DNA from: Patescibacteria group bacterium
GTDB lineage: Bacteria; Patescibacteriota; Microgenomatia; UBA12405
Direction of reading: 5' to 3'
Length of the DNA stretch: 48,022 bases
Assembly: GCA_050943115.1 (NCBI GenBank)
Contig: JBMNON010000001.1
Span: 1 to 48,022, forward strand
Shown: positions 1 to 48,022 of the stretch, piece by piece
Numbering within the stretch: position 1 is the stretch's first letter
Layout: the number at the start of each line of letters is the position of its first letter
The notes under the pieces: generated by a model
Told to the model about the DNA's origin: nothing
Databases searched by the model: none
The model's input: the letters and a program-made list of their open reading frames with translations, nothing else
Position numbers and translations under genes: made by a program

Positions 1-11
1 ATAGGCTTAAT

Positions 12-797
12 TTACTTCCAACTTGTCATTATTACAATACCCAGGAGAATTGCTACCCCGATCCATACACTAGAAAGCCATGTTTTTCTAAATAATCTGT
101 CTCTGATATCAGCCTGCAGCAACCCGCTAAGTACATATATGGACGACACTAAGTATATCGACCCCTTAAATATCCCTACCGGCCAAAACGAAAAAGCCAA
201 AGACAGTTGCGACACCAATAACGCCGGAACCAACACATATACCACGATATTTTTACCCTTCCCATCATCGGGTAATTCTATAGCGATAGCCCAAAATTGG
301 TATAAGAAAACCAGTATGGAAATTAAAAAAACTAATAGCATGTTTATTCCATAATTAAATCTAAAAGACAAAATACTGTTAAAAAGTAAAAACGAGGTAA
401 GAAGTAATATTATTAAGCTAACCGTATAAGCTGCCCTGTATAAAGGTACGGTTTTATAGCCTATCGCCACCAAAAATACATTTTCGACAAGAAATACAAA
501 ATAAGAGATTATTCCAAAAATTATGCTTAATACAAGTGATCCTAACGCTCCCAAAGGTAGCAAAGCTACAAATAACCCGGAACCCACAAAAAAACATATC
601 GGCAATATCACCGCCATCATCTTTGTAAACCAGTCCTTATCAAAAATTATACCCAAACCAAACCAAAAACAAACAGCAATCAAAATTGTTCCGGCCAATA
701 ATCCATAGTAGTGCGACTCATAAGGCAATGTAATTAAAAGATAAAACCCCAGTGCCGACAACAAAGAAGAAACGATATATTTAGCTCTCTTGCCCAT
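12..797 (-). CDS. Polytopic membrane protein of unknown function
   Basis: ORF 12..818 is almost entirely hydrophobic helices. Likely start is ATG 797 (MGKRAKY), overlapping the yebC end. Confidence 0.75.
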   Translation of the reverse strand: MGKRAKYIVSSLLSALGFYLLITLPYESHYYGLLAGTILIAVCFWFGLGIIFDKDWFTKMMAVILPICFFVGSGLFVALLPLGALGSLVLSIIFGIISYFVFLVENVFLVAIGYKTVPLYRAAYTVSLIILLLTSFLLFNSILSFRFNYGINMLLVFLISILVFLYQFWAIAIELPDDGKGKNIVVYVLVPALLVSQLSLAFSFWPVGIFKGSIYLVSSIYVLSGLLQADIRDRLFRKTWLSSVWIGVAILLGIVIMTSWK

Positions 798-1494
798 AAT
801 CAAAACCAGCTGAAACACTTATAACGTCTTCATTATCTTCAAGATCACTTACCAGCTCTAAAATTCTGTTAACTTCGTCTTCGTTCTTTAATACAATTGG
901 GACTGTCGGCCTTAATACCACTTCTGACCTAACCACCCTCCTTCCACTTTCTTCTACCTTATTAGCAAAGTCAGCCAAACTCTCCACGTTAACCAAAACC
1001 GTATTGTCCTCAAAATCCCATGCACCAAAATCAATTAGTTCCAGCTGGTCTTCCTCACTAATATTATCCAACTCCACCTCCCCCTTTTTTTCAAACTGGT
1101 ACATTACTGAATTGCTTTCACCCAAACTCCCCTCATAATTCTTAAGAATGGACTTTATCTCTGCCAACGTCCGATTCTTGTTATCCGTTTCCGTTTCTAT
1201 CACCAAAGGCACTCCGTAAGGGCCATACCCTTCAAGGGTGTAAGCTGCCAAATTTGCCTTTCTTTTTTCAAAACCCTCAATCAACCTTTGGATATTCTCT
1301 TTAGGCATATTTATTTCCCGTGCCTTATCAATGGCGCTCCTCAAGTGTCCGTTTATGTCCGGATTAGTATTACCACCACCCATACGAATTGCTGTCAAAA
1401 TATTTTTTGACATTTTTGTAAAAGACTCGCTTCTTTTCTTATCCTGCGACCCCTTTCTTTCCTTGATGTTAGCCCACTTTGAATGTCCTGACAT
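781..1494 (-). CDS. yebC: YebC/PmpR family regulator
   Basis: MSGHSKWANIK N-terminus, EGYGPYGV, TDNKNRT motifs. Confidence 0.95.
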   Translation of the reverse strand: MSGHSKWANIKERKGSQDKKRSESFTKMSKNILTAIRMGGGNTNPDINGHLRSAIDKAREINMPKENIQRLIEGFEKRKANLAAYTLEGYGPYGVPLVIETETDNKNRTLAEIKSILKNYEGSLGESNSVMYQFEKKGEVELDNISEEDQLELIDFGAWDFEDNTVLVNVESLADFANKVEESGRRVVRSEVVLRPTVPIVLKNEDEVNRILELVSDLEDNEDVISVSAGFDYGQES

Positions 1495-1500
1495 ATATTG

Positions 1501-2340
1501 CTAAAAACTTTGTCTGTAACTTGAATATTTTAACATTTCTGCGAACCTCTCTCCAAAATACAACTCAGTCTCGTATTGGTTATTGCCCTCTTCAACCTCA
1601 CAACCAAATAAATTTTCCAAAACTTTCAGAGAATAATCGCCCACTTCTGTTCTTCCTTTCACCATCAAACAATCATCCACCACCTTCTCACTGCTTTCAA
1701 CTCCTATCACCGAAAACCCCGCCCATTCAAGCTTTGTGGCAATAAAATTTGCCAAACCTGATATTTCGCTTGTATTGATTATACTTATCTTAATGTCACT
1801 ATTTAATATCCTATTATCAGCAAAATCTCTCATCATCACTTCGTCAAGTATCGCGGCTTCCTCTTTTAAGTCTTTCGACACCGCCTCCTCCTTGTAAATC
1901 ATTTCCCCGCTCATCCTTCTCAATCTCAACCAATTCACCAACCCCAGCTCTTTTACAGCCAATCCGGCATCCCGCCATGAATCTAAATCATCAAGATACA
2001 GCACCCTATCACTAATAAATCCAAAATTATAAAAAAGTATCTCAAAAGCCAGATCCTTCTTTTTCTCCAAAGTCAACAATTTTTCAATTCTGTCGGTCCG
2101 GTACCAACTTGGCCCCTTAGGCACCCATAACGGAACATCCGGCTCAATCTTTATCGCGTTAATCATTTTTCTCTCCAAAGACACAGATACCATCGCTATT
2201 CTATCTTTACTCACTATCCCCAATCTTAAATCATTCCTGCCATCCCAAACGCCATTTAAAATTAGATCTGAATAATTTATAAACAAAAATGCCCCGAAAA
2301 TAACTAATCCTAACAATATCGTATATTTATATTTTTTCAC
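1501..2340 (-). CDS. Membrane-anchored protein with LytR C-terminal-like domain
   Basis: N-terminal TM; C-terminal 'ISIINTSEISGLANFIATKLEWAGFSV...ELYFGE' resembles LytR_C. Confidence 0.6.
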   Translation of the reverse strand: MKKYKYTILLGLVIFGAFLFINYSDLILNGVWDGRNDLRLGIVSKDRIAMVSVSLERKMINAIKIEPDVPLWVPKGPSWYRTDRIEKLLTLEKKKDLAFEILFYNFGFISDRVLYLDDLDSWRDAGLAVKELGLVNWLRLRRMSGEMIYKEEAVSKDLKEEAAILDEVMMRDFADNRILNSDIKISIINTSEISGLANFIATKLEWAGFSVIGVESSEKVVDDCLMVKGRTEVGDYSLKVLENLFGCEVEEGNNQYETELYFGERFAEMLKYSSYRQSF

Positions 2341-3007
2341 TTCTGGAAATTACCTCCTCAAGTTCTGGTGCTAAGGGCGAGTCAAACTCCAACAATCTTT
2401 TCCCAACGGGATGGGTAAATTTAATTTTACAAGCATGAAGAAAATGTCTGCCAAAACCGGATAACTCCAAGCCTCCATACAATTTGTCACCCAGTAACGG
2501 CCACCCCATATACGCCATATGCACTCTTATCTGATGAGTTCTGCCTGTCTTTAAATTTACCTCCACTAAACTGAACATTTTCCCGTTTATCTTATACTTG
2601 GCCTTAACTTCAAAAATACTAACTGCCTTCTTCCCCTCTACACTAGCTCCGAACTTACCAAATCCATAACGCAAGCGGCCTATAGGCACTCTAATTTCGC
2701 CTCTATTAGGCAGATCCCCTCCTGCCATTGCCAGATAACGCTTTTCCACCTCTCTCTTCTTAAACTCTCCGGATAACCCATTCAATACTTCCTGAGTTTT
2801 AGCCACTACAAGCAAACCGGAAGTATCTTTATCTAAACGATGAACAATCCCCGATCTCTTCAACTTAATTTTTTTTTCATTCTTCAACCAATCTTCCAAA
2901 GTATCCTCCTTTCCCACCCGCCCCTCTCTTGTTGTTACTAAACCACTTGGTTTTTCGACAACTATTAAGTATTTGTCTTCAAAAATTATTTTGACTTTCT
3001 CTTCCAT
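2327..3007 (-). CDS. rluD: RluA/RluD family RNA pseudouridine synthase (no S4 domain)
   Basis: KPSGL, GIVHRLDKDTSGLL, TGRTHQIRVH, GDKLYG motifs. Confidence 0.9.
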   Translation of the reverse strand: MEEKVKIIFEDKYLIVVEKPSGLVTTREGRVGKEDTLEDWLKNEKKIKLKRSGIVHRLDKDTSGLLVVAKTQEVLNGLSGEFKKREVEKRYLAMAGGDLPNRGEIRVPIGRLRYGFGKFGASVEGKKAVSIFEVKAKYKINGKMFSLVEVNLKTGRTHQIRVHMAYMGWPLLGDKLYGGLELSGFGRHFLHACKIKFTHPVGKRLLEFDSPLAPELEEVISRSEKI

Positions 3008-3390
3008 AAGTTATAAATAAAAATAACAGTTCCCATCACAATAAACCAGTCATTTATGTTGTTATAAACGTTTATTATTCCCAAGGACCAATAATCCCGT
3101 ACATACCCGTAAGACATTCTGTCAACTAAATTTGCCCCGCCACCGGCCAAAATTAATATCAAACCCACCGACAACTTCTTTCTTACCTTCCAAAACACCA
3201 CTCCATAAAGCGGTAAAGCCAACCATCCCATACCATCACACCACCCAAAGCTAAATCCTCTATTTTTGAGCAAATCCTCACTGAATTTTGACAACAATCC
3301 GTGGTAACCCCAAAGCCCTATGGTCAGCAGAATTAGTATTGTTATCCTATGATTCTCTTTCTTTCTCACAATCGATACAAATTGTAGCAT
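2986..3390 (-). CDS. lspA: Signal peptidase II (lipoprotein signal peptidase), divergent; start uncertain
   Basis: GGGANLVDR, GYVRDY, NNINDWFI; directly upstream of rluD as in the classic lspA-rluD order. Confidence 0.75.
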   Translation of the reverse strand: MLQFVSIVRKKENHRITILILLTIGLWGYHGLLSKFSEDLLKNRGFSFGWCDGMGWLALPLYGVVFWKVRKKLSVGLILILAGGGANLVDRMSYGYVRDYWSLGIINVYNNINDWFIVMGTVIFIYNLWKRKSK

Positions 3391-3730
3391 CTGGCTTTGC
3401 AGCCAACCTATCGGTATCGATCATCTTTCCGCATCTTTCACAAGTTCCATACTTCCCTAATTTAATTCTTGTCAGAGCTTTTCTAAGCTGAACTATCTGT
3501 TTTCTAATAAAATTAACTTTTACTTCCACATCAAAGTGACCCATCTGTTCATCTACATCCTCCTCTACCGAGTTTTCGATATCTCTGTTAACATCCGTAA
3601 AAGGATCACCCTCCTTTAGGGATTTCTCTCTTCTTTTCAACCTGATAATCTCTTCTTCGAGAAACTTTTTTATCGGATTAATTAAACTATTGGGAAACTT
3701 TAAGTCGGAAGAATTGTCACTATTTTTCAT
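3347..3730 (-). CDS. TraR/DksA C4 zinc-finger protein
   Basis: ALTRIKLGKYGTCERCGKMIDTDRLAAKPDATICIDC. Confidence 0.9.
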   Translation of the reverse strand: MKNSDNSSDLKFPNSLINPIKKFLEEEIIRLKRREKSLKEGDPFTDVNRDIENSVEEDVDEQMGHFDVEVKVNFIRKQIVQLRKALTRIKLGKYGTCERCGKMIDTDRLAAKPDATICIDCEKERES

Positions 3731-4406
3731 TTTTTCTCCTCATACCAACAACATTTAAAAATTTTATATCAAGCACTTCTCCAAGAATAAACAATCCGAT
3801 CAAAGAAATCAAACCAACTGTTAAATATATGCCTGAAATAAAATAACCATCCTTAAACAGAACTCCCTTTAAGGCCAAAAACAACCAAAATAATACATTA
3901 GTAAAGAAAAATATAAAACCCTTTTTTCCGCTTTTATACCATACATAAGACCTGTACTTTTTGGACACAATCATTGTTAGCACCCCGATTATCATCAAAA
4001 CCATCAATACACTTGCCGCAGTTAAGTTAAAATTTGACCTCAATAATTCATCTCCGATAAAAAATGCCATCATCACACCGAAATTAACTATGCTGTCTTC
4101 CATAAATGACCATACTTTCCATTTATTATTATTTGCATACCACCATGATGCCATAAACCAAACTAAATATCCGCCCATATAGTTCATACCCGGTTTCTGC
4201 CATACCAAGAACCAACTGGCAATTGAATCATTCCAGACCCCCCAATTAATCAATCCGAATGCTAATCTGCCGCCAATTAAAAATGCCAGCAAACTCACCC
4301 AGGAATAGGATATCAGCTTATCATCCTCAAAATCTTCTCTTGAATTTCTCCAAGTTAAATAAAGAAATAAAATTACTCCAATAGTTCTTATAATTCCAAA
4401 TTGCAT
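3720..4406 (-). CDS. lgt: Prolipoprotein diacylglyceryl transferase-like membrane protein
   Basis: LIGGRLAF and 'WQKPGMNYMGG' resemble the Lgt GGRL..W.GGM..GG motifs; clustered with lspA. Confidence 0.6.
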   Translation of the reverse strand: MQFGIIRTIGVILFLYLTWRNSREDFEDDKLISYSWVSLLAFLIGGRLAFGLINWGVWNDSIASWFLVWQKPGMNYMGGYLVWFMASWWYANNNKWKVWSFMEDSIVNFGVMMAFFIGDELLRSNFNLTAASVLMVLMIIGVLTMIVSKKYRSYVWYKSGKKGFIFFFTNVLFWLFLALKGVLFKDGYFISGIYLTVGLISLIGLFILGEVLDIKFLNVVGMRRKNEK

Positions 4407-4445
4407 CTATATATATTCTATAACAACATCGTAGATATTTGTATG

Positions 4446-4529
4446 TGCCGAAGCTGGGAGTCGAACCCAGATGACATTGCTGCCACACGATTTTGAGTCG
4501 TGCGCGTCTACCAGTTCCGCCACTCCGGC
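4446..4529 (-). tRNA. tRNA-Leu(CAA)
   Basis: Minus strand GCCGGAGTGGCGGAACTGGTAGACGCG CACGA-CT-CAA-AA-TCGTG, long variable arm, GGTTCGACTCC; CCA not encoded. Confidence 0.95.
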
Positions 4530-4565
4530 AATTTCAAAAATTTTCCTAGTATACCAAAAATTGGA

Positions 4566-5876
4566 TTACTCCGCCTTCTGCTCCACATCAAAAAAACTGA
4601 CTTGTTTACCGTTAAAGAATAGGTTAAATTGGCCTGTTGGACCATTTCTGTGTTTTTCGATGTTACAAGTCACCATCTCCCTTACATCTTCGCTCTCTCT
4701 GTGCAAGAACATCACCACATCGGCATCCTGTTCGATACTCCCCGACTCTCTGAGGTCCGACAACCGCGGCTTTCCCCCCCTGGCCTCCATTGCTCTGGAT
4801 AACTGCGCCGCTGCCAAAACCGGTACATTTAGTTCCCTGGCAAGATTCTTTAAACCCTGAGATATTTCTGAAACCTCCTGCACCCTATTGTCCCTGGTCG
4901 TTCCATGCATCAACTGCAAATAATCAATAATAATGAATTTTATTCCTTTATCTGCCTGTAACCTTCTTGCTTTTGTTCTTAGCTCTGTTACCGTTAGTCC
5001 CGGCGTATCGTCGATATAAAGAGGAGCTTCCGCCAGTATTCCCATTGCCTCCGACAACGATCCGAAATCGTGTTCGGATAATTGACCGGTCTTCAGCTTC
5101 CATGCGTCGATTAGCCCCTGCCTCACCAATAAACGGTCCACCAATTCCTCCTTGCTCATCTCCAAAGAAAAAACGCAAGTTGGTAGCTTCTCTTCAACGG
5201 ATACATGCCTGGCGATATTTAAACCAAAAGCCGTCTTACCAACTCCAGGTCTTGCCGCCAAAATGATTAAGTTACTGTTCTGCATCCCGGCAAGCAAACT
5301 ATCAAGGTTTTTAAAGCCTGTCGGTACCCCTCTCAATCCGTTTCCCATCTTTTGTAACTCATCGAGCCTGTCAAAACTGGCCGTCAGCACTTCCTTGATT
5401 GACGACGGTACCGATTTTAAATGTTTTTGGGATAAAGAAAACACAGCTTGTTCAGCTGCATCCAAAAGCTCGTCAGCGGCCATACCGTCATCAAAAGCCA
5501 TCTCACCTATTTTACCTGCTGCCGAAATCAACTCCCTTTTGGCAGACAAAGCCTTAATGATCCTGCCGTAACTTTCCACATTTGCAGCCGTCGGCACCTC
5601 ATTGGCCAATTTTGTCAAAAAGGCCTTACCGCCTACCCTCTTTAACAACTTTAGTTCCTTTAATTTTTCTGATACTGTCACAATGTCAATAGGAAACCGG
5701 TTCTCATACAGCTTCATCATGGCCTCATATATAGAACCATGATTGGCGTTATAAAAATTTTCCGACCTCAAAAATTCGGATACCGTTAGCATTGCGTCAT
5801 TGTCGATCAGTATCGACCCCAAAACGCACAGCTCGGCTTCCTCTGAGTTTGGTGGTATTCTTACCGCTTCATTCAT
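4566..5876 (-). CDS. dnaB: Replicative DNA helicase
   Basis: PPNSEEAE, AARPGVGKT, IDYLQL, SDLRESGSIEQDAD, KHRNGPTG. Confidence 0.98.
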   Translation of the reverse strand: MNEAVRIPPNSEEAELCVLGSILIDNDAMLTVSEFLRSENFYNANHGSIYEAMMKLYENRFPIDIVTVSEKLKELKLLKRVGGKAFLTKLANEVPTAANVESYGRIIKALSAKRELISAAGKIGEMAFDDGMAADELLDAAEQAVFSLSQKHLKSVPSSIKEVLTASFDRLDELQKMGNGLRGVPTGFKNLDSLLAGMQNSNLIILAARPGVGKTAFGLNIARHVSVEEKLPTCVFSLEMSKEELVDRLLVRQGLIDAWKLKTGQLSEHDFGSLSEAMGILAEAPLYIDDTPGLTVTELRTKARRLQADKGIKFIIIDYLQLMHGTTRDNRVQEVSEISQGLKNLARELNVPVLAAAQLSRAMEARGGKPRLSDLRESGSIEQDADVVMFLHRESEDVREMVTCNIEKHRNGPTGQFNLFFNGKQVSFFDVEQKAE

Positions 5877-5881
5877 TTTTT

Positions 5882-6463
5882 CTATTGCTGCTCGAGTATA
5901 ACTACTTCCATTCCTTCCGGCAAATCTTCAAGTTTATCAATTTTTAGAGAATCGACTTTCTGAGCATCTTCTCTGTCAACGGCATCCAAAAACTCTCCAA
6001 ATTCACTGTTACCTTCTTCATAGCCTATTGGCACTACATAATTGGCTCCCCATTTTTTAGCCCAATCCATTTTAGTTTTGGTATTAACTTTCTCACTATT
6101 ATTAATTTCCATCAACAGTACGTCCATGGCACCTATCTTTTCAATCTTCTTATCGGACAACGGCTCGTCAATCTCACCCATCACCCCCACTGTTACCCCG
6201 TCTACATTTACTGTATAAACATAACCCTTCATTCCATTAATTCCTAGAATTTCCACCCCACCCACCTCATACTCGCCTGGACCTCTAATAATTACGGCAC
6301 TATTATCCAAACCCATAAAGTCATACTCTTCGCTTGTAAACATAACAATCCTTGTTGGCTGATACTTCTTAAGCTTTAAATTATCTTCGCTTGGATTAAT
6401 AAAAACATTTTCCTTTTTTCCCTTAATCCAGACAGCGTTCTTTCCGGTTCTTCTTATTTCCAT
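5882..6463 (-). CDS. MBL-fold protein, degenerate metal site
   Basis: 'IIRGPGEYEVGGVEILGI' is typical of the small Zn-hydrolase-like MBL family, but HxHxDH is absent. Confidence 0.65.
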   Translation of the reverse strand: MEIRRTGKNAVWIKGKKENVFINPSEDNLKLKKYQPTRIVMFTSEEYDFMGLDNSAVIIRGPGEYEVGGVEILGINGMKGYVYTVNVDGVTVGVMGEIDEPLSDKKIEKIGAMDVLLMEINNSEKVNTKTKMDWAKKWGANYVVPIGYEEGNSEFGEFLDAVDREDAQKVDSLKIDKLEDLPEGMEVVILEQQ

Positions 6464-6531
6464 ATAAGTAATTCTATCATCACTCCAAAATTACTTGTGT
6501 TATCATTTATCAGACCTTAAAATAACCTATT

Positions 6532-7002
6532 ATGATCAAAGAACTCTTTCTAGCTATTGCCCTTGGTGCTCTATTAGGATTTGGAGTAACCGGCGGCTAC
6601 TTCGCCCTTAAAAACAGTTCCAAACCTTCTTCCCAAGGCCAACCTACGCCCATCCCTACCCTAGCTGAAAATCCTGAATCGAAGTCAGAAAACACCTCAA
6701 GCGATTCTTCCTCAACGCTGACAACCGCCACCGGCTCAAATATTACAATAAACGAACCGTCTGACAACTCCATCGTCTCAACTTCAAAATTAACAATTTC
6801 AGGAACTACTTCCGCTGACAGTACCGTTATCGCCATCACTCCTTTAGGTGATTTTTCCACACTCAGCGACAAAAATGGTAAGTTTGAAATCCAGGTCAAT
6901 ATTGAATCGGGGGTCAATTTAATCAAAATTACATCAGTCGATCCTGAAGATAACCAATCCGAAAGCCAATTAACCGTTACATATTCAACTGCCCAGTTTT
7001 AA
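6532..7002 (+). CDS. Membrane-anchored protein with S/T linker and Ig-like domain
   Basis: N-terminal TM, S/T/P-rich linker, beta-rich domain 'LTISGTT...GVNLIKITSVD'. Confidence 0.7.
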   Translation: MIKELFLAIALGALLGFGVTGGYFALKNSSKPSSQGQPTPIPTLAENPESKSENTSSDSSSTLTTATGSNITINEPSDNSIVSTSKLTISGTTSADSTVIAITPLGDFSTLSDKNGKFEIQVNIESGVNLIKITSVDPEDNQSESQLTVTYSTAQF

Positions 7003-7005
7003 AAA

Positions 7006-7716
7006 ATGATTATTTCACTTTTAACGCTAGTCTGGTCACTTTTAACTTCTCCTTCTCAAATTATTGCCGCTTCCCCTACCCCAACCCCAAACGAATCCAG
7101 CCCGGCCATCCTTGAAGAAGCCCAAAAAATTCGTCAGGTTGTTCAGGAAAAAGTAATGGAAAAAATTAAAGACATAACCGATCCTGAATCTAGTAAAAAG
7201 GGTTTCATCGGTACTGTTACCCAAATAAATGGAAATCAAATTTCCATAACCCATAAATCTCAAAACTATACCCTAACCACCGACGACTCTACTACAATCA
7301 TTGATGAGAAAAGAAATAAGGCAAAACTCGAAGACATCGAGGTGGGGCAAGGAATATTAGCAATGGGTTATCTAACTCAACAAAGCATTCTCGACGCCAA
7401 AAGACTAATTTTTGTCGACCTGGAAACTTTAGAAAATGAGCAACAGGTTGTCGTTGGCAATATCGTTGATGCTTCCCAATCTTCACCGGTGTTTGTTCTT
7501 ATTCCCAGTAAAAATAAAGATCAGCAATTTCAAATTAAAACGGATACCAAGACTGCCATTGTCAACCAGAATGGCAAAAAGTTAACAGTTGACATCCAAG
7601 CCGGTAAAAAGGTCATCTGTATTATCCAACCGGATCCAAAAATGGCCAATACCTTCTACGCTACAAAAATAATCCATTTAGGAACCGAAACAACCACACC
7701 AACTCCTCAACAATAG
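7006..7716 (+). CDS. Secreted protein with two OB-fold/DUF5666-like repeats
   Basis: Signal-like N-terminus; repeated 'G.V.......TDxxT.I......L.DI..G..' units. Confidence 0.6.
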   Translation: MIISLLTLVWSLLTSPSQIIAASPTPTPNESSPAILEEAQKIRQVVQEKVMEKIKDITDPESSKKGFIGTVTQINGNQISITHKSQNYTLTTDDSTTIIDEKRNKAKLEDIEVGQGILAMGYLTQQSILDAKRLIFVDLETLENEQQVVVGNIVDASQSSPVFVLIPSKNKDQQFQIKTDTKTAIVNQNGKKLTVDIQAGKKVICIIQPDPKMANTFYATKIIHLGTETTTPTPQQ

Positions 7717-7781
7717 CCCGGTTCTACGCAGATACTTTTATTTTATAGCCTTATCTCCTATACTATAAGTACCCTAAACAT

Positions 7782-7859
7782 GGTGGTATTAGCTCAATTG
7801 GTTAGAGCATTCGCCTGTGGAGCGAAAGGTTGGCGGTTCAAGTCCGCTATACCACCCCA
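7782..7859 (+). tRNA. tRNA-His(GTG)
   Basis: G-1 plus GTGGTAT/ATACCAC acceptor stem, TTCGC-CT-GTG-GA-GCGAA anticodon arm, C73, encoded CCA. Confidence 0.96.
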
Positions 7860-7862
7860 AAC

Positions 7863-7887
7863 AAGCCCCTGATGGGGCTTTTTCTTT
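7863..7887 (+). terminator. Intrinsic terminator after tRNA-His
   Basis: AAGCCCC-TGAT-GGGGCTT followed by TTTCTTT. Confidence 0.85.
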
Positions 7888-7904
7888 AATGTTACAATCA
7901 AAAT

Positions 7905-9143
7905 ATGAAATCTAAACCACAAACTCTAAAAGGCTTTCGCGATTTCCTTCCCAACACCATGGTTATCCGAAACTATGTTAAAAGTTTGCTAATTGAAGTT
8001 TTTGAAAGTTATGGCTTTCAACCTCTGGAAACCCCCACCCTTGAGTATGCCTCAACCTTAATGGGCAAATATGGAGAAGAAGCCGATAAATTAGTCTACT
8101 CCTTCGAAGACCAGGGTGGCCGCAAAGTCGGCTTGCGTTATGACTTGACAGTTCCTGTCTCCAAGGTTCTGGCAATATATCAAAACCAAATCCCCCTACC
8201 TTTCAAACGCTACCAGCTTCAACCGGTTTGGCGTGCCGAAAAACCACAAAAAGGCCGATACCGCGAAGTGCTACAGTGTGATATAGATACCTTCGGATCC
8301 AAATCTCCTGTTGCTGATGCCGAATTTGTTGCTATTATCTATACCATTCTCCAAAAACTAAATTTTAAGAAGTATTCTATTCGCATTAATAGCCGGCAGG
8401 TTTTATCACAAATATTGGACCAATGCGGTATAAAAAACAATAGAAATTCGGTACTTCAAAGTCTTGATAAATTCCAAAAAATCGGTCGAGATGGAGTAAC
8501 AAATGAGCTCACTGAAAAAGGCCTCGAGAAAACCACTGCCAACCGCCTTTTTGAATATATCAAAACAGCTCAGCCGGATGATTACCTAAAACTAGTTTTT
8601 GAAAAGATTCAGGACTTTGGTGTACCCCAAAATGCTTACACTTTTGACCCGACTATGGTCAGAGGTCTCGATTACTACACCGGTCCGATTTTTGAAACCT
8701 ACGTCGAAGAGCCTAAAATAGGCTCCATCACAGGAGGCGGTCGTTACGACAATTTAGTTTCAGCCCTCGGCGGTCCAGACGTGCCAGCGGTCGGCACAAC
8801 CATTGGGCTCGATCGCATTGTCGACTGCATTATCGAACTTAACCTATTGCCAAAATTATCCAAGACAAAAACAAAAATTATGATAGCCAATTTCGGACCC
8901 TCCACTGAAAAAAATAGTATAAAACTAGCTTCAAAACTAATAAGCCAGCAAATTCCGACCCTTTATTACCCTCAACAGGACAAATTTGGAAAACAATTCA
9001 AATATGCTGACAGCAATAATATTCCCTTTGTAGCTATTCTTGGCGAAAACGAAGTAAAACAAAATATGGTTACTGTTAAAAATATGACATCGGGAGAACA
9101 AAAAACTGTAAGTTATAAAGAAATGATAAACCTAATCTCATAG
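7905..9143 (+). CDS. hisS: Histidine--tRNA ligase
   Basis: KGFRDFLP, LRYDLTVP, WRAEKPQKGRYRE, RGLDYYTG, GGGRYD. Confidence 0.98.
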   Translation: MKSKPQTLKGFRDFLPNTMVIRNYVKSLLIEVFESYGFQPLETPTLEYASTLMGKYGEEADKLVYSFEDQGGRKVGLRYDLTVPVSKVLAIYQNQIPLPFKRYQLQPVWRAEKPQKGRYREVLQCDIDTFGSKSPVADAEFVAIIYTILQKLNFKKYSIRINSRQVLSQILDQCGIKNNRNSVLQSLDKFQKIGRDGVTNELTEKGLEKTTANRLFEYIKTAQPDDYLKLVFEKIQDFGVPQNAYTFDPTMVRGLDYYTGPIFETYVEEPKIGSITGGGRYDNLVSALGGPDVPAVGTTIGLDRIVDCIIELNLLPKLSKTKTKIMIANFGPSTEKNSIKLASKLISQQIPTLYYPQQDKFGKQFKYADSNNIPFVAILGENEVKQNMVTVKNMTSGEQKTVSYKEMINLIS

Positions 9144-9147
9144 ATTA

Positions 9148-10059
9148 ATGGTTAAAGGGTCCTCTGGACTAAGCTTAATAGAAATAATCCTAATTACGTC
9201 TGTAGTTAGTACTATACTGATAGCTATTATAATTACCATCAATCCTATTGAGCAAATTAAAAAAGGGCAAGACGCTTCCACAACAAACTACACCTCGGAA
9301 ATATTTTCCTCCATCAGCCGCTACCATATTTCTAACTCCAAACCCTTGTTCACATTTACTATTAACACCAAAGACTTAGAATCACCCGAAGCCCAAGATA
9401 TCGCCAAAAAGTTAGTTCAATCATCCGAGCTAAAAGATTCTGTAATCGATCCCGTCCGCTTACCTCCTGTACTTCTTACAGCAAATCCAAGCCCCCTCTC
9501 CTATTCCCTATGTTTTCGACCCCAGTCAAAATCATTTAGAAATAATCCCAAACTGTGTTTTTATAATTCTTCAGGCTCAATTCTCACTGATACTTCAGAT
9601 TGCTATATTTGTTTTACCCACAACTCCACATCAAACCCACCAGAACAAAACTCTCCTGGGGAACTAAGTCCCACACCCAACCTCTGTGGTCATGATCCCG
9701 AATACCCCAATTATCCAACCACCTCTTTTTTCCTGTCTGACAAATTCTCCATTTATGGATGCGATCGTTATCAGGTTCAGGATTTCAGCTGCGACAGCTA
9801 TGTTTGGTGGACTTGGGGTACCCCTTGTGAAAGTTTATGCCAACCCGGACAAAGATGCCTAAAGAAAAAATATAGTCATCCCAATATTTTTAGCTCCGAT
9901 GGCTTCAACTGTCTTATTCACTACAATGAAGCAGTCGAATATTATTGCACCAACGAACCCTACTCCAACTGTCTAAATCATCCCCAAAAATCTTCTCCAG
10001 ATGATTTTGAGCATGGTTGCACTAATCCAGTTCGTTCTATAAAATGGAAAACCCCATAA
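9148..10059 (+). CDS. Type IV pilin-like protein with Cys-rich C-terminal domain
   Basis: Prepilin cleavage motif G|LSLIE plus hydrophobic helix ending INP; many Cys in the C-terminal half. Confidence 0.8.
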   Translation: MVKGSSGLSLIEIILITSVVSTILIAIIITINPIEQIKKGQDASTTNYTSEIFSSISRYHISNSKPLFTFTINTKDLESPEAQDIAKKLVQSSELKDSVIDPVRLPPVLLTANPSPLSYSLCFRPQSKSFRNNPKLCFYNSSGSILTDTSDCYICFTHNSTSNPPEQNSPGELSPTPNLCGHDPEYPNYPTTSFFLSDKFSIYGCDRYQVQDFSCDSYVWWTWGTPCESLCQPGQRCLKKKYSHPNIFSSDGFNCLIHYNEAVEYYCTNEPYSNCLNHPQKSSPDDFEHGCTNPVRSIKWKTP

Positions 10060-10102
10060 TAAAATCGAACAAATGAAAAATAATTTGCTATAATAGATAG
10101 CT

Positions 10103-10372
10103 ATGAAACAAGGAATTCATCCAAAATTTTACGATAAATGTGTTGTTACCTGTGCTTGTGGCAATACTTTCACCACTGGCTCAACGGTTGAAAAAATTGA
10201 AGTTGAAGTTTGCTCTAACTGCCACCCGTTCTACACCGGTCAACAGAAATTTGTTGACACCAAGGGTAGAATTGATAAATTCAATCGTAAAGTAGCTCAA
10301 GGTAAAGAATACGCTGAAAGTAAGGCTAAGTCTCAAGTAAAAACATCCAAGAAAAAAGCTAAAAAGGCCTAA
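10103..10372 (+). CDS. rpmE: 50S ribosomal protein L31 (Zn-binding type)
   Basis: [21 protein letters not shown]. Confidence 0.97.
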
Positions 10373-10376
10373 ATTT

Positions 10377-11102
10377 ATGCCAACAATTAATCCAAATGTC
10401 GCTGTAATGGAGTTTTATCTGGGTCCCGGCGGACAGGAAGCAGCCCTTTGGGCCCAAGACCTGCAAAACATGTACGTCCGTTATGCCAATAAGCTTGGTT
10501 GGAAAGTAAGTCAAATCGATGACAATATTATAAAAATCAGTGGCTATGATGCTTATGGCCAGCTTAAACACGAAACCGGCACTCATCGGGTACAGCGCAT
10601 TCCAGTAACTGAAAAGCGTGGGCGCCTTCAAACCTCAACCGCCTCTGTTGTAGTCTTCCCTGAAGTTGAAGCCAGGGATATTACTATAAACCCTGATGAT
10701 GTTGAGATTACTGCTACCCGTGCCGGCGGCCACGGTGGTCAAAATGTCAACAAAGTTTCTACCGCCGTTCGCCTGGTTCACAAACCCACGGGATTAACCT
10801 TCAACGTCAGGCAAGAACGTTCCCAACAGCAAAACCGCGATATCGCAATGAATCTTCTTAGGGCTAAACTTTGGCAAATCGAAGAGGATAAAAAATTAAA
10901 TCGAATAAATAGCAGCCGTGCTTCAATTGGCTCGGGGGACAGGGCTGAAAAAATCAGAACCTACAATTATCCCAGGAATCAAGTTAGAGACCATCGTATC
11001 GACCAGTCATTCAATTTAGACAAAGTCCTTCAGGGTAATTTGGAGGACCTTTTCCTGGAACTTTCGATATTGGACGAAAAAGAGGAAATTGAAACGGTTT
11101 AA
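10377..11102 (+). CDS. prfA: Peptide chain release factor 1-like, lacking N-terminal domain 1
   Basis: [10 protein letters not shown] (PxT motif), [20 protein letters not shown]; located after rpmE. Confidence 0.85.
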
Positions 11103-11103
11103 C

Positions 11104-12291
11104 TTAGTTACTCATATCCCTCTGCTCGAGATAGACATCAACCATTACATCCTTATCGTCTCTCCATAGTTTTACTCTTACTCTATCCCCTATTTTCTTT
11201 TTGTTGACGATAGCCGTTAAAGAACCGTCACTGTCATCGGATAATCTTGTGCCGTCAATTTCTGTAATAATATCTCCTGATTTAATACCGGCTTTTTCTG
11301 CCGGGCTGCCGGTGATCACCTCCTGTACATAAGCTCCAGCCGGTACTTCATTTAGCAAAGCTGCTTGTTTTGAAATCATTCGGTAAGATACTCCGATATA
11401 TGGTCTGTCAAATGCTCCTGTCGTCTTAAAATTATCAATTGAATCTTTTACCAAATTAATTGGCAGTGCAAAACCGATATTCTGGCCACTTTGGGACACT
11501 GCCACATTAACCCCAATTACTTTTCCGCTACTATCAAAAAGCGGGCCTCCTGAATTACCGGGATTAATCGCCGCGTCAGTTTGAATTACATTATCCAGTT
11601 TCTCAGTCCCCTCAAAAGGCGATCCTGCCACGATTCCTCTCCCCAATCCCGAAATAACCCCTGTTGTCACCGTCGACCTGAATTCACCCAAAGCTGTTCC
11701 GATGGCAATTACTGTTTGCCCTACCTTTAAGTCATCAGAATTTCCAAGCTCCACCGGTGTTAATCCATTCTTATTTACTTTTAGAATAGCCAAATCGTTA
11801 CTTGGGTCCCGATAGATTTTATCCACCTCAGCCACATCATCCTTACCGATTACCACACGGTATTTGGCACTGGTGTCCGACACTACGTGCTTATTGGTCA
11901 CAATTAACCCATCTTCCGAGATAATAAATCCAGTCCCAATATCTTGTTCAATTTTTTGCTCTTGTGCTTGCCCTCCTGGAAAACCAAACAAACCGCCAAA
12001 AAAATCAAATGGATTGCTGTTGATTATCTGTGTCTTACTGATTGACACAGTTACCACACTGGGGGTTGCACTCTCCACTACTTTCGTTACCACTGATTCT
12101 TCATTAACAATTTCTCTATTGGACACTTGAGCGTTCGCAAGCCCGCTTTCGTTTCTTTTAACATACTTATCCAAGAATGAAAAACCCACCGCCCTATCCG
12201 CTACCGCTCCGCCGATTACGCTAGTCATCAATAACAAACCGATAAGTAAACCCAACATAAATCCTTTTACAGTTTTTTCTTCCATAATCAA
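11104..12291 (-). CDS. htrA: HtrA/DegP-like serine protease with PDZ domain
   Basis: TNKHVV, DLAILK, QTDAAINPGNSGGPL, C-terminal PDZ. Confidence 0.95.
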   Translation of the reverse strand: MIMEEKTVKGFMLGLLIGLLLMTSVIGGAVADRAVGFSFLDKYVKRNESGLANAQVSNREIVNEESVVTKVVESATPSVVTVSISKTQIINSNPFDFFGGLFGFPGGQAQEQKIEQDIGTGFIISEDGLIVTNKHVVSDTSAKYRVVIGKDDVAEVDKIYRDPSNDLAILKVNKNGLTPVELGNSDDLKVGQTVIAIGTALGEFRSTVTTGVISGLGRGIVAGSPFEGTEKLDNVIQTDAAINPGNSGGPLFDSSGKVIGVNVAVSQSGQNIGFALPINLVKDSIDNFKTTGAFDRPYIGVSYRMISKQAALLNEVPAGAYVQEVITGSPAEKAGIKSGDIITEIDGTRLSDDSDGSLTAIVNKKKIGDRVRVKLWRDDKDVMVDVYLEQRDMSN

Positions 12292-12315
12292 ATTTATTAT
12301 AACTATTTTATAATA

Positions 12316-13518
12316 CTACTCAAGTAGTAAGTCCATAGCTCTCATAAGCTGCTCATCTTCTTCTGTTTCAGCATCATCGGAGATTTCAACATCAGGAGAT
12401 ACACCTTCATCGTGTATATTCTTACCGCTTGGTAGTAACCATTTAGCAACTGTAACATGCAAACCTGAACCATCGCTGAAATTTTCCGGTTGCTGGACAG
12501 TTCCTTTCCCAAATGTTGTCTCGCCAACCAACCTTGCCCTATCATGCTCTCTCAACGCCCCAGCTAAAATTTCTGAAGCCGATGCTGATCCGCCGTTTAT
12601 TAACACCACCAATTCCTCCCACAACAGACCTTTTCTTTTCGTATCGACGCTATAAGTCTCTACAGAACCGTCATAAGCCTCTTGCTTAACAACAACACCT
12701 TTTTCCAAAAAATCCGAAGCCACTTCCACACTGGCGTTAAGATAACCACCCGGATTATTCCTCAAATCCAATACGATTCCGCCAAAATCAGATCCTCTTG
12801 AGTTGTTTATTTCGTCCACGATTTCATCCCACTCTTCGTATAATCTCTCAGTAAATTTATACATCTTTACCCAGGCGATATTCTTACCATCATTCTCCTT
12901 CCATTCGAGCTCTACGCTTGGAACTACAATATTATCTCTTTTAAGGATTACTTCAAAACTTCCCTCCCCTCCTTCTCGAAATAATGTCAAAGTCACCTCA
13001 CTTCCCACCTTCCCTCTTATATTTTCTACAGCTTCATCCAGACTAATTCCTACAGTGTCTCTGTCAAGACCTTTATTGCTATCTTTAATCCTCAAGATTA
13101 AATCCCCGGCTTTCACCCCAGCTGCCTCAGCCGGTGTTTTGGGCAAGGGCGACATCACCGCCAATGTTTTGTCTTTATAACCCAGGGATATTCCTACGCC
13201 GCCAAACTCTCCCGCCAAATCTTCATTTGAGCTCTTGTTTTCTTTTGGTGGTAAAAAAACGGTATAAGGGTCGTTTAAAGCTGCCACCATTCCCTGAATA
13301 GCCCCGTAAGTCATACCCTTCTCATCCATATTTTCTTTTTCCAAAAACAGGCTCTCCAAACGGCCTTTCACCTTCCACATTAGGCTCAAATCTAACTTTT
13401 CCTCTGAAGATCCTCTGGATACGCTATACTCACCTAATTTGAAACTGGCGGCACTGCTTATCGTTAACAACGCTAATATCAATACAATATTCCTAATTTT
13501 TTTCATCAATTCTTTCAT
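12316..13518 (-). CDS. ctpA: S41 C-terminal processing peptidase
   Basis: LNDPYT, PDZ, DLRNNPGG, SASASEI, TFGKGTVQ. Confidence 0.95.
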   Translation of the reverse strand: MKELMKKIRNIVLILALLTISSAASFKLGEYSVSRGSSEEKLDLSLMWKVKGRLESLFLEKENMDEKGMTYGAIQGMVAALNDPYTVFLPPKENKSSNEDLAGEFGGVGISLGYKDKTLAVMSPLPKTPAEAAGVKAGDLILRIKDSNKGLDRDTVGISLDEAVENIRGKVGSEVTLTLFREGGEGSFEVILKRDNIVVPSVELEWKENDGKNIAWVKMYKFTERLYEEWDEIVDEINNSRGSDFGGIVLDLRNNPGGYLNASVEVASDFLEKGVVVKQEAYDGSVETYSVDTKRKGLLWEELVVLINGGSASASEILAGALREHDRARLVGETTFGKGTVQQPENFSDGSGLHVTVAKWLLPSGKNIHDEGVSPDVEISDDAETEEDEQLMRAMDLLLE

Positions 13519-14276
13519 TCTACCACGACCAAAACCCTCCCCGTTTTGGAATTTAACATAACTCTGGCGGCCTTCTTATTGCCATTTACCATTTCTTCCA
13601 GTCTGTCCCAATCATCTTCCTCCATCTTAACTATTGGTAATTTTGTCTGCCAATCTTCTATCTCTTCCTGGCAAACCAAAATAATCCCACCAACTCCCAA
13701 AACTTCTGCTTTTAAAAGTAACGTACTGCTTAAATTACTGCATTTTATAATCCTATCTTTCATTTGGTAATTCAAATCGCCCAACTTATCAACAGATTCA
13801 ATTTTTCCCTCACACCATAACTTCCCTGCAGTGATGCTTTCCCCGCTAAATTCCACGGCTTCAAATTCCAAAACTATCTTTTCATTGCTAACCTCAACCA
13901 CTCTTGCCCCCACCGGACTCCTAACTTCTCTTTTTCCCTCAACCTTTTGCCAATACTCAAAATTAAAAAACTCATCGATATCTTTAATCACTCCTGCCTG
14001 CGGAGATACAATACTTTTGGTAAACATTCCCTTTTTCTCCCTAAGAATCTCTCCGACGCCTACCTCTCTATTTATAAAGGTTTTCTTTAACTCTTCCGCC
14101 TCGTCCTCCTTAATGTTGTTAAAGAAGAAAGACATGTCCACTACCTCGACTACCCCCATCTCCACTTCCGCAAGAACACTGTTCACCTTAACCTCATCAC
14201 CTCTATCCACCAGTATCTTTGACATCTGTGGCAACTTGACTACCCACCTGGCTTTTACTTTCTTTTGCTTTGTCAC
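13515..14276 (-). CDS. Hypothetical protein with barrel-sandwich-hybrid-like repeats
   Basis: 'LVDRGDEVKVNSVLA', 'SPQAGVI', 'SPVGARV'. Start moved to GTG 14276 because the longer ORF runs through the rpsR terminator and TATAAT lies 6 nt upstream of this GTG. Confidence 0.6.
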   Translation of the reverse strand: MTKQKKVKARWVVKLPQMSKILVDRGDEVKVNSVLAEVEMGVVEVVDMSFFFNNIKEDEAEELKKTFINREVGVGEILREKKGMFTKSIVSPQAGVIKDIDEFFNFEYWQKVEGKREVRSPVGARVVEVSNEKIVLEFEAVEFSGESITAGKLWCEGKIESVDKLGDLNYQMKDRIIKCSNLSSTLLLKAEVLGVGGIILVCQEEIEDWQTKLPIVKMEEDDWDRLEEMVNGNKKAARVMLNSKTGRVLVVVE

Positions 14277-14294
14277 AATTTTATTATAAAACAC

Positions 14295-14327
14295 AAAAGC
14301 CCCCCAATAAAATGTGGAGGGCTTTTT
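14295..14327 (-). terminator. Intrinsic terminator after rpsR
   Basis: Minus RNA GCCCUCCA...UGGGGGGC then UUUUGUGUUUU. Confidence 0.8.
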
Positions 14328-14342
14328 GCTCAAATTTTGCTT

Positions 14343-14585
14343 CTATTCTTGAGTTGTAAAAGGCACCAAAGCCAAATGTCTGGCTTGCTTGATAGCTCTT
14401 GCCAACTTTCTTTGATGCTTAACACAAACACCAGTATACTGGGAGCTCAAAATCCTTCCTCTTGAAGATAGATAGTTTTTTAAAACCTCATACTCCTGCC
14501 ATGAAGGCACTATATCGGCTTTACAAAACTGGCACTCTTTTGACCTGACAGCTGGTGTTATCTTTTCTCTTTTTGCTCTAGGCAT
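14343..14585 (-). CDS. rpsR: 30S ribosomal protein S18
   Basis: CQFC, GRIL, TGVCVKHQRKLARAIKQARHLALVPF. Confidence 0.97.
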   Translation of the reverse strand: MPRAKREKITPAVRSKECQFCKADIVPSWQEYEVLKNYLSSRGRILSSQYTGVCVKHQRKLARAIKQARHLALVPFTTQE

Positions 14586-14599
14586 AATATCCTTTATTA

Positions 14600-15139
14600 T
14601 TAAAATGGCATTTCTTCTTCTGTCTGTCCGCTTTCTTCAGACACAGAAGTAGTTTCTTCTTTTTTAACTTCTGTTTCGTTGTCATCCATTATTTCATCCG
14701 GAATAACAATATCTTCAATTTTACCGTCATCTTCCGCTGCCACAGTACCGCTTGAAGAGCCCATATTTTCAGCTTCGTCTCTGGATTCATTTGACTGGGA
14801 ACCTTTGTTATCCAAAATAACCATATCGTCAATTACAATCTCAGCAATTTGTTTCCTCACACCTTGTTGATCCGTTAGATCCCTATACTGGATCCGGCCT
14901 TCCACAAACACTCTCCTTCCCTTACTCAACAACTGGGAACAAAGTTCGGCTAATTTATTCCAGGCAACTATTCTATGGAATTGAGCATCTTCTTTGCGCT
15001 CTCCCTGCTTTGTCACCCATACCCGATTTGTAGCTACCCCAAACGAGGTTACAGCCATTCCGCCTGGCGTATACCTCAATTCCGGATCACGGGTTAAATT
15101 ACCAATTAACATCACTCGATTTAGACATCGACTGGGCAT
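14600..15139 (-). CDS. ssb: Single-stranded DNA-binding protein
   Basis: NRVMLIGNLTRDPELRYTP; acidic tail EEEMPF. Confidence 0.97.
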   Translation of the reverse strand: MPSRCLNRVMLIGNLTRDPELRYTPGGMAVTSFGVATNRVWVTKQGERKEDAQFHRIVAWNKLAELCSQLLSKGRRVFVEGRIQYRDLTDQQGVRKQIAEIVIDDMVILDNKGSQSNESRDEAENMGSSSGTVAAEDDGKIEDIVIPDEIMDDNETEVKKEETTSVSEESGQTEEEMPF

Positions 15140-15148
15140 TTTATCTCC

Positions 15149-15445
15149 TTACTTTTTCAAAATTAAATAACGAATAACGTTCGGTTCTCTATTTAAAAAC
15201 ACATTAAAGTTTTTTAACTCCAATGGCTTCTCACTTTCAACATCCAAAACCCAAAAGTCTCCCTTTTTTGATCCTTGTATTTCATAAACCAATTCCTTAT
15301 TACCCCAATGATCGGATTTAACCACTTTTGCTTCCTGTTGTTCAACCCTGGATGTGATTCTGTTTATCACTTCTTCTTTTTCTTTGTCTTCAATTTTCGG
15401 ATTCAAAACCGAGACAATTTGATATTGAATTTTGTTATCTTTCAT
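15149..15445 (-). CDS. rpsF: 30S ribosomal protein S6
   Basis: WGNKELVYEI, VIRYLI; rpsF-ssb-rpsR order. Confidence 0.92.
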   Translation of the reverse strand: MKDNKIQYQIVSVLNPKIEDKEKEEVINRITSRVEQQEAKVVKSDHWGNKELVYEIQGSKKGDFWVLDVESEKPLELKNFNVFLNREPNVIRYLILKK

Positions 15446-15485
15446 AGACGCACTAGATTAACATATTATCCTCGATAATACAATA

Positions 15486-16862
15486 TTATTTTATTCTCCT
15501 TACCCTGCTGCCTTCCGCCGAATCTTCGATTAAATAACCTCTTTTATTTATCTCATCCCTTAGCTCATCTGCCAAGATCCACTCTTTATTCTCCCTGGCT
15601 TCATCTCTCTTTCTTAATAGCTCTAAAACCTCCCCTGGAACTTCTTCTTTAGCTATCTTACCCAGTCCCAAACCCAATACTCGATCAAAATCCAACAAAG
15701 TAGCTCTTTTTTTTGCATTAGAAATTTTAGTATCTTTTATCAGTTTCCATACCACCGCCAACCCTTCCGGCATCGCAAAGTCATCTCCAACTACCCCCAG
15801 AAACTCTTTTTTATAATTTTCATCTACTTCTCCTCCTTCACTCCTCCAACTGTCAACAAAATTTCTCAATCTATTCAGCGCCACCTCCGCCGCTTCTAAT
15901 GATTCAAATGAAAAAACCAAACCCTTACGATAGTGAGAACTTAGAACTAAGTACCTAAACGCTAAGGGTTCATACCCCATCTCCTTCAATTGCTCCACAG
16001 TATACACGTTTCCCAATGACTTACTCATCTTCGCATCTTTAAGTGTTAGCCAGGCGTTGTGAAGCCAATAATTGGCTGTCTTTTCCCCAAAGGCACCATA
16101 ACCTTGTGCTATTTCATTGGTATGATGAACCCCGATATGTTCAATCCCTCCGGTGTGAATATCAAATTGTTGTCCCAAATATTTTGTCGACATCGCACTA
16201 CATTCCAAATGCCAACCAGGAAAACCCTCGCCCCATGGCGACGACCACTTCATGATATGTTCCGGCTGATTTGTTACCCAAAGCAAAAAATCCCAAGGCT
16301 GTTTTTTTTCTTCATCCACTTCCACCCTGCTGCCCACATTCATTTCCTCCAATTTCAAATTGGCAAACTTGGGATAATCAGTGTACTTTTCCGTGTCAAA
16401 CACTAAACCGGTCTTTGTCTTGTAAGCAAACCCTCTCTCCTCAATTTTCCTTGCTAAATCAATCTGCTCCTTTATATGTTCTGTTGCTCGAGGCAAATAA
16501 TCAGGTCGGTTAATGTTTAGAAGCTCCAAACTATTTATGAATTGTTTTTCATATTTCTTGGCAATATCCCATGGCGATAACCCTTCTTTTTTTGCCCCTT
16601 TTTCCAATTTATCCTCACCCCTGTCCTCATCGGAGGTTAAGTGTCCTACATCCGTGATATTCATTACCCAAGTTACATTAAAACCCGCATACTTCAAAAA
16701 TCTTACAAAAATATCCCAGATGGTATAGGCGTACATATTACCAATGTGTTGATTTGAATACACTGTTGGCCCGCAGGAATATATTCCTACTTGTTTATCT
16801 CTTATTGGCCGGAATTCCTCCTTCTTTTTGCTAGCCGTGTTATAAAGAAAAATCTTTTCCAT
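15486..16862 (-). CDS. cysS: Cysteine--tRNA ligase
   Basis: [28 protein letters not shown]. Confidence 0.98.
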
Positions 16863-16880
16863 TTATGCAATTATATCCTA

Positions 16881-17369
16881 TTAATCTGCTTTTTTAGGAA
16901 ACTCTGAGGTAGCCGACATATCCGAAGTTGACGCCTGCCCCTGTTTCCCCTTGGCAAAAGCGCTGCCTCTCTTCTTCTTTCTCTTTGCCGGGTTTCCGCT
17001 TTCCTGCTGCAACATTAATTGCTCTCTTTCTTCCTCTTCCTCACGTCTCTGCTTCTCAATATTTTTAAGAAACTCCTCCTCCTTTTGTTCTTCTTCACTC
17101 TTTTGTTTCATATTCAATTCTTCCAACTCTCTGTCAATATTTCTTCCGCCCTGCAATGACATTTTTATCTTGTTTACTTCTTCTGTCTTGGCTTTTTCAT
17201 CTTCCTCCTGCCTTTTTTTTATCTCTTCCTCACTCATTTCATTTATCTCCCCCAAAAGTTCTCTACCGCTTAACTTAACCATTTCGCCAACCTGACTCGC
17301 CGCGTCTTTACCGGTTTCTGTTGCTATCTCTCCCAATGCCTCTACCGTATCCTGAATAATTTTTTTCAT
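16881..17369 (-). CDS. Hypothetical charged coiled-coil protein
   Basis: E/K/Q-rich ORF filling the gap; TATAGT 6 nt upstream of ATG. Confidence 0.7.
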   Translation of the reverse strand: MKKIIQDTVEALGEIATETGKDAASQVGEMVKLSGRELLGEINEMSEEEIKKRQEEDEKAKTEEVNKIKMSLQGGRNIDRELEELNMKQKSEEEQKEEEFLKNIEKQRREEEEEREQLMLQQESGNPAKRKKKRGSAFAKGKQGQASTSDMSATSEFPKKAD

Positions 17370-17381
17370 TACTTTACTATA

Positions 17382-17996
17382 TTAAATTGACCTTCGGCTT
17401 TCCAGTGCCCGGCTCAAAGTGCTGGCATCAGCATATTCCAAATCTGCCCCAATCGGAAGCCCACTACCAATCCGGCTTATCTTCACCTTGTCGCTTATAG
17501 CTTCTACTTGCTTTTTTATATATAAAGCCGTCGCCTCTCCCTCCATCGTGGGGTTAGTTGCCAAAATTATTTCCACCTCGCCACTTGCTGCTCTGTTCTT
17601 GACCCTTGACAATAATTCCTCAATTTTAAGGTCGTCTGGTCCCACATGCTCCAATGGATTTATTACTCCACCCAACACATGGTAAACACCCTCATATCCT
17701 CCCGTATTTTCTATAGCCATTACGTCAATTGCCCGCTCCACCACGCAAATTTCATCCTTATTCCTACTGTTCTTATTGCAGATATCGCAAACCTCATTTT
17801 CACTCACTGAAAAACATTCCTTACATATCTTAACCTTGCTTTTTACCTCTTCCAAAGCTACCGCGAACTCCTTAACATAACTTTCCGGAGTATTTAATAA
17901 ATAGAAAACTAACCGGGTGGCACTTTTTGGTCCTACACCCGGCAGTCTTTCAAACATGGCAATCAGTTTACTAATCGCACCTGGAAATTGGGCCAT
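17382..17996 (-). CDS. recR: Recombination mediator RecR
   Basis: LPGVGPKSA, C4 zinc finger, YHVLGG, ATNPTMEGEAT; likely start ATG 17996. Confidence 0.97.
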   Translation of the reverse strand: MAQFPGAISKLIAMFERLPGVGPKSATRLVFYLLNTPESYVKEFAVALEEVKSKVKICKECFSVSENEVCDICNKNSRNKDEICVVERAIDVMAIENTGGYEGVYHVLGGVINPLEHVGPDDLKIEELLSRVKNRAASGEVEIILATNPTMEGEATALYIKKQVEAISDKVKISRIGSGLPIGADLEYADASTLSRALESRRSI

Positions 17997-18006
17997 CTTT
18001 TTCTTT

Positions 18007-18255
18007 TTAAAATAAACCCTCCAAGCCACCCATATCCTTCATCCTCTTCGCCGCTGCTTCCTGGGACTTTTTTAAGGCTTTGTTTACGGTATCCACCAAA
18101 AGCTTGTTCTCAACACCGTTTATTGACAAAAACTTAATTTTTTGGTCACCGCTGGCAATTACCTTAATACCACCCTCTTCCACCTCAACGGTTTCAGCCT
18201 CTACTGCTTTTTTCAATTTCATGGCCTGGGCCAACATTTTTGCTTTATCAAACAT
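18007..18255 (-). CDS. ybaB: YbaB/EbfC nucleoid-associated protein
   Basis: Short 'GGIKVIASGDQKI...VNKALKK' protein between dnaX and recR; likely start ATG 18255. Confidence 0.85.
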   Translation of the reverse strand: MFDKAKMLAQAMKLKKAVEAETVEVEEGGIKVIASGDQKIKFLSINGVENKLLVDTVNKALKKSQEAAAKRMKDMGGLEGLF

Positions 18256-18327
18256 AAATATTTTCCAAAAAAACCTATAACAATTATCCATTTTATCACT
18301 TTAAGAAAACTAAAATTAAAATAGCTT

Positions 18328-19905
18328 TTATCCAAAGATTTCCTTGGCAACATCATAGATATCCTTCCCGTCATTCTCGTTTTTTACCTCCGCTTCACCG
18401 CTTATTTCTTCGATTGGTGTATTATTATCAATTACCAAAGCTTTCTTCCTGGTTTTGCTTAAAACACACTCAAGCTGCAGATCAACGCCGAACACCTTTT
18501 TAAGACCAGTTTCCACGATTTTTCGATTTTTTACCTCCTCCAACTTTTCTTTATGAAAAGGATAAAACACTTCAACGACAAGTACGTTGGCCGCAATTTT
18601 CTTCGGCCTGACAGCTCTCAAAAAAGCCTCTACTGAATGGTTGTATGGTTTTACCGCCAGCAATACATTCCCCCACGATTCTTCAACCTCTTTCATATCC
18701 ATCGACACTGTCACTTCGCTTTGCACTATCTCCCTTTTTATCTCCCGCCTTTCTGCAACCTTCTTTGTTGCTTTATTTTTTACTCGGATTTCTCTTTTTG
18801 GCTCTTTGGGTTCTGCTTCTGCTTTGCTTTTTTTCCTCTCTTTGCCGTTACCGCTCTCCCCCTCGTCACCGACAAACTCAACCACAGCTAATTCCAGGGG
18901 CAACTGGTCGACATTAACGTCCCTCTCTTTCCGGCTTGCCAATATTAACAAATTGATCAGCCTTACCATTTCACTTACCGTTAATTGCCCCTCCTTTTTC
19001 TCACCAATCCCATACGCCGCCAGTATTTTACTCTGAAAATACTCAATCAACCTCTCGCGGAAAAGTACAAAATTAACTCCTCTTTGGGCCATGTTTTCTA
19101 ACTTTTCCAAAATTGCTTTAACATCTTTTCTTTTCAAGTCATTCTCAAAAATTTCTTCATTATAATCACCACCTTTCCCGCTAAAATATGCTTCTACCTT
19201 CTCCATGTCAACTTTCCTTCCACAACCCATCACTATCTCGTTTAATGCTTTGTGCAAATTTCTAAAACTGCCATCGCTCTTCTCAACAATCAAATCTAGA
19301 ACTTTATCTTCTGCCTCAATCCTCTCGCCTTCAACTACTCTCTTTAATGACTTCAACAATTCTTTCTTGTCTCCTTTTCTAAAATCAACCCTCACCAATC
19401 TCGATAATATGGTGTCTGGAATTTTTTGGGGATCGGTTGTACACAAAATAAAAATTGTGTGCTTTGGTGGCTCTTCAATTAACTTTAATAGTGCATTAAA
19501 GGCTTCCTTTGTCATCATATGAACCTCGTCGATAATAAATACCTTCTTTGCCAGCTTACTTGGCAGCAAATAAGCCTTATCTTTTAGCACCCTAACATCC
19601 TCTATCCCCCTGTTGGAGGCTGCGTCAATTTCTAAAATATCAATACTGCTGCCGGATGAAATCTCTTTACAATTGGGACACACGCCGCAAGGCTCAACTC
19701 CCTCTTTGTTTTGACAATTGACAGCCCTTGCCAATATTCTGGCTGCTGAAGTCTTCCCGGCTCCCTTGGGGCCTGCAAAAAGAAATGACTGAGGCATATC
19801 TTCACTTCCCAAAATATTATTAAATACCTCCACAACATCCGCCAAATCTAAATCCGATATTTTTTGCGGTCTATACTTTAAATGAAAGATTGCCATCTTA
19901 CCCAT
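18328..19905 (-). CDS. dnaX: DNA polymerase III subunit gamma/tau
   Basis: KYRPQ, GPKGAGKT, EIDAASNRG, IIDEVHM. Confidence 0.97.
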   Translation of the reverse strand: MGKMAIFHLKYRPQKISDLDLADVVEVFNNILGSEDMPQSFLFAGPKGAGKTSAARILARAVNCQNKEGVEPCGVCPNCKEISSGSSIDILEIDAASNRGIEDVRVLKDKAYLLPSKLAKKVFIIDEVHMMTKEAFNALLKLIEEPPKHTIFILCTTDPQKIPDTILSRLVRVDFRKGDKKELLKSLKRVVEGERIEAEDKVLDLIVEKSDGSFRNLHKALNEIVMGCGRKVDMEKVEAYFSGKGGDYNEEIFENDLKRKDVKAILEKLENMAQRGVNFVLFRERLIEYFQSKILAAYGIGEKKEGQLTVSEMVRLINLLILASRKERDVNVDQLPLELAVVEFVGDEGESGNGKERKKSKAEAEPKEPKREIRVKNKATKKVAERREIKREIVQSEVTVSMDMKEVEESWGNVLLAVKPYNHSVEAFLRAVRPKKIAANVLVVEVFYPFHKEKLEEVKNRKIVETGLKKVFGVDLQLECVLSKTRKKALVIDNNTPIEEISGEAEVKNENDGKDIYDVAKEIFG

Positions 19906-19947
19906 TTAACCAGAGACCGGCTGGCTTGGCAATTAGGCTTTTTTATA

Positions 19948-20316
19948 TCATTTAAGCAAATTCTCTACCCCGTGAAGCAGCCAATCCCCCAAAACCTCGG
20001 ATACTGTCTTGTTTTGGAACCTGGCTTCATACTTAAGTTTTTGGGTGCAAATGACAATATCTCCCAACCTGATTTTTCCATCTTCATCCTTCTTCCTGGA
20101 CATAGGAAAACCTAAAACCTGAGGGATATAGTCCATATTTCGATATTCCTGATTCAACCTTTTTGCTTTTGTTCTGCCGACAAAAGCTATGCTCAATTCC
20201 ACATCCTTGTTTAAACCTTTTTTCTTCAAAGCACTAATCGCCGCCCTCACCACTTCGCCCTTATCAAGGCCCCAATTTTTAGAATGCTTTATTAATATTT
20301 CAAAACTATTTTTCAC
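19948..20316 (-). CDS. ybeY: YbeY-like rRNA maturation factor, truncated metal-binding motif
   Basis: LNQEYR, VLGFP, LGDIVIC; ends LLHGVENLLK. Confidence 0.8.
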   Translation of the reverse strand: MKNSFEILIKHSKNWGLDKGEVVRAAISALKKKGLNKDVELSIAFVGRTKAKRLNQEYRNMDYIPQVLGFPMSRKKDEDGKIRLGDIVICTQKLKYEARFQNKTVSEVLGDWLLHGVENLLK

Positions 20317-20746
20317 CTAATTTTTCTCTAACAATTCTTGATACTACCTCTCCCGAAGCCCTACCTCCAATTCTAGGCATAACCTCTCTCATTACCATGC
20401 CAAAATTACCACCGACTTTATCTACAATTTCACCCACTATCTTCCCGACTTCCTCTTCACTCATCTCCTCGGGTAAATATTCCTTAACAATTGCAATCTC
20501 ATAATCCAATTCTTCGACCAAGTCAGCTCTACTGGCTTTCTCAAACATCGCCCTTGATTCTTCCTTATTTTTTAGTTCCTTCCTTAAAACACTTATAGCT
20601 TCCTCATCAGACATTTTGCCAGGTGGAAGCTGAAGTTCTCTTTTATCAATCAAGGACACCAGATACCTCAACACTTCCACCTTACGGCCATTATGCTCTT
20701 TTAAAGCTGCTACACTATCTGCTTTAATTTTCTCTTTAAGCAGCAT
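20306..20746 (-). CDS. GatB/YqeY domain protein
   Basis: YLPEEMSEEE, FGMVMREVM, GRASG; follows rpsU. Confidence 0.9.
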   Translation of the reverse strand: MLLKEKIKADSVAALKEHNGRKVEVLRYLVSLIDKRELQLPPGKMSDEEAISVLRKELKNKEESRAMFEKASRADLVEELDYEIAIVKEYLPEEMSEEEVGKIVGEIVDKVGGNFGMVMREVMPRIGGRASGEVVSRIVREKLGEK

Positions 20747-20951
20747 GCCTTCTTGAATTTTTAGATCTCTTGCGGCATCTTTCTTTCCACAAGATTATTT
20801 TTTTCTTAGCGTATCTATCTTCAGAAGGTTTAGAATAAGCAGTCCTCTTTTTTACCTCTTCAGTAATATCTTCCTCAAGACAAAGCCGTCGGAATTTACC
20901 GATAACATCATCTTTACTTTCGCCTTTTTTCTTCTTAACGATTATGGGCAT
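20736..20951 (-). CDS. rpsU: 30S ribosomal protein S21
   Basis: GESKDDVIGKFRR, YSKPS; rpsU-yqeY synteny. Confidence 0.88.
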   Translation of the reverse strand: MPIIVKKKKGESKDDVIGKFRRLCLEEDITEEVKKRTAYSKPSEDRYAKKKIILWKERCRKRSKNSRRHAA

Positions 20952-20955
20952 TTTT

Positions 20956-20966
20956 TCACCTCCTTA
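20956..20966 (-). promoter_or_regulatory. Extended Shine-Dalgarno of rpsU
   Basis: TAAGGAGGTGA followed by AAAA-ATG. Confidence 0.85.
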
Positions 20967-20991
20967 CTTTAATAGTGCAATATTTTACCTA

Positions 20992-21723
20992 TTATATCTG
21001 CTTTTGTAAACATCTGATTCGGTCAAGGCTATTCACTACACCATTACCGTCATAATCCACACCTGAGGTGCATTCACTATCGGCCGAACCACTGGCTTCA
21101 GGTGGGGTAACCGTTGCCGAAGGGGTTGACTCTTCCTCTGTCATACCGCTGCTGCCACCGTTTTTCATGCAATAAATATAATCAAGGGAATTTACTACAC
21201 CGTCGGTATTGTAATCTGTTTGCCTATTGCATGTACCGCTAACTCCACCCTCAGGTTCTGTGACCGATTCTCCTTCCATTCCCTTTGGTGCCACCGTTGG
21301 TACCGCCTCCTCTTTTTCAGGAGATAAAACCTCTTCTTTTGTTTTGAAATAATAGGGCATCCCGCCTTTGTCAAATATCTCATCCCCTATCTTTATTCGA
21401 TAATAATATGTTGTCCCCGACTTTAAAGGCGACAGGGATACTTGATGATTAGTTACCGGGTTTGATTCTACTGCCCGAAGTAATAGTGAGGCTGGGGAGG
21501 TCCCATATTCTACAACACCCATTGATTCTTTATCTGAAATCCAAGAAATAACAGCTCCCTTACCATTTTCTTCCAATGTTTCAGTTACATTCTTCGGGCT
21601 CACTTCTTCGGCAGCACCACTCATATAAGTTTGAACCGTCTTCACCGCCAACACTCCCAACACCACCACCAATACCATTATTACCAAAACTATAATCGTT
21701 TTGACATTTACTCTACCTTTCAT
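20992..21723 (-). CDS. Membrane-anchored FN3-like protein with dockerin-like Ca-binding repeats
   Basis: TM; 'ISW..VEYG..LKSGTTYYYRI'; DYNTDGVVNSLD and DYDGNGVVNSLD. Confidence 0.75.
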   Translation of the reverse strand: MKGRVNVKTIIVLVIMVLVVVLGVLAVKTVQTYMSGAAEEVSPKNVTETLEENGKGAVISWISDKESMGVVEYGTSPASLLLRAVESNPVTNHQVSLSPLKSGTTYYYRIKIGDEIFDKGGMPYYFKTKEEVLSPEKEEAVPTVAPKGMEGESVTEPEGGVSGTCNRQTDYNTDGVVNSLDYIYCMKNGGSSGMTEEESTPSATVTPPEASGSADSECTSGVDYDGNGVVNSLDRIRCLQKQI

Positions 21724-22412
21724 AGGAATCTCAACAATACGGCGCCCAATACACTGATTGCTCCGAATACTACCAAACCAATCGTATTGGCTATCCCGCC
21801 GGTTTGAGGCAGCTCTTCTCCCGCACTTGTCGTAGTTACGGTTGTTTCAGCTTCTGTAGTTGATCCGCTATCACCCCCGACAGCTGATATTGTATAAGAC
21901 CCGCTCTGATTGGCTGCACAGCTAACTACATCTTCCGAATTTTGGTTAAACATGTTTGAATCTGTCACCGAACCTGCCTGACAAGACAAGTTTAAACTAG
22001 CCACCCCCGCTCCCTTAGCTTTCAACTTTATTCTAAGTAAAGAACCTTTAACCACCTGACCTTCATACACGCTTTGCCCAACTTGGCTCAGATTTGACTC
22101 AAACTTTCCACTGCTGTTTTGGATTATGGGAGTTGTCGAATCAAAAACAAAGTTATAAGCGGTAGTGTTATTCTTCTCAATTGATACGATTTCCAATTTT
22201 GTTGGATCAAAAGTTCCCACCAAATCCATAGCAATAATTTGCTCCGTCTCTGAATCAGCCCCCAAATCAACAAAAAAAGTACTGCCGACACTTACAGAAT
22301 TTGTCGCCGGAGTTAGTGTAAAATGTGGCGCCGCTACGGCTGCCGAACAATGGCCGGCCAACATCAAGCCTACTAATGCGAATGCCAATAATCCGGTTTT
22401 TTTATTTTTCAT
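21720..22412 (-). CDS. Secreted cohesin-like protein with LPxTG-type C-terminal anchor
   Basis: Signal peptide; 'VSVGSTFFVD..FDPTKLEI..LKAKGAG'; LPQTG plus hydrophobic tail. Confidence 0.7.
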   Translation of the reverse strand: MKNKKTGLLAFALVGLMLAGHCSAAVAAPHFTLTPATNSVSVGSTFFVDLGADSETEQIIAMDLVGTFDPTKLEIVSIEKNNTTAYNFVFDSTTPIIQNSSGKFESNLSQVGQSVYEGQVVKGSLLRIKLKAKGAGVASLNLSCQAGSVTDSNMFNQNSEDVVSCAANQSGSYTISAVGGDSGSTTEAETTVTTTSAGEELPQTGGIANTIGLVVFGAISVLGAVLLRFL

Positions 22413-23029
22413 TACTTTACTACGTTAACAGATAAATTATTACTTATGAAAGGTAGTTCCTTTCTTGTTTTATTGTCTAGAAACATGGTAACAGACTCTC
22501 CATCATCATTACCAGTACTAATTTTAAAATCGTAAGATCCGGCTTTTTTCGGTTTAACATCAAACATAATCAAACTATAATGTTCTGCCTTATCAAGCTC
22601 CAACCCCTCAGAGTCCAAAATATAATAATTAGCCACCACAATTCCTTTCTTATCGCTCACCCTCAAAACATCTGGCTTAACCAACTTTTTATCATAATTT
22701 ATATTGCTCACCTCAAATGCCTCCGGATCAAATCTAACATAAAGTTCCATTGACCCCAGCGAATATTCATCTTTGCTTAGCAAACTCATATCAACCGTAT
22801 ATTTCTTACCCACCTCCATCGTTTTAGTGTCCACGCCAAAAATTATGTCAAAAGCATCTTTTTGCCAGCCTGCTTCTGTTTTGCTTTCAGCCGTCTTGCT
22901 GTCCGTCAAAACCCTCTTTCCCCCAACATCTCTCTTCTCTTGTATATTTGTCACCAGTACGATACTTTCAATAATTACCAAAACGGCGACCAAGGGTATT
23001 AATAATTTACTAAATTCATTATTTTTCAT
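22412..23029 (-). CDS. Membrane-anchored cohesin-like domain protein
   Basis: TM; 'MEVGKKYTVD..VRFDPEAFEV..FDVKPKKAG'. Confidence 0.65.
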   Translation of the reverse strand: MKNNEFSKLLIPLVAVLVIIESIVLVTNIQEKRDVGGKRVLTDSKTAESKTEAGWQKDAFDIIFGVDTKTMEVGKKYTVDMSLLSKDEYSLGSMELYVRFDPEAFEVSNINYDKKLVKPDVLRVSDKKGIVVANYYILDSEGLELDKAEHYSLIMFDVKPKKAGSYDFKISTGNDDGESVTMFLDNKTRKELPFISNNLSVNVVK

Positions 23030-23037
23030 TTTTCTTC

Positions 23038-24315
23038 CTAATATAATTGCGACTGCCTCTCATCCAAGGCTCGCATTAACCAAGTAACGTCAAGTGATAT
23101 ATGCTGGCAATCTCCGTCTAGGTCCACCATATCTAAATTGGGTAAGTTTTTCTTTCTCGCCGCCGCAACATCTCTTACATAAAGAAAATCATGACCGTTT
23201 ATTGTACCGTCAGGAATTCCGTCCGGTCCGGTTACGTCACCCGCCAACAGCGGATAACCGCTAAAATCATATACCCGGCTGCTAGTCTGGTCCCGAGTCA
23301 GTGACAATTCTCCACCGGGAGTACCATAAAAAGAGTTCTGTCCGTCCTTGGCATACTTCACCTGTAAATGCTTCGGGCCTTTAACTAAAACCGCCAAATT
23401 TTCTGTCTGGTCAAAACCCGCCAAAGCTACACTGTATTCGTAAACAGAAAACCTTCTATCTCCTTTGGCCACCTTCACTCCCATAACATCTCGGTATACT
23501 GCAGTTTCGCCGTTTCCCAATATTGTCAACGCCAATGGCCAATCATATGCACACTCGGCTGAATCAGTCACCCCGTCAAACGATAATTTAAAGTTCAATA
23601 CGGGACTGTTACCGGCAATCTCACAACCATCTGAGTTCTCACAATCAGCCAAAGTATCATACTCTCCTGTAGCCGATACACTACACGAATACTTCCCCGT
23701 ACTAGTATTACAGTTACTCCGAGCGAACTTCTCAACCTCCTGCCCACCAGTCACCAAATAAGACAAATTTTCCACACTGCTAACTTCAATTCCTTTATTG
23801 GCATTATTGGGATTATGTCCGGAAATCAACGAATCAGCAGCGACAATCTCTATATTTCCACTACCGGCTCCTATGGCATAAAAATTAATCCTGGCCACAT
23901 CCACTACTCCACCACTCAATTCTGCACCTTGCCTGTTAGATACCGCCGTTAAATTTAAGCACTCCCGATTTGCCGTTAAATTTTCGAAAAATACTATTGG
24001 TGTTGCCAAAAAGTTACCAGAAACTAAAGTCAACCATCCGTCCTCATCTTCTCTAATATCAATCACTGATGGGTTATAGCAAATCATCGCTTGCACATTC
24101 TGAATCAAAGTTGATGTGTTTTCTGGAACAGCCTTCAACACTGCCTCTATCCTATCCCCAACATCGACTTCGCTGTCGCTTGAATATAAATGCAGACTAC
24201 CGCTAGCAAAATAAGCACTTCTTCTGACATCTTGTCTCTGACTCAAAGCAGCCAGTATTAAAACCAAAACAGTTGCCAAAGCCACCATTGTTATAATTGT
24301 CAATTTATTCTTCAT
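23038..24315 (-). CDS. Surface protein with cohesin-like and C-terminal dockerin-like domains
   Basis: TM plus QDVRRSA; 'VDVGDRIE..CYNPSVI..ARINFYAIGAG'; GDVTGPDGIPDGTINGHD and DLDGD loops. Confidence 0.7.
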   Translation of the reverse strand: MKNKLTIITMVALATVLVLILAALSQRQDVRRSAYFASGSLHLYSSDSEVDVGDRIEAVLKAVPENTSTLIQNVQAMICYNPSVIDIREDEDGWLTLVSGNFLATPIVFFENLTANRECLNLTAVSNRQGAELSGGVVDVARINFYAIGAGSGNIEIVAADSLISGHNPNNANKGIEVSSVENLSYLVTGGQEVEKFARSNCNTSTGKYSCSVSATGEYDTLADCENSDGCEIAGNSPVLNFKLSFDGVTDSAECAYDWPLALTILGNGETAVYRDVMGVKVAKGDRRFSVYEYSVALAGFDQTENLAVLVKGPKHLQVKYAKDGQNSFYGTPGGELSLTRDQTSSRVYDFSGYPLLAGDVTGPDGIPDGTINGHDFLYVRDVAAARKKNLPNLDMVDLDGDCQHISLDVTWLMRALDERQSQLY

Positions 24316-24317
24316 CT

Positions 24318-25562
24318 TTACATTACATTATTATTAATTAAACACTCCAAGATTATTGATCTGTCAATAATATCCACAACTTTGTCGTTATTAATATCAG
24401 CCTGATAATTGTCCCCCTGAGTCTTCCTTCCACTATCCGCCTCATATTCTTCCTGCCAACCGTTAAGTCCAACCTCCAAAGCCTGGTCGCAGTTAATCAA
24501 GGATGGCCTTGAGCTTGGTTCAGGGTCTACACTCGGTTGAGGTTCTTCAGTAGGTTCAGGGTCCTCCGTTGGTTCGGACTCGGGCGGATCTAACGATGGT
24601 AAATTTTCAGTAATTTCACATACTCCTTGCCCGTACTTATTGGCAACTGTAACCCTCAAAGTGCAGCTTTCCTCTGCCTCAGAGCTAACCCTAAAATCCA
24701 TATCAAAAGCACCACAATCATAATACGTATTTGGATCACAATACTCTTCATTAAAGACTTCGTTAGATACATTTACCAAAGACTCATTTACGTAACTACC
24801 ACACACACTGTCTACTTTCACATACAATGTCTGGTCGGGTACACTAGAATAGCTGATTTTATACTCTATTAGGTCGATATATTCTTCGCTAACTTTAGGG
24901 TTATAAACCAAAACCCTGAAAGGATTGTCAAAAATTTTATTAAAATCACGCTGACCAATAAAATCAATGTTGCACATAGGATCATCCGCCTCGGTTCCCT
25001 GACTTGGCGGAGGATCTATATTAACAAAACGGGCGGTCGTCTCACATGTATTACTGCCATCATCATTTACAACCCTCACCACAATCCTGCAAGTTCCTGT
25101 TCCACCCTGACTAGCGCTCACGTTCATCTTAAACGCAGCACAATCAGAATAATCATCGGAATCACAGCTTAAAGGAGCCCCTGACCCAAAAGTAGCATCT
25201 GTCACATCGGTAAAATTATTATATTGACCACAGGTATTATCTTCGATTTGAAAATATAGTTGACCATTAGGAACATCTTCATAATCCTGGTCGCTAGATT
25301 TATAAATTATTTCATCTATAGTTTCCCCTCCTTCCTTTGGGTTATAAACAAGAACTTTAAAATCAGCGTTCCTTCCTGGAACCAAAATATCACCTTTAAC
25401 CTGCGAAATACTACACACCGGGTCATCGGATTGAACGGCAGCTCTATCTCTTGTATCCTGATTTTCCTCAACCAATTTTGTCGCCACTGGAATCGCCACT
25501 GCCATTAACAACAAGCCGATAATCAATGGAATTTGGGCTAAACCTAATCTATTTTTGTGCAT
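24318..25562 (-). CDS. Surface protein with tandem-duplicated Cys-containing domain, PEP linker and dockerin-like end
   Basis: G|LAQIPLIIGLLL..QDTRDRAA N-terminus; two DDPxC..VLVYNPK..C.AF.M repeats; ADINNDKVVDIID; start ATG 25562 or TTG 25577. Confidence 0.7.
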   Translation of the reverse strand: MHKNRLGLAQIPLIIGLLLMAVAIPVATKLVEENQDTRDRAAVQSDDPVCSISQVKGDILVPGRNADFKVLVYNPKEGGETIDEIIYKSSDQDYEDVPNGQLYFQIEDNTCGQYNNFTDVTDATFGSGAPLSCDSDDYSDCAAFKMNVSASQGGTGTCRIVVRVVNDDGSNTCETTARFVNIDPPPSQGTEADDPMCNIDFIGQRDFNKIFDNPFRVLVYNPKVSEEYIDLIEYKISYSSVPDQTLYVKVDSVCGSYVNESLVNVSNEVFNEEYCDPNTYYDCGAFDMDFRVSSEAEESCTLRVTVANKYGQGVCEITENLPSLDPPESEPTEDPEPTEEPQPSVDPEPSSRPSLINCDQALEVGLNGWQEEYEADSGRKTQGDNYQADINNDKVVDIIDRSIILECLINNNVM

Positions 25563-25640
25563 TAAACTTAAATACAAGCAACTAATCGCTAATATAAAAG
25601 TAAAACACTTTTCCCGAATACCGTCAACATTTTAAAATAT

Positions 25641-26690
25641 CTAGTTATTTATCAAACGGGCAATATCTCCGGCAGTAATTAACACTATCAACCCCAGTAG
25701 TATCACCATACCTATACTATTAATAATGGATTCTACCCTTTGGTTTGCCTTCCTACCAGAAATTAGTTCATACAAAACAAAAATAATTCTGCCGCCATCC
25801 AAAGCCGGGAAAGGCAAGACGTTTACCACGGCTAAATTAACCGATACTACTCCAAAGAAATGGACCACCGCCAGCATCCCCTGGCTTTCTTTAATTGTGC
25901 TTGTTGCCTCGAACATACCAATAGGCCCGCTGACATCTTTTGGAACATTTCCACTCAGTAGCCCCCCTACCATACTGGCAACACCGCCAACAATAATCTT
26001 TCCCCAAAAATAAGCCTCCTCAAAACCGGCCACTATTCCTTTATAAAACTGATACCAGGGAACCTTTACCATCTCGGTATTGGAAATCGCCACCCCCATA
26101 CCACCTTCTCCTTCAGGCGGGTTTTCTCTGACTTCCACCGTCACGGTCTTTTCATGGCCTCCACTTTCTACTAAAAGCTCAACACTTTCTCCTTTGTATT
26201 TTTCTACCTCATTAGTTAATTCGTCCGGACTTTCAATCACTTCTTCACCCACTTTTATTATCCAATCTTCCTCTTCCAAACCGGCGATGGCAGCCGGTGA
26301 CTCAGGCGCCACTCCGACCACTTTAACCCTATCCGTTTCCGACGGCACTCCCAATATCGCATATACAATAGTAAAAATTACTACTGCTAAAAATAAATTC
26401 ATCAGCACTCCGCCCAAAACAATCAACATTTTTTGCCACGGATTTTTGTTGTTAAATGCCCTGTTCCCCTCTCCGCCTCCGTCTTCTCCGTATAACTTGC
26501 AAAAACCGCCAATAGGTAGCCAATTTAAACTGAAGATTGTCTCTCCGATTTTCTTACCGGTAATCCTAGGAGGCAACCCCAAACCAAACTCCTCCACTTT
26601 TACCTTGGTCCTTTTTGCCGCGAAATAATGCCCAAATTCATGGACCAAAACCAATATTGACAAAGCTACAATAAAAATTATTACATTCAT
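25641..26690 (-). CDS. rseP: RIP metalloprotease RseP
   Basis: HEFGH, PDZ, NVLPFPALDGG. Confidence 0.95.
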   Translation of the reverse strand: MNVIIFIVALSILVLVHEFGHYFAAKRTKVKVEEFGLGLPPRITGKKIGETIFSLNWLPIGGFCKLYGEDGGGEGNRAFNNKNPWQKMLIVLGGVLMNLFLAVVIFTIVYAILGVPSETDRVKVVGVAPESPAAIAGLEEEDWIIKVGEEVIESPDELTNEVEKYKGESVELLVESGGHEKTVTVEVRENPPEGEGGMGVAISNTEMVKVPWYQFYKGIVAGFEEAYFWGKIIVGGVASMVGGLLSGNVPKDVSGPIGMFEATSTIKESQGMLAVVHFFGVVSVNLAVVNVLPFPALDGGRIIFVLYELISGRKANQRVESIINSIGMVILLGLIVLITAGDIARLINN

Positions 26691-26692
26691 AT

Positions 26693-27244
26693 TTATCCCC
26701 TAATTTCTTCTTCCTTCTTTTGGGCTAAACCCTCCAGTTTACCCACATATTCATCAGTAATTTTTTGTAATTCAGTTTCATCCCTTCTATATTCGTCTTC
26801 AGAAACCGTTTTTTCTTGCTTGGCATCCTGAAGGTCTTTTCTGAAATCTGCTCTGACATCCCGGATCATTCCCCTGGCTCCCTCAAGCTTTCTTCCCAAC
26901 AATTTTATGTAATCTTCCCTCTGTTCGGTTGTCATCATTGGTAAAGAAATTCGGATTATTTGGCCGTCAACCACCGGATTCATTCCTATATTTGCTGCAG
27001 CAATACCGTTGCTGACTTCCCTAATGACCGTTTGATCCCAAGGTTGAAAAGTCAGTGTTCTCACGTCAGGCACCCCTATTGATCCCAATTCAATAAGTCT
27101 CATTTTCTGTCCGCTATAAACGGAAACCATTACGTTTTCAATCAACCCGGGTGTAGCCCTACCGGTTCTTATCGTCCCGATATCCTCTACAAAAATTTCT
27201 ACAATCTTATCCATCCTCTGCCTGACTTCTTGTGTATTAAGCAT
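26693..27244 (-). CDS. frr: Ribosome recycling factor
   Basis: IRTGRATP, SEDE..LQKITD; likely start ATG 27244. Confidence 0.96.
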   Translation of the reverse strand: MLNTQEVRQRMDKIVEIFVEDIGTIRTGRATPGLIENVMVSVYSGQKMRLIELGSIGVPDVRTLTFQPWDQTVIREVSNGIAAANIGMNPVVDGQIIRISLPMMTTEQREDYIKLLGRKLEGARGMIRDVRADFRKDLQDAKQEKTVSEDEYRRDETELQKITDEYVGKLEGLAQKKEEEIRG

Positions 27245-27259
27245 ATAGCTTAGTATAAC

Positions 27260-27287
27260 AAAAAAGCCCCGACCTAAATCGGGGCTA
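27260..27287 (-). terminator. Intrinsic terminator after tsf
   Basis: Minus strand AGCCCCGA-TTTAGG-TCGGGGCT-TTTTT. Confidence 0.85.
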
Positions 27288-27302
27288 AAAAGCAAATTAC
27301 TC

Positions 27303-27761
27303 TTAAATTTCGAATCTTTCCAGGCGCCCGATCTTAATGTTCTCTCCAAACTTAGCAATCAGTGCTTGGACTAAATCTCCCACTTTCTGACTTGGATCCT
27401 TTATATATTCCTGTTCAAGCAGCTCCTCCCCGTTTTGAGGTCCCATGGCTGCTACTTGCAAAGCCAAATCTCTTCCCAGCGCCACAAATTCTTCATTTTT
27501 TGCCACAAAATCTGTCTCGCAAAGAATCTCTACCATCACTCCAATTTTACCGGTGCTGTGGGTATAAGTAGCCACCCTACCCTGCCTTGTCTCCCTCTCT
27601 TTTTTACTTTCAGCTTTTTTCACTCCTTTTTCTTTCAAAATTTCCCGGGCTTTTTTTTCATCACCACCGGCTTCCTCCAAAGCCAGTTTTATCTCCATTA
27701 TTCCAAAACCGGTCTCCTGTCGGATTTTTTTAACTGATTCGATTATTTGTTTTTGATCCAT
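27303..27761 (-). CDS. tsf: Elongation factor Ts (short form)
   Basis: RQETG, CETDFVAKN, GENIKI. Confidence 0.95.
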   Translation of the reverse strand: MDQKQIIESVKKIRQETGFGIMEIKLALEEAGGDEKKAREILKEKGVKKAESKKERETRQGRVATYTHSTGKIGVMVEILCETDFVAKNEEFVALGRDLALQVAAMGPQNGEELLEQEYIKDPSQKVGDLVQALIAKFGENIKIGRLERFEI

Positions 27762-27776
27762 ATTTAATTTAAATTT

Positions 27777-28694
27777 TTAAACTCCGGCTGCTTTAATAGC
27801 CCTACCCACTTCTTCCACAATCAGATTGACACTCTTAACACTGTCGTCATTTGCAGGTATTGGGTAATCCACCTTCTCCGGATTACTATCGGTATCGACC
27901 AATGCCACCACCTTTATGCCCCGCAAGCGAGCCTCCCTAACGGCTGTTTTTTCAAATCCGGCGTCAACAACAAACAGAATATCAAACATTTTGTCCAAAT
28001 TAACCAAACCGCCGACATTCCTTTCCAGCCTCCCGATTTCTTTCTTGGTGTCGGACAATTCCTTTTTAGTCAAATCGGAAAAAGTACCGGCCTCAATACC
28101 CTGCTTTAAATCTTTCAATCTTTTAATATTTTTTCTAATCTCTTCCCAATTGGTAATAGTCCCACCCAACCATCTGTCGGTAACATACGCTACCTGGGCA
28201 TCTTCGGCCACTCTCTTTACCACTTCCCGGGCTTGTCTTTTGGTGCCTACCATTAAAACCTGCTTACCGTTTCTTTTGGCATTATATATATAGTTGCAGG
28301 CTTTTTCCAATTCATTTATGGAATTGGTTAAATCCAATATTTCTACGCCATCCTTTGATGTATAGATATAATCTCTGGCTTTCGGATGAGTCTTGGCAAC
28401 TTTATGGCCCAAATGCGAACCGGCAGCAAGCATGTCTTTCATATCAATCGTCAGGTCATACTTTTTATCCGGCTTCTGTTGTACTTCAACTGCCCCAATT
28501 TCCTCAACTGATGTTTTTTCGCTGATTTCCTTTTTAGCTCTTTCCTTTTTAGCTTTTACCTCTTCATTAAGCTTCTTCACTTGCTCGGTATTTACCCTGG
28601 ACTGTTTCTTAGAATTAACTACTAAAGCTTTCTTTACCAAACTTTTACCGGTTCGGTTGACGGTTTTATTTATTGTTTTCTTTTTTTCTTCCAT
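27777..28694 (-). CDS. rpsB: 30S ribosomal protein S2 with N-terminal extension
   Basis: AGSHLGH, VGTKRQA, RWLGGTITN, DTDSNP, PANDD. Confidence 0.96.
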   Translation of the reverse strand: MEEKKKTINKTVNRTGKSLVKKALVVNSKKQSRVNTEQVKKLNEEVKAKKERAKKEISEKTSVEEIGAVEVQQKPDKKYDLTIDMKDMLAAGSHLGHKVAKTHPKARDYIYTSKDGVEILDLTNSINELEKACNYIYNAKRNGKQVLMVGTKRQAREVVKRVAEDAQVAYVTDRWLGGTITNWEEIRKNIKRLKDLKQGIEAGTFSDLTKKELSDTKKEIGRLERNVGGLVNLDKMFDILFVVDAGFEKTAVREARLRGIKVVALVDTDSNPEKVDYPIPANDDSVKSVNLIVEEVGRAIKAAGV

Positions 28695-28714
28695 TTTATT
28701 GTCCTTATTAAATT

Positions 28715-28748
28715 GTAAGTAGGCGGGGTTACGAAACCCAGGACTTAC
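28715..28748 (-). promoter_or_regulatory. Candidate rpsB leader hairpin
   Basis: Minus RNA GUAAGU-CCU-GGGUU-UCGU-AACCC-CGCCU-ACUUAC, 20 nt upstream of the rpsB start. Confidence 0.55.
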
Positions 28749-28790
28749 GCCAAAATAAACTGATAAATTAGCTTTGAAATTATATCACAC

Positions 28791-29033
28791 TTAGTCCCTG
28801 GACCCTCTGCCGTTGTGTTTACTATCTTTCCTCTCAAACCGTGGTTGTATCTCTACCTCATACCGGGTATTGAGTAAGTTGGCAATCCCCGGCCCGGGTT
28901 CCACATAAGCAGTCCGCCCGTTTATCGTTACGATATGGCCCTGGTCAAAGGTTCCGTCAGGAAATAAACCCTTTGGTTTTGGTCTGTCTGAAAAATCTAT
29001 ACCGGTTAATGGTGCCTTCTCTTTAACTGTCAT
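28791..29033 (-). CDS. Small hypothetical protein
   Basis: 80-aa ORF with TTGACA-16nt-TAAGAT promoter ending 8 nt before the ATG. Confidence 0.6.
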   Translation of the reverse strand: MTVKEKAPLTGIDFSDRPKPKGLFPDGTFDQGHIVTINGRTAYVEPGPGIANLLNTRYEVEIQPRFERKDSKHNGRGSRD

Positions 29034-29079
29034 CTATAAAAATCTTAATTTTTATTTTTTAGTTGTCAATTAATTAAAA

Positions 29080-29550
29080 AACAACCCAGGAAAAAAGAGA
29101 AAATATGAAAATACTAATGCCTTCTTCCAAAGAGGCGCTGTTCGCTGCTGCTCCCAGCGCCCCTTCTTGCTGTCAGTTCTGCGATGCCCGGTAGTCGGCA
29201 CCCGGATCGTCTGGAAGAGCCACCTTCCCGGTTTCCTCGTCCACCCGACGGGTCTCAATGCTGCCACAAAACGAAACATACTTGGGCCCAAGGCACCTGG
29301 ACATCTTCTCCGGAGTCGGTGTGCAACACCCTACAAGCTTATAGTGGCATTCGTTGCAATGGCAAGGCTGAACACACATCGTATTCCTCCATGGGGGGGT
29401 GAGAGTAAAAGTTCTACCTGAAGCGATGGCCGGACATGACTGCCCCTATGGTGGTAGCATGGCAATAATTCTCCTTTCAAATTAGGGTCACAACAAACCA
29501 ATAACATTGATCTCTTGTGACCCTAATTGTTCCTGGGTTGTTAATGTGCT
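29080..29550 (-). other. Structured RNA cassette A (boxA-like motif plus terminal stem enclosing a small mRNA)
   Basis: 13-bp IR 29080-29092/29530-29542; 14-bp hairpin 29480-29493/29515-29528; 11-bp hairpin 29130-29140/29155-29165; AGCACATTAACAAC at the 5' end. Confidence 0.7.
29173..29379 (-). CDS. Small Cys-rich protein (68 aa, 8 Cys; CxxCxY...CxGP)
   Basis: GGAGG SD (29386-29390) 6 nt before ATG; motif shared with the cassette B peptide. Confidence 0.65.
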   Translation of the reverse strand: MCVQPCHCNECHYKLVGCCTPTPEKMSRCLGPKYVSFCGSIETRRVDEETGKVALPDDPGADYRASQN

Positions 29551-29650
29551 CTTACCAAAGACTTAAAAACTAGCATTTTAGTTTTGTCTTATAGCAAGTT
29601 TTTATTTCTATTAAAAACTAGCTTCAAATTACTAAAACTACTTTTTAATA

Positions 29651-30112
29651 GACAACCCGAAAGAAAAAAGAATAGAAAAGAAAGTGTAAAGCGCGAAACA
29701 AAGACGAATATTGCTTAATAAGCAACGGGCAGGGAGCCGCAAACGGCACTGTTCTGGCCCCCTGCCATTTATGGTTATCTTCTAGGATCGCGGCCTTGGT
29801 CTTGGTCGTCCAGCCCGCCTCTTCGGAGTCTTCTCCGGCGACTTATCGCCCATTGGCTTTCCCCAACCGCTGACCCTTGATGAAAGGTCCTCTGCACTTC
29901 TTCTTGTCACAGTTCCCACGATAGATGCATGACTTGCACTTTCCCGGCATGGTATGGTTCCTTTCATGTCATGTGTCTTCACAGTTGACTGACATATGGC
30001 TCTGACCGATAGACACAAGCAATCGGATCACCTCCTTCCTATTTTGGGATACGAAGAAAACATAAATACTATATTCTCTTCGTATCCCAATCTTTCGGGT
30101 TGTCAAAGTGCT
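29651..30112 (-). other. Structured RNA cassette B (same architecture as cassette A)
   Basis: 14-bp IR 29651-29664/30091-30104; 14-bp hairpin 30044-30057/30077-30090; 11-bp hairpin 29728-29738/29756-29766; AGCACTTTGACAAC at the 5' end. Confidence 0.7.
29843..29950 (-). CDS. Small Cys-rich peptide (35 aa, MPGKCKSCIYRGNCDKKKCRGPFIKGQRLGKANGR), below the ORF-track cutoff
   Basis: Hand translation; GAAAGGA SD upstream; CxxCxY..GxC..CxGP shared with 29173-29379. Confidence 0.6.
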   Translation of the reverse strand: MPGKCKSCIYRGNCDKKKCRGPFIKGQRLGKANGR

Positions 30113-30173
30113 TTTTGAAGGCTTACAAAAAAATGCTGATATCTTTTGATATCCTTCAAAATATTATGGGATT

Positions 30174-30201
30174 ATTGTATCAACAATTATATAATTATCA
30201 A
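30174..30201 (-). promoter_or_regulatory. Sigma70-type promoter driving the cassettes
   Basis: TTGATA (30201-30196), 16 nt, TACAAT (30179-30174) with extended -10 TG. Confidence 0.6.
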
Positions 30202-30409
30202 GTGATTGTTTTATAGGATATTTACTCAATTCTAGCCGCAAAAAAACTTCTTTCCTACAGGAACACTTCGTCAAAAACCTTAACACTATAAGTCTTACTA
30301 GTTCCATATGCGATACTACACCAATATGTATCACTTTGCAATAAGTAAATGTATGCTTGTTAACCTACCTACTCCCCCATTTACAGCCATTTAATGTAAA
30401 ATATAGTCA

Positions 30410-32752
30410 ATGTCGCTTGAGATTAAAAATAACCTATCGATACTCCAAATTCGCTTACCGCAAGACAATGAATTTACCCTCGAAGCCATGTCCTCACTTC
30501 TTAGCAACTTCAGCCAGTCCGGTTCGGTTTCCCTTACCGACCGTCTCAAGGGCTACCGTAAAACTATAGCCAGTTTGGAAATTGTACTCATGGAAGGTCA
30601 AATCTATTTTTTTGTGGTCGCTCCCCAAGAAAGCATGGAATATGTCCGTTCCCAAATCTTAGCCCAGTACCCCACCGCCATCACCCGTGACACTGCTGAT
30701 TATTTTGCAAAAATCGACAATCTTAAAAGTTTAAACTTTGCCCAACTCGGCCTTGCAAAATCTTATAGCTACCCCGTAAAAACCGCCAGAGACTTTCGTG
30801 ACACTGACCCCTTGGTTTCTGTTCTGGCTCCCCTCTCCCGTTCCAACACCAAGGATGATTTCTTTATTTATCAAATAGTTTTGGGTCCTGCCCATAAAAA
30901 TTGGCAGGGACCAATAATGGATATAATTCAAAACGGCATTGTCATCGATAAAGAAAAAGGTCTGCGCCAAGCCCACCCCGACCGTTCTATCTTTGAACAA
31001 AAAATTCAGTTCCCAGGCATTTTGGCTCAGATTAATCTCGTTTCCAGCAACCCCAACCTGGTTGCTTCAGTTTCCTCATCTTACGGCGCTTTTACTTCTC
31101 CCCGTGGTAATTCGCTAAAAACCTTCCCCCCTGGCCTCTTTAATCGCTCCAAGCTCCCCGACTGTATCATCAATCGCAAGATCAGTACCAAGCTAAAAAC
31201 TCAGATCTTAAATACTGAAGAAGTATCAGCCCTCTGGCACTTCCCTAACAAGCTCACCAAACTTCCCAATATCGCTTGGGGTAAGAACCTTTTTTCCGAT
31301 CCTCCCGAAAACCTCCCTGTCGCCGACAACGCCACTGAAGAAGAAAAGAAAAATATCACCTTTTATGCCAAAACTGAGTTCAGAAACAAAGATTCCATTT
31401 TCGGCATCAAACAGGGCGAAGACCGCCGCCGCCACATGTACATTATCGGTAAATCAGGTACCGGTAAAACTACCCTCATTGCCAATATGGCCATTGACGA
31501 CATCAGAAAAGGCCGAGGCGTCGCCGTCATTGATCCTCACGGCGATCTTTGCAACAACATCCTAGATTACATCCCCAGCAACCGAGTCAATGACTGCTGC
31601 TACTTTAATCCCGCCGATCCGGAATATGTCTACCCCCTCAATGTTCTTGAAGCCCAAAACGACTCCCAAAAAGAACTGGTTGCCTCAGGCGTAATTTCCA
31701 TCTTCAAAAAAATTTACGGGGAAGTTTCCTGGGGCCCACGGCTTGAGCATATCTTAAGAAATGCCGTTCTCACCCTGGTCAATACCCCCAACACTACCCT
31801 GGTTGATATCGTCGAAATCCTAACCAACAAAAATTTCCGGGAAAAAGTTATTGCCCACCTGAATAACCAAACCTTGAAAAATTTCTGGATCAACGAATTC
31901 AATCGTATGGAACCAAGGTTCCAAAACGAAGCTGTCGCTCCTATTCTCAACAAGGTCGGCCAGTTTATTGCCTCCACCAATATCCGAAATACCATCGACC
32001 ATCCCAAATCAAAAATCAATATCCAACAAATAATGGATGAAAAGAAAATCTTAATTGCCGATCTTTCCACTGGAAAACTTGGGGAAGACAACTCTGCCCT
32101 TCTTGGTGCCATGTTGATCACCCAAATCCAGCTTTCTGCCATGAACCGTGTTTTCCAGGAAGCCGAAGCCCGCTCTGATTTCTATCTTTACGTTGATGAG
32201 TTCCAAAACTTTGCTACCACCTCCTTTATAAAAATTCTTTCAGAAGCCCGTAAATTCAAACTCAACCTGATTGTCGCCAACCAGTACATGGCCCAGCTTG
32301 AGCGCCCCATCCAAGATGCCATCTTTGGCAATGTCGGTTCTATCGCTTCATTTGTCGTTGGCAATCAGGATGCTTTCATTTTAAGCAAAGAATTTGGTCC
32401 TCAATTCCCCCCTGAAGACCTCGTTAAAATTGGTCGCTATCAAGTAATTAATAAGCTATCTATAGACTCTGAAACCACTAACCCCTTTTACGCCTACACC
32501 CTACCTCCTCTGTCCTGTAAAAACCAGGGCCGTGACAAACTGATCAAAACCTCTCGAGAGCGCTGGGGTAAAACAAAGGATAATTTTAAAAAAAACCCCT
32601 CTCAGCCCCAACCCACGCAAAAGTCCCAAGAATCCCAGTCAAATCCAACCCCTCCCAAAAAAAACCCTCAGGTCAAAACTGTAATTAATCCGGAAAAAGA
32701 GAAAACCACTCCTCCCCCAACCGCAACCAGTCGTCGTACTTCTATAGAATAG
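30410..32752 (+). CDS. VirD4/TraG/VirB4-like P-loop ATPase (type IV secretion coupling-protein-like)
   Basis: DRRRHMYIIGKSGTGKT, VIDPHGD, LYVDEFQNF, SEARKF, ANQY, GNVG. Confidence 0.85.
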   Translation: MSLEIKNNLSILQIRLPQDNEFTLEAMSSLLSNFSQSGSVSLTDRLKGYRKTIASLEIVLMEGQIYFFVVAPQESMEYVRSQILAQYPTAITRDTADYFAKIDNLKSLNFAQLGLAKSYSYPVKTARDFRDTDPLVSVLAPLSRSNTKDDFFIYQIVLGPAHKNWQGPIMDIIQNGIVIDKEKGLRQAHPDRSIFEQKIQFPGILAQINLVSSNPNLVASVSSSYGAFTSPRGNSLKTFPPGLFNRSKLPDCIINRKISTKLKTQILNTEEVSALWHFPNKLTKLPNIAWGKNLFSDPPENLPVADNATEEEKKNITFYAKTEFRNKDSIFGIKQGEDRRRHMYIIGKSGTGKTTLIANMAIDDIRKGRGVAVIDPHGDLCNNILDYIPSNRVNDCCYFNPADPEYVYPLNVLEAQNDSQKELVASGVISIFKKIYGEVSWGPRLEHILRNAVLTLVNTPNTTLVDIVEILTNKNFREKVIAHLNNQTLKNFWINEFNRMEPRFQNEAVAPILNKVGQFIASTNIRNTIDHPKSKINIQQIMDEKKILIADLSTGKLGEDNSALLGAMLITQIQLSAMNRVFQEAEARSDFYLYVDEFQNFATTSFIKILSEARKFKLNLIVANQYMAQLERPIQDAIFGNVGSIASFVVGNQDAFILSKEFGPQFPPEDLVKIGRYQVINKLSIDSETTNPFYAYTLPPLSCKNQGRDKLIKTSRERWGKTKDNFKKNPSQPQPTQKSQESQSNPTPPKKNPQVKTVINPEKEKTTPPPTATSRRTSIE

Positions 32753-32832
32753 CTCCCCAACTTTTCATTTTAACAATACTCTTTACCTAATTACACTGTT
32801 TCTTTTTTCCATTATTAAATCTAGAATTTATC

Positions 32833-33060
32833 ATGACAACAGAAATTCTCAGAAGGGGCCTTCCCCGCCAAAAAGCCGTAGACGCACTCCGTCAACCCGG
32901 TATGCATATTGAAGTAATTGACGAAACATCCCAATGTGACCTCTGCTCTTATCTTCAAACCTGCCAAGAAACGGGCATTACTCCCGATCTGTCAGAGTGT
33001 CTTGTCATTCGTCAGAATGGCCAGTCTAGGGCTTCTTCCACCCAGCCCATTTACACTTAG
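32833..33060 (+). CDS. Small hypothetical protein with CxxCxYxxxC..C motif
   Basis: 75-aa ORF in the gap after the ATPase; TAGAAT 5 nt before ATG; overlaps topA 3' end by 35 nt. Confidence 0.5.
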   Translation: MTTEILRRGLPRQKAVDALRQPGMHIEVIDETSQCDLCSYLQTCQETGITPDLSECLVIRQNGQSRASSTQPIYT

Positions 33061-35011
33061 GATAATTACTGCAACCGTAAAATCTTCTGCCCGTCTTGGT
33101 TCTTTTAACTACACCCTCGGCCCCACACTCCGGGCACTTAAATCCGGCTGACTCTTTAAACTGAGCCGTATATTTACACTCCGGAAAACGGGAACAGGAA
33201 ATAAACTTCCCGAACCTTCCCACTCTAACCACCAGATCTCCTTCCTTACACTCGGGACACTTTTCACCAAGCTTTTCCGTTTCTACCTTTACCCTCTCAG
33301 CGTTCTTTTCTGCATCTTTTACACTGTCTTCAAAATCTCCCCAAAACTTTTTCATCATTTCCTTCCAGTCAAGCTTCCCCAAAGACACCTCGTCCAAATC
33401 TTCTTCCATCTCCGCGGTAAATGGCAAAGATAATATATTTACAAAATTTTTTACCAAAAAATCATTTGTCGCTAGCCCCAAAACCGTCGGCTTAAATCTC
33501 CCTTCCTCTTTTTCTACATACTGCCGCTGCTGAATTGTGGAAATAATGGGAGCATAAGTACTGGGTCTCCCTATCCCCTGCTTCTCCAAAGAAGCCACTA
33601 AACTAGCATCGGTATAACGGGGTGGTGGATTTGTCTCCGTCTTGTCAAATGATATTTTTTTGCTCTTGACTCTTTCACCCTCCTTCAATTCCGGCAGGAC
33701 CTGGTCTTCATGCTTGTCTCCGCTGATTCTCAAAAAACCATCGAACAACATTCTTACTCCCTTTGACTGAAATATTCCTTTTCCATTAGCAAAATTAACC
33801 GTTGTATTTTGCAATTTGGCCGCTGCTCCTTGCGTTGCCACGGCCCTTTTCCAGATCAGTTCATACAACTTTTTCTCCCTGGCATCCCCTTCCGACAGGT
33901 TTCTCGTGTTTGCGCTTGTCGGTCTAATAGCTTCATGGGCTTCCTGAGCATTTTTGGCCGTATTCTTATAAACCCGTACCTTGCTTGATAAATATTCTTT
34001 GCCAAATTCCTTTTCTATAAATTTCCTGAACTCGCCAATAGCCTTATCAGATAAATATACCGAGTCTGTCCTATGATAAGTAATTAACCCTCTTTCATAT
34101 AGTCTTTGTGCCACACTCATTGTTTGTCTTCCGGACCAGCCAAATCTTCTTGCTGCCATCTGCTGCAGTTTTGAAGTGGTATAAGCCGGCAGGGGCGATC
34201 TGCTCACCTCTCTACCCGCAACTTTTTCAACTACAAATTCCTTGGCCAAATCCTTAATAAATCCATTCACTTCTTCCTGTTTATTAAAAATGGTCTTACT
34301 ATAAGAATACTCACCATCAAATAATTTTATTTTTTCGTTCTTAAAAACATTTTTACCATCAACCTTACTCAAATCAGTTCTAAATTTACCTCCACCTTTC
34401 TCCAATTCTGCCCAAATCTTAAAATATTCCTCCTTTTTGAACTTTTCAATCTCTCTTTCTCTTTCCACAATCAAACGCACCGCCACCGACTGGACTCTTC
34501 CCGCCGACAAACCTCTTCTTACTTTTTTCCAAAGTACCGGAGATAAGCTGTAACCTACCACCCTATCCAAAACCCTGCGCCCTTGCTGGGCATTAACCAA
34601 ATCCAAATCAATATTCCTCGGTTTTTCTATCGCCTCTTCAACAGCTTCCTTGGTAATCTCATGAAAACTCACCCGAGTAATGGGTTTGTCATCTTTTATC
34701 TTTGAACTCTCAATTAAATACTTTACATGCCAAGCAATAGCTTCACCTTCACGGTCAGGGTCTGTGGCCACAAAAATACTGTCAGCTTTCTTGGCCGCTC
34801 CCAGTAATTGGGCAACCACCTTTTTCTTATCGGGACTAACAACATAATCAACGTCAAAACTGGACATATCCACCCCCATCTTACTTGAAGGCAAATCACG
34901 TAAATGACCAACCGTCGCCATCACTTCATAATTACCACCCAAATATTTACTTATCGTTCGGGCTTTAGTTGGTGACTCCACTACCAATAGTTTTTTTTGC
35001 ATATCTGCCAT
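33026..35011 (-). CDS. topA: DNA topoisomerase I
   Basis: VESPTKA, ATDPDREGEAI, SAGRVQS, ITYHRTDS, C4 zinc ribbons. Confidence 0.98.
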   Translation of the reverse strand: MADMQKKLLVVESPTKARTISKYLGGNYEVMATVGHLRDLPSSKMGVDMSSFDVDYVVSPDKKKVVAQLLGAAKKADSIFVATDPDREGEAIAWHVKYLIESSKIKDDKPITRVSFHEITKEAVEEAIEKPRNIDLDLVNAQQGRRVLDRVVGYSLSPVLWKKVRRGLSAGRVQSVAVRLIVEREREIEKFKKEEYFKIWAELEKGGGKFRTDLSKVDGKNVFKNEKIKLFDGEYSYSKTIFNKQEEVNGFIKDLAKEFVVEKVAGREVSRSPLPAYTTSKLQQMAARRFGWSGRQTMSVAQRLYERGLITYHRTDSVYLSDKAIGEFRKFIEKEFGKEYLSSKVRVYKNTAKNAQEAHEAIRPTSANTRNLSEGDAREKKLYELIWKRAVATQGAAAKLQNTTVNFANGKGIFQSKGVRMLFDGFLRISGDKHEDQVLPELKEGERVKSKKISFDKTETNPPPRYTDASLVASLEKQGIGRPSTYAPIISTIQQRQYVEKEEGRFKPTVLGLATNDFLVKNFVNILSLPFTAEMEEDLDEVSLGKLDWKEMMKKFWGDFEDSVKDAEKNAERVKVETEKLGEKCPECKEGDLVVRVGRFGKFISCSRFPECKYTAQFKESAGFKCPECGAEGVVKRTKTGRRFYGCSNYPKCKWAGWKKP

Positions 35012-35049
35012 TGTCCCTCTATCTTAACACCCCTGTCAAGCTCCAACGC

Positions 35050-35313
35050 TTATCTTTTAAATTCCATTCCATCCAGTTCCTGCCCGTTATTGTCAAAGAC
35101 ATACAACTGGAATCTGCTACCTCTTGGATAGGCATCCATAAAAGCCTCAATTCTACTGGGTCTTCTGTGCGGATCACCAAATACAAAACTTTCATTCTGT
35201 CCGTTTAATGGAGCTGTTAGTACAACCCGGTTCTCCCGCCCCCCGATTATGCTTCTTATTTGCTCTACCTGTTGTCTTTTTCTAAAAATTTCTTTAAATC
35301 TCATATCTGACAT
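35050..35313 (-). CDS. Small hypothetical protein
   Basis: 87-aa ORF starting 1 nt after the restored dprA stop. Confidence 0.55.
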   Translation of the reverse strand: MSDMRFKEIFRKRQQVEQIRSIIGGRENRVVLTAPLNGQNESFVFGDPHRRPSRIEAFMDAYPRGSRFQLYVFDNNGQELDGMEFKR

Positions 35314-35314
35314 A

Positions 35315-35946
35315 TCATATCATCAATTTCATTAATTGGTGTCGCCCCGTTACTGATTAAATAATTTGGCGCCCAACTATTTGTGTCGTCAATCCGGCCT
35401 GGAACAGCCCACACTTCTCTTCCATAATCTAAAGCCAGCCGAGCTGTCACCAAGGTTCCACTCTTTCTGCCTACCCTCTACAACAATTATCAGTGAACAC
35501 AATCCGGCTACTATTCTGTTTCTTTCCAAAAACTTTACCCGATCTACTTGGCTGCCGTCGCTATATTCAGAAACTATCAATCCCCCCTCCCGAAGAATAC
35601 GTTCATATAATTGGCAATTGCCCTTCGGGCTAGCTACATCCACCCCGCTTGCCAACACCGCAATTGTCTTCCCGCCACAATCTAAACAAACATTATGTGC
35701 TCTGGCATCGACACCAAAAGCCATGCCCGATACCACCCCCGCTCCCCTTCTCACCAATTCCGGCACCAACCTTTCAATAACTTTTTTCCCATATCCAGTC
35801 ATTTGTCGGCTACCTACTACTGCCACCAATTTTGGCCAAGCCAATAGATTTTCGTCACCCTTGTAGTACAAATACTTCGGGGCATTGGGAATCTCTTTCA
35901 ACAACCCAGGGTAATTATTCTCATCAATACCGATATGGCTATTCAC
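35315..35946 (-). pseudogene. dprA: DNA-processing protein DprA with a one-base frameshift near 35463 (pseudogene or assembly error)
   Basis: AVVGSR, SGMAFGVD, RNRIVAGL, VVEG in one frame; SGTLVTARLALDYGREVWAVPG...NYLISNGA continues in another frame to TGA 35315. Confidence 0.85.
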
Positions 35947-37603
35947 TTTCTTCTTCTATACTATATATAACCTTACCATTTTCATCATACCGGGGTACAA
36001 TCGTATCCGGCTCTTCAAACCATTCCTTTAATATATCTCCGACAATTGGTGCCGCCACATCAGACCCTTCCCCACCTCTTTCCACCATAACCGTAATCGA
36101 AATTTCCGGATTTTCTATGGGGGCAAAAGCAGTTAACCAGGCATGAACATCTTTACTGCCGTCTCCAACTTCTGCCGTTCCGGTCTTACAGGCAATTGGT
36201 GTCTTAAAATTAAACAAAGGCCAAGCCGTTCCGCCTTCCTGGCAAGCCCTTTTCATCCCCTCAATAATCAGATCCCTGTTATCCCTTTTTATCTTCAAAT
36301 CAGTGCACTCGGCTTTTTTGTTCTTATCCAAAGTTAAATTACACTTCACTCCCTTATTTGCAATTACATTAGTCATCAGATTAACCTGCAGTGGAGTAAC
36401 GTCCAAATCCCCCTGTCCTATAGATAAATGGTAAGTATTTCCCAAATACCACCTCTCCCCCTTTACTTCCTGTTTCCAATCCCCGTCGGGTACCACACCG
36501 GAAAGTTCTCCCGGAATTTCAATTCCCGTTTCCATTCCATAACCATACTTAACAGCCCATTCCTTGATAGTGTCGGGGCCAATCTTCTCTCCTAGCTTAT
36601 AAAAATAAATATCATTGGACCTCTGCAATGCCTTAACGACATCGACCATTCCGTCAGTTCCGCCCCTTTTCGTCCACAACCAGTTATTGTATGTGTAATC
36701 TCCAACTTTTATAAAACCGGTGTCTTCAATCAGAGTATCTCCTCGTACAAGTCCGCTCTCAAGACCCGCCGTGGACACTGCAATCTTAAAAACCGACCCG
36801 GGATGGTATCTTGCGGCGATTACCCTGTTTAGCAATGGCAAATTTTCCTTATCATTAAGGTACTTGCTTATAGCCACGTTATCTCTAAAATATGAAAAGT
36901 CATTAGGATCAAAAGATGGTGATGACACCAAAGCCAGAACTTCTCCCGAACCAGGTTCGCTGATTATTACTGCTATCTTCCTCCCCTCTACCATCTTGTA
37001 TATTTTTTCCTGCCAATACGCATCAATGGTCAAACTAATGTCTTCTCCCTGCACTGGTTCCTGCCTCCCCAATTCGCGCATATAATTACCTTTAGCGTCA
37101 ACCTCAATCAACCTTCTTCCGTCCTCTCCTCTTAATTTGCAATCAAAATATTCCTCGACACCTCCCCTGCCTATAGTGTCCAAGGGACTGACTTTAACTC
37201 CACACTTTTCCTGAGCGATATCCTCGCTATTTACCTTGCTTATGTACCCACTGACAAAGGCAGCTGTCTCTTTATACGGATACTGCCGCTTCAAATCATA
37301 CGCCAAATCTTTACCTTCAAATTTAAAACCCTTAAACTCGCCTCCCTCCTCATAAACCTTATTTTCACCATCTTTACGAAAATACTGATAAATACTTTCT
37401 GCTACCACCCTCCCTTTCCTGTCCAAAATTTTTCCCCTACCTGCCGGAATCTCCGTCTCATATACCTTATTCTCCCTGGCTAAACCTTGATAATATTTCC
37501 CTTTTATTAATGCTAATCTGGCTACAGCCACAATCAACACTCCGAAACTTAATACTAAAGCCAATTTAATTAACCAATATTTCCACGAAACCAGTTCCTC
37601 CAT
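35939..37603 (-). CDS. mrdA: Penicillin-binding protein 2 (class B transpeptidase)
   Basis: RGKILDR, PGSVFK, SND, IGQG, KTGTAE. Confidence 0.92.
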   Translation of the reverse strand: MEELVSWKYWLIKLALVLSFGVLIVAVARLALIKGKYYQGLARENKVYETEIPAGRGKILDRKGRVVAESIYQYFRKDGENKVYEEGGEFKGFKFEGKDLAYDLKRQYPYKETAAFVSGYISKVNSEDIAQEKCGVKVSPLDTIGRGGVEEYFDCKLRGEDGRRLIEVDAKGNYMRELGRQEPVQGEDISLTIDAYWQEKIYKMVEGRKIAVIISEPGSGEVLALVSSPSFDPNDFSYFRDNVAISKYLNDKENLPLLNRVIAARYHPGSVFKIAVSTAGLESGLVRGDTLIEDTGFIKVGDYTYNNWLWTKRGGTDGMVDVVKALQRSNDIYFYKLGEKIGPDTIKEWAVKYGYGMETGIEIPGELSGVVPDGDWKQEVKGERWYLGNTYHLSIGQGDLDVTPLQVNLMTNVIANKGVKCNLTLDKNKKAECTDLKIKRDNRDLIIEGMKRACQEGGTAWPLFNFKTPIACKTGTAEVGDGSKDVHAWLTAFAPIENPEISITVMVERGGEGSDVAAPIVGDILKEWFEEPDTIVPRYDENGKVIYSIEEESE

Positions 37604-37605
37604 CT

Positions 37606-38721
37606 TTACCCCAGCCCTGATACTAATTTAACCTGGTTAAACAATTCCCGATTCTGTACCAATTCACCGCTGCCTTTAATGACACACATCCCCGGATCAT
37701 CAGTAACTCTGGTAATAATTTTAGTTTTCTTTTCAATTAAAGTATCCATCCCTCTAACAAGCGATCCGTTCCCCACCATAACAATCCCTCTTTTTAAAAT
37801 ATCCTCCATCATATCTGGCGGCGTCTCATCCAAAACCTCCGCTACTGTTCTGATAATTTTATTTACATCCAAACTTAGTGCTTCCCGGATCTCCACCTCG
37901 CTTAATTTGATTGACTTTGGCAACCCCGTTTCCAAATCCCTGCCTCTAACCACAGCTGCCTTCTCCCTGGCCCCCAAATCTTCGGCCACATTACCCAGTT
38001 CAATTTTTACTCTTTCTGCACTGTTTTTCCCAATTAAAAGTCCATACTTCATCTTTATATAATTGCCAATGGCCTCATCAAAATCCTCTCCCGCCACTTT
38101 TACCGATCTTCCCAAAACAATCCCCCCCATGGAAACAACTGCCACCTCAGTCTTACCCCCCCCAATATCTACAACCACCAACCCGCTAGATCTGTCTGTC
38201 GCTAATCCCAGACCAACAGCTGCCAGTACAGCCTCTTCAATCAAGATCACCTCCCGGGCCCCAGCTTTTAAAAAAATTGACTTTACTGCCCTTTTTTGAA
38301 CATTGCTTATAAAGCTAGGTACTCCCACTACCACCCTTGGCTTAAAAACCTTTACTCCTTTACTGGGTATCTCATACAACAGCTTCAAGTAATACGCTAT
38401 CAACATTTCTGCCGCTTCCATATCCGAAATTATGCCGTTTTTCAACGGTCTAACCACTTCCACCTGTCCCGGTTCCCTATTTATCATCTCTTTTGCCTTA
38501 AAACCAAAAGCAATCGGCCCCACATATCCTCTTTTAGGCGCCGACAATCCGGTCCATCTCTTCTTCTTTTGTCTTGCTACAACCGATGGCTCGTCAATAA
38601 CTATTCCCCTATCCTTTAAATAAACTCGCATATTACTGCTTCCCAAATCCACACCGATATCCCAGCTTAGAAGTGACAATATATTACTGAAATTTGTCTT
38701 TGTCTTGGAAAGGCTAATCAC
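37606..38721 (-). CDS. mreB: Rod shape-determining protein MreB
   Basis: IGVDLGS, EPSVVA, PLKNGII, VDIGGG, RGRDLETGLP. Confidence 0.95.
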   Translation of the reverse strand: MISLSKTKTNFSNILSLLSWDIGVDLGSSNMRVYLKDRGIVIDEPSVVARQKKKRWTGLSAPKRGYVGPIAFGFKAKEMINREPGQVEVVRPLKNGIISDMEAAEMLIAYYLKLLYEIPSKGVKVFKPRVVVGVPSFISNVQKRAVKSIFLKAGAREVILIEEAVLAAVGLGLATDRSSGLVVVDIGGGKTEVAVVSMGGIVLGRSVKVAGEDFDEAIGNYIKMKYGLLIGKNSAERVKIELGNVAEDLGAREKAAVVRGRDLETGLPKSIKLSEVEIREALSLDVNKIIRTVAEVLDETPPDMMEDILKRGIVMVGNGSLVRGMDTLIEKKTKIITRVTDDPGMCVIKGSGELVQNRELFNQVKLVSGLG

Positions 38722-38759
38722 TGTAAAAGTATAACAAAAGGCAAGGTATACTATCTCTT

Positions 38760-40733
38760 ATGGACAAAGTTACCCGCTTGATAAAGTTATCTTATCTAGC
38801 TCTCTTTTTATTTACACCCCTCATTTTCACATCTTTTAACTCGGAACTCTTCGAATTACCCAAAATGCATCTAGTCTATTTTTTGTCCAGCCTCATACTC
38901 TGCCTCCATCTTATAAATGTTTTAAACAAATACCAGCCCCTGATAAAAAAAACCCCCCTGAATCTGCCCTTGTTCCTCTTCCTTATCTCTCAAATCATAT
39001 CTACTGTACTTTCCGTCGATCCCCACACCTCTGTATACGGATACTACTCACGGCTTAATGGTGGCTTATTATCCGTAATGGCCTACATCACCCTCTATCT
39101 GATTGCCGTTATCTACTTTGACGAACAATTCAAGGACAGAATACTCACCATCACTTTGATATCTGGATTTATTGTTTCTTCTTATGGAATCCTAGAACAT
39201 TTTGGAATCGACAAACACATGTGGGTGCAGGATGTCCAAAACCGTGTCTTTTCCACTTTAGGTCAACCCAACTGGCTTGCTGCTTATCTTTGCGTCATCA
39301 TTCCTTTCTCCTTGCATCGTCTCCTAAGGGCATCAAACACCAAACAGTTTATTACTTACTATCTGATAAGTAGCAATTATTACCTTTGTTTGCTCTTTAC
39401 CAAATCGAAATCCGGTCTTATTGCTGCTGCCATCTCTCTTTTAATATTTTTTGGTTTTCACCTTCTTTGGCAGCTTAAACAAAAAAAGTTAAAAGCTAAT
39501 TTCCTTTTCATCATAATTTCAATTCTTTCTCTCTCAATTCTTGTTAACAATCCTATCAAAGACCTTATTTTTCGCCAAGTTGATCCTCCGTCGCAGGATG
39601 TCGGCAACACTATCAACATCACCCCGTCCCAGGATATTAGAAAAATTGTCTGGCAAGGCGCCCTCGATCTTTGGCGCCAATTCCCCCTCTTTGGAACTGG
39701 TACCGAAACTTTCGCTTACTCCTACTATTGGACCCGTCCCGTCGCCCACAATGTCACATCAGAATGGGATTTTCTTTATAACAAAGCTCACAACGAGTAC
39801 CTTAATTATCTTTCAACTACCGGTGCCTTTGGCTTAGCTGCTTACTCCATTTTCATCATTGCCGTCCTCCTGCTTACCTACAAAACGTTAAAAACAGAAC
39901 ACAGATCTCTTACCCTGCCCCTCCTTGCTGCCTTCATCAGCATTCTTATTACTAATTTCGCCGGTTTTTCCGTAGTCATCACATCATTATTTTTCTTTGT
40001 CCTTCCCGCCCTCGCCCTCCCCAAAAACTCAAATCCGAAAAATTATTCCAAAATCAAACCATTATCTTTCCTACCTCTGCTACTCCTTGTTTTTCTTTCC
40101 CAAAAAATTCTCTTCTCCTATCTGGCCGACATCACCTATGCCGAATCATTAACCCTTGACGCCCAAAATGACTATCCATCCGCCCTGGAAAAAATTTCCT
40201 TAAGTTTAAATTATAAAAAAGACCCCCTTTATTACAGTAAAGCTTCAACTATGGCTGCCAAAATAGCCTTAATGACAAATGATCCGGAACACAAACAAAA
40301 TTATATAAATCAATCAGTTAACTATTCCGACATTTCTGTAAACATATCTCCTGCTAATACTAATTTTTGGAAGGAAAGAGCTCAAGTTTACTACTACCTC
40401 TCCACTATCAATTCAGAATACTTTCTGGAAAGCATCCAGTCCCTCCTAAAAGTCAGCCATTTAGCTCCCACCGACGCCAAAACCTATTACCTTATCGGCA
40501 AATTTTTGGATGCGGTCGGCCAAAAAGACGAAGCCGTTTCTTATTACCAGCAAGCCATTGTCTTAAAACCCAACTACGACCACGCTTATTACAATTTAGC
40601 CAATATTTATCACTCAAAAAATGACTGGGGAAAGACTGTGGAATATTTAAATCTTACCCTGCAATATGCTCCGAATAATGTTGAAGCTCAAGAGTTACTC
40701 GACCAACTTAAGGCGACAGGCTCCCCCCGATAA
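38760..40733 (+). CDS. O-antigen ligase family protein with C-terminal TPR repeats
   Basis: STLGQPNWLAAYL, TKSKSG, FGTGTETF, KAHNEYL; TPR tail. Confidence 0.88.
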   Translation: MDKVTRLIKLSYLALFLFTPLIFTSFNSELFELPKMHLVYFLSSLILCLHLINVLNKYQPLIKKTPLNLPLFLFLISQIISTVLSVDPHTSVYGYYSRLNGGLLSVMAYITLYLIAVIYFDEQFKDRILTITLISGFIVSSYGILEHFGIDKHMWVQDVQNRVFSTLGQPNWLAAYLCVIIPFSLHRLLRASNTKQFITYYLISSNYYLCLLFTKSKSGLIAAAISLLIFFGFHLLWQLKQKKLKANFLFIIISILSLSILVNNPIKDLIFRQVDPPSQDVGNTINITPSQDIRKIVWQGALDLWRQFPLFGTGTETFAYSYYWTRPVAHNVTSEWDFLYNKAHNEYLNYLSTTGAFGLAAYSIFIIAVLLLTYKTLKTEHRSLTLPLLAAFISILITNFAGFSVVITSLFFFVLPALALPKNSNPKNYSKIKPLSFLPLLLLVFLSQKILFSYLADITYAESLTLDAQNDYPSALEKISLSLNYKKDPLYYSKASTMAAKIALMTNDPEHKQNYINQSVNYSDISVNISPANTNFWKERAQVYYYLSTINSEYFLESIQSLLKVSHLAPTDAKTYYLIGKFLDAVGQKDEAVSYYQQAIVLKPNYDHAYYNLANIYHSKNDWGKTVEYLNLTLQYAPNNVEAQELLDQLKATGSPR

Positions 40734-41322
40734 CATCATCCACATTCCGCTCGCTTAGCTTGCCTCCGATATCCTTATAAAATTTCCCTCCGTCTCTTTT
40801 TACATGGTCGACAAATAATACCCCATCTAAGTGATCAAGTTCGTGCTGAAAAACTATAGCTTCAAAACCACGAAAGTGCACCATTTTTCTTTTCAGTTCC
40901 TCACCAACCAACTCATCCCAAGATCCGTCAATTTCTACATATCTTTTCACCGTCCCGTAAAATTGTGGGAACGACAAACAGCCCTCCAGGAAGTTTTCTT
41001 TCTTTTCGTTACCCTTATCGTCCTTATTAATTGTCTCGATAAAATCTTTTTCACCGAAAGTCCTCTCAATAACCGGATTGATATATACTGTAATTATTCC
41101 GGTATTGACGTCTTTTTGAGCAAAAAACCTCCTTGACAATCCGATTTGTGGCGCTGCCAAGCCTGCTCCGTTCTCACTTTTTGCCAATGTCCTTACCAGT
41201 TTTCCGATATCTTCACCAAGTTCTCTGTCGGCGGATTTTATATTTTCCGTCTTTTTTCTTAATATTTCTTGTGGATAAACTACTATCTCCTCCATATGGA
41301 CTATTTTATCAAATTTACTCAT
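40708..41322 (-). CDS. def: Peptide deformylase
   Basis: GAGLAAPQIG, EGCLS, QHELDHLDG. Confidence 0.96.
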   Translation of the reverse strand: MSKFDKIVHMEEIVVYPQEILRKKTENIKSADRELGEDIGKLVRTLAKSENGAGLAAPQIGLSRRFFAQKDVNTGIITVYINPVIERTFGEKDFIETINKDDKGNEKKENFLEGCLSFPQFYGTVKRYVEIDGSWDELVGEELKRKMVHFRGFEAIVFQHELDHLDGVLFVDHVKRDGGKFYKDIGGKLSERNVDDVIGGSLSP

Positions 41323-41343
41323 ATTTAAGTTATAATTTCTAAA

Positions 41344-42207
41344 GTGACCAGCATAGTATTCTTCGGATCCTCAACTTACTCCGTAATTATTCTCAAAGCC
41401 CTATTGGATATAAAATCTTTCAAGATCTCGGCTGTCGTCACCAAAAAAGACAAACCTGTCGGTCGAAACCAAAAAATCTTACCCAATCCCGTTTCTCAAT
41501 TTGCCCTAAATTCTCACCTGAAACTTTTACAACCGGACAACTTTGACGAGCGGTTCTTCAGACAATTCCAATCCCTGAATCCTGAGCTCGCTCTTGTTGT
41601 TGCCTATGGGCCGCCCTACTTTTCCAAAGATATGATCAACGTACCCAAACATAAAGTTGTCAACATTCACCCTTCCCCGCTTCCCAAATACCGCGGTGCC
41701 ACACCCGGCCCTTGGCAAATTATTAACGGGGAAACAATAAGCGCTGTCACTTTCTTTCAGATAGACGAGAAACCCGACCATGGCCCAATCATCACCCAGA
41801 TCCCCTTCCCCCTATCTGACAACGAAACTGCCCATAGTTTTTACACCAAAGCTTTTCAGTTTGCCGCCGACAATTTGGAAACGGTTTTGAAAACTTATCT
41901 TAGAAACCCCAAAGCTCTTATCCCCCAAGATCATAATCAAAAAAGCTACTATCCGAAATTTGACAAAAACACAGCCCAAATTGATTGGTCCTGGAAACCG
42001 GAAAAAATAGAGCGCTTTGTCCGTGCTATGCAACCCTGGCCGACTGCCTGGACTTATGTCAAGAACCCACAGCAACAAAAACTAAAAATGAAAATTCTCT
42101 CCGGAAAAATCACCAATGGCCGGTTCAGTCCCTCAACTGTCCAAATCGAAGGCAAAAAACCCGCTTCTTGGGATCAAGTACAAGCTCATTACACTCTTAC
42201 TTCTTAG
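41344..42207 (+). CDS. fmt: Methionyl-tRNA formyltransferase
   Basis: IVFFGS, DKPVGR, NIHPSPLPKYRGATP, RAMQPWP. Confidence 0.95.
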   Translation: MTSIVFFGSSTYSVIILKALLDIKSFKISAVVTKKDKPVGRNQKILPNPVSQFALNSHLKLLQPDNFDERFFRQFQSLNPELALVVAYGPPYFSKDMINVPKHKVVNIHPSPLPKYRGATPGPWQIINGETISAVTFFQIDEKPDHGPIITQIPFPLSDNETAHSFYTKAFQFAADNLETVLKTYLRNPKALIPQDHNQKSYYPKFDKNTAQIDWSWKPEKIERFVRAMQPWPTAWTYVKNPQQQKLKMKILSGKITNGRFSPSTVQIEGKKPASWDQVQAHYTLTS

Positions 42208-42400
42208 CACTAACCTCTTTGACCTCTTTTTTGAGCCTTTTAATACACTTGGCACAAAAATATCCACTGACCTTATCTCCCGAAAGATCCAGGCTTACCT
42301 TCTGGATATTCGCTTTATACGTTCTTGGTGTTCTATTTTGGGCGTGGGATCGGTTCCTGCTAATTACGGTACCCTTTCCGCACAAACTGCATGTTCTCAT
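42197..42400 (-). CDS. rpmB: 50S ribosomal protein L28
   Basis: CSLCGK, RSHAQNRT, ANIQK, CAKC. Confidence 0.93.
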   Translation of the reverse strand: MRTCSLCGKGTVISRNRSHAQNRTPRTYKANIQKVSLDLSGDKVSGYFCAKCIKRLKKEVKEVSAKK

Positions 42401-42437
42401 GGGGTATACTATAACATTAGAATCAGCATTTTAAAAT

Positions 42438-43025
42438 ATGGAAAATACAATATTATCCCTACTAGCCCTTATTGTCGCCATCACTATTCATGAATTTGCC
42501 CACGCTCTTGCCGCTGACAAGCTCGGTGATCCCACGCCTCGATCCCAAGGCCGCTTAAGTCTCAATCCGATAAAACACCTTGATCCTATTGGCACCCTCA
42601 TGATTCTCTTCGCCCGTTTTGGTTGGGGTAAACCGGTTCCCATCGACCCCTATAACTTAAAAAATCCCCGACGCGACGAACTCTTAATTTCTTTGGCCGG
42701 TCCTCTCAGCAATCTTTTACTGGCCTTGGCCACTTCACTGCTCATCAGATCATTTTCCCTCTATCTCATACCCCTTTATATTCTGGTAGCAGTTAATGTC
42801 TCCTTGGCCATCTTCAACCTCCTTCCCATCCCTCCACTGGATGGTTCCAAAATATTTCTGAATCTTCTTCCTATCGAATCTTCTGCTGAATGGGAAGACA
42901 GTCTTACCCGCTACGGTCCCATTCTTCTTATAATAGTCTTATTCTTCCCCATAAATGGCTCTAATATTGTTGGATTAATCTTGTCACCCATCATCCAAAC
43001 CATATTAAACACTCTCCTTCCCTAA
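42438..43025 (+). CDS. Site-2 protease family (M50) protein
   Basis: HEFAH, GDPT, AGPLSN, FNLLPIPPLDGS. Confidence 0.92.
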   Translation: MENTILSLLALIVAITIHEFAHALAADKLGDPTPRSQGRLSLNPIKHLDPIGTLMILFARFGWGKPVPIDPYNLKNPRRDELLISLAGPLSNLLLALATSLLIRSFSLYLIPLYILVAVNVSLAIFNLLPIPPLDGSKIFLNLLPIESSAEWEDSLTRYGPILLIIVLFFPINGSNIVGLILSPIIQTILNTLLP

Positions 43026-43045
43026 TCAAGTAAGCTAGATATTCC

Positions 43046-43282
43046 TTATTTTACTTTTTCTTTCCTGGCATCTTCCAATATTCCGTTTAGGGTCTTTATC
43101 ATCTCCTCCACTTCCTCTTCACCCATACCGTGAACTTCTGCTCCTTGTTCCAGCGTTTCCATTCCAGCCGCAAAACAACCTAAACAATGAAAACCGAAAT
43201 CCTCTGCCAACACTTCAGCCAGCTCCGGATACGCTTCAATAACTTCACCGATCAGCATATCTTTAGATATCTTTTTATTCAT
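43046..43282 (-). CDS. DUF1858 / hybrid-cluster-associated redox disulfide domain protein
   Basis: [29 protein letters not shown]. Confidence 0.85.
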
Positions 43283-43497
43283 GGAATTTAATTTTAACCT
43301 CTTTGCTCACAAAACAAAAGTCAAAACCCAAATCTCTTACCGTATTCTTGCAATTCCGCTTTGATTCCGATGCTATAATCTTCTTAACCTACCTCAAGGG
43401 GATCTTTAAGAAGGTGTTTTTTCTAGCTACCCTTCTTTTAAAGGATAGCGCGTTTCCTGGAACCTTGGTTTCTGGAATAGCTTTCCGCCACGTTTTT

Positions 43498-44685
43498 TTA
43501 GCGTGGAAAAGCCACTATTGAAGTCACCCTTTTGGTAGGCTTTTTATTCTCTTTTCGAATTCTTTCCAAAATCACTGACAAACTGTCTTTATTTTTCATA
43601 GCTTCCAACTTTATCTGCTTTTTGAATGCGTTATTGTATTTTTCTGGATTTTCTAAGTATTCCACCAAAAATCTGGCTGCATTTTTCTTTTTCTCCCGAA
43701 TCCAACCCAACCTTTTCTTTTTTATTAAGTCAATGTTGCCATCTTCCTGGCCACCGATATGAGTAATAGCCACAAAAGGTTTTTCCACAGCCACAACATC
43801 AAACAGGAAATTCGGTCCTGCTTTGCCGAAAACTATGTCGCAAGCCGACAATACTTCCGCCATATTCTCGATCCAACCCATATTTTTTATCTGCACCACC
43901 TCATCTTTCCGGATCTTTCTCAAAAGCCTGCTATACTCTTCAACTAAATTATAACCCAGTTTGTCCTTGCCGGTGTTGAAAATCAACCCCACTTTCCGTT
44001 TTAAAAACGGTAGTATCGGCATAATCCTGGTCAAAGAATTGGTCCCCAAACTACCACCTCCGACAAATATTACGGGCCTGTTATCCCCAAAACCCAACCT
44101 ATTCCTGATTTTCCTGATATCATACTTTTTATACATCTCTTCCCTAGTCCACCAACCGCATTTTAAAATTTCATCATCAGGTACCCCGTATTTCCTGGCA
44201 AACTTTTCTCCAACTTCATCGTAAACCAAATGCAAATCAGCTCCCTTTACAAAACTGATTGCATTAATTGTCCACGGATCTGCTACCACCGTCCATAATT
44301 TAAATCCCTTTTGCTCTCGTTCTTTCCACAATGCCAAAGCATGGCTATGTAAATAAAACGTCGATATCACCAAGTCCGGCTTTGTCCTATCAACAATCCT
44401 TTTTAGCCTAGGCAAGCTATCCAAGGATGCCTCCGTGACCAGCTTTCTTATCATCTTGCTTAAAGTCACTTTCATAAACACCCTGTTTCCTCTGGGAAAA
44501 TATTTGTACGCCAAATTGTAAGCATCGCCCAGCACTCCCGTTTCTGCCATAATCTCAGCATAATCTACTCTGATATCCTCTTCTTTTTCCCTTTTCTTCA
44601 GGTAACCATATATCGCTTTAGCAATCGATCTGTGTCCCCATGGCATATGATCAGTTAGCACCAGTACTTTATATTTCTTAAACAT
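43498..44685 (-). CDS. MGDG synthase/UgtP-like glycosyltransferase (GT28)
   Basis: WGHRSIAKAI, PDLVIST, GGGSLG, GKAGP, GQEDGN. Confidence 0.82.
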   Translation of the reverse strand: MFKKYKVLVLTDHMPWGHRSIAKAIYGYLKKREKEEDIRVDYAEIMAETGVLGDAYNLAYKYFPRGNRVFMKVTLSKMIRKLVTEASLDSLPRLKRIVDRTKPDLVISTFYLHSHALALWKEREQKGFKLWTVVADPWTINAISFVKGADLHLVYDEVGEKFARKYGVPDDEILKCGWWTREEMYKKYDIRKIRNRLGFGDNRPVIFVGGGSLGTNSLTRIMPILPFLKRKVGLIFNTGKDKLGYNLVEEYSRLLRKIRKDEVVQIKNMGWIENMAEVLSACDIVFGKAGPNFLFDVVAVEKPFVAITHIGGQEDGNIDLIKKKRLGWIREKKKNAARFLVEYLENPEKYNNAFKKQIKLEAMKNKDSLSVILERIRKENKKPTKRVTSIVAFPR

Positions 44686-44738
44686 TACTTATTTTAACCT
44701 TAAAACTAGAAAATATTGATATAATATTCTCACAAAAT

Positions 44739-44811
44739 GCCACCTTAGCTCAGTTGGTAGAGCAAACGCTTTGTAAGCGTAAGGTCCTGGGTCCGAGTCC
44801 CAGAGGTGGCT
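44739..44811 (+). tRNA. tRNA-Thr(TGT)
   Basis: GCCACCT/AGGTGGC acceptor, GCTC/GAGC D arm, anticodon loop TT-TGT-AA, CTGGG/CCCAG T stem; CCA not encoded. Confidence 0.92.
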
Positions 44812-44910
44812 CAAAAAGATAGTAATAATTATTACACACAATATCCATTTTATTTCCCCTATAATTACGGCATTATTATAATATTATCCCAATAAGGTAT
44901 AATATTATCT

Positions 44911-47169
44911 ATGCCAAAAAAAACAGACCAAACATGGATTGTTTATTTGAGCACTTTTCCTCCCAGGGAATGTGGTATAGGTACCTTCACCCAAGATTTA
45001 ACCAAAGCCATCGATCAAACCTTTGCCCCTCGAATTAAATCTCGAATTATTGCCCTCAACACCTCAAAATCGGATGTTCACGCTTACCCTAACAAAGTGT
45101 TCCATCAAATAGATCAAACTGATCCTAAAAGCTACGAGGCAGCCGCTGAAAAAATTAACCGAATGCCGCAAGTAAAATGTGTCAATCTTCAACACGAGTA
45201 TGGGATTCACGGCGGAGTCTGGGGAGAAAATATTCTTTTTTTCTTAAATAAAATTAAAAAACCAACCGTTATCACCCTTCATACCGTCATTCCCGATCCT
45301 GAAAACAAAGCTAAACAAGTCACTGTTGACCTTCTTGGTAAAGTCAGTGCCATTGTCGTTCTTACTTCTCAAGCCAAAGATATATTAGTGAATACCTATG
45401 GAGTTAGTTCCGACAAAATCGTTGTCATCCCGCATGGCATCCATCCTGTCAACTTCTCCCTTCCCGTAAAGCATAAAACCAAATTAAAATTAAAAGGTCG
45501 TACTGTTCTTTCCACCTTCGGCTTTGTTTCCAGAGGCAAGGGTATAGAATATGTCATCAAGGCTCTCCCTCAGGTGGTAGCTAAATTTCCCAACGTCCTC
45601 TATTTAATCATCGGTGAAACCCACCCTGTTGTTAGGCGCGAAGAAGGCGAAAGTTATCGGCGCGAACTACTCCAATTGGTAAAAGATCTCGACCTAACAG
45701 ACAATGTCCGCTTCTACGATCGTTATTTATCTTTGGGAGAAATTATTCAATTCCTAGAAGCAACTGATATCTACGTATCAACCTCGCTAAACCCCAACCA
45801 AACAGTCAGTGGTACCCTATCCTATGCTCTCGGCACAGGCCGGGCCGTCGTTTCAACTGCTTTTTCCCAAGCCAAAGAGACTATTACTTCAGACATAGGT
45901 AGATTAGTAGATATAAAAAACCCGGAAAGTTATACCAACGCCTTTTTGGAACTACTCAACGATAAAGAGAAAAGGGAAAGTATGCACTTTCAGGCATTCT
46001 CCAAAACCAGAAATATGCTTTGGAGCAACGTTGCCATATCCTATATGAATCTTTTCAGCTTCTTGGTTCCCGAAATCTCTTCGGAGGAAAAAAACTTGCC
46101 CGAAATTAACATTAATCACCTTCGTCGCCTAACCGACTCTTACGGACTATTTCAGTTTGCTAAACTGACCGCTCCCGACACTTCCTCCGGCTATACCATC
46201 GATGACAATGCCAGAGCCCTGATAGCTGCTGCAAAAATTTATCAGAATACCGGTGACATCCCGGCTCTTCATCTTGTTGGCACCTATCTGCGTTTTCTTC
46301 AAAGCTGTCAAATTGAAAACGGCAGCTTTATTAACTATGTGGCTTACGAGCAAAAACCCAATGACAGACTAAACAGTAATGAATCTATGGATGATGCTAA
46401 TGGCCGCACCGTCTGGGCCTTATCTACGATAATTACCCTCTCCCGTTTACCCAAAAATTATAAAAAAACAGCCGCCAAACTCCTGACGGAATGGTTGGAA
46501 AAAGGCAACTCGGTTGCTTCTCTTCGCTCGAATGCTTTCATAATAAAAGGGCTGTCTCAACTAAAACCCAGCCACAACATCCCTCATTACAAAGAACAAA
46601 TCCAAAAATCAGCCGAATTTATAAAAAGAACTTATGAAAAAAAATCTTCTCCTGACTGGCCGTGGTTTGAACATACCCTGACCTATGCTAACGGCGTCCT
46701 TCCCGAAGCCATGTACCTCGCCTACAAAGCAACCAAAAACAAACAATACCTCAATATTGCCAACGAAAGTCTGAACTTTCTAATCAACAATACTTTCCAG
46801 GGACCGATTTATGTTCCTATAGGCCAAAATGGTTGGTATAAAAAAGGCAATAGTCGACAATATTTCGACCAACAACCAGAAGATGTGGCCGCCATGGTTC
46901 AATCACTAAAAACCGCCTACCAGATTACCAAAAGACAAAAATATCGCAACCTTATGAATAAAACCTTCTACTGGTTTTTGGGCAACAATCTTTTAGGAAA
47001 ATTGGTTTATGATAAAAAGTCCGGCGGTTCCCACGACGCTCTCACTCCGATTGGAGTTAATTTACACCAAGGTGCCGAATCCACCGTCTCCTATCTTATC
47101 TCCCGCCTCGACGTCTGCCCTGACGGTCATCAGAAAGTAAAACGCTCCACTTCCAAGGCCACCGCTTGA
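44911..47169 (+). CDS. GT4 glycosyltransferase fused to a helical-barrel glycosidase-like domain
   Basis: STFPPRECGIGTF, QHEYG, IPHG, SGTLSYA; C-terminal GYTIDDNARAL, FDQQP, QGAEST. Confidence 0.88.
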   Translation: MPKKTDQTWIVYLSTFPPRECGIGTFTQDLTKAIDQTFAPRIKSRIIALNTSKSDVHAYPNKVFHQIDQTDPKSYEAAAEKINRMPQVKCVNLQHEYGIHGGVWGENILFFLNKIKKPTVITLHTVIPDPENKAKQVTVDLLGKVSAIVVLTSQAKDILVNTYGVSSDKIVVIPHGIHPVNFSLPVKHKTKLKLKGRTVLSTFGFVSRGKGIEYVIKALPQVVAKFPNVLYLIIGETHPVVRREEGESYRRELLQLVKDLDLTDNVRFYDRYLSLGEIIQFLEATDIYVSTSLNPNQTVSGTLSYALGTGRAVVSTAFSQAKETITSDIGRLVDIKNPESYTNAFLELLNDKEKRESMHFQAFSKTRNMLWSNVAISYMNLFSFLVPEISSEEKNLPEININHLRRLTDSYGLFQFAKLTAPDTSSGYTIDDNARALIAAAKIYQNTGDIPALHLVGTYLRFLQSCQIENGSFINYVAYEQKPNDRLNSNESMDDANGRTVWALSTIITLSRLPKNYKKTAAKLLTEWLEKGNSVASLRSNAFIIKGLSQLKPSHNIPHYKEQIQKSAEFIKRTYEKKSSPDWPWFEHTLTYANGVLPEAMYLAYKATKNKQYLNIANESLNFLINNTFQGPIYVPIGQNGWYKKGNSRQYFDQQPEDVAAMVQSLKTAYQITKRQKYRNLMNKTFYWFLGNNLLGKLVYDKKSGGSHDALTPIGVNLHQGAESTVSYLISRLDVCPDGHQKVKRSTSKATA

Positions 47170-48022
47170 GGTAAAACTCTGGCAGCTTCCTGCCAAAACC
47201 CCCTTACTATCAACGATATTGCTTCCTTTTCCCTTATCCCCCGGCTCATCAAATATTCCACCGCCTCTTTTGATACTTTGCCCACTGCCGCTTCGTGGGT
47301 CATTTCTAAATCCGGCAAATTTGCTTCAATTTCCGGAATTGCTTTAATTTTACCCCCATCCGAGAGTATTAGTCCGCCGCAATCCAAATGTGTTTTTACT
47401 CCTTTAGCGTTTCCCACCATTAATCCTCGATTGATTACCACTCCCCCGCTTGACACTATCCGGCTTACCACCTCAGCCTTCGCTCCGCTGCCGTCTGCAA
47501 TTACGCTGCTGCCAATATCAATAAAACTCCCGGGGTGAGCCAGGACATAAGAATTAAAATATGCCCGACTATTCCGACCTTTTAATCTACAAATCGGATT
47601 GCTTTGGAAATATTTTACCGGTTTTAAACAAACATAGTTGGATTCAAATACCCCCCCTCCCGATACTTCAACTGCCGTTCTCGGCCATACCTTTACCTCC
47701 TTGCCCCAATGGTGGATCATGTTAAAACTAACCCTGGCTCCTTTACCGACAAATATTTCCGTTATACCCAAATGTTCCGCCCTCGCGATTTTATCACCCA
47801 CCAAACATCCTGTTACGATTGTCACATCGCTGCCTTCCTCTGCCACAATTATGTTATGCACCCTCTGGCTCAAACCAGGCTTGCTTATATAAAGACATGT
47901 TTGCACCAAATTTTGTGCCTTAATCCCCTTTTTTATCCTAACAAAATATCCCTGATGCAAACCCTTTTCCACCCTCTTTGTAAATTCATCCTTATCTTTT
48001 TCAATCAATTTCCACCAATAAT
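47130..48022 (-). CDS. SufB/SufD family Fe-S scaffold protein (5' end outside window)
   Basis: QRVHNIIVAEEGS, HLDCGGL, AIPE, THEAAVGKV, EYLMSRG; frame open to the window edge. Confidence 0.9.
   Translation of the reverse strand, partial: YWWKLIEKDKDEFTKRVEKGLHQGYFVRIKKGIKAQNLVQTCLYISKPGLSQRVHNIIVAEEGSDVTIVTGCLVGDKIARAEHLGITEIFVGKGARVSFNMIHHWGKEVKVWPRTAVEVSGGGVFESNYVCLKPVKYFQSNPICRLKGRNSRAYFNSYVLAHPGSFIDIGSSVIADGSGAKAEVVSRIVSSGGVVINRGLMVGNAKGVKTHLDCGGLILSDGGKIKAIPEIEANLPDLEMTHEAAVGKVSKEAVEYLMSRGIREKEAISLIVRGFWQEAARVLPQAVALEVERFTF

What the first reader, a model, noticed from the sequence alone, without database searches (positions are those of the whole stretch)
29080..30201. Tandem rRNA-operon-like RNA cassettes carrying small mRNAs: candidate undescribed system
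Seen in sequence: two ~460-nt minus-strand units downstream of one promoter. They differ in sequence but share the same ordered elements: (1) upstream hairpin; (2) AGCAC(A/T)TT(A/G)ACAACCC; (3) a 13-14 bp perfect pairing of the unit's 5' and 3' ends (29080-92/29530-42; 29651-64/30091-104); (4) a 14-bp hairpin immediately inside; (5) a strong SD plus uORF; (6) a second SD plus Cys-rich ORF; (7) an 11-bp GC hairpin with one G-U; (8) a U-rich tract before the closing arm. Stems differ in sequence between the units yet keep their pairing, and the G-U pairs work only on the minus strand. The interiors are visibly more GC-rich than the flanks. Established: rRNA operons use boxB/boxA antitermination and long stems closing 16S and 23S for RNase III release. 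Inference: one transcript is processed into discrete, end-closed, stable (possibly circularisable) small mRNAs. A type I toxin-like mRNA with 5'-3' long-range pairing is an alternative.
Basis: partly seen in the sequence, partly recalled or inferred. Interest (0 to 1): 0.92.

Follow-up and report, generated by a model that had tools for sequence, protein, structure and literature searches.

The report
Small genes wrapped like pre-rRNA
Two neighbouring small-protein genes of an ultrasmall bacterium are each packaged in the same RNA wrapper that bacteria use for ribosomal RNA, namely an antitermination box followed by a stem that pairs the two ends of the RNA, a design not described for messenger RNAs.

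Summary
On the minus strand, two about 460-nt units (30104-29651 and 29542-29080) each carry the same ordered elements: an upstream hairpin, a boxA-like motif, a 13-14 bp end-to-end stem (P1), a long inner hairpin (P2), a strong SD with a tiny uORF, a small ORF, a GC hairpin and a pyrimidine tract.

- **boxA.** The motif matches the genome's own 16S-leader boxA at 11 of 12 positions. There, too, it follows a hairpin and precedes the processing stem.
- **P1 covaries.** In 9 aligned units, 106 of 108 cells pair and 5 of 12 pairs change on both sides. In relatives the arms are entirely different.
- **The cargo is coding.** Substitutions favour third codon positions, and the cysteines are conserved.
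- **Expression.** Contigs from four metatranscriptome studies cover the unit interiors but not the flanks.
- **Spread.** The genome holds at least six such cassettes, and the design recurs across a Shapirobacteria-like family. Three cassettes elsewhere (one in this genome, outside the window) are followed directly by a hammerhead ribozyme; two are Rfam matches and one was read by eye.
- **Factors.** NusB, RNase III and Rho are encoded.

Best reading: mRNAs matured like pre-rRNA, with the leader tethered by Nus factors and closed on the trailer. Processing itself is not shown. Circularisation is not supported, since no RtcB was found. No Rfam, phage, plasmid or literature match was found.

The parts
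30174..30201 (-). Promoter-like site TTGATA-16-TACAAT with an extended -10 TG, upstream of unit A
   Evidence: The same spacing and hexamers are seen in G001 and G002.
30113..30161 (-). Unit A upstream hairpin, in the position of boxB
   Evidence: I6: 18-nt arms, 83% complementary. It is nearly identical in G001 and G002.
30100..30111 (-). Unit A boxA-like element GCACTTTGACAA
   Evidence: It matches the genome's own 16S-leader boxA GTACTTTGACAA at 11 of 12 positions.
30091..30104 (-). Unit A P1, 5' arm of the closing (leader-trailer-like) stem
   Evidence: I8: 14 of 14 bp. 0 of 100 shuffles reach it. Covariation.
30044..30090 (-). Unit A P2 inner hairpin, abutting P1
   Evidence: I3: 21-nt arms, 90% complementary. 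Present in the minimum free energy fold.
30025..30037 (-). Unit A SD1, AAGGAGGTGATCC, a 13-nt complement of the genome's own 16S 3' end
   Evidence: Predicted paired at 0.85, of which 0.70 is with the last 70 nt of the unit.
29969..30022 (-). Unit A uORF (TTG start, 17 codons). The peptide is not conserved; G002 has 4 codons here.
   Evidence: Read.
29843..29950 (-). Unit A cargo ORF A1, 35 aa, basic, 4 conserved Cys
   Evidence: The G002 ortholog keeps the frame through an in-frame insertion, with 7 synonymous and 13 non-synonymous codon changes.
29782..29853 (-). Unit A cargo ORF A2, 23 aa, Arg/Pro-rich (GRP motif). Its start overlaps the A1 stop within ATGGGCGATAA.
   Evidence: 8 synonymous against 3 non-synonymous codon changes; differences by codon position 4, 2, 10.
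29728..29766 (-). Unit A 3' GC hairpin, 11 bp with one G-U
   Evidence: Read. Conserved in G001 and G002 even where the cargo differs.
29665..29705 (-). Unit A pyrimidine-rich tract, predicted partner of SD1 (P3)
29651..29664 (-). Unit A P1, 3' arm
   Evidence: I8.
29559..29609 (-). Unit B upstream hairpin, in the position of boxB
   Evidence: I9: 16-nt arms, 81% complementary.
29538..29549 (-). Unit B boxA-like element GCACATTAACAA
29527..29542 (-). Unit B P1, 5' arm
   Evidence: I5: 16 nt at 94%, 13 perfect. 1 of 100 shuffles reach it.
29480..29528 (-). Unit B P2 inner hairpin
   Evidence: I1: 23-nt arms, 87% complementary.
29446..29478 (-). Unit B SD1 (GAAAGGAG) and the 4-codon uORF ATG CTA CCA CCA TAG
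   Evidence: G002 has ATG CCA CCG TAG. SD1 is predicted paired at 0.94, of which 0.91 is with the last 70 nt.
29173..29379 (-). Unit B cargo ORF B1, 68 aa, Cys-rich N-terminal half, acidic tail
   Evidence: The G001 ortholog is 44% identical, with 21 synonymous and 38 non-synonymous codon changes and differences by codon position 27, 29, 46.
29131..29164 (-). Unit B 3' GC hairpin, 10 bp with one G-U
   Evidence: Read. Conserved in G001 and G002.
29080..29095 (-). Unit B P1, 3' arm, followed by a run of six T
   Evidence: I5.

Best explanation
**What each unit is.** Each unit is a messenger RNA built on the plan of a pre-rRNA. A single promoter (30201-30174) probably drives both units.

**Order of elements in each unit**
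1. A hairpin.
2. A boxA, the binding site of NusB/NusE (S10).
3. The 5' strand of a leader-trailer-like helix (P1), immediately after boxA.
4. A long hairpin (P2).
5. A strong SD with a tiny uORF.
6. One or two small protein genes.
7. A GC hairpin.
8. A low-complexity spacer.
9. The 3' strand of P1.

**Proposed working (inferred)**
- The Nus complex bound at boxA makes RNA polymerase resistant to Rho over the long, structured and poorly translated leader.
- The complex also keeps the 5' arm tethered to the polymerase. P1 therefore closes as soon as its 3' strand is made, 450-900 nt later.
- The closed RNA is compact. Its 3' end is set right at the base of P1, either by a U-run (unit B) or, in sister cassettes, by a hammerhead ribozyme.
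- In this genus the first SD is paired to the 3' pyrimidine tract, so the finished RNA is translationally masked and protected.
- Nucleases such as RNase III, acting on P2 or on P1 stacked with P3, would separate the tandem units and unmask them.

**Shown here:** the architecture, its covariation, its likeness to the organism's own rrn leaders, the coding cargo, presence in RNA libraries, and the presence of nusB, rnc and rho.

**Inferred:** Nus binding, tethering, cleavage and masking.
For: **boxA identity**
- The genome's 16S leader carries GTACTTTGACAA after a hairpin, 2 nt before the 5' arm of the 16S processing stem. The 3' partner lies after the 16S gene. G002 has the same leader.
- The 23S leader carries GCTCTTTAACAA.
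- Three other cassettes of the same genome, and cassettes of relatives, carry GTTCTTTAACAA or GTTCTTTGACAA. The first variant equals the published gamma-proteobacterial consensus GYTCTTTAANA (PMC5725501, passages read).

**P1 closure**
- In 14 of 17 boxA sites examined, the stem was reached by at most 1 of 100 shuffles.
- The three misses were G067 (no stem within 6 kb), G091 (the contig ends) and L053 (4 of 100 shuffles).
- The arms differ completely between genomes.
- In 9 aligned units, 106 of 108 cells pair and 5 of 12 pairs have double-sided changes. 0 of 500 shuffles reach this. Slid controls give 42-61 paired cells.
- Wobble pairs inside P1: 5 G-U against 0 A-C.

**Spread**
- In a second survey, 10 of the 29 GTTCTTTRACAA sites found in 25 genomes are strictly closed. 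All 10 lie in family f1. None of the 5 sites in other families is closed.

**Coding cargo**: the substitution pattern by codon position favours the third position.

**Expression**
- Contigs of 4 metatranscriptome studies cover the unit A interior (4 of 4 runs) and the unit B interior (2 of 4 runs).
- None of them covers 30094-30700 or 28631-29246.

**Position of the 3' end**
- A type III hammerhead starts 2 nt after P1 in G000 C43:68176 (RF00008, 42.5 bits, local E 1.5e-7) and directly after P1 in G013 (40.3 bits).
- A third, in G007, was read by eye only.
- Unit B's P1 is followed by TTTTTT.

**Factors encoded:** NusB and RNase III, adjacent to each other, and Rho.

**Literature**
- Tethering model of boxA, Nus factors and the 16S stem: PMC4807359 (passages read).
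- Leader-trailer helix: PMC10250234 (passages read).
Against: - No biochemical or end-mapping evidence exists. Only assembled contigs could be laid, so the strand, the 5' and 3' ends and co-transcription of the two units are unknown.
- P1 is 13-14 bp. This is shorter than the more than 17 bp found critical, and the 25-40 bp typical, of E. coli 16S leader-trailer helices (PMC10250234). Alone it is short for RNase III.
- The window's boxA variants differ from the gamma-proteobacterial consensus at 2 of 11 positions. So does the organism's own 16S boxA.
- The SD1-to-3'-tract pairing is not general. In L048 and L051 the 3' spacer is A/C-rich.
- One boxA leader (G067) has no closing stem within 6 kb, so boxA and closure can occur apart.
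- The RNA contigs start just 3' of P2 (30024-30035; 29459-29473). This could reflect poor reverse transcription of stems rather than processing.
Confidence: 0.55

Rival explanations
1. P1 is chiefly a long-range terminator or stabiliser of ordinary small-gene mRNAs, and the boxA-like word is only a conserved leader element. Nus factors and RNase III play no special part. The ends are set by the P1-plus-U-run or by a hammerhead, and the stem simply protects the mRNA from exonucleases.
For: - U-runs follow the 3' arm in unit B and in many relatives.
- Hammerheads follow the 3' arm in 2-3 cassettes.
- P1 is short for an RNase III substrate.
- Depth of the cassette contigs exceeds that of rpsB in one run (31 and 7.6-21.6 against 2.7). 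This is weak, because contig depth is not a measure of expression.
Against: - The motif is too specific. The only exact ACTTTGACAA sites in a leader context in the genome are the 16S leader and unit A.
- Sister cassettes carry the exact published boxA consensus.
- The position of the motif, directly before the 5' arm, copies the rrn leaders.
Confidence: 0.2
2. The units are type I toxin-like (hok or aapA1-like) mRNAs. The full-length RNA is inert because 5'-3' pairing hides the SD. 3' trimming activates it, and an antisense RNA controls it.
For: - The 5'-3' closure and the predicted pairing of SD1 with the last 70 nt (0.46-0.91 in 5 units). Pairing falls when the 3' 70 nt are removed in silico.
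- The uORF-plus-ORF layout.
- A sister cassette (C43:76064) encodes a 39-aa hydrophobic peptide.
- The aapA1 mechanism: PMC5416894 (passages read).
Against: - The window cargo is basic or Cys-rich and has no hydrophobic helix.
- Other cargos are lipoproteins and secreted proteins of 100-280 aa.
- The scan found no promoter-like site on the opposite strand inside the units.
- boxA is not a feature of type I systems.
Confidence: 0.12
3. The arms are terminal inverted repeats of a small mobile element (MITE-like or integron-cassette-like) that carries cargo genes. The pairing acts at the DNA level.
For: - Cargo differs between close relatives inside conserved wrappers: G001 unit A and G002 unit B differ from the window.
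- An RNA contig from a relative shares the 3' module but not the cargo (record 3).
- The interiors are GC-rich.
Against: - The arms are different in every copy, even within one genome.
- No target-site duplication is seen at the unit borders.
- Wobbles are G-U only on the sense strand, 5 against 0.
- The locus is syntenic across genera, next to the same ATPase gene.
- No integrase or transposase was found among 11 neighbouring ORFs scanned (one, ten).
- No phage or plasmid match was found.
Confidence: 0.05
4. The units are structured non-coding RNAs, and the ORFs are incidental.
For: - Very low folding energy (z -9.1 and -4.7).
- GC-rich islands in an AT-rich genome.
- rRNA-like flanks.
- Gene callers did not record the ORFs: the protein index does not hold B1.
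Against: - Third-position bias and frame-preserving indels.
- Conserved cysteines.
- Sister cassettes hold clear signal-peptide, lipobox and transmembrane proteins behind good SDs.
Confidence: 0.05

Closest known systems
rrn operon leader and spacer: boxB-boxA(-boxC) antitermination site followed by the leader-trailer (RNase III processing) helix of 16S and 23S rRNA
   Same: - The order is the same: hairpin, boxA, then immediately the 5' strand of a helix whose 3' strand lies behind the enclosed RNA.
- The layout is repeated in tandem, each unit with its own boxA, as before 16S and 23S.
- The boxA word is that of the organism's own rrn leaders.
- NusB, RNase III and Rho are encoded.
   Different: - The units enclose 290-1100-nt protein-coding RNAs with SDs and uORFs, not rRNA.
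- The helix is 12-19 bp, not 25-40 bp.
- No boxC equivalent was looked for.
- Cleavage and Nus binding are untested.
boxA-dependent Nus regulation of non-rRNA genes. The suhB 5' UTR and other predicted targets come from PMC5725501. boxA upstream of CRISPR arrays is recalled only; that paper was not found in the library.
   Same: A boxA lies in the leader of a non-rRNA transcript. Protection of poorly translated RNA from Rho is the proposed role.
   Different: Those cases have no leader-trailer closure. In suhB, boxA sits within 50 nt of the start codon and represses expression. Here boxA is 90-130 nt upstream of the SD and is fused to a long-range stem.
Type I toxin mRNAs with 5'-3' long-distance interaction (hok; aapA1/IsoA1, PMC5416894)
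   Same: Full-length RNA closed by pairing of its ends, an SD hidden in the closed form, high predicted stability and a uORF-like layout.
   Different: No antisense partner was seen. The cargo is not a hydrophobic toxin in the window. boxA is present. The cargo range includes lipoproteins and secreted proteins.
Type III hammerhead ribozymes in bacterial genomes (Rfam RF00008)
   Same: Sister cassettes in G000 and G013 are followed by sequences with the full hammerhead core and three stems.
   Different: - They are not in the window.
- Scores are 42.5 and 40.3 bits, below the gathering score of 48.5.
- The fixed position, directly after a closing stem and before a terminator, was not found described. 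No dedicated literature search on hammerheads was made.

Membership tests
boxA (NusB/NusE site of rrn and nut antitermination) | Sequence matches the boxA of the organism's rrn leaders or the published consensus GYTCTTTAANA | tested here: met
   - Unit A GCACTTTGACAA matches the genome's own 16S-leader GTACTTTGACAA at 11 of 12 positions.
- Both match the published consensus (PMC5725501) at 9 of 11 positions. Unit B also matches at 9 of 11.
- Sister cassettes with GTTCTTTAACAA and the 23S leader match at 11 of 11.
boxA (NusB/NusE site of rrn and nut antitermination) | Lies in the transcribed leader, single-stranded, just upstream of a long-range helix | tested here: met
   It lies about 55-65 nt downstream of the predicted -10 element. 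The first 7-8 nt lie outside P1, and P1 starts at the G/A before ACAACCC.
boxA (NusB/NusE site of rrn and nut antitermination) | Bound by NusB/NusE and confers antitermination | not testable with these tools
   Only the presence of nusB (C11:39095-39340) and rho (C10) was shown.
rRNA leader-trailer (processing) helix | Complementary flanks enclosing the RNA, supported by covariation | tested here: met
   106 of 108 cells pair, 5 of 12 pairs change on both sides, and the arms are unrelated in sequence between genomes.
rRNA leader-trailer (processing) helix | Encloses a ribosomal RNA | tested here: not met
   No rRNA or other Rfam family lies inside. The interiors are protein-coding.
rRNA leader-trailer (processing) helix | Cleaved by RNase III | not testable with these tools
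   rnc is present. RNA contigs begin just 3' of P2 in 4 runs for unit A and 2 runs for unit B, which is only a weak hint.
Type I toxin-antitoxin mRNA | Small hydrophobic toxic peptide | tested here: not met
   A1, A2 and B1 are basic or Cys-rich without a hydrophobic segment. No Pfam family matched.
Type I toxin-antitoxin mRNA | Antisense RNA antitoxin | tested here: inconclusive
   The promoter scan shows no plus-strand site inside the units. RNA contigs carry no strand information.
Type I toxin-antitoxin mRNA | 5'-3' interaction that sequesters the SD | tested here: met
   In silico only. SD1 is paired with the last 70 nt at 0.46-0.91 in 5 units.
MITE or IS terminal inverted repeats | The same terminal repeats in many copies, with target-site duplications | tested here: not met
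   The arms differ in all copies. The motif occurs only twice in the genome. No duplication flanks the units.
Any Rfam 15 family | Match at the gathering score | tested here: not met
   One search found tRNAs only in the window. In one search the best match within 28700-30500 scored 23.6 bits, all 14 matches were far below their cut-offs, and they were miRNA or snoRNA models.

The most novel reading that the evidence does not exclude
A lineage of Patescibacteria runs a second, pre-rRNA-style maturation pathway for a set of fast-evolving small, secreted and membrane protein genes.
- Nus-modified polymerase tethers the boxA leader.
- The leader snaps onto the trailer the moment the trailer is made. 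This long-range helix acts as the terminator or processing platform.
- A U-run or a hammerhead sets the 3' end exactly at the base of the helix.
- The product is a closed, translation-masked and nuclease-resistant mRNA capsule that is stored and later opened by RNase III or a similar enzyme.
- The wrapper is modular, so cargo can be swapped by recombination in the conserved flanks.
Probability: 0.3. Interest if true: 0.9.

Novelty: new variant of a known kind. Interest (0 to 1): 0.8.

Why it matters
**What is established.** BoxA and Nus factors were long seen as dedicated to rRNA and to phage lambda, and only a few other targets are known. Leader-trailer helices are known as an rRNA feature.

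**What is new here.**
- The full rrn design (hairpin, boxA, leader-trailer helix, in tandem) encloses protein-coding genes.
- It is repeated at least six times in one 1-Mb genome and recurs across a family.
- In some copies a hammerhead sits exactly at the 3' edge of the helix.

**What would follow if the proposed working holds.**
- It would extend the chaperone and tethering role of the antitermination complex to mRNAs.
- It would give bacterial hammerheads a concrete job, namely defining the 3' end of a closed mRNA.
- It would point to a class of small proteins, Cys-rich, basic or exposed on the cell envelope, that gene callers miss in these uncultured episymbiont-like bacteria.

**How it can be tested.** The system is compact and could be tested with reporters in E. 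coli and with purified NusB/NusE and RNase III.

Tried and rejected
**Searches and models that led nowhere**
- **Rfam.** The gathering-score scan of the whole window and the E-value scan of 28700-30500 gave nothing credible for the units. A scan of 10 relatives' loci gave 0 matches at E 0.01.
- **Protein searches with the 68-aa ORF.** The word-index search found nothing, not even the ORF itself. phmmer against 1.84 billion representatives gave 2 hits. One is the G001 ortholog. The other is a 1234-aa repeat protein with no cysteine pattern, judged spurious.
- **Pfam on the cargo ORFs and on the 80-aa downstream ORF:** no family.
- **AlphaFold2 of the 68-aa protein with a 2-row alignment:** mean pLDDT 46.4, not usable, so no fold search was run.
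- **Phage and plasmid collections, distant mode:** no match.
- **Class-wide pattern search over 401 genomes.** Outside family f1 there was 1 hit against about 7 control hits, which is chance.
- **Distant relatives of the neighbouring ATPase (49% identity or less, L056-L079):** no boxA plus stem was found upstream.
- **Other boxA-like words in the genome.** C17:265, C6:23059, C43:113850, C2:2057 and C32:17183 lie in or against coding regions and have no convincing closure.
- **GC-island scan.** My merging of windows was faulty and the list was redundant. I used it only to pick regions.
- **Link to the TrwB/VirD4-like ATPase.** The cassette sits next to this gene in several genera. Four other cassettes of the same genome lie elsewhere, so I dropped the idea of a functional link.
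- **Circular RNA.** No RtcB was found, and no 5' ribozyme.
- **Parts of the laid stretch without RNA contigs (30094-30700, 28631-29246).** Contigs can miss low-depth RNA, so this is not proof of silence.
- **Supplementary files** of the papers were not opened. Supplementary Table 2 of PMC5725501, which holds boxA variants, may bear on the consensus.

**Literature for prior description.** I searched:
- boxA, Nus factor, antitermination, non-ribosomal;
- boxA, CRISPR array, Rho, antitermination;
- Patescibacteria, Candidate Phyla Radiation, boxA, NusB, leader-trailer;
- type I toxin, long-distance interaction, AapA1, hok mRNA.

None lists a boxA plus leader-trailer design around mRNAs.
Full report
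**What is in the sequence**

Read on the minus strand, the 1.37-kb gap between a divergent 780-aa gene (30410-32752, plus strand) and an 80-aa ORF followed by rpsB-tsf-frr (minus strand) holds two units of 454 and 463 nt.
- Closing stems of 14 of 14 bp (29651-29664/30091-30104) and of 16 nt at 94% with 13 perfect (29080-29095/29527-29542).
- Inner hairpins with 21- and 23-nt arms that abut the 5' arms.
- A hairpin upstream of each motif.

GC content is 0.52-0.65 inside the units and 0.22-0.33 between and beside them. The genome average is 0.41. The closing stems were reached by 0 of 100 and 1 of 100 shuffles of the downstream sequence. They have pair probabilities near 1 in the ensemble. Folding energy is far below dinucleotide shuffles: z is -9.1 for unit A sense against -5.1 antisense, and -4.7 for unit B sense against -4.1 antisense. 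One promoter-like site precedes unit A, and none was found between the units. The two units align at about 70% column identity, mainly in their 5' and 3' modules.

**The motif is the organism's boxA**

The window lies on contig C43 of a 1.05-Mb, 52-contig genome. Its rRNA genes are unlinked.
- The 16S leader reads hairpin CTAACCGAAGGTTAG, then AAAAGTACTTTGACAATCG, then directly a roughly 40-nt arm whose complement follows the 16S 3' end. G002 has the same leader.
- The 23S leader reads hairpin, then TGCTCTTTAACAATTT, then the arm whose partner follows the 23S gene.

The cassette motifs GCACTTTGACAA and GCACATTAACAA fall within this range. Unit A matches the 16S boxA at 11 of 12 positions. A published consensus for gamma-proteobacteria is GYTCTTTAANA (PMC5725501, passages read). 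The 23S leader and several sister cassettes match it exactly. So the order hairpin, boxA, 5' arm of a long-range helix is shared by the rrn leaders and the cassettes. The genome encodes NusB and RNase III, adjacent on C11, and Rho.

**Homologues and covariation**

- **BLAST of the pair against 61 relatives** gave strong matches only in the two same-genus genomes. Both carry the tandem pair at the same place. Promoter, hairpin, boxA, P2, GC hairpin and tract are conserved, and the variable part of P1 changes on both sides. Examples are GAAAGA/TCTTTC against GGAAGA/TCTTCC, and AGGAA/TTCCT against GGGAG/CTCCC or GGGGA/TTCCC with a G-U.
- **The pattern GYACWTTRACAACCC** hit 8 of 132 genomes of the order, all in family f1, against 1 control hit. 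In 401 genomes of the class, only 1 hit lay outside f1 against about 7 control hits.
- **Relatives of the neighbouring ATPase** were fetched from 40 records, titled Shapirobacteria, Woesebacteria and other Patescibacteria. Upstream of the gene in close relatives there are boxA variants (GTTCTTTAACAA, GTTCTTTAAAAA, GTTCATTAACAA, GCACGTTAACAA). Each is followed at once by an arm whose complement lies 578-981 nt downstream, and the arm sequences are unrelated to those in the window.
- **Shuffle test.** Of 17 boxA sites tested, 14 have a stem reached by at most 1 of 100 shuffles. The misses are G067 (none within 6 kb), G091 (the contig ends) and L053 (4 of 100).
- **Aligned ACAACCC-type units.** On 9 such units, 106 of 108 cells pair, 5 of 12 pairs show double-sided changes and 0 of 500 column shuffles reach this. 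Slid registers give 42-61 paired cells.
- **Wobbles.** Inside P1 there are 5 G-U and 0 A-C, as expected for RNA of this strand.
- **Second survey.** The pattern GTTCTTTRACAA hit 29 sites in 25 genomes. Ten sites are strictly closed, all in family f1. Three more are nearly so. None of the 5 sites in other families is closed.

**The cargo is protein-coding and turns over fast**

Between the window and G002, the 23-aa frame A2 shows 8 synonymous against 3 non-synonymous codon changes, with differences by codon position of 4, 2 and 10. A1 keeps its four cysteines and its frame through an in-frame insertion. B1 compared with its G001 ortholog shows 27, 29 and 46 differences by codon position.

Cargo is replaced inside conserved wrappers:
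- G001 unit A holds a different basic peptide plus a CxxC...CxxC mini-protein.
- G002 unit B lacks the Cys-rich half.
- Elsewhere the cargo is Cys-rich mini-proteins, Lys/Arg-rich peptides, small membrane peptides, lipoproteins and secreted proteins of up to about 280 aa.

None of the window's cargo matches Pfam. B1 has only its genus ortholog among 1.84 billion representatives.

**RNA evidence**

Six metatranscriptome runs hold part of the stretch. Four runs from four studies were laid as contigs.
- Contigs cover 29665-30035, the unit A interior, in 4 of 4 runs. They cover 29258-29473, the unit B interior, in 2 of 4 runs.
- No contig lies on 30094-30700 or on 28631-29246. rpsB appears in only one run.
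- The upper contig ends (30024, 30025, 30033, 30035; 29473, 29459) all fall just 3' of P2.
- One contig, from a relative with different cargo, ends at 29665, 1 nt before the 3' arm.

DNA runs hold the whole stretch. Contigs give neither strand nor true ends, so this shows presence in RNA libraries and gives only a weak hint of ends.

**More cassettes, and hammerheads**

The same genome has at least four more cassettes outside the window on C43:
- 53716, minus strand: a secreted Pro/Thr-rich protein.
- 68176, plus strand: a lipoprotein.
- About 71262, plus strand: a signal-peptide protein.
- 76064, plus strand: a 39-aa hydrophobic peptide.

The cassette at 68176 is followed 2 nt after its 3' arm by a type III hammerhead with the full core and three stems (RF00008, 42.5 bits against a gathering score of 48.5, local E 1.5e-7). 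An intrinsic terminator comes next. The same arrangement occurs in G013 (40.3 bits) and, by eye only, in G007. In the window, unit B's 3' arm is followed by TTTTTT. In these cases, then, the RNA 3' end is placed at the base of P1. No RtcB was found, so I do not favour circular RNA.

**How it most likely works**

Shown here:
- the architecture;
- its likeness to the organism's rrn leaders;
- covariation of P1;
- the coding cargo;
- presence in RNA libraries;
- the factor genes.

Inferred: Nus factors bind boxA, protect the long structured leader from Rho, and tether the 5' arm to the polymerase so that P1 forms when the 3' arm emerges. This is the model proposed for 16S rRNA (PMC4807359, passages; PMC10250234, passages).

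In this genus the first SD is predicted to pair with the 3' pyrimidine tract (0.46-0.91 in 5 units), and less so when the last 70 nt are absent. That resembles the inert full-length form of aapA1 mRNA (PMC5416894, passages). The pairing is not general, because some relatives have A/C-rich spacers. Cleavage by RNase III in P2 or in stacked P1 and P3 would separate the tandem units. It is untested.

**Comparison and novelty**

The elements are known: boxA, the leader-trailer helix, 5'-3' masking and the hammerhead. Their combination around mRNAs, repeated in a genome and across a family, was not found in Rfam. It was also not found in the literature searches. I file it as a new variant of a known kind. 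It works like an rrn leader-trailer unit, but it is not a member of that family, because it encloses ORFs.

**Verdict**
- Confidence that this is a real, conserved RNA architecture is high.
- Confidence in the Nus and RNase III mechanism is moderate (0.55).
- Interest is 0.8.

Noticed in passing
G000 contig C43:68971-69025 (outside the window; L087:16972-17026): A type III hammerhead ribozyme candidate (RF00008, 42.5 bits, gathering score 48.5). It has a complete core (GUC, CUGAUGAG, CGAAAC) and starts 2 nt after the 3' closing arm of a sister cassette. An intrinsic terminator follows. The same layout occurs in G013 (L113:2596-2649, 40.3 bits) and, by eye only, in G007 (L112).
   Followed up: partly
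G000 contig C12, about 79508-79560: A second hammerhead-like sequence (GUC, CUGAUGAG, CGAAAC with three short stems). It lies at the 3' end of a GC-rich operon for a small membrane protein and a Cys-rich protein. That operon has no boxA. This candidate was not run through Rfam.
   Followed up: no
G000 contig C43: 53716 (-), 68176 (+), about 71262 (+), 76064 (+): Four further boxA-plus-closing-stem cassettes in the same genome. Their cargos are a secreted protein, a lipoprotein, a signal-peptide protein and a 39-aa hydrophobic peptide. Their interiors are again more GC-rich than the flanks in the three measured (0.49-0.61 against 0.37-0.46); the interior of the one near 71262 overlaps a GC-rich island.
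   Followed up: partly
window 30025-30037 (-): AAGGAGGTGATCC is a 13-nt perfect complement of the genome's own 16S 3' end (GGATCACCTCCTT), far longer than a usual SD. A related word, AGGTGATGC, recurs after P2 in G002 unit A and in the cassette at C43:71262, each time before a tiny uORF.
   Followed up: partly
G000 contig C11:38617-39340 (-): nusB and rnc (RNase III) are adjacent on the same strand. The Pfam domain matches lie 89 nt apart.
   Followed up: no
window 30410-32752 (+): A 780-aa TrwB/VirD4-like (TrwB_AAD_bind, DUF87, TraG-D_C) ATPase, conserved across Patescibacteria (40 loci). Here it sits among core genes (topA, dprA, PBP2, mreB). In several genera of the family a cassette lies divergently upstream of it.
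   Followed up: partly
window 28791-29033 (-): An 80-aa ORF with no Pfam family. It is conserved in G001 and G002, ends in HNGRGS(R/L)D, and lies between the cassettes and rpsB behind its own promoter-like site (29069-29042).
   Followed up: no
G000 contigs C12 and C10: The rRNA genes are unlinked. The 16S gene stands alone and is followed by a terminator and a uppS-like gene. The 23S-5S pair stands behind a tRNA gene. The two leaders carry different boxA variants (GTACTTTGACAA and GCTCTTTAACAA).
   Followed up: yes
run X15, record 3 (window 29665-29769): An RNA contig from a related strain shares unit A's 3' module (6 differences in 105 nt) and then continues into unrelated sequence. This suggests the cargo differs between strains inside the same wrapper.
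   Followed up: no
G000 contigs C20, C23, C34, C35: These are short contigs with GC of 0.55-0.68 over most of their length in a genome of 0.41 GC. They may be contamination (the genome's contamination estimate is 2.3%) or foreign DNA.
   Followed up: no

Follow-up and report, generated by a model that had tools for sequence, protein, structure and literature searches.

In Halobacterium salinarum, the brz-brb operon encodes a small zinc-finger protein, Brz, together with a small basic protein, Brb (PMC2253796, PMC3184054). Zinc-finger micro-proteins carrying two C(P)XCG motifs have been described in Haloferax volcanii (PMC11241148, PMC10716476), where some of the proteins predicted to be zinc fingers do not bind zinc (PMC11241148). 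Two mRNAs of Bacillus subtilis are the closest described counterparts in RNA design. The hbs mRNA, which encodes a small basic protein, combines a 14-bp interaction between its 5' and 3' untranslated regions with a structured leader and a strong Shine-Dalgarno sequence, and the pairing controls the access of ribonuclease (PMC5737220). The yrzI (spyTA) mRNA owes its stability to a structured 3' end and to a Shine-Dalgarno sequence of exceptional strength (PMC12067863).

The window analysed here is a stretch of 48,022 nt from the genome of an uncultured ultra-small bacterium (contig JBMNON010000001.1). On its minus strand lie two tandem, self-contained small-gene units, unit A at 29080-29549 and unit B at 29651-30111, both GC-rich within AT-rich DNA and both bounded by inverted repeats. 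Our reading is that the units carry real micro-protein genes within a conserved RNA frame at a resident locus, and that the micro-proteins bind metal and nucleic acid. We give this whole account a probability of about 0.45. That the genes are real, that the RNA frame exists and that the locus is resident is very probable, while the function of the micro-proteins is put forward tentatively. The features are as follows.

29080-29092, minus strand: closing helix of unit A, 3' arm; a T run follows
29130-29165, minus strand: GC-rich 3' hairpin of unit A (inverted repeat)
29173-29379, minus strand: gene A, 68-aa Cys-rich micro-protein with an acidic C-terminal part (ORF translation)
29480-29528, minus strand: leader hairpin of unit A (inverted repeat)
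29530-29549, minus strand: conserved 5' box (GCACATTAACAACCC) and 5' arm of unit A (inverted repeat, fold)
29651-29664, minus strand: closing helix of unit B, 3' arm; a T-rich stretch follows
29728-29767, minus strand: GC-rich 3' hairpin of unit B (sequence and predicted fold)
29782-29853, minus strand: gene B2, polybasic peptide of 23 aa rich in Pro and Arg; its ATG lies within the end of B1, the two ORFs sharing 11 nt
29843-29950, minus strand: gene B1, 35-aa Cys4 micro-protein (C5, C8, C14, C19), net basic (ORF translation)
30025-30039, minus strand: purine-rich tract resembling a Shine-Dalgarno sequence (AAGGAGGTGATCC in the sense direction), some 75 nt upstream of the start of B1
30044-30090, minus strand: leader hairpin of unit B (inverted repeat, covarying in the alignment)
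30091-30104, minus strand: 5' arm of the closing helix of unit B, 14 nt, 100% complementary to 29651-29664
30097-30111, minus strand: conserved 5' box (GCACTTTGACAACCC) of unit B; in covariance model R1 it forms the invariant 5' portion
30174-30201, minus strand: candidate promoter of unit B, sigma-70-like (TTGATA-16-TACAAT, the second hexamer preceded by TG), scoring 10/12
30410-32752, plus strand: divergently transcribed gene for a TraD/VirD4-like ATPase (Pfam TrwB_AAD_bind, 1.9e-8; DUF87)

An earlier note on this DNA had described A and B1 as cysteine-rich micro-proteins of 68 and 35 aa on the minus strand, and its placement of both, at 29173-29379 and 29843-29950, agrees with our translations, as do the residues that it quoted. 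Gene A has an in-frame homologue in genome G001 of the same genus, with 30/68 residues identical (44% protein identity); the differences fall 27/29/46 on the three codon positions, with pN 0.40 and a saturated pS of 0.86. A second homologue was found in genome G091, which belongs to another genus, and the A family is present in 3/104 genomes of the bacterial family. A contains eight cysteines and its G001 homologue seven, and C8, C11, C18, C19 and C29 are invariant in the three homologues. B1 shares 22/35 residues with its homologue in G002 (dN/dS 0.26), and its four cysteines and one glycine are invariant across five relatives. For B2, 20/23 residues are identical in G002, with codon-position differences of 4/2/10 and dN/dS of 0.05. 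Four core cysteines are kept in the A homologues (G001, G091) and in the B1 homologue (G002). The earlier note would have been contradicted if the homologous units had lost these reading frames or the Cys pattern. Both are preserved in the same-genus homologues, and A and B1 are therefore genuine coding genes. Judged by this conservation, A, B1 and B2 are real, conserved genes. B1 and B2 were both missing from the list of open reading frames on which the earlier note was based, and B2, the better conserved of the two, was overlooked there.

None of the three proteins matched a known protein family, a solved structure or a confident fold. Searches of Pfam, NCBIfam and PDB sequences with A, B1 and B2 gave no matches, and profiles built from alignments of 15 and 6 members gave none among PDB sequences at E values up to 10. 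For A, a word-based search of 5.8 billion proteins yielded no candidate, the ESM Atlas returned unnamed clusters only (scores of 0.84 or below), and a profile search of 1.84 billion representative proteins added only two further clusters to the A family. The sole match to A in a metagenome scan, L090, was rejected as due to chance: it consists of a VDEETGKV stretch within a 666-aa ORF and is not a relative. The AlphaFold2 model of A was unusable (pLDDT 47.8), and that of B1 was poor (pLDDT 64.9) and returned nothing from the PDB with Foldseek.

Read from the translations, the motifs CxxCxY(K/R), G-x-C and CxGP are present in both A and B1, as the earlier note had it. The two genes also occupy equivalent positions, their start codons lying 171 nt (A) and 162 nt (B1) from the start of the conserved box, and each has a Shine-Dalgarno sequence of its own, GGAGG 7 nt upstream of the ATG of A and a weaker AAAGGAA in front of B1. 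The note had further called the two proteins paralogous. In favour of this, a comparison of the A-family and B1-family profiles (hhalign) aligns exactly CxxCxY..C..CxGP, with P = 0.003 and a probability of 10%. Against it, tblastn of protein A over the whole genome matched neither B1 nor any further copy of the A gene, so that paralogy rests on the motif and the weak profile match. Common descent of A and B1 is, on these sequence comparisons, plausible but unproven. Membership of both in a larger group of Cys-rich micro-proteins, defined by C-x2-C-x5-7-C plus a fourth Cys, is supported. The C-x2-C-x5-7-C core is invariant in 15/15 aligned cargo proteins from 12 genomes. Among 30 closed units it occurs in the sense direction in 16 and in the antisense direction in none, with 0.8 expected from shuffles. 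Twenty of the 30 contain a K/R-rich stretch, and core and stretch are found together in 11. K/R-rich peptides like B2 also occur in other genera, and there a polybasic peptide has as its partner a Cys4 protein bearing an acidic tail.

The genes are set in an RNA frame that recurs in the lineage. A covariance model of the 5' box and leader hairpin (R1) detected the leader in 33/104 family genomes and in 15/29 genera. The 13-nt box pattern by itself performed no better than a reversed control outside the genus, and specificity was reached only with box and hairpin modelled together; the exact box occurs in just two copies in the genome. In a nine-sequence alignment, 15/20 pairs of the leader hairpin show compensatory changes, and one pair is G-U in 8/9 sequences. 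The stems of the unit A leader hairpin are almost identical to those in G001 with a different loop, and its 3' hairpin is 97% identical over 32 nt, though the intervening ORF keeps only 44% protein identity. The 3' flank of unit B is likewise kept in a G001 unit with different cargo (71% match from 29764). The closing helices are 13-14 bp long and in 27/31 units tested are stronger than in all 30 shuffles. Their arm sequences differ between units and change together, with two compensatory changes between the unit A helix and its G001 orthologue. The two units have fold z-scores of -4.8 and -7.6. MFE and centroid predictions alike contain the closing helix, and in unit B the 5' arm is paired in both. 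In the predicted fold of unit B the AAGGAGGTGATCC tract pairs with a 3' pyrimidine tract; no conserved ORF was seen after it (read by eye). The start codons are predicted to be unpaired, with values of 0.96 for A and 0.73 for B1 the mean being 0.35. The contig carries, at another place, a third unit built in this way, whose product is a hydrophobic peptide of 39 aa.

This design resembles that of hbs in having a long-range helix between the untranslated regions, which is kept in relatives, together with a structured 5' leader. Unlike in hbs, the helix closes the whole unit directly behind the conserved box, the whole mRNA is GC-rich and folded, and many genes of a single lineage share the design. 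With yrzI (spyTA) the units share several micro-ORFs on one mRNA, a strong Shine-Dalgarno-like tract and a structured 3' end; the yrzI peptides are a toxin and its antidote, and the likeness here is one of RNA design with no known sequence relation. Each unit is very probably transcribed into a GC-rich, heavily folded mRNA whose 5' box is predicted to pair with its 3' end, and in which box, covarying leader hairpin and purine-rich Shine-Dalgarno-like tract follow one another. By analogy with the two B. subtilis mRNAs, end pairing, structured leader and strong ribosome-binding tract would together keep ribonucleases from the mRNA and leave its true start codons open.

Around this frame the coding inserts change fast. 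In G001 the place of B is occupied by three other micro-ORFs, and in G002 the place of A by an unrelated 65-aa ORF. One 45-aa cargo protein of G001 contains CPRC...CTRC and matches Pfam DZR weakly (E 0.013). The surroundings are more constant. The TraD-like ATPase gene, which also matches an NCBIfam TraD subfamily (5.3e-13, below the cut-off of that model), adjoins the unit in 23/30 fetched loci. Here some 300 bp (30112-30409) separate it from unit B, and the first 330 residues of its product have no Pfam match. The rpsB-tsf-frr genes, which adjoin the units here, are less regular neighbours: rpsB is adjacent in only 7/30 loci. The earlier note had spoken of the two units as cassettes. In a mobile sense this view is not supported: the units occupy one syntenic locus across genera, no tyrosine recombinase is encoded on the contig, and the inverted repeats covary and contain G-U pairs in the manner of RNA helices. 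The locus is resident, not mobile, and its coding inserts change fast within a conserved RNA frame.

As to function, we suggest that A and B1 are cytoplasmic micro-proteins that each bind one metal ion, most likely zinc, with the cysteines of C-x2-C-x5-7-C and the fourth Cys as putative ligands. Together with the polybasic peptide they may act as small nucleic-acid-binding factors, for which the divergent TraD-like ATPase gene would be the obvious candidate target. The brz-brb operon offers the nearest parallel: one transcript encodes a very small Cys-motif protein and a very small basic protein, and just as that pair adjoins the gene regulated, the units here adjoin the TraD-like gene, their candidate target. 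Unlike the archaeal pair, A and B1 have one CxxC and two single cysteines instead of CPxCG-type pairs, and unit A has no basic partner; the likeness is one of design. The Haloferax volcanii micro-proteins are similar in that they are shorter than 70 aa, have four metal-ligand cysteines as the main recognisable feature, and have mostly unknown roles. They differ in motif: two CxxC pairs of the C(P)XCG type are found there, and here a single CxxC with single cysteines, in the form C-x2-C-x5-7-C plus a fourth Cys. Since some predicted zinc fingers proved not to bind zinc (PMC11241148), zinc binding by A and B1 cannot be assumed. The fast turnover of the cargo also sits awkwardly with a conserved regulatory role. 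A substitute for HU was considered and dropped; a HU gene is present in the genome, and the peptides are therefore no obvious HU substitute.

Other explanations concern either the frame or its cargo. Were the units mobile cassettes of an integron- or MITE-like kind, their inverted repeats would be recombination or transposition ends, and it is true that each unit is a GC-rich, repeat-bounded segment in AT-rich DNA and that close relatives hold different cargo in the same place. However, one locus is used across genera, the arms vary between units yet stay complementary, their G-U pairs work only as sense-strand RNA, and the conserved box is one-sided, lying upstream of the 5' arm. Integron gene cassettes have an attC site with GTTRRRY cores at the boundary and an IntI integrase with attI nearby. 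The genome encodes two tyrosine recombinases, both elsewhere (contigs C11 and C12), and the GTTRRRY core is not visible at the unit ends (read by eye). No second A gene was detected by tblastn, and the box is confined to its two exact copies. Mobility in this sense is extremely improbable. A structured non-coding RNA that carries the function, with incidental ORFs, would account for the strong fold z-scores and for the fact that the ORFs have diverged more between G000 and G001 than the leader and 3' hairpins have. But the ORFs are under purifying selection, with an excess of third-position changes and dN/dS of 0.05-0.26, and the Cys core is strand-specific and enriched (16/30 versus 0/30). 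Moreover, at gathering score and at E values up to 1, Rfam gave only tRNAs elsewhere in the window and, to the hairpin, chance hits of a microRNA-like kind. We consider an RNA without meaningful ORFs very improbable.

With the cargo itself, toxin/antidote modules on a very stable mRNA, as in yrzI (spyTA) or in hok-like type I systems, are an unlikely but arguable alternative, in which a harmful peptide, perhaps the polybasic one, would be neutralised by a co-encoded partner. Several micro-ORFs per mRNA with overlapping stop and start codons, the pairing in other genera of a polybasic peptide with an acidic-tailed Cys4 protein, the fast-changing, patchily distributed cargo and the hydrophobic peptide of the third unit all speak for it, as does the combination of 5'/3' fold-back and very strong Shine-Dalgarno-like tract (compare the yrzI mRNA, PMC12067863). 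It is opposed by the fact that A stands alone in its unit, that B1 and B2 are both basic and form no acid-base pair, that A, B1 and B2 are hydrophilic and charged, not small hydrophobic proteins like type I toxins, that the start codons are predicted to be open and not sequestered despite the fold-back helix, and that the locus is syntenic across 15 genera, not scattered. The earlier note had offered disulfide-bonded effector peptides as its second option, that is, exported cationic peptides with antimicrobial or host-directed activity. In its favour, B1 combines small size with many cysteines and a strongly cationic character, B2 is rich in Pro and Arg, the rapid turnover of sequence would suit an arms race, and a type IV coupling-protein-like ATPase gene is adjacent. 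Yet the translations of A, B1 and B2 show neither an N-terminal hydrophobic signal nor a leader, and the change from eight cysteines in A to seven in its G001 homologue fits fixed disulfide pairs poorly. The note had itself remarked on the absence of a radical-SAM maturase, and this was borne out: none of the seven radical SAM matches in the genome lies in the window (nearest C43:54806), which contains no maturase gene, and peptidase C39, the leader-peptidase exporter expected near a RiPP precursor, is absent from the genome (97% complete). Exported effectors are improbable. Fe-S micro-proteins, acting like WhiB as redox or NO sensors, would explain the C-x4-9-C-x2-C-x5-C arrangement in relatives from other genera, C-Xn-C-X2-C-X5-C being the motif spacing of WhiB-like clusters, and a relative in G084 matches Pfam Whib (PF02467) over residues 10-36 with E 0.04. 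Only 1/15 members matches, with 14.9 bits against a cut-off of 23.6, and the matches to eight further, unrelated families are just as weak; neither A nor B1 nor any close homologue of theirs matches Whib, and a profile of the C-x4-9-C-x2-C-x5-C subfamily found no PDB sequence at E up to 10. The fourth Cys of B1 lies downstream of the core and not upstream, and A has x6 between its second and third ligands where the WhiB-type spacing is x5. Wbl proteins have a basic DNA-binding tail, unlike the proteins here, whose tails are acidic or short. We give this explanation little chance. Lineage-specific ribosome-associated micro-proteins, in the manner of the very small zinc-binding and polybasic ribosomal proteins, remain. 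The units adjoin rpsB-tsf-frr, their mRNA design suggests stability and high output, and the composition of A, B1 and B2 presumably resembles that of very small ribosomal proteins. However, there were no ribosomal matches in Pfam or NCBIfam, canonical bL36 (C5:7909) and bL34 (C31:57540) are encoded elsewhere in the genome, congeneric genomes replace the cargo by unrelated ORFs, which is unexpected for parts of the ribosome, and rpsB is so seldom the neighbour (7/30 loci). This makes a ribosomal role a slim prospect. A weak bS21-like match was noted at C43:20799.

A different use of the resident frame may also be imagined, although we think it improbable: a lineage-wide expression platform whose conserved flanks serve as homology arms for the exchange of fast-evolving micro-protein sets between strains, with peptides that partner the TraD/VirD4-like coupling ATPase. 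The Cys4 and polybasic peptides would then be DNA-coating or pilot peptides, or substrates of the ATPase. Arg-rich tails are typical type IV export signals. Should this be true, the peptides would be a kind of micro-protein not described before, acting as partners of a DNA-translocation machine in ultra-small bacteria. If the preferred reading of metal- and nucleic-acid-binding micro-proteins in an RNA frame is true, it would add a new family of four-Cys metal proteins paired with polybasic peptides, and a natural case of bacterial mRNAs that are end-paired and highly folded and that serve as a reusable frame for genes; if it is false, three real genes and an RNA motif are still added to the annotation of this lineage. 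Micro-proteins are mostly overlooked in the genomes of uncultured bacteria. Here the conserved RNA leader serves as a beacon, a single covariance model leading to dozens of unannotated micro-ORF sets in 33/104 related genomes.

A hint of expression comes from metatranscriptome contigs of four studies. Over the 1701 nt examined, these fall only on 29258-29473 and 29665-30035. They cover B1 and, for gene A, 29258-29379. The contigs end just 3' of the leader hairpins, in unit B at 30024-30035 in four studies, which is the only hint that pairing may modulate cleavage by RNase Y or RNase J, as in mRNAs of the hbs type. Being assembled contigs, they do not give strand or transcript ends and may include DNA carry-over; that they leave the box, hairpins, arms, spacers and an 80-aa ORF uncovered is not evidence of absence. 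Since the box, hairpin and arms lie outside the contigs, the closing helix in the mature RNA is a prediction. Promoter-like sites such as the candidate at 30174-30201 are as numerous in the region as in shuffles. Reading the relatives by eye, we found TTGATA/TTGACA-N16-17-TAxxAT about 75 nt upstream of the box.

The earlier note had proposed two micro-protein genes, A and B1, and both were recovered at exactly its coordinates; the shared CxxCxY(K/R), G-x-C and CxGP elements were confirmed in the translations. Their equivalent positions were also borne out, with start codons lying 171 nt (A) and 162 nt (B1) behind the start of a conserved box. A further ORF, B2, was absent from that account; its start ATG overlaps the end and stop codon of B1. 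The features are as follows.

29173-29379, minus strand: A, Cys-rich ORF of 68 aa in unit A (29080-29549)
29843-29950, minus strand: B1, Cys4 ORF of 35 aa in unit B (29651-30111)
29782-29853 including stop, minus strand: B2, polybasic Pro/Arg-rich ORF of 23 aa in unit B, MGDKSPEKTPKRRAGRPRPRPRS
29535-29549 (unit A) and 30097-30111 (unit B), minus strand: conserved box, kept in relatives

A, B1 and B2 are three real micro-protein genes. The locus is present in two genomes of the same genus, G001 and G002. The A homologue in G001 has 71 aa with 30 of 68 residues identical, codon-position differences of 27/29/46, and pN of 0.40 with pS of 0.86 (saturated). In G002, the B1 homologue (38 aa) shares 22 of 35 residues at a dN/dS of 0.26; B2 is better conserved than B1 (20/23 identical, codon-position differences 4/2/10, dN/dS 0.05). 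Within the B2 stretch ...RRAGRPRPRPR there is an AT-hook-like GRP core. A third A homologue was found in G091, a genome of a second genus. With a profile of these three members, A was detected in only 3 of the 104 family genomes and in two clusters among 1.84 billion representative proteins, and a word-based search of 5.8 billion proteins with A gave no match.

A and B1 had also been described as paralogues. With A as the tblastn query, B1 was not detected. When the A family was compared with a five-member B1-type family by hhalign, the alignment consisted of exactly the motif noticed earlier (P 0.003), but with a probability of only 10%. The stronger argument comes from a wider set: 12 genomes contribute 15 cargo proteins in which C-x2-C-x5-7-C is invariant. 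In the B1 type the fourth Cys is found downstream of this core, as part of C-x-G-P; a subfamily of six members whose C-terminal tail is acidic has it upstream. A combines both features. A and B1 are read as probable distant relatives.

Read on the minus strand, each unit consists of the box, a 5' arm, a hairpin of about 21 bp, a purine-rich Shine-Dalgarno-like tract, a spacer of about 100 nt, the ORF(s), a GC-rich 3' hairpin, a pyrimidine tract and a 3' arm followed by T's. The box reads GCAC(A/T)TT(A/G)ACAACCC in units A and B. The purine tract of unit B is AAGGAGGTGATCC, 13 nt of which are presumably complementary to the 3' end of 16S rRNA. The closing arms are 13-14 nt long (in A, 16 nt at 94%); their sequence varies between units while complementarity is kept, and two compensatory changes separate the arms of unit A from those of its G001 orthologue. 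In a nine-sequence alignment of the leader hairpin, compensatory changes occur in 15 of 20 pairs, and a G-U pair persists in 8 of the 9 sequences, a pattern that fits an RNA on the sense strand. The fold z against shuffles is −4.8 for unit A and −7.6 for unit B, with the closing helix in both the MFE and centroid structures of each. Because complementary arms differ between units, the hairpin covaries and the folds are strong, the repeats are regarded as RNA helices. In the predicted fold, pairing joins the purine tract to the pyrimidine tract on the 3' side, and the start codons stay largely open, with unpaired values of 0.96 (A) and 0.73 (B1) where the mean is 0.35. A search of the units against Rfam matched no family. 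The units represent a conserved, covarying RNA frame at a resident syntenic locus.

With relatives included, the one-sided box reads G(C/T)(A/T)C(T/A)TT(A/G)A(C/T)AA(C/G)C; it is placed directly upstream of the 5' arm and partly within it, and recurs throughout the family as well as in three genomes from other families. It may be a protein or processing site, or else belong to the transcript start. With its −10 hexamer ending at 30174, a promoter-like TTGATA-16-TACAAT is located some 65 nt upstream of the unit B box, which starts at 30111. Relatives have similar sites in front of their boxes. Promoter-like sites are as numerous in the region as in shuffles.

The genome around the window is 1.05 Mb at 41% GC, and the window lies on contig C43. 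The stretch flanked by rpsB (27777-28694, minus) and the gene for a 780-aa ATPase (30410-32752, plus) contains one 80-aa ORF and, set in AT-rich DNA, two GC-rich islands; topA and dprA follow the ATPase gene. In Pfam the ATPase matches TrwB_AAD_bind and DUF87, and its match to the NCBIfam TraD subfamily is below cut-off. A homologue of it adjoins the unit in 23 of 30 loci; rpsB does so in 7 of them. R1, a covariance model of box plus leader hairpin, matches 33 of 104 family genomes in 15 of 29 genera, frequently as tandem pairs. Because of this distribution within the family and the synteny, the locus is old and resident. In an even sample of the class, R1 matched 6 of 151 genomes, three of them outside the family; downstream frames there encode large proteins of 193, 360 and 331 aa, the first two with a hydrophobic N-terminal stretch and the last behind the weakest closing helix.

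From 54 rows we retained 41 full-length sense R1 matches (E up to 6.9e-4), 36 of them in fetched loci, and called a unit closed at a closing-helix score of at least 27. This threshold was reached in 30/36 units, and the helix was better than all 30 shuffles in 27 of the 31 with enough downstream DNA. A Cys-core frame occurs in 16/30 closed units on the sense strand and in 0/30 antisense, with 0.8 expected from 200 mononucleotide shuffles per unit. A K/R-rich stretch was found in 20/30 and both in 11/30; the K/R-rich peptides resemble B2, with patterns such as M..KSP..K..KRRA. In some genera a third recurrent cargo type of about 65-74 aa, with a pattern like Y.W.D....PDPNWT.EEA.KRG, follows the Cys and basic ORFs (loci L061 of G087, L062 of G081 and L065 of G080).

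The coding insert changes while the RNA frame stays, as seen from replacements in both same-genus genomes and from an RNA breakpoint. At the unit B place of G001 the upstream region and box are kept (91% over 150 nt), as is the 3' untranslated part from window 29764 onward (71%), and the interior carries three other micro-ORFs: 19 aa, a polybasic 22 aa and a 45-aa CPRC...CTRC protein. At the unit A place, G002 has an unrelated 65-aa ORF within a similar frame (locus L055, 1685-1879), which by eye resembles the third cargo type. An RNA contig of metatranscriptome run X15 matches 29665-29769 in the 3' untranslated part of unit B before passing into 153 nt of unlike sequence; the divergence starts just downstream of the B2 stop, at the same breakpoint as in G001. 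It seems that a strain with different cargo in the unit B frame is expressed in that sample.

Contigs assembled from four metatranscriptome runs of four studies covered just two parts of the 1701 nt compared, 29258-29473 in unit A and 29665-30035 in unit B, which hints at expression, the contigs being strand-blind and DNA possible in such libraries. Three runs carry the variant 29865 A>G, which would change B1 Leu29 to Ser (codon read by eye); G002 has Ser at this position. In unit B the contigs of all four studies stop inside the purine tract, at 30024-30035, immediately 3' of the leader hairpin, and in unit A those of two of the studies stop at 29459 and 29473, likewise immediately 3' of the hairpin. 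These ends could come from processing, the 5' end being protected by a ribosome, or from a stop of reverse transcriptase at the hairpin.

Pfam and NCBIfam gave no match for A, B1 or B2, nor did PDB sequence searches with profiles including A and B1. The AlphaFold2 models have pLDDT values of 47.8 (A) and 64.9 (B1), and a Foldseek search with the B1 model gave no hit. Outside this locus the genome encodes HU, bL36 and bL34. The Cys4 proteins may bind metal, most likely zinc, and together with the polybasic peptide they may act on nucleic acid. The nearest described parallel is Halobacterium Brz/Brb, a small zinc-finger and a small basic protein co-transcribed beside their target gene (PMC3184054). 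The RNA frame would most likely confer stability. [quoted passage not shown] Among the best-ranked literature matches none dealt with Cys-rich small proteins or micro-proteins of the candidate phyla radiation. This window contributes a conserved leader made of box and hairpin, a cargo of micro-ORFs that pairs Cys4 with polybasic products, and a constant location next to the TraD-like gene.

Six other explanations were weighed. A peptide toxin/antidote module has the best odds among them, followed by exported cationic peptides; A, B1 and B2 lack a hydrophobic N-terminus in translation, no peptidase C39 is encoded in the genome, and the window holds no radical SAM gene, as had been stated. Fe-S sensors rank third, and the Pfam Whib model weakly matches one of the 15 members, a relative (E 0.04). 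Less likely still are ribosome-associated micro-proteins (bL36 and bL34 have their genes at other places), and then a purely RNA function, to be set beside the sense-strand Cys-core frames. Least likely are mobile cassettes (the units had been called cassettes). Against them stand the RNA-helix features of the repeats and the same syntenic locus, and the genome's two tyrosine recombinase genes are both on contigs other than C43. The reading of the units as folded mRNAs at a resident locus is preferred.

Several further observations were made. The 80-aa ORF (28791-29033, minus), directly downstream of unit A, is conserved at 44% and 41% identity in the two genomes of the genus and had no match in Pfam or NCBIfam. 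Between the end of a promoter-like TTGACA-16-TAAGAT (29042-29069; 10/12) and the ATG of this ORF there are 9 nt, so that the transcript may be almost leaderless. The N-terminal ~330 residues of the ATPase (30410-31400, plus) are 45-81% identical across the family's loci, yet have no Pfam match. At 20799-20939 (minus) lies a weak bS21 match (E 3.6e-4, 20.7 bits, below cut-off), the sole one in the genome. A third unit of this design, with box GTTCTTTGACAACC, leader hairpin, 3' hairpin and a 13-nt closing helix, is found about 28 kb past the window end (C43:76064-76359, plus) and encodes a strongly hydrophobic 39-aa peptide of type I toxin-like composition. Finally, a box-like scan brought up, unrelated to the units, a perfect AT-rich inverted repeat of 20-21 nt (TTAATAATTATTAATGTTTT) flanking a 1977-bp segment on another contig (C48:41605-43586), which could be invertible or mobile.
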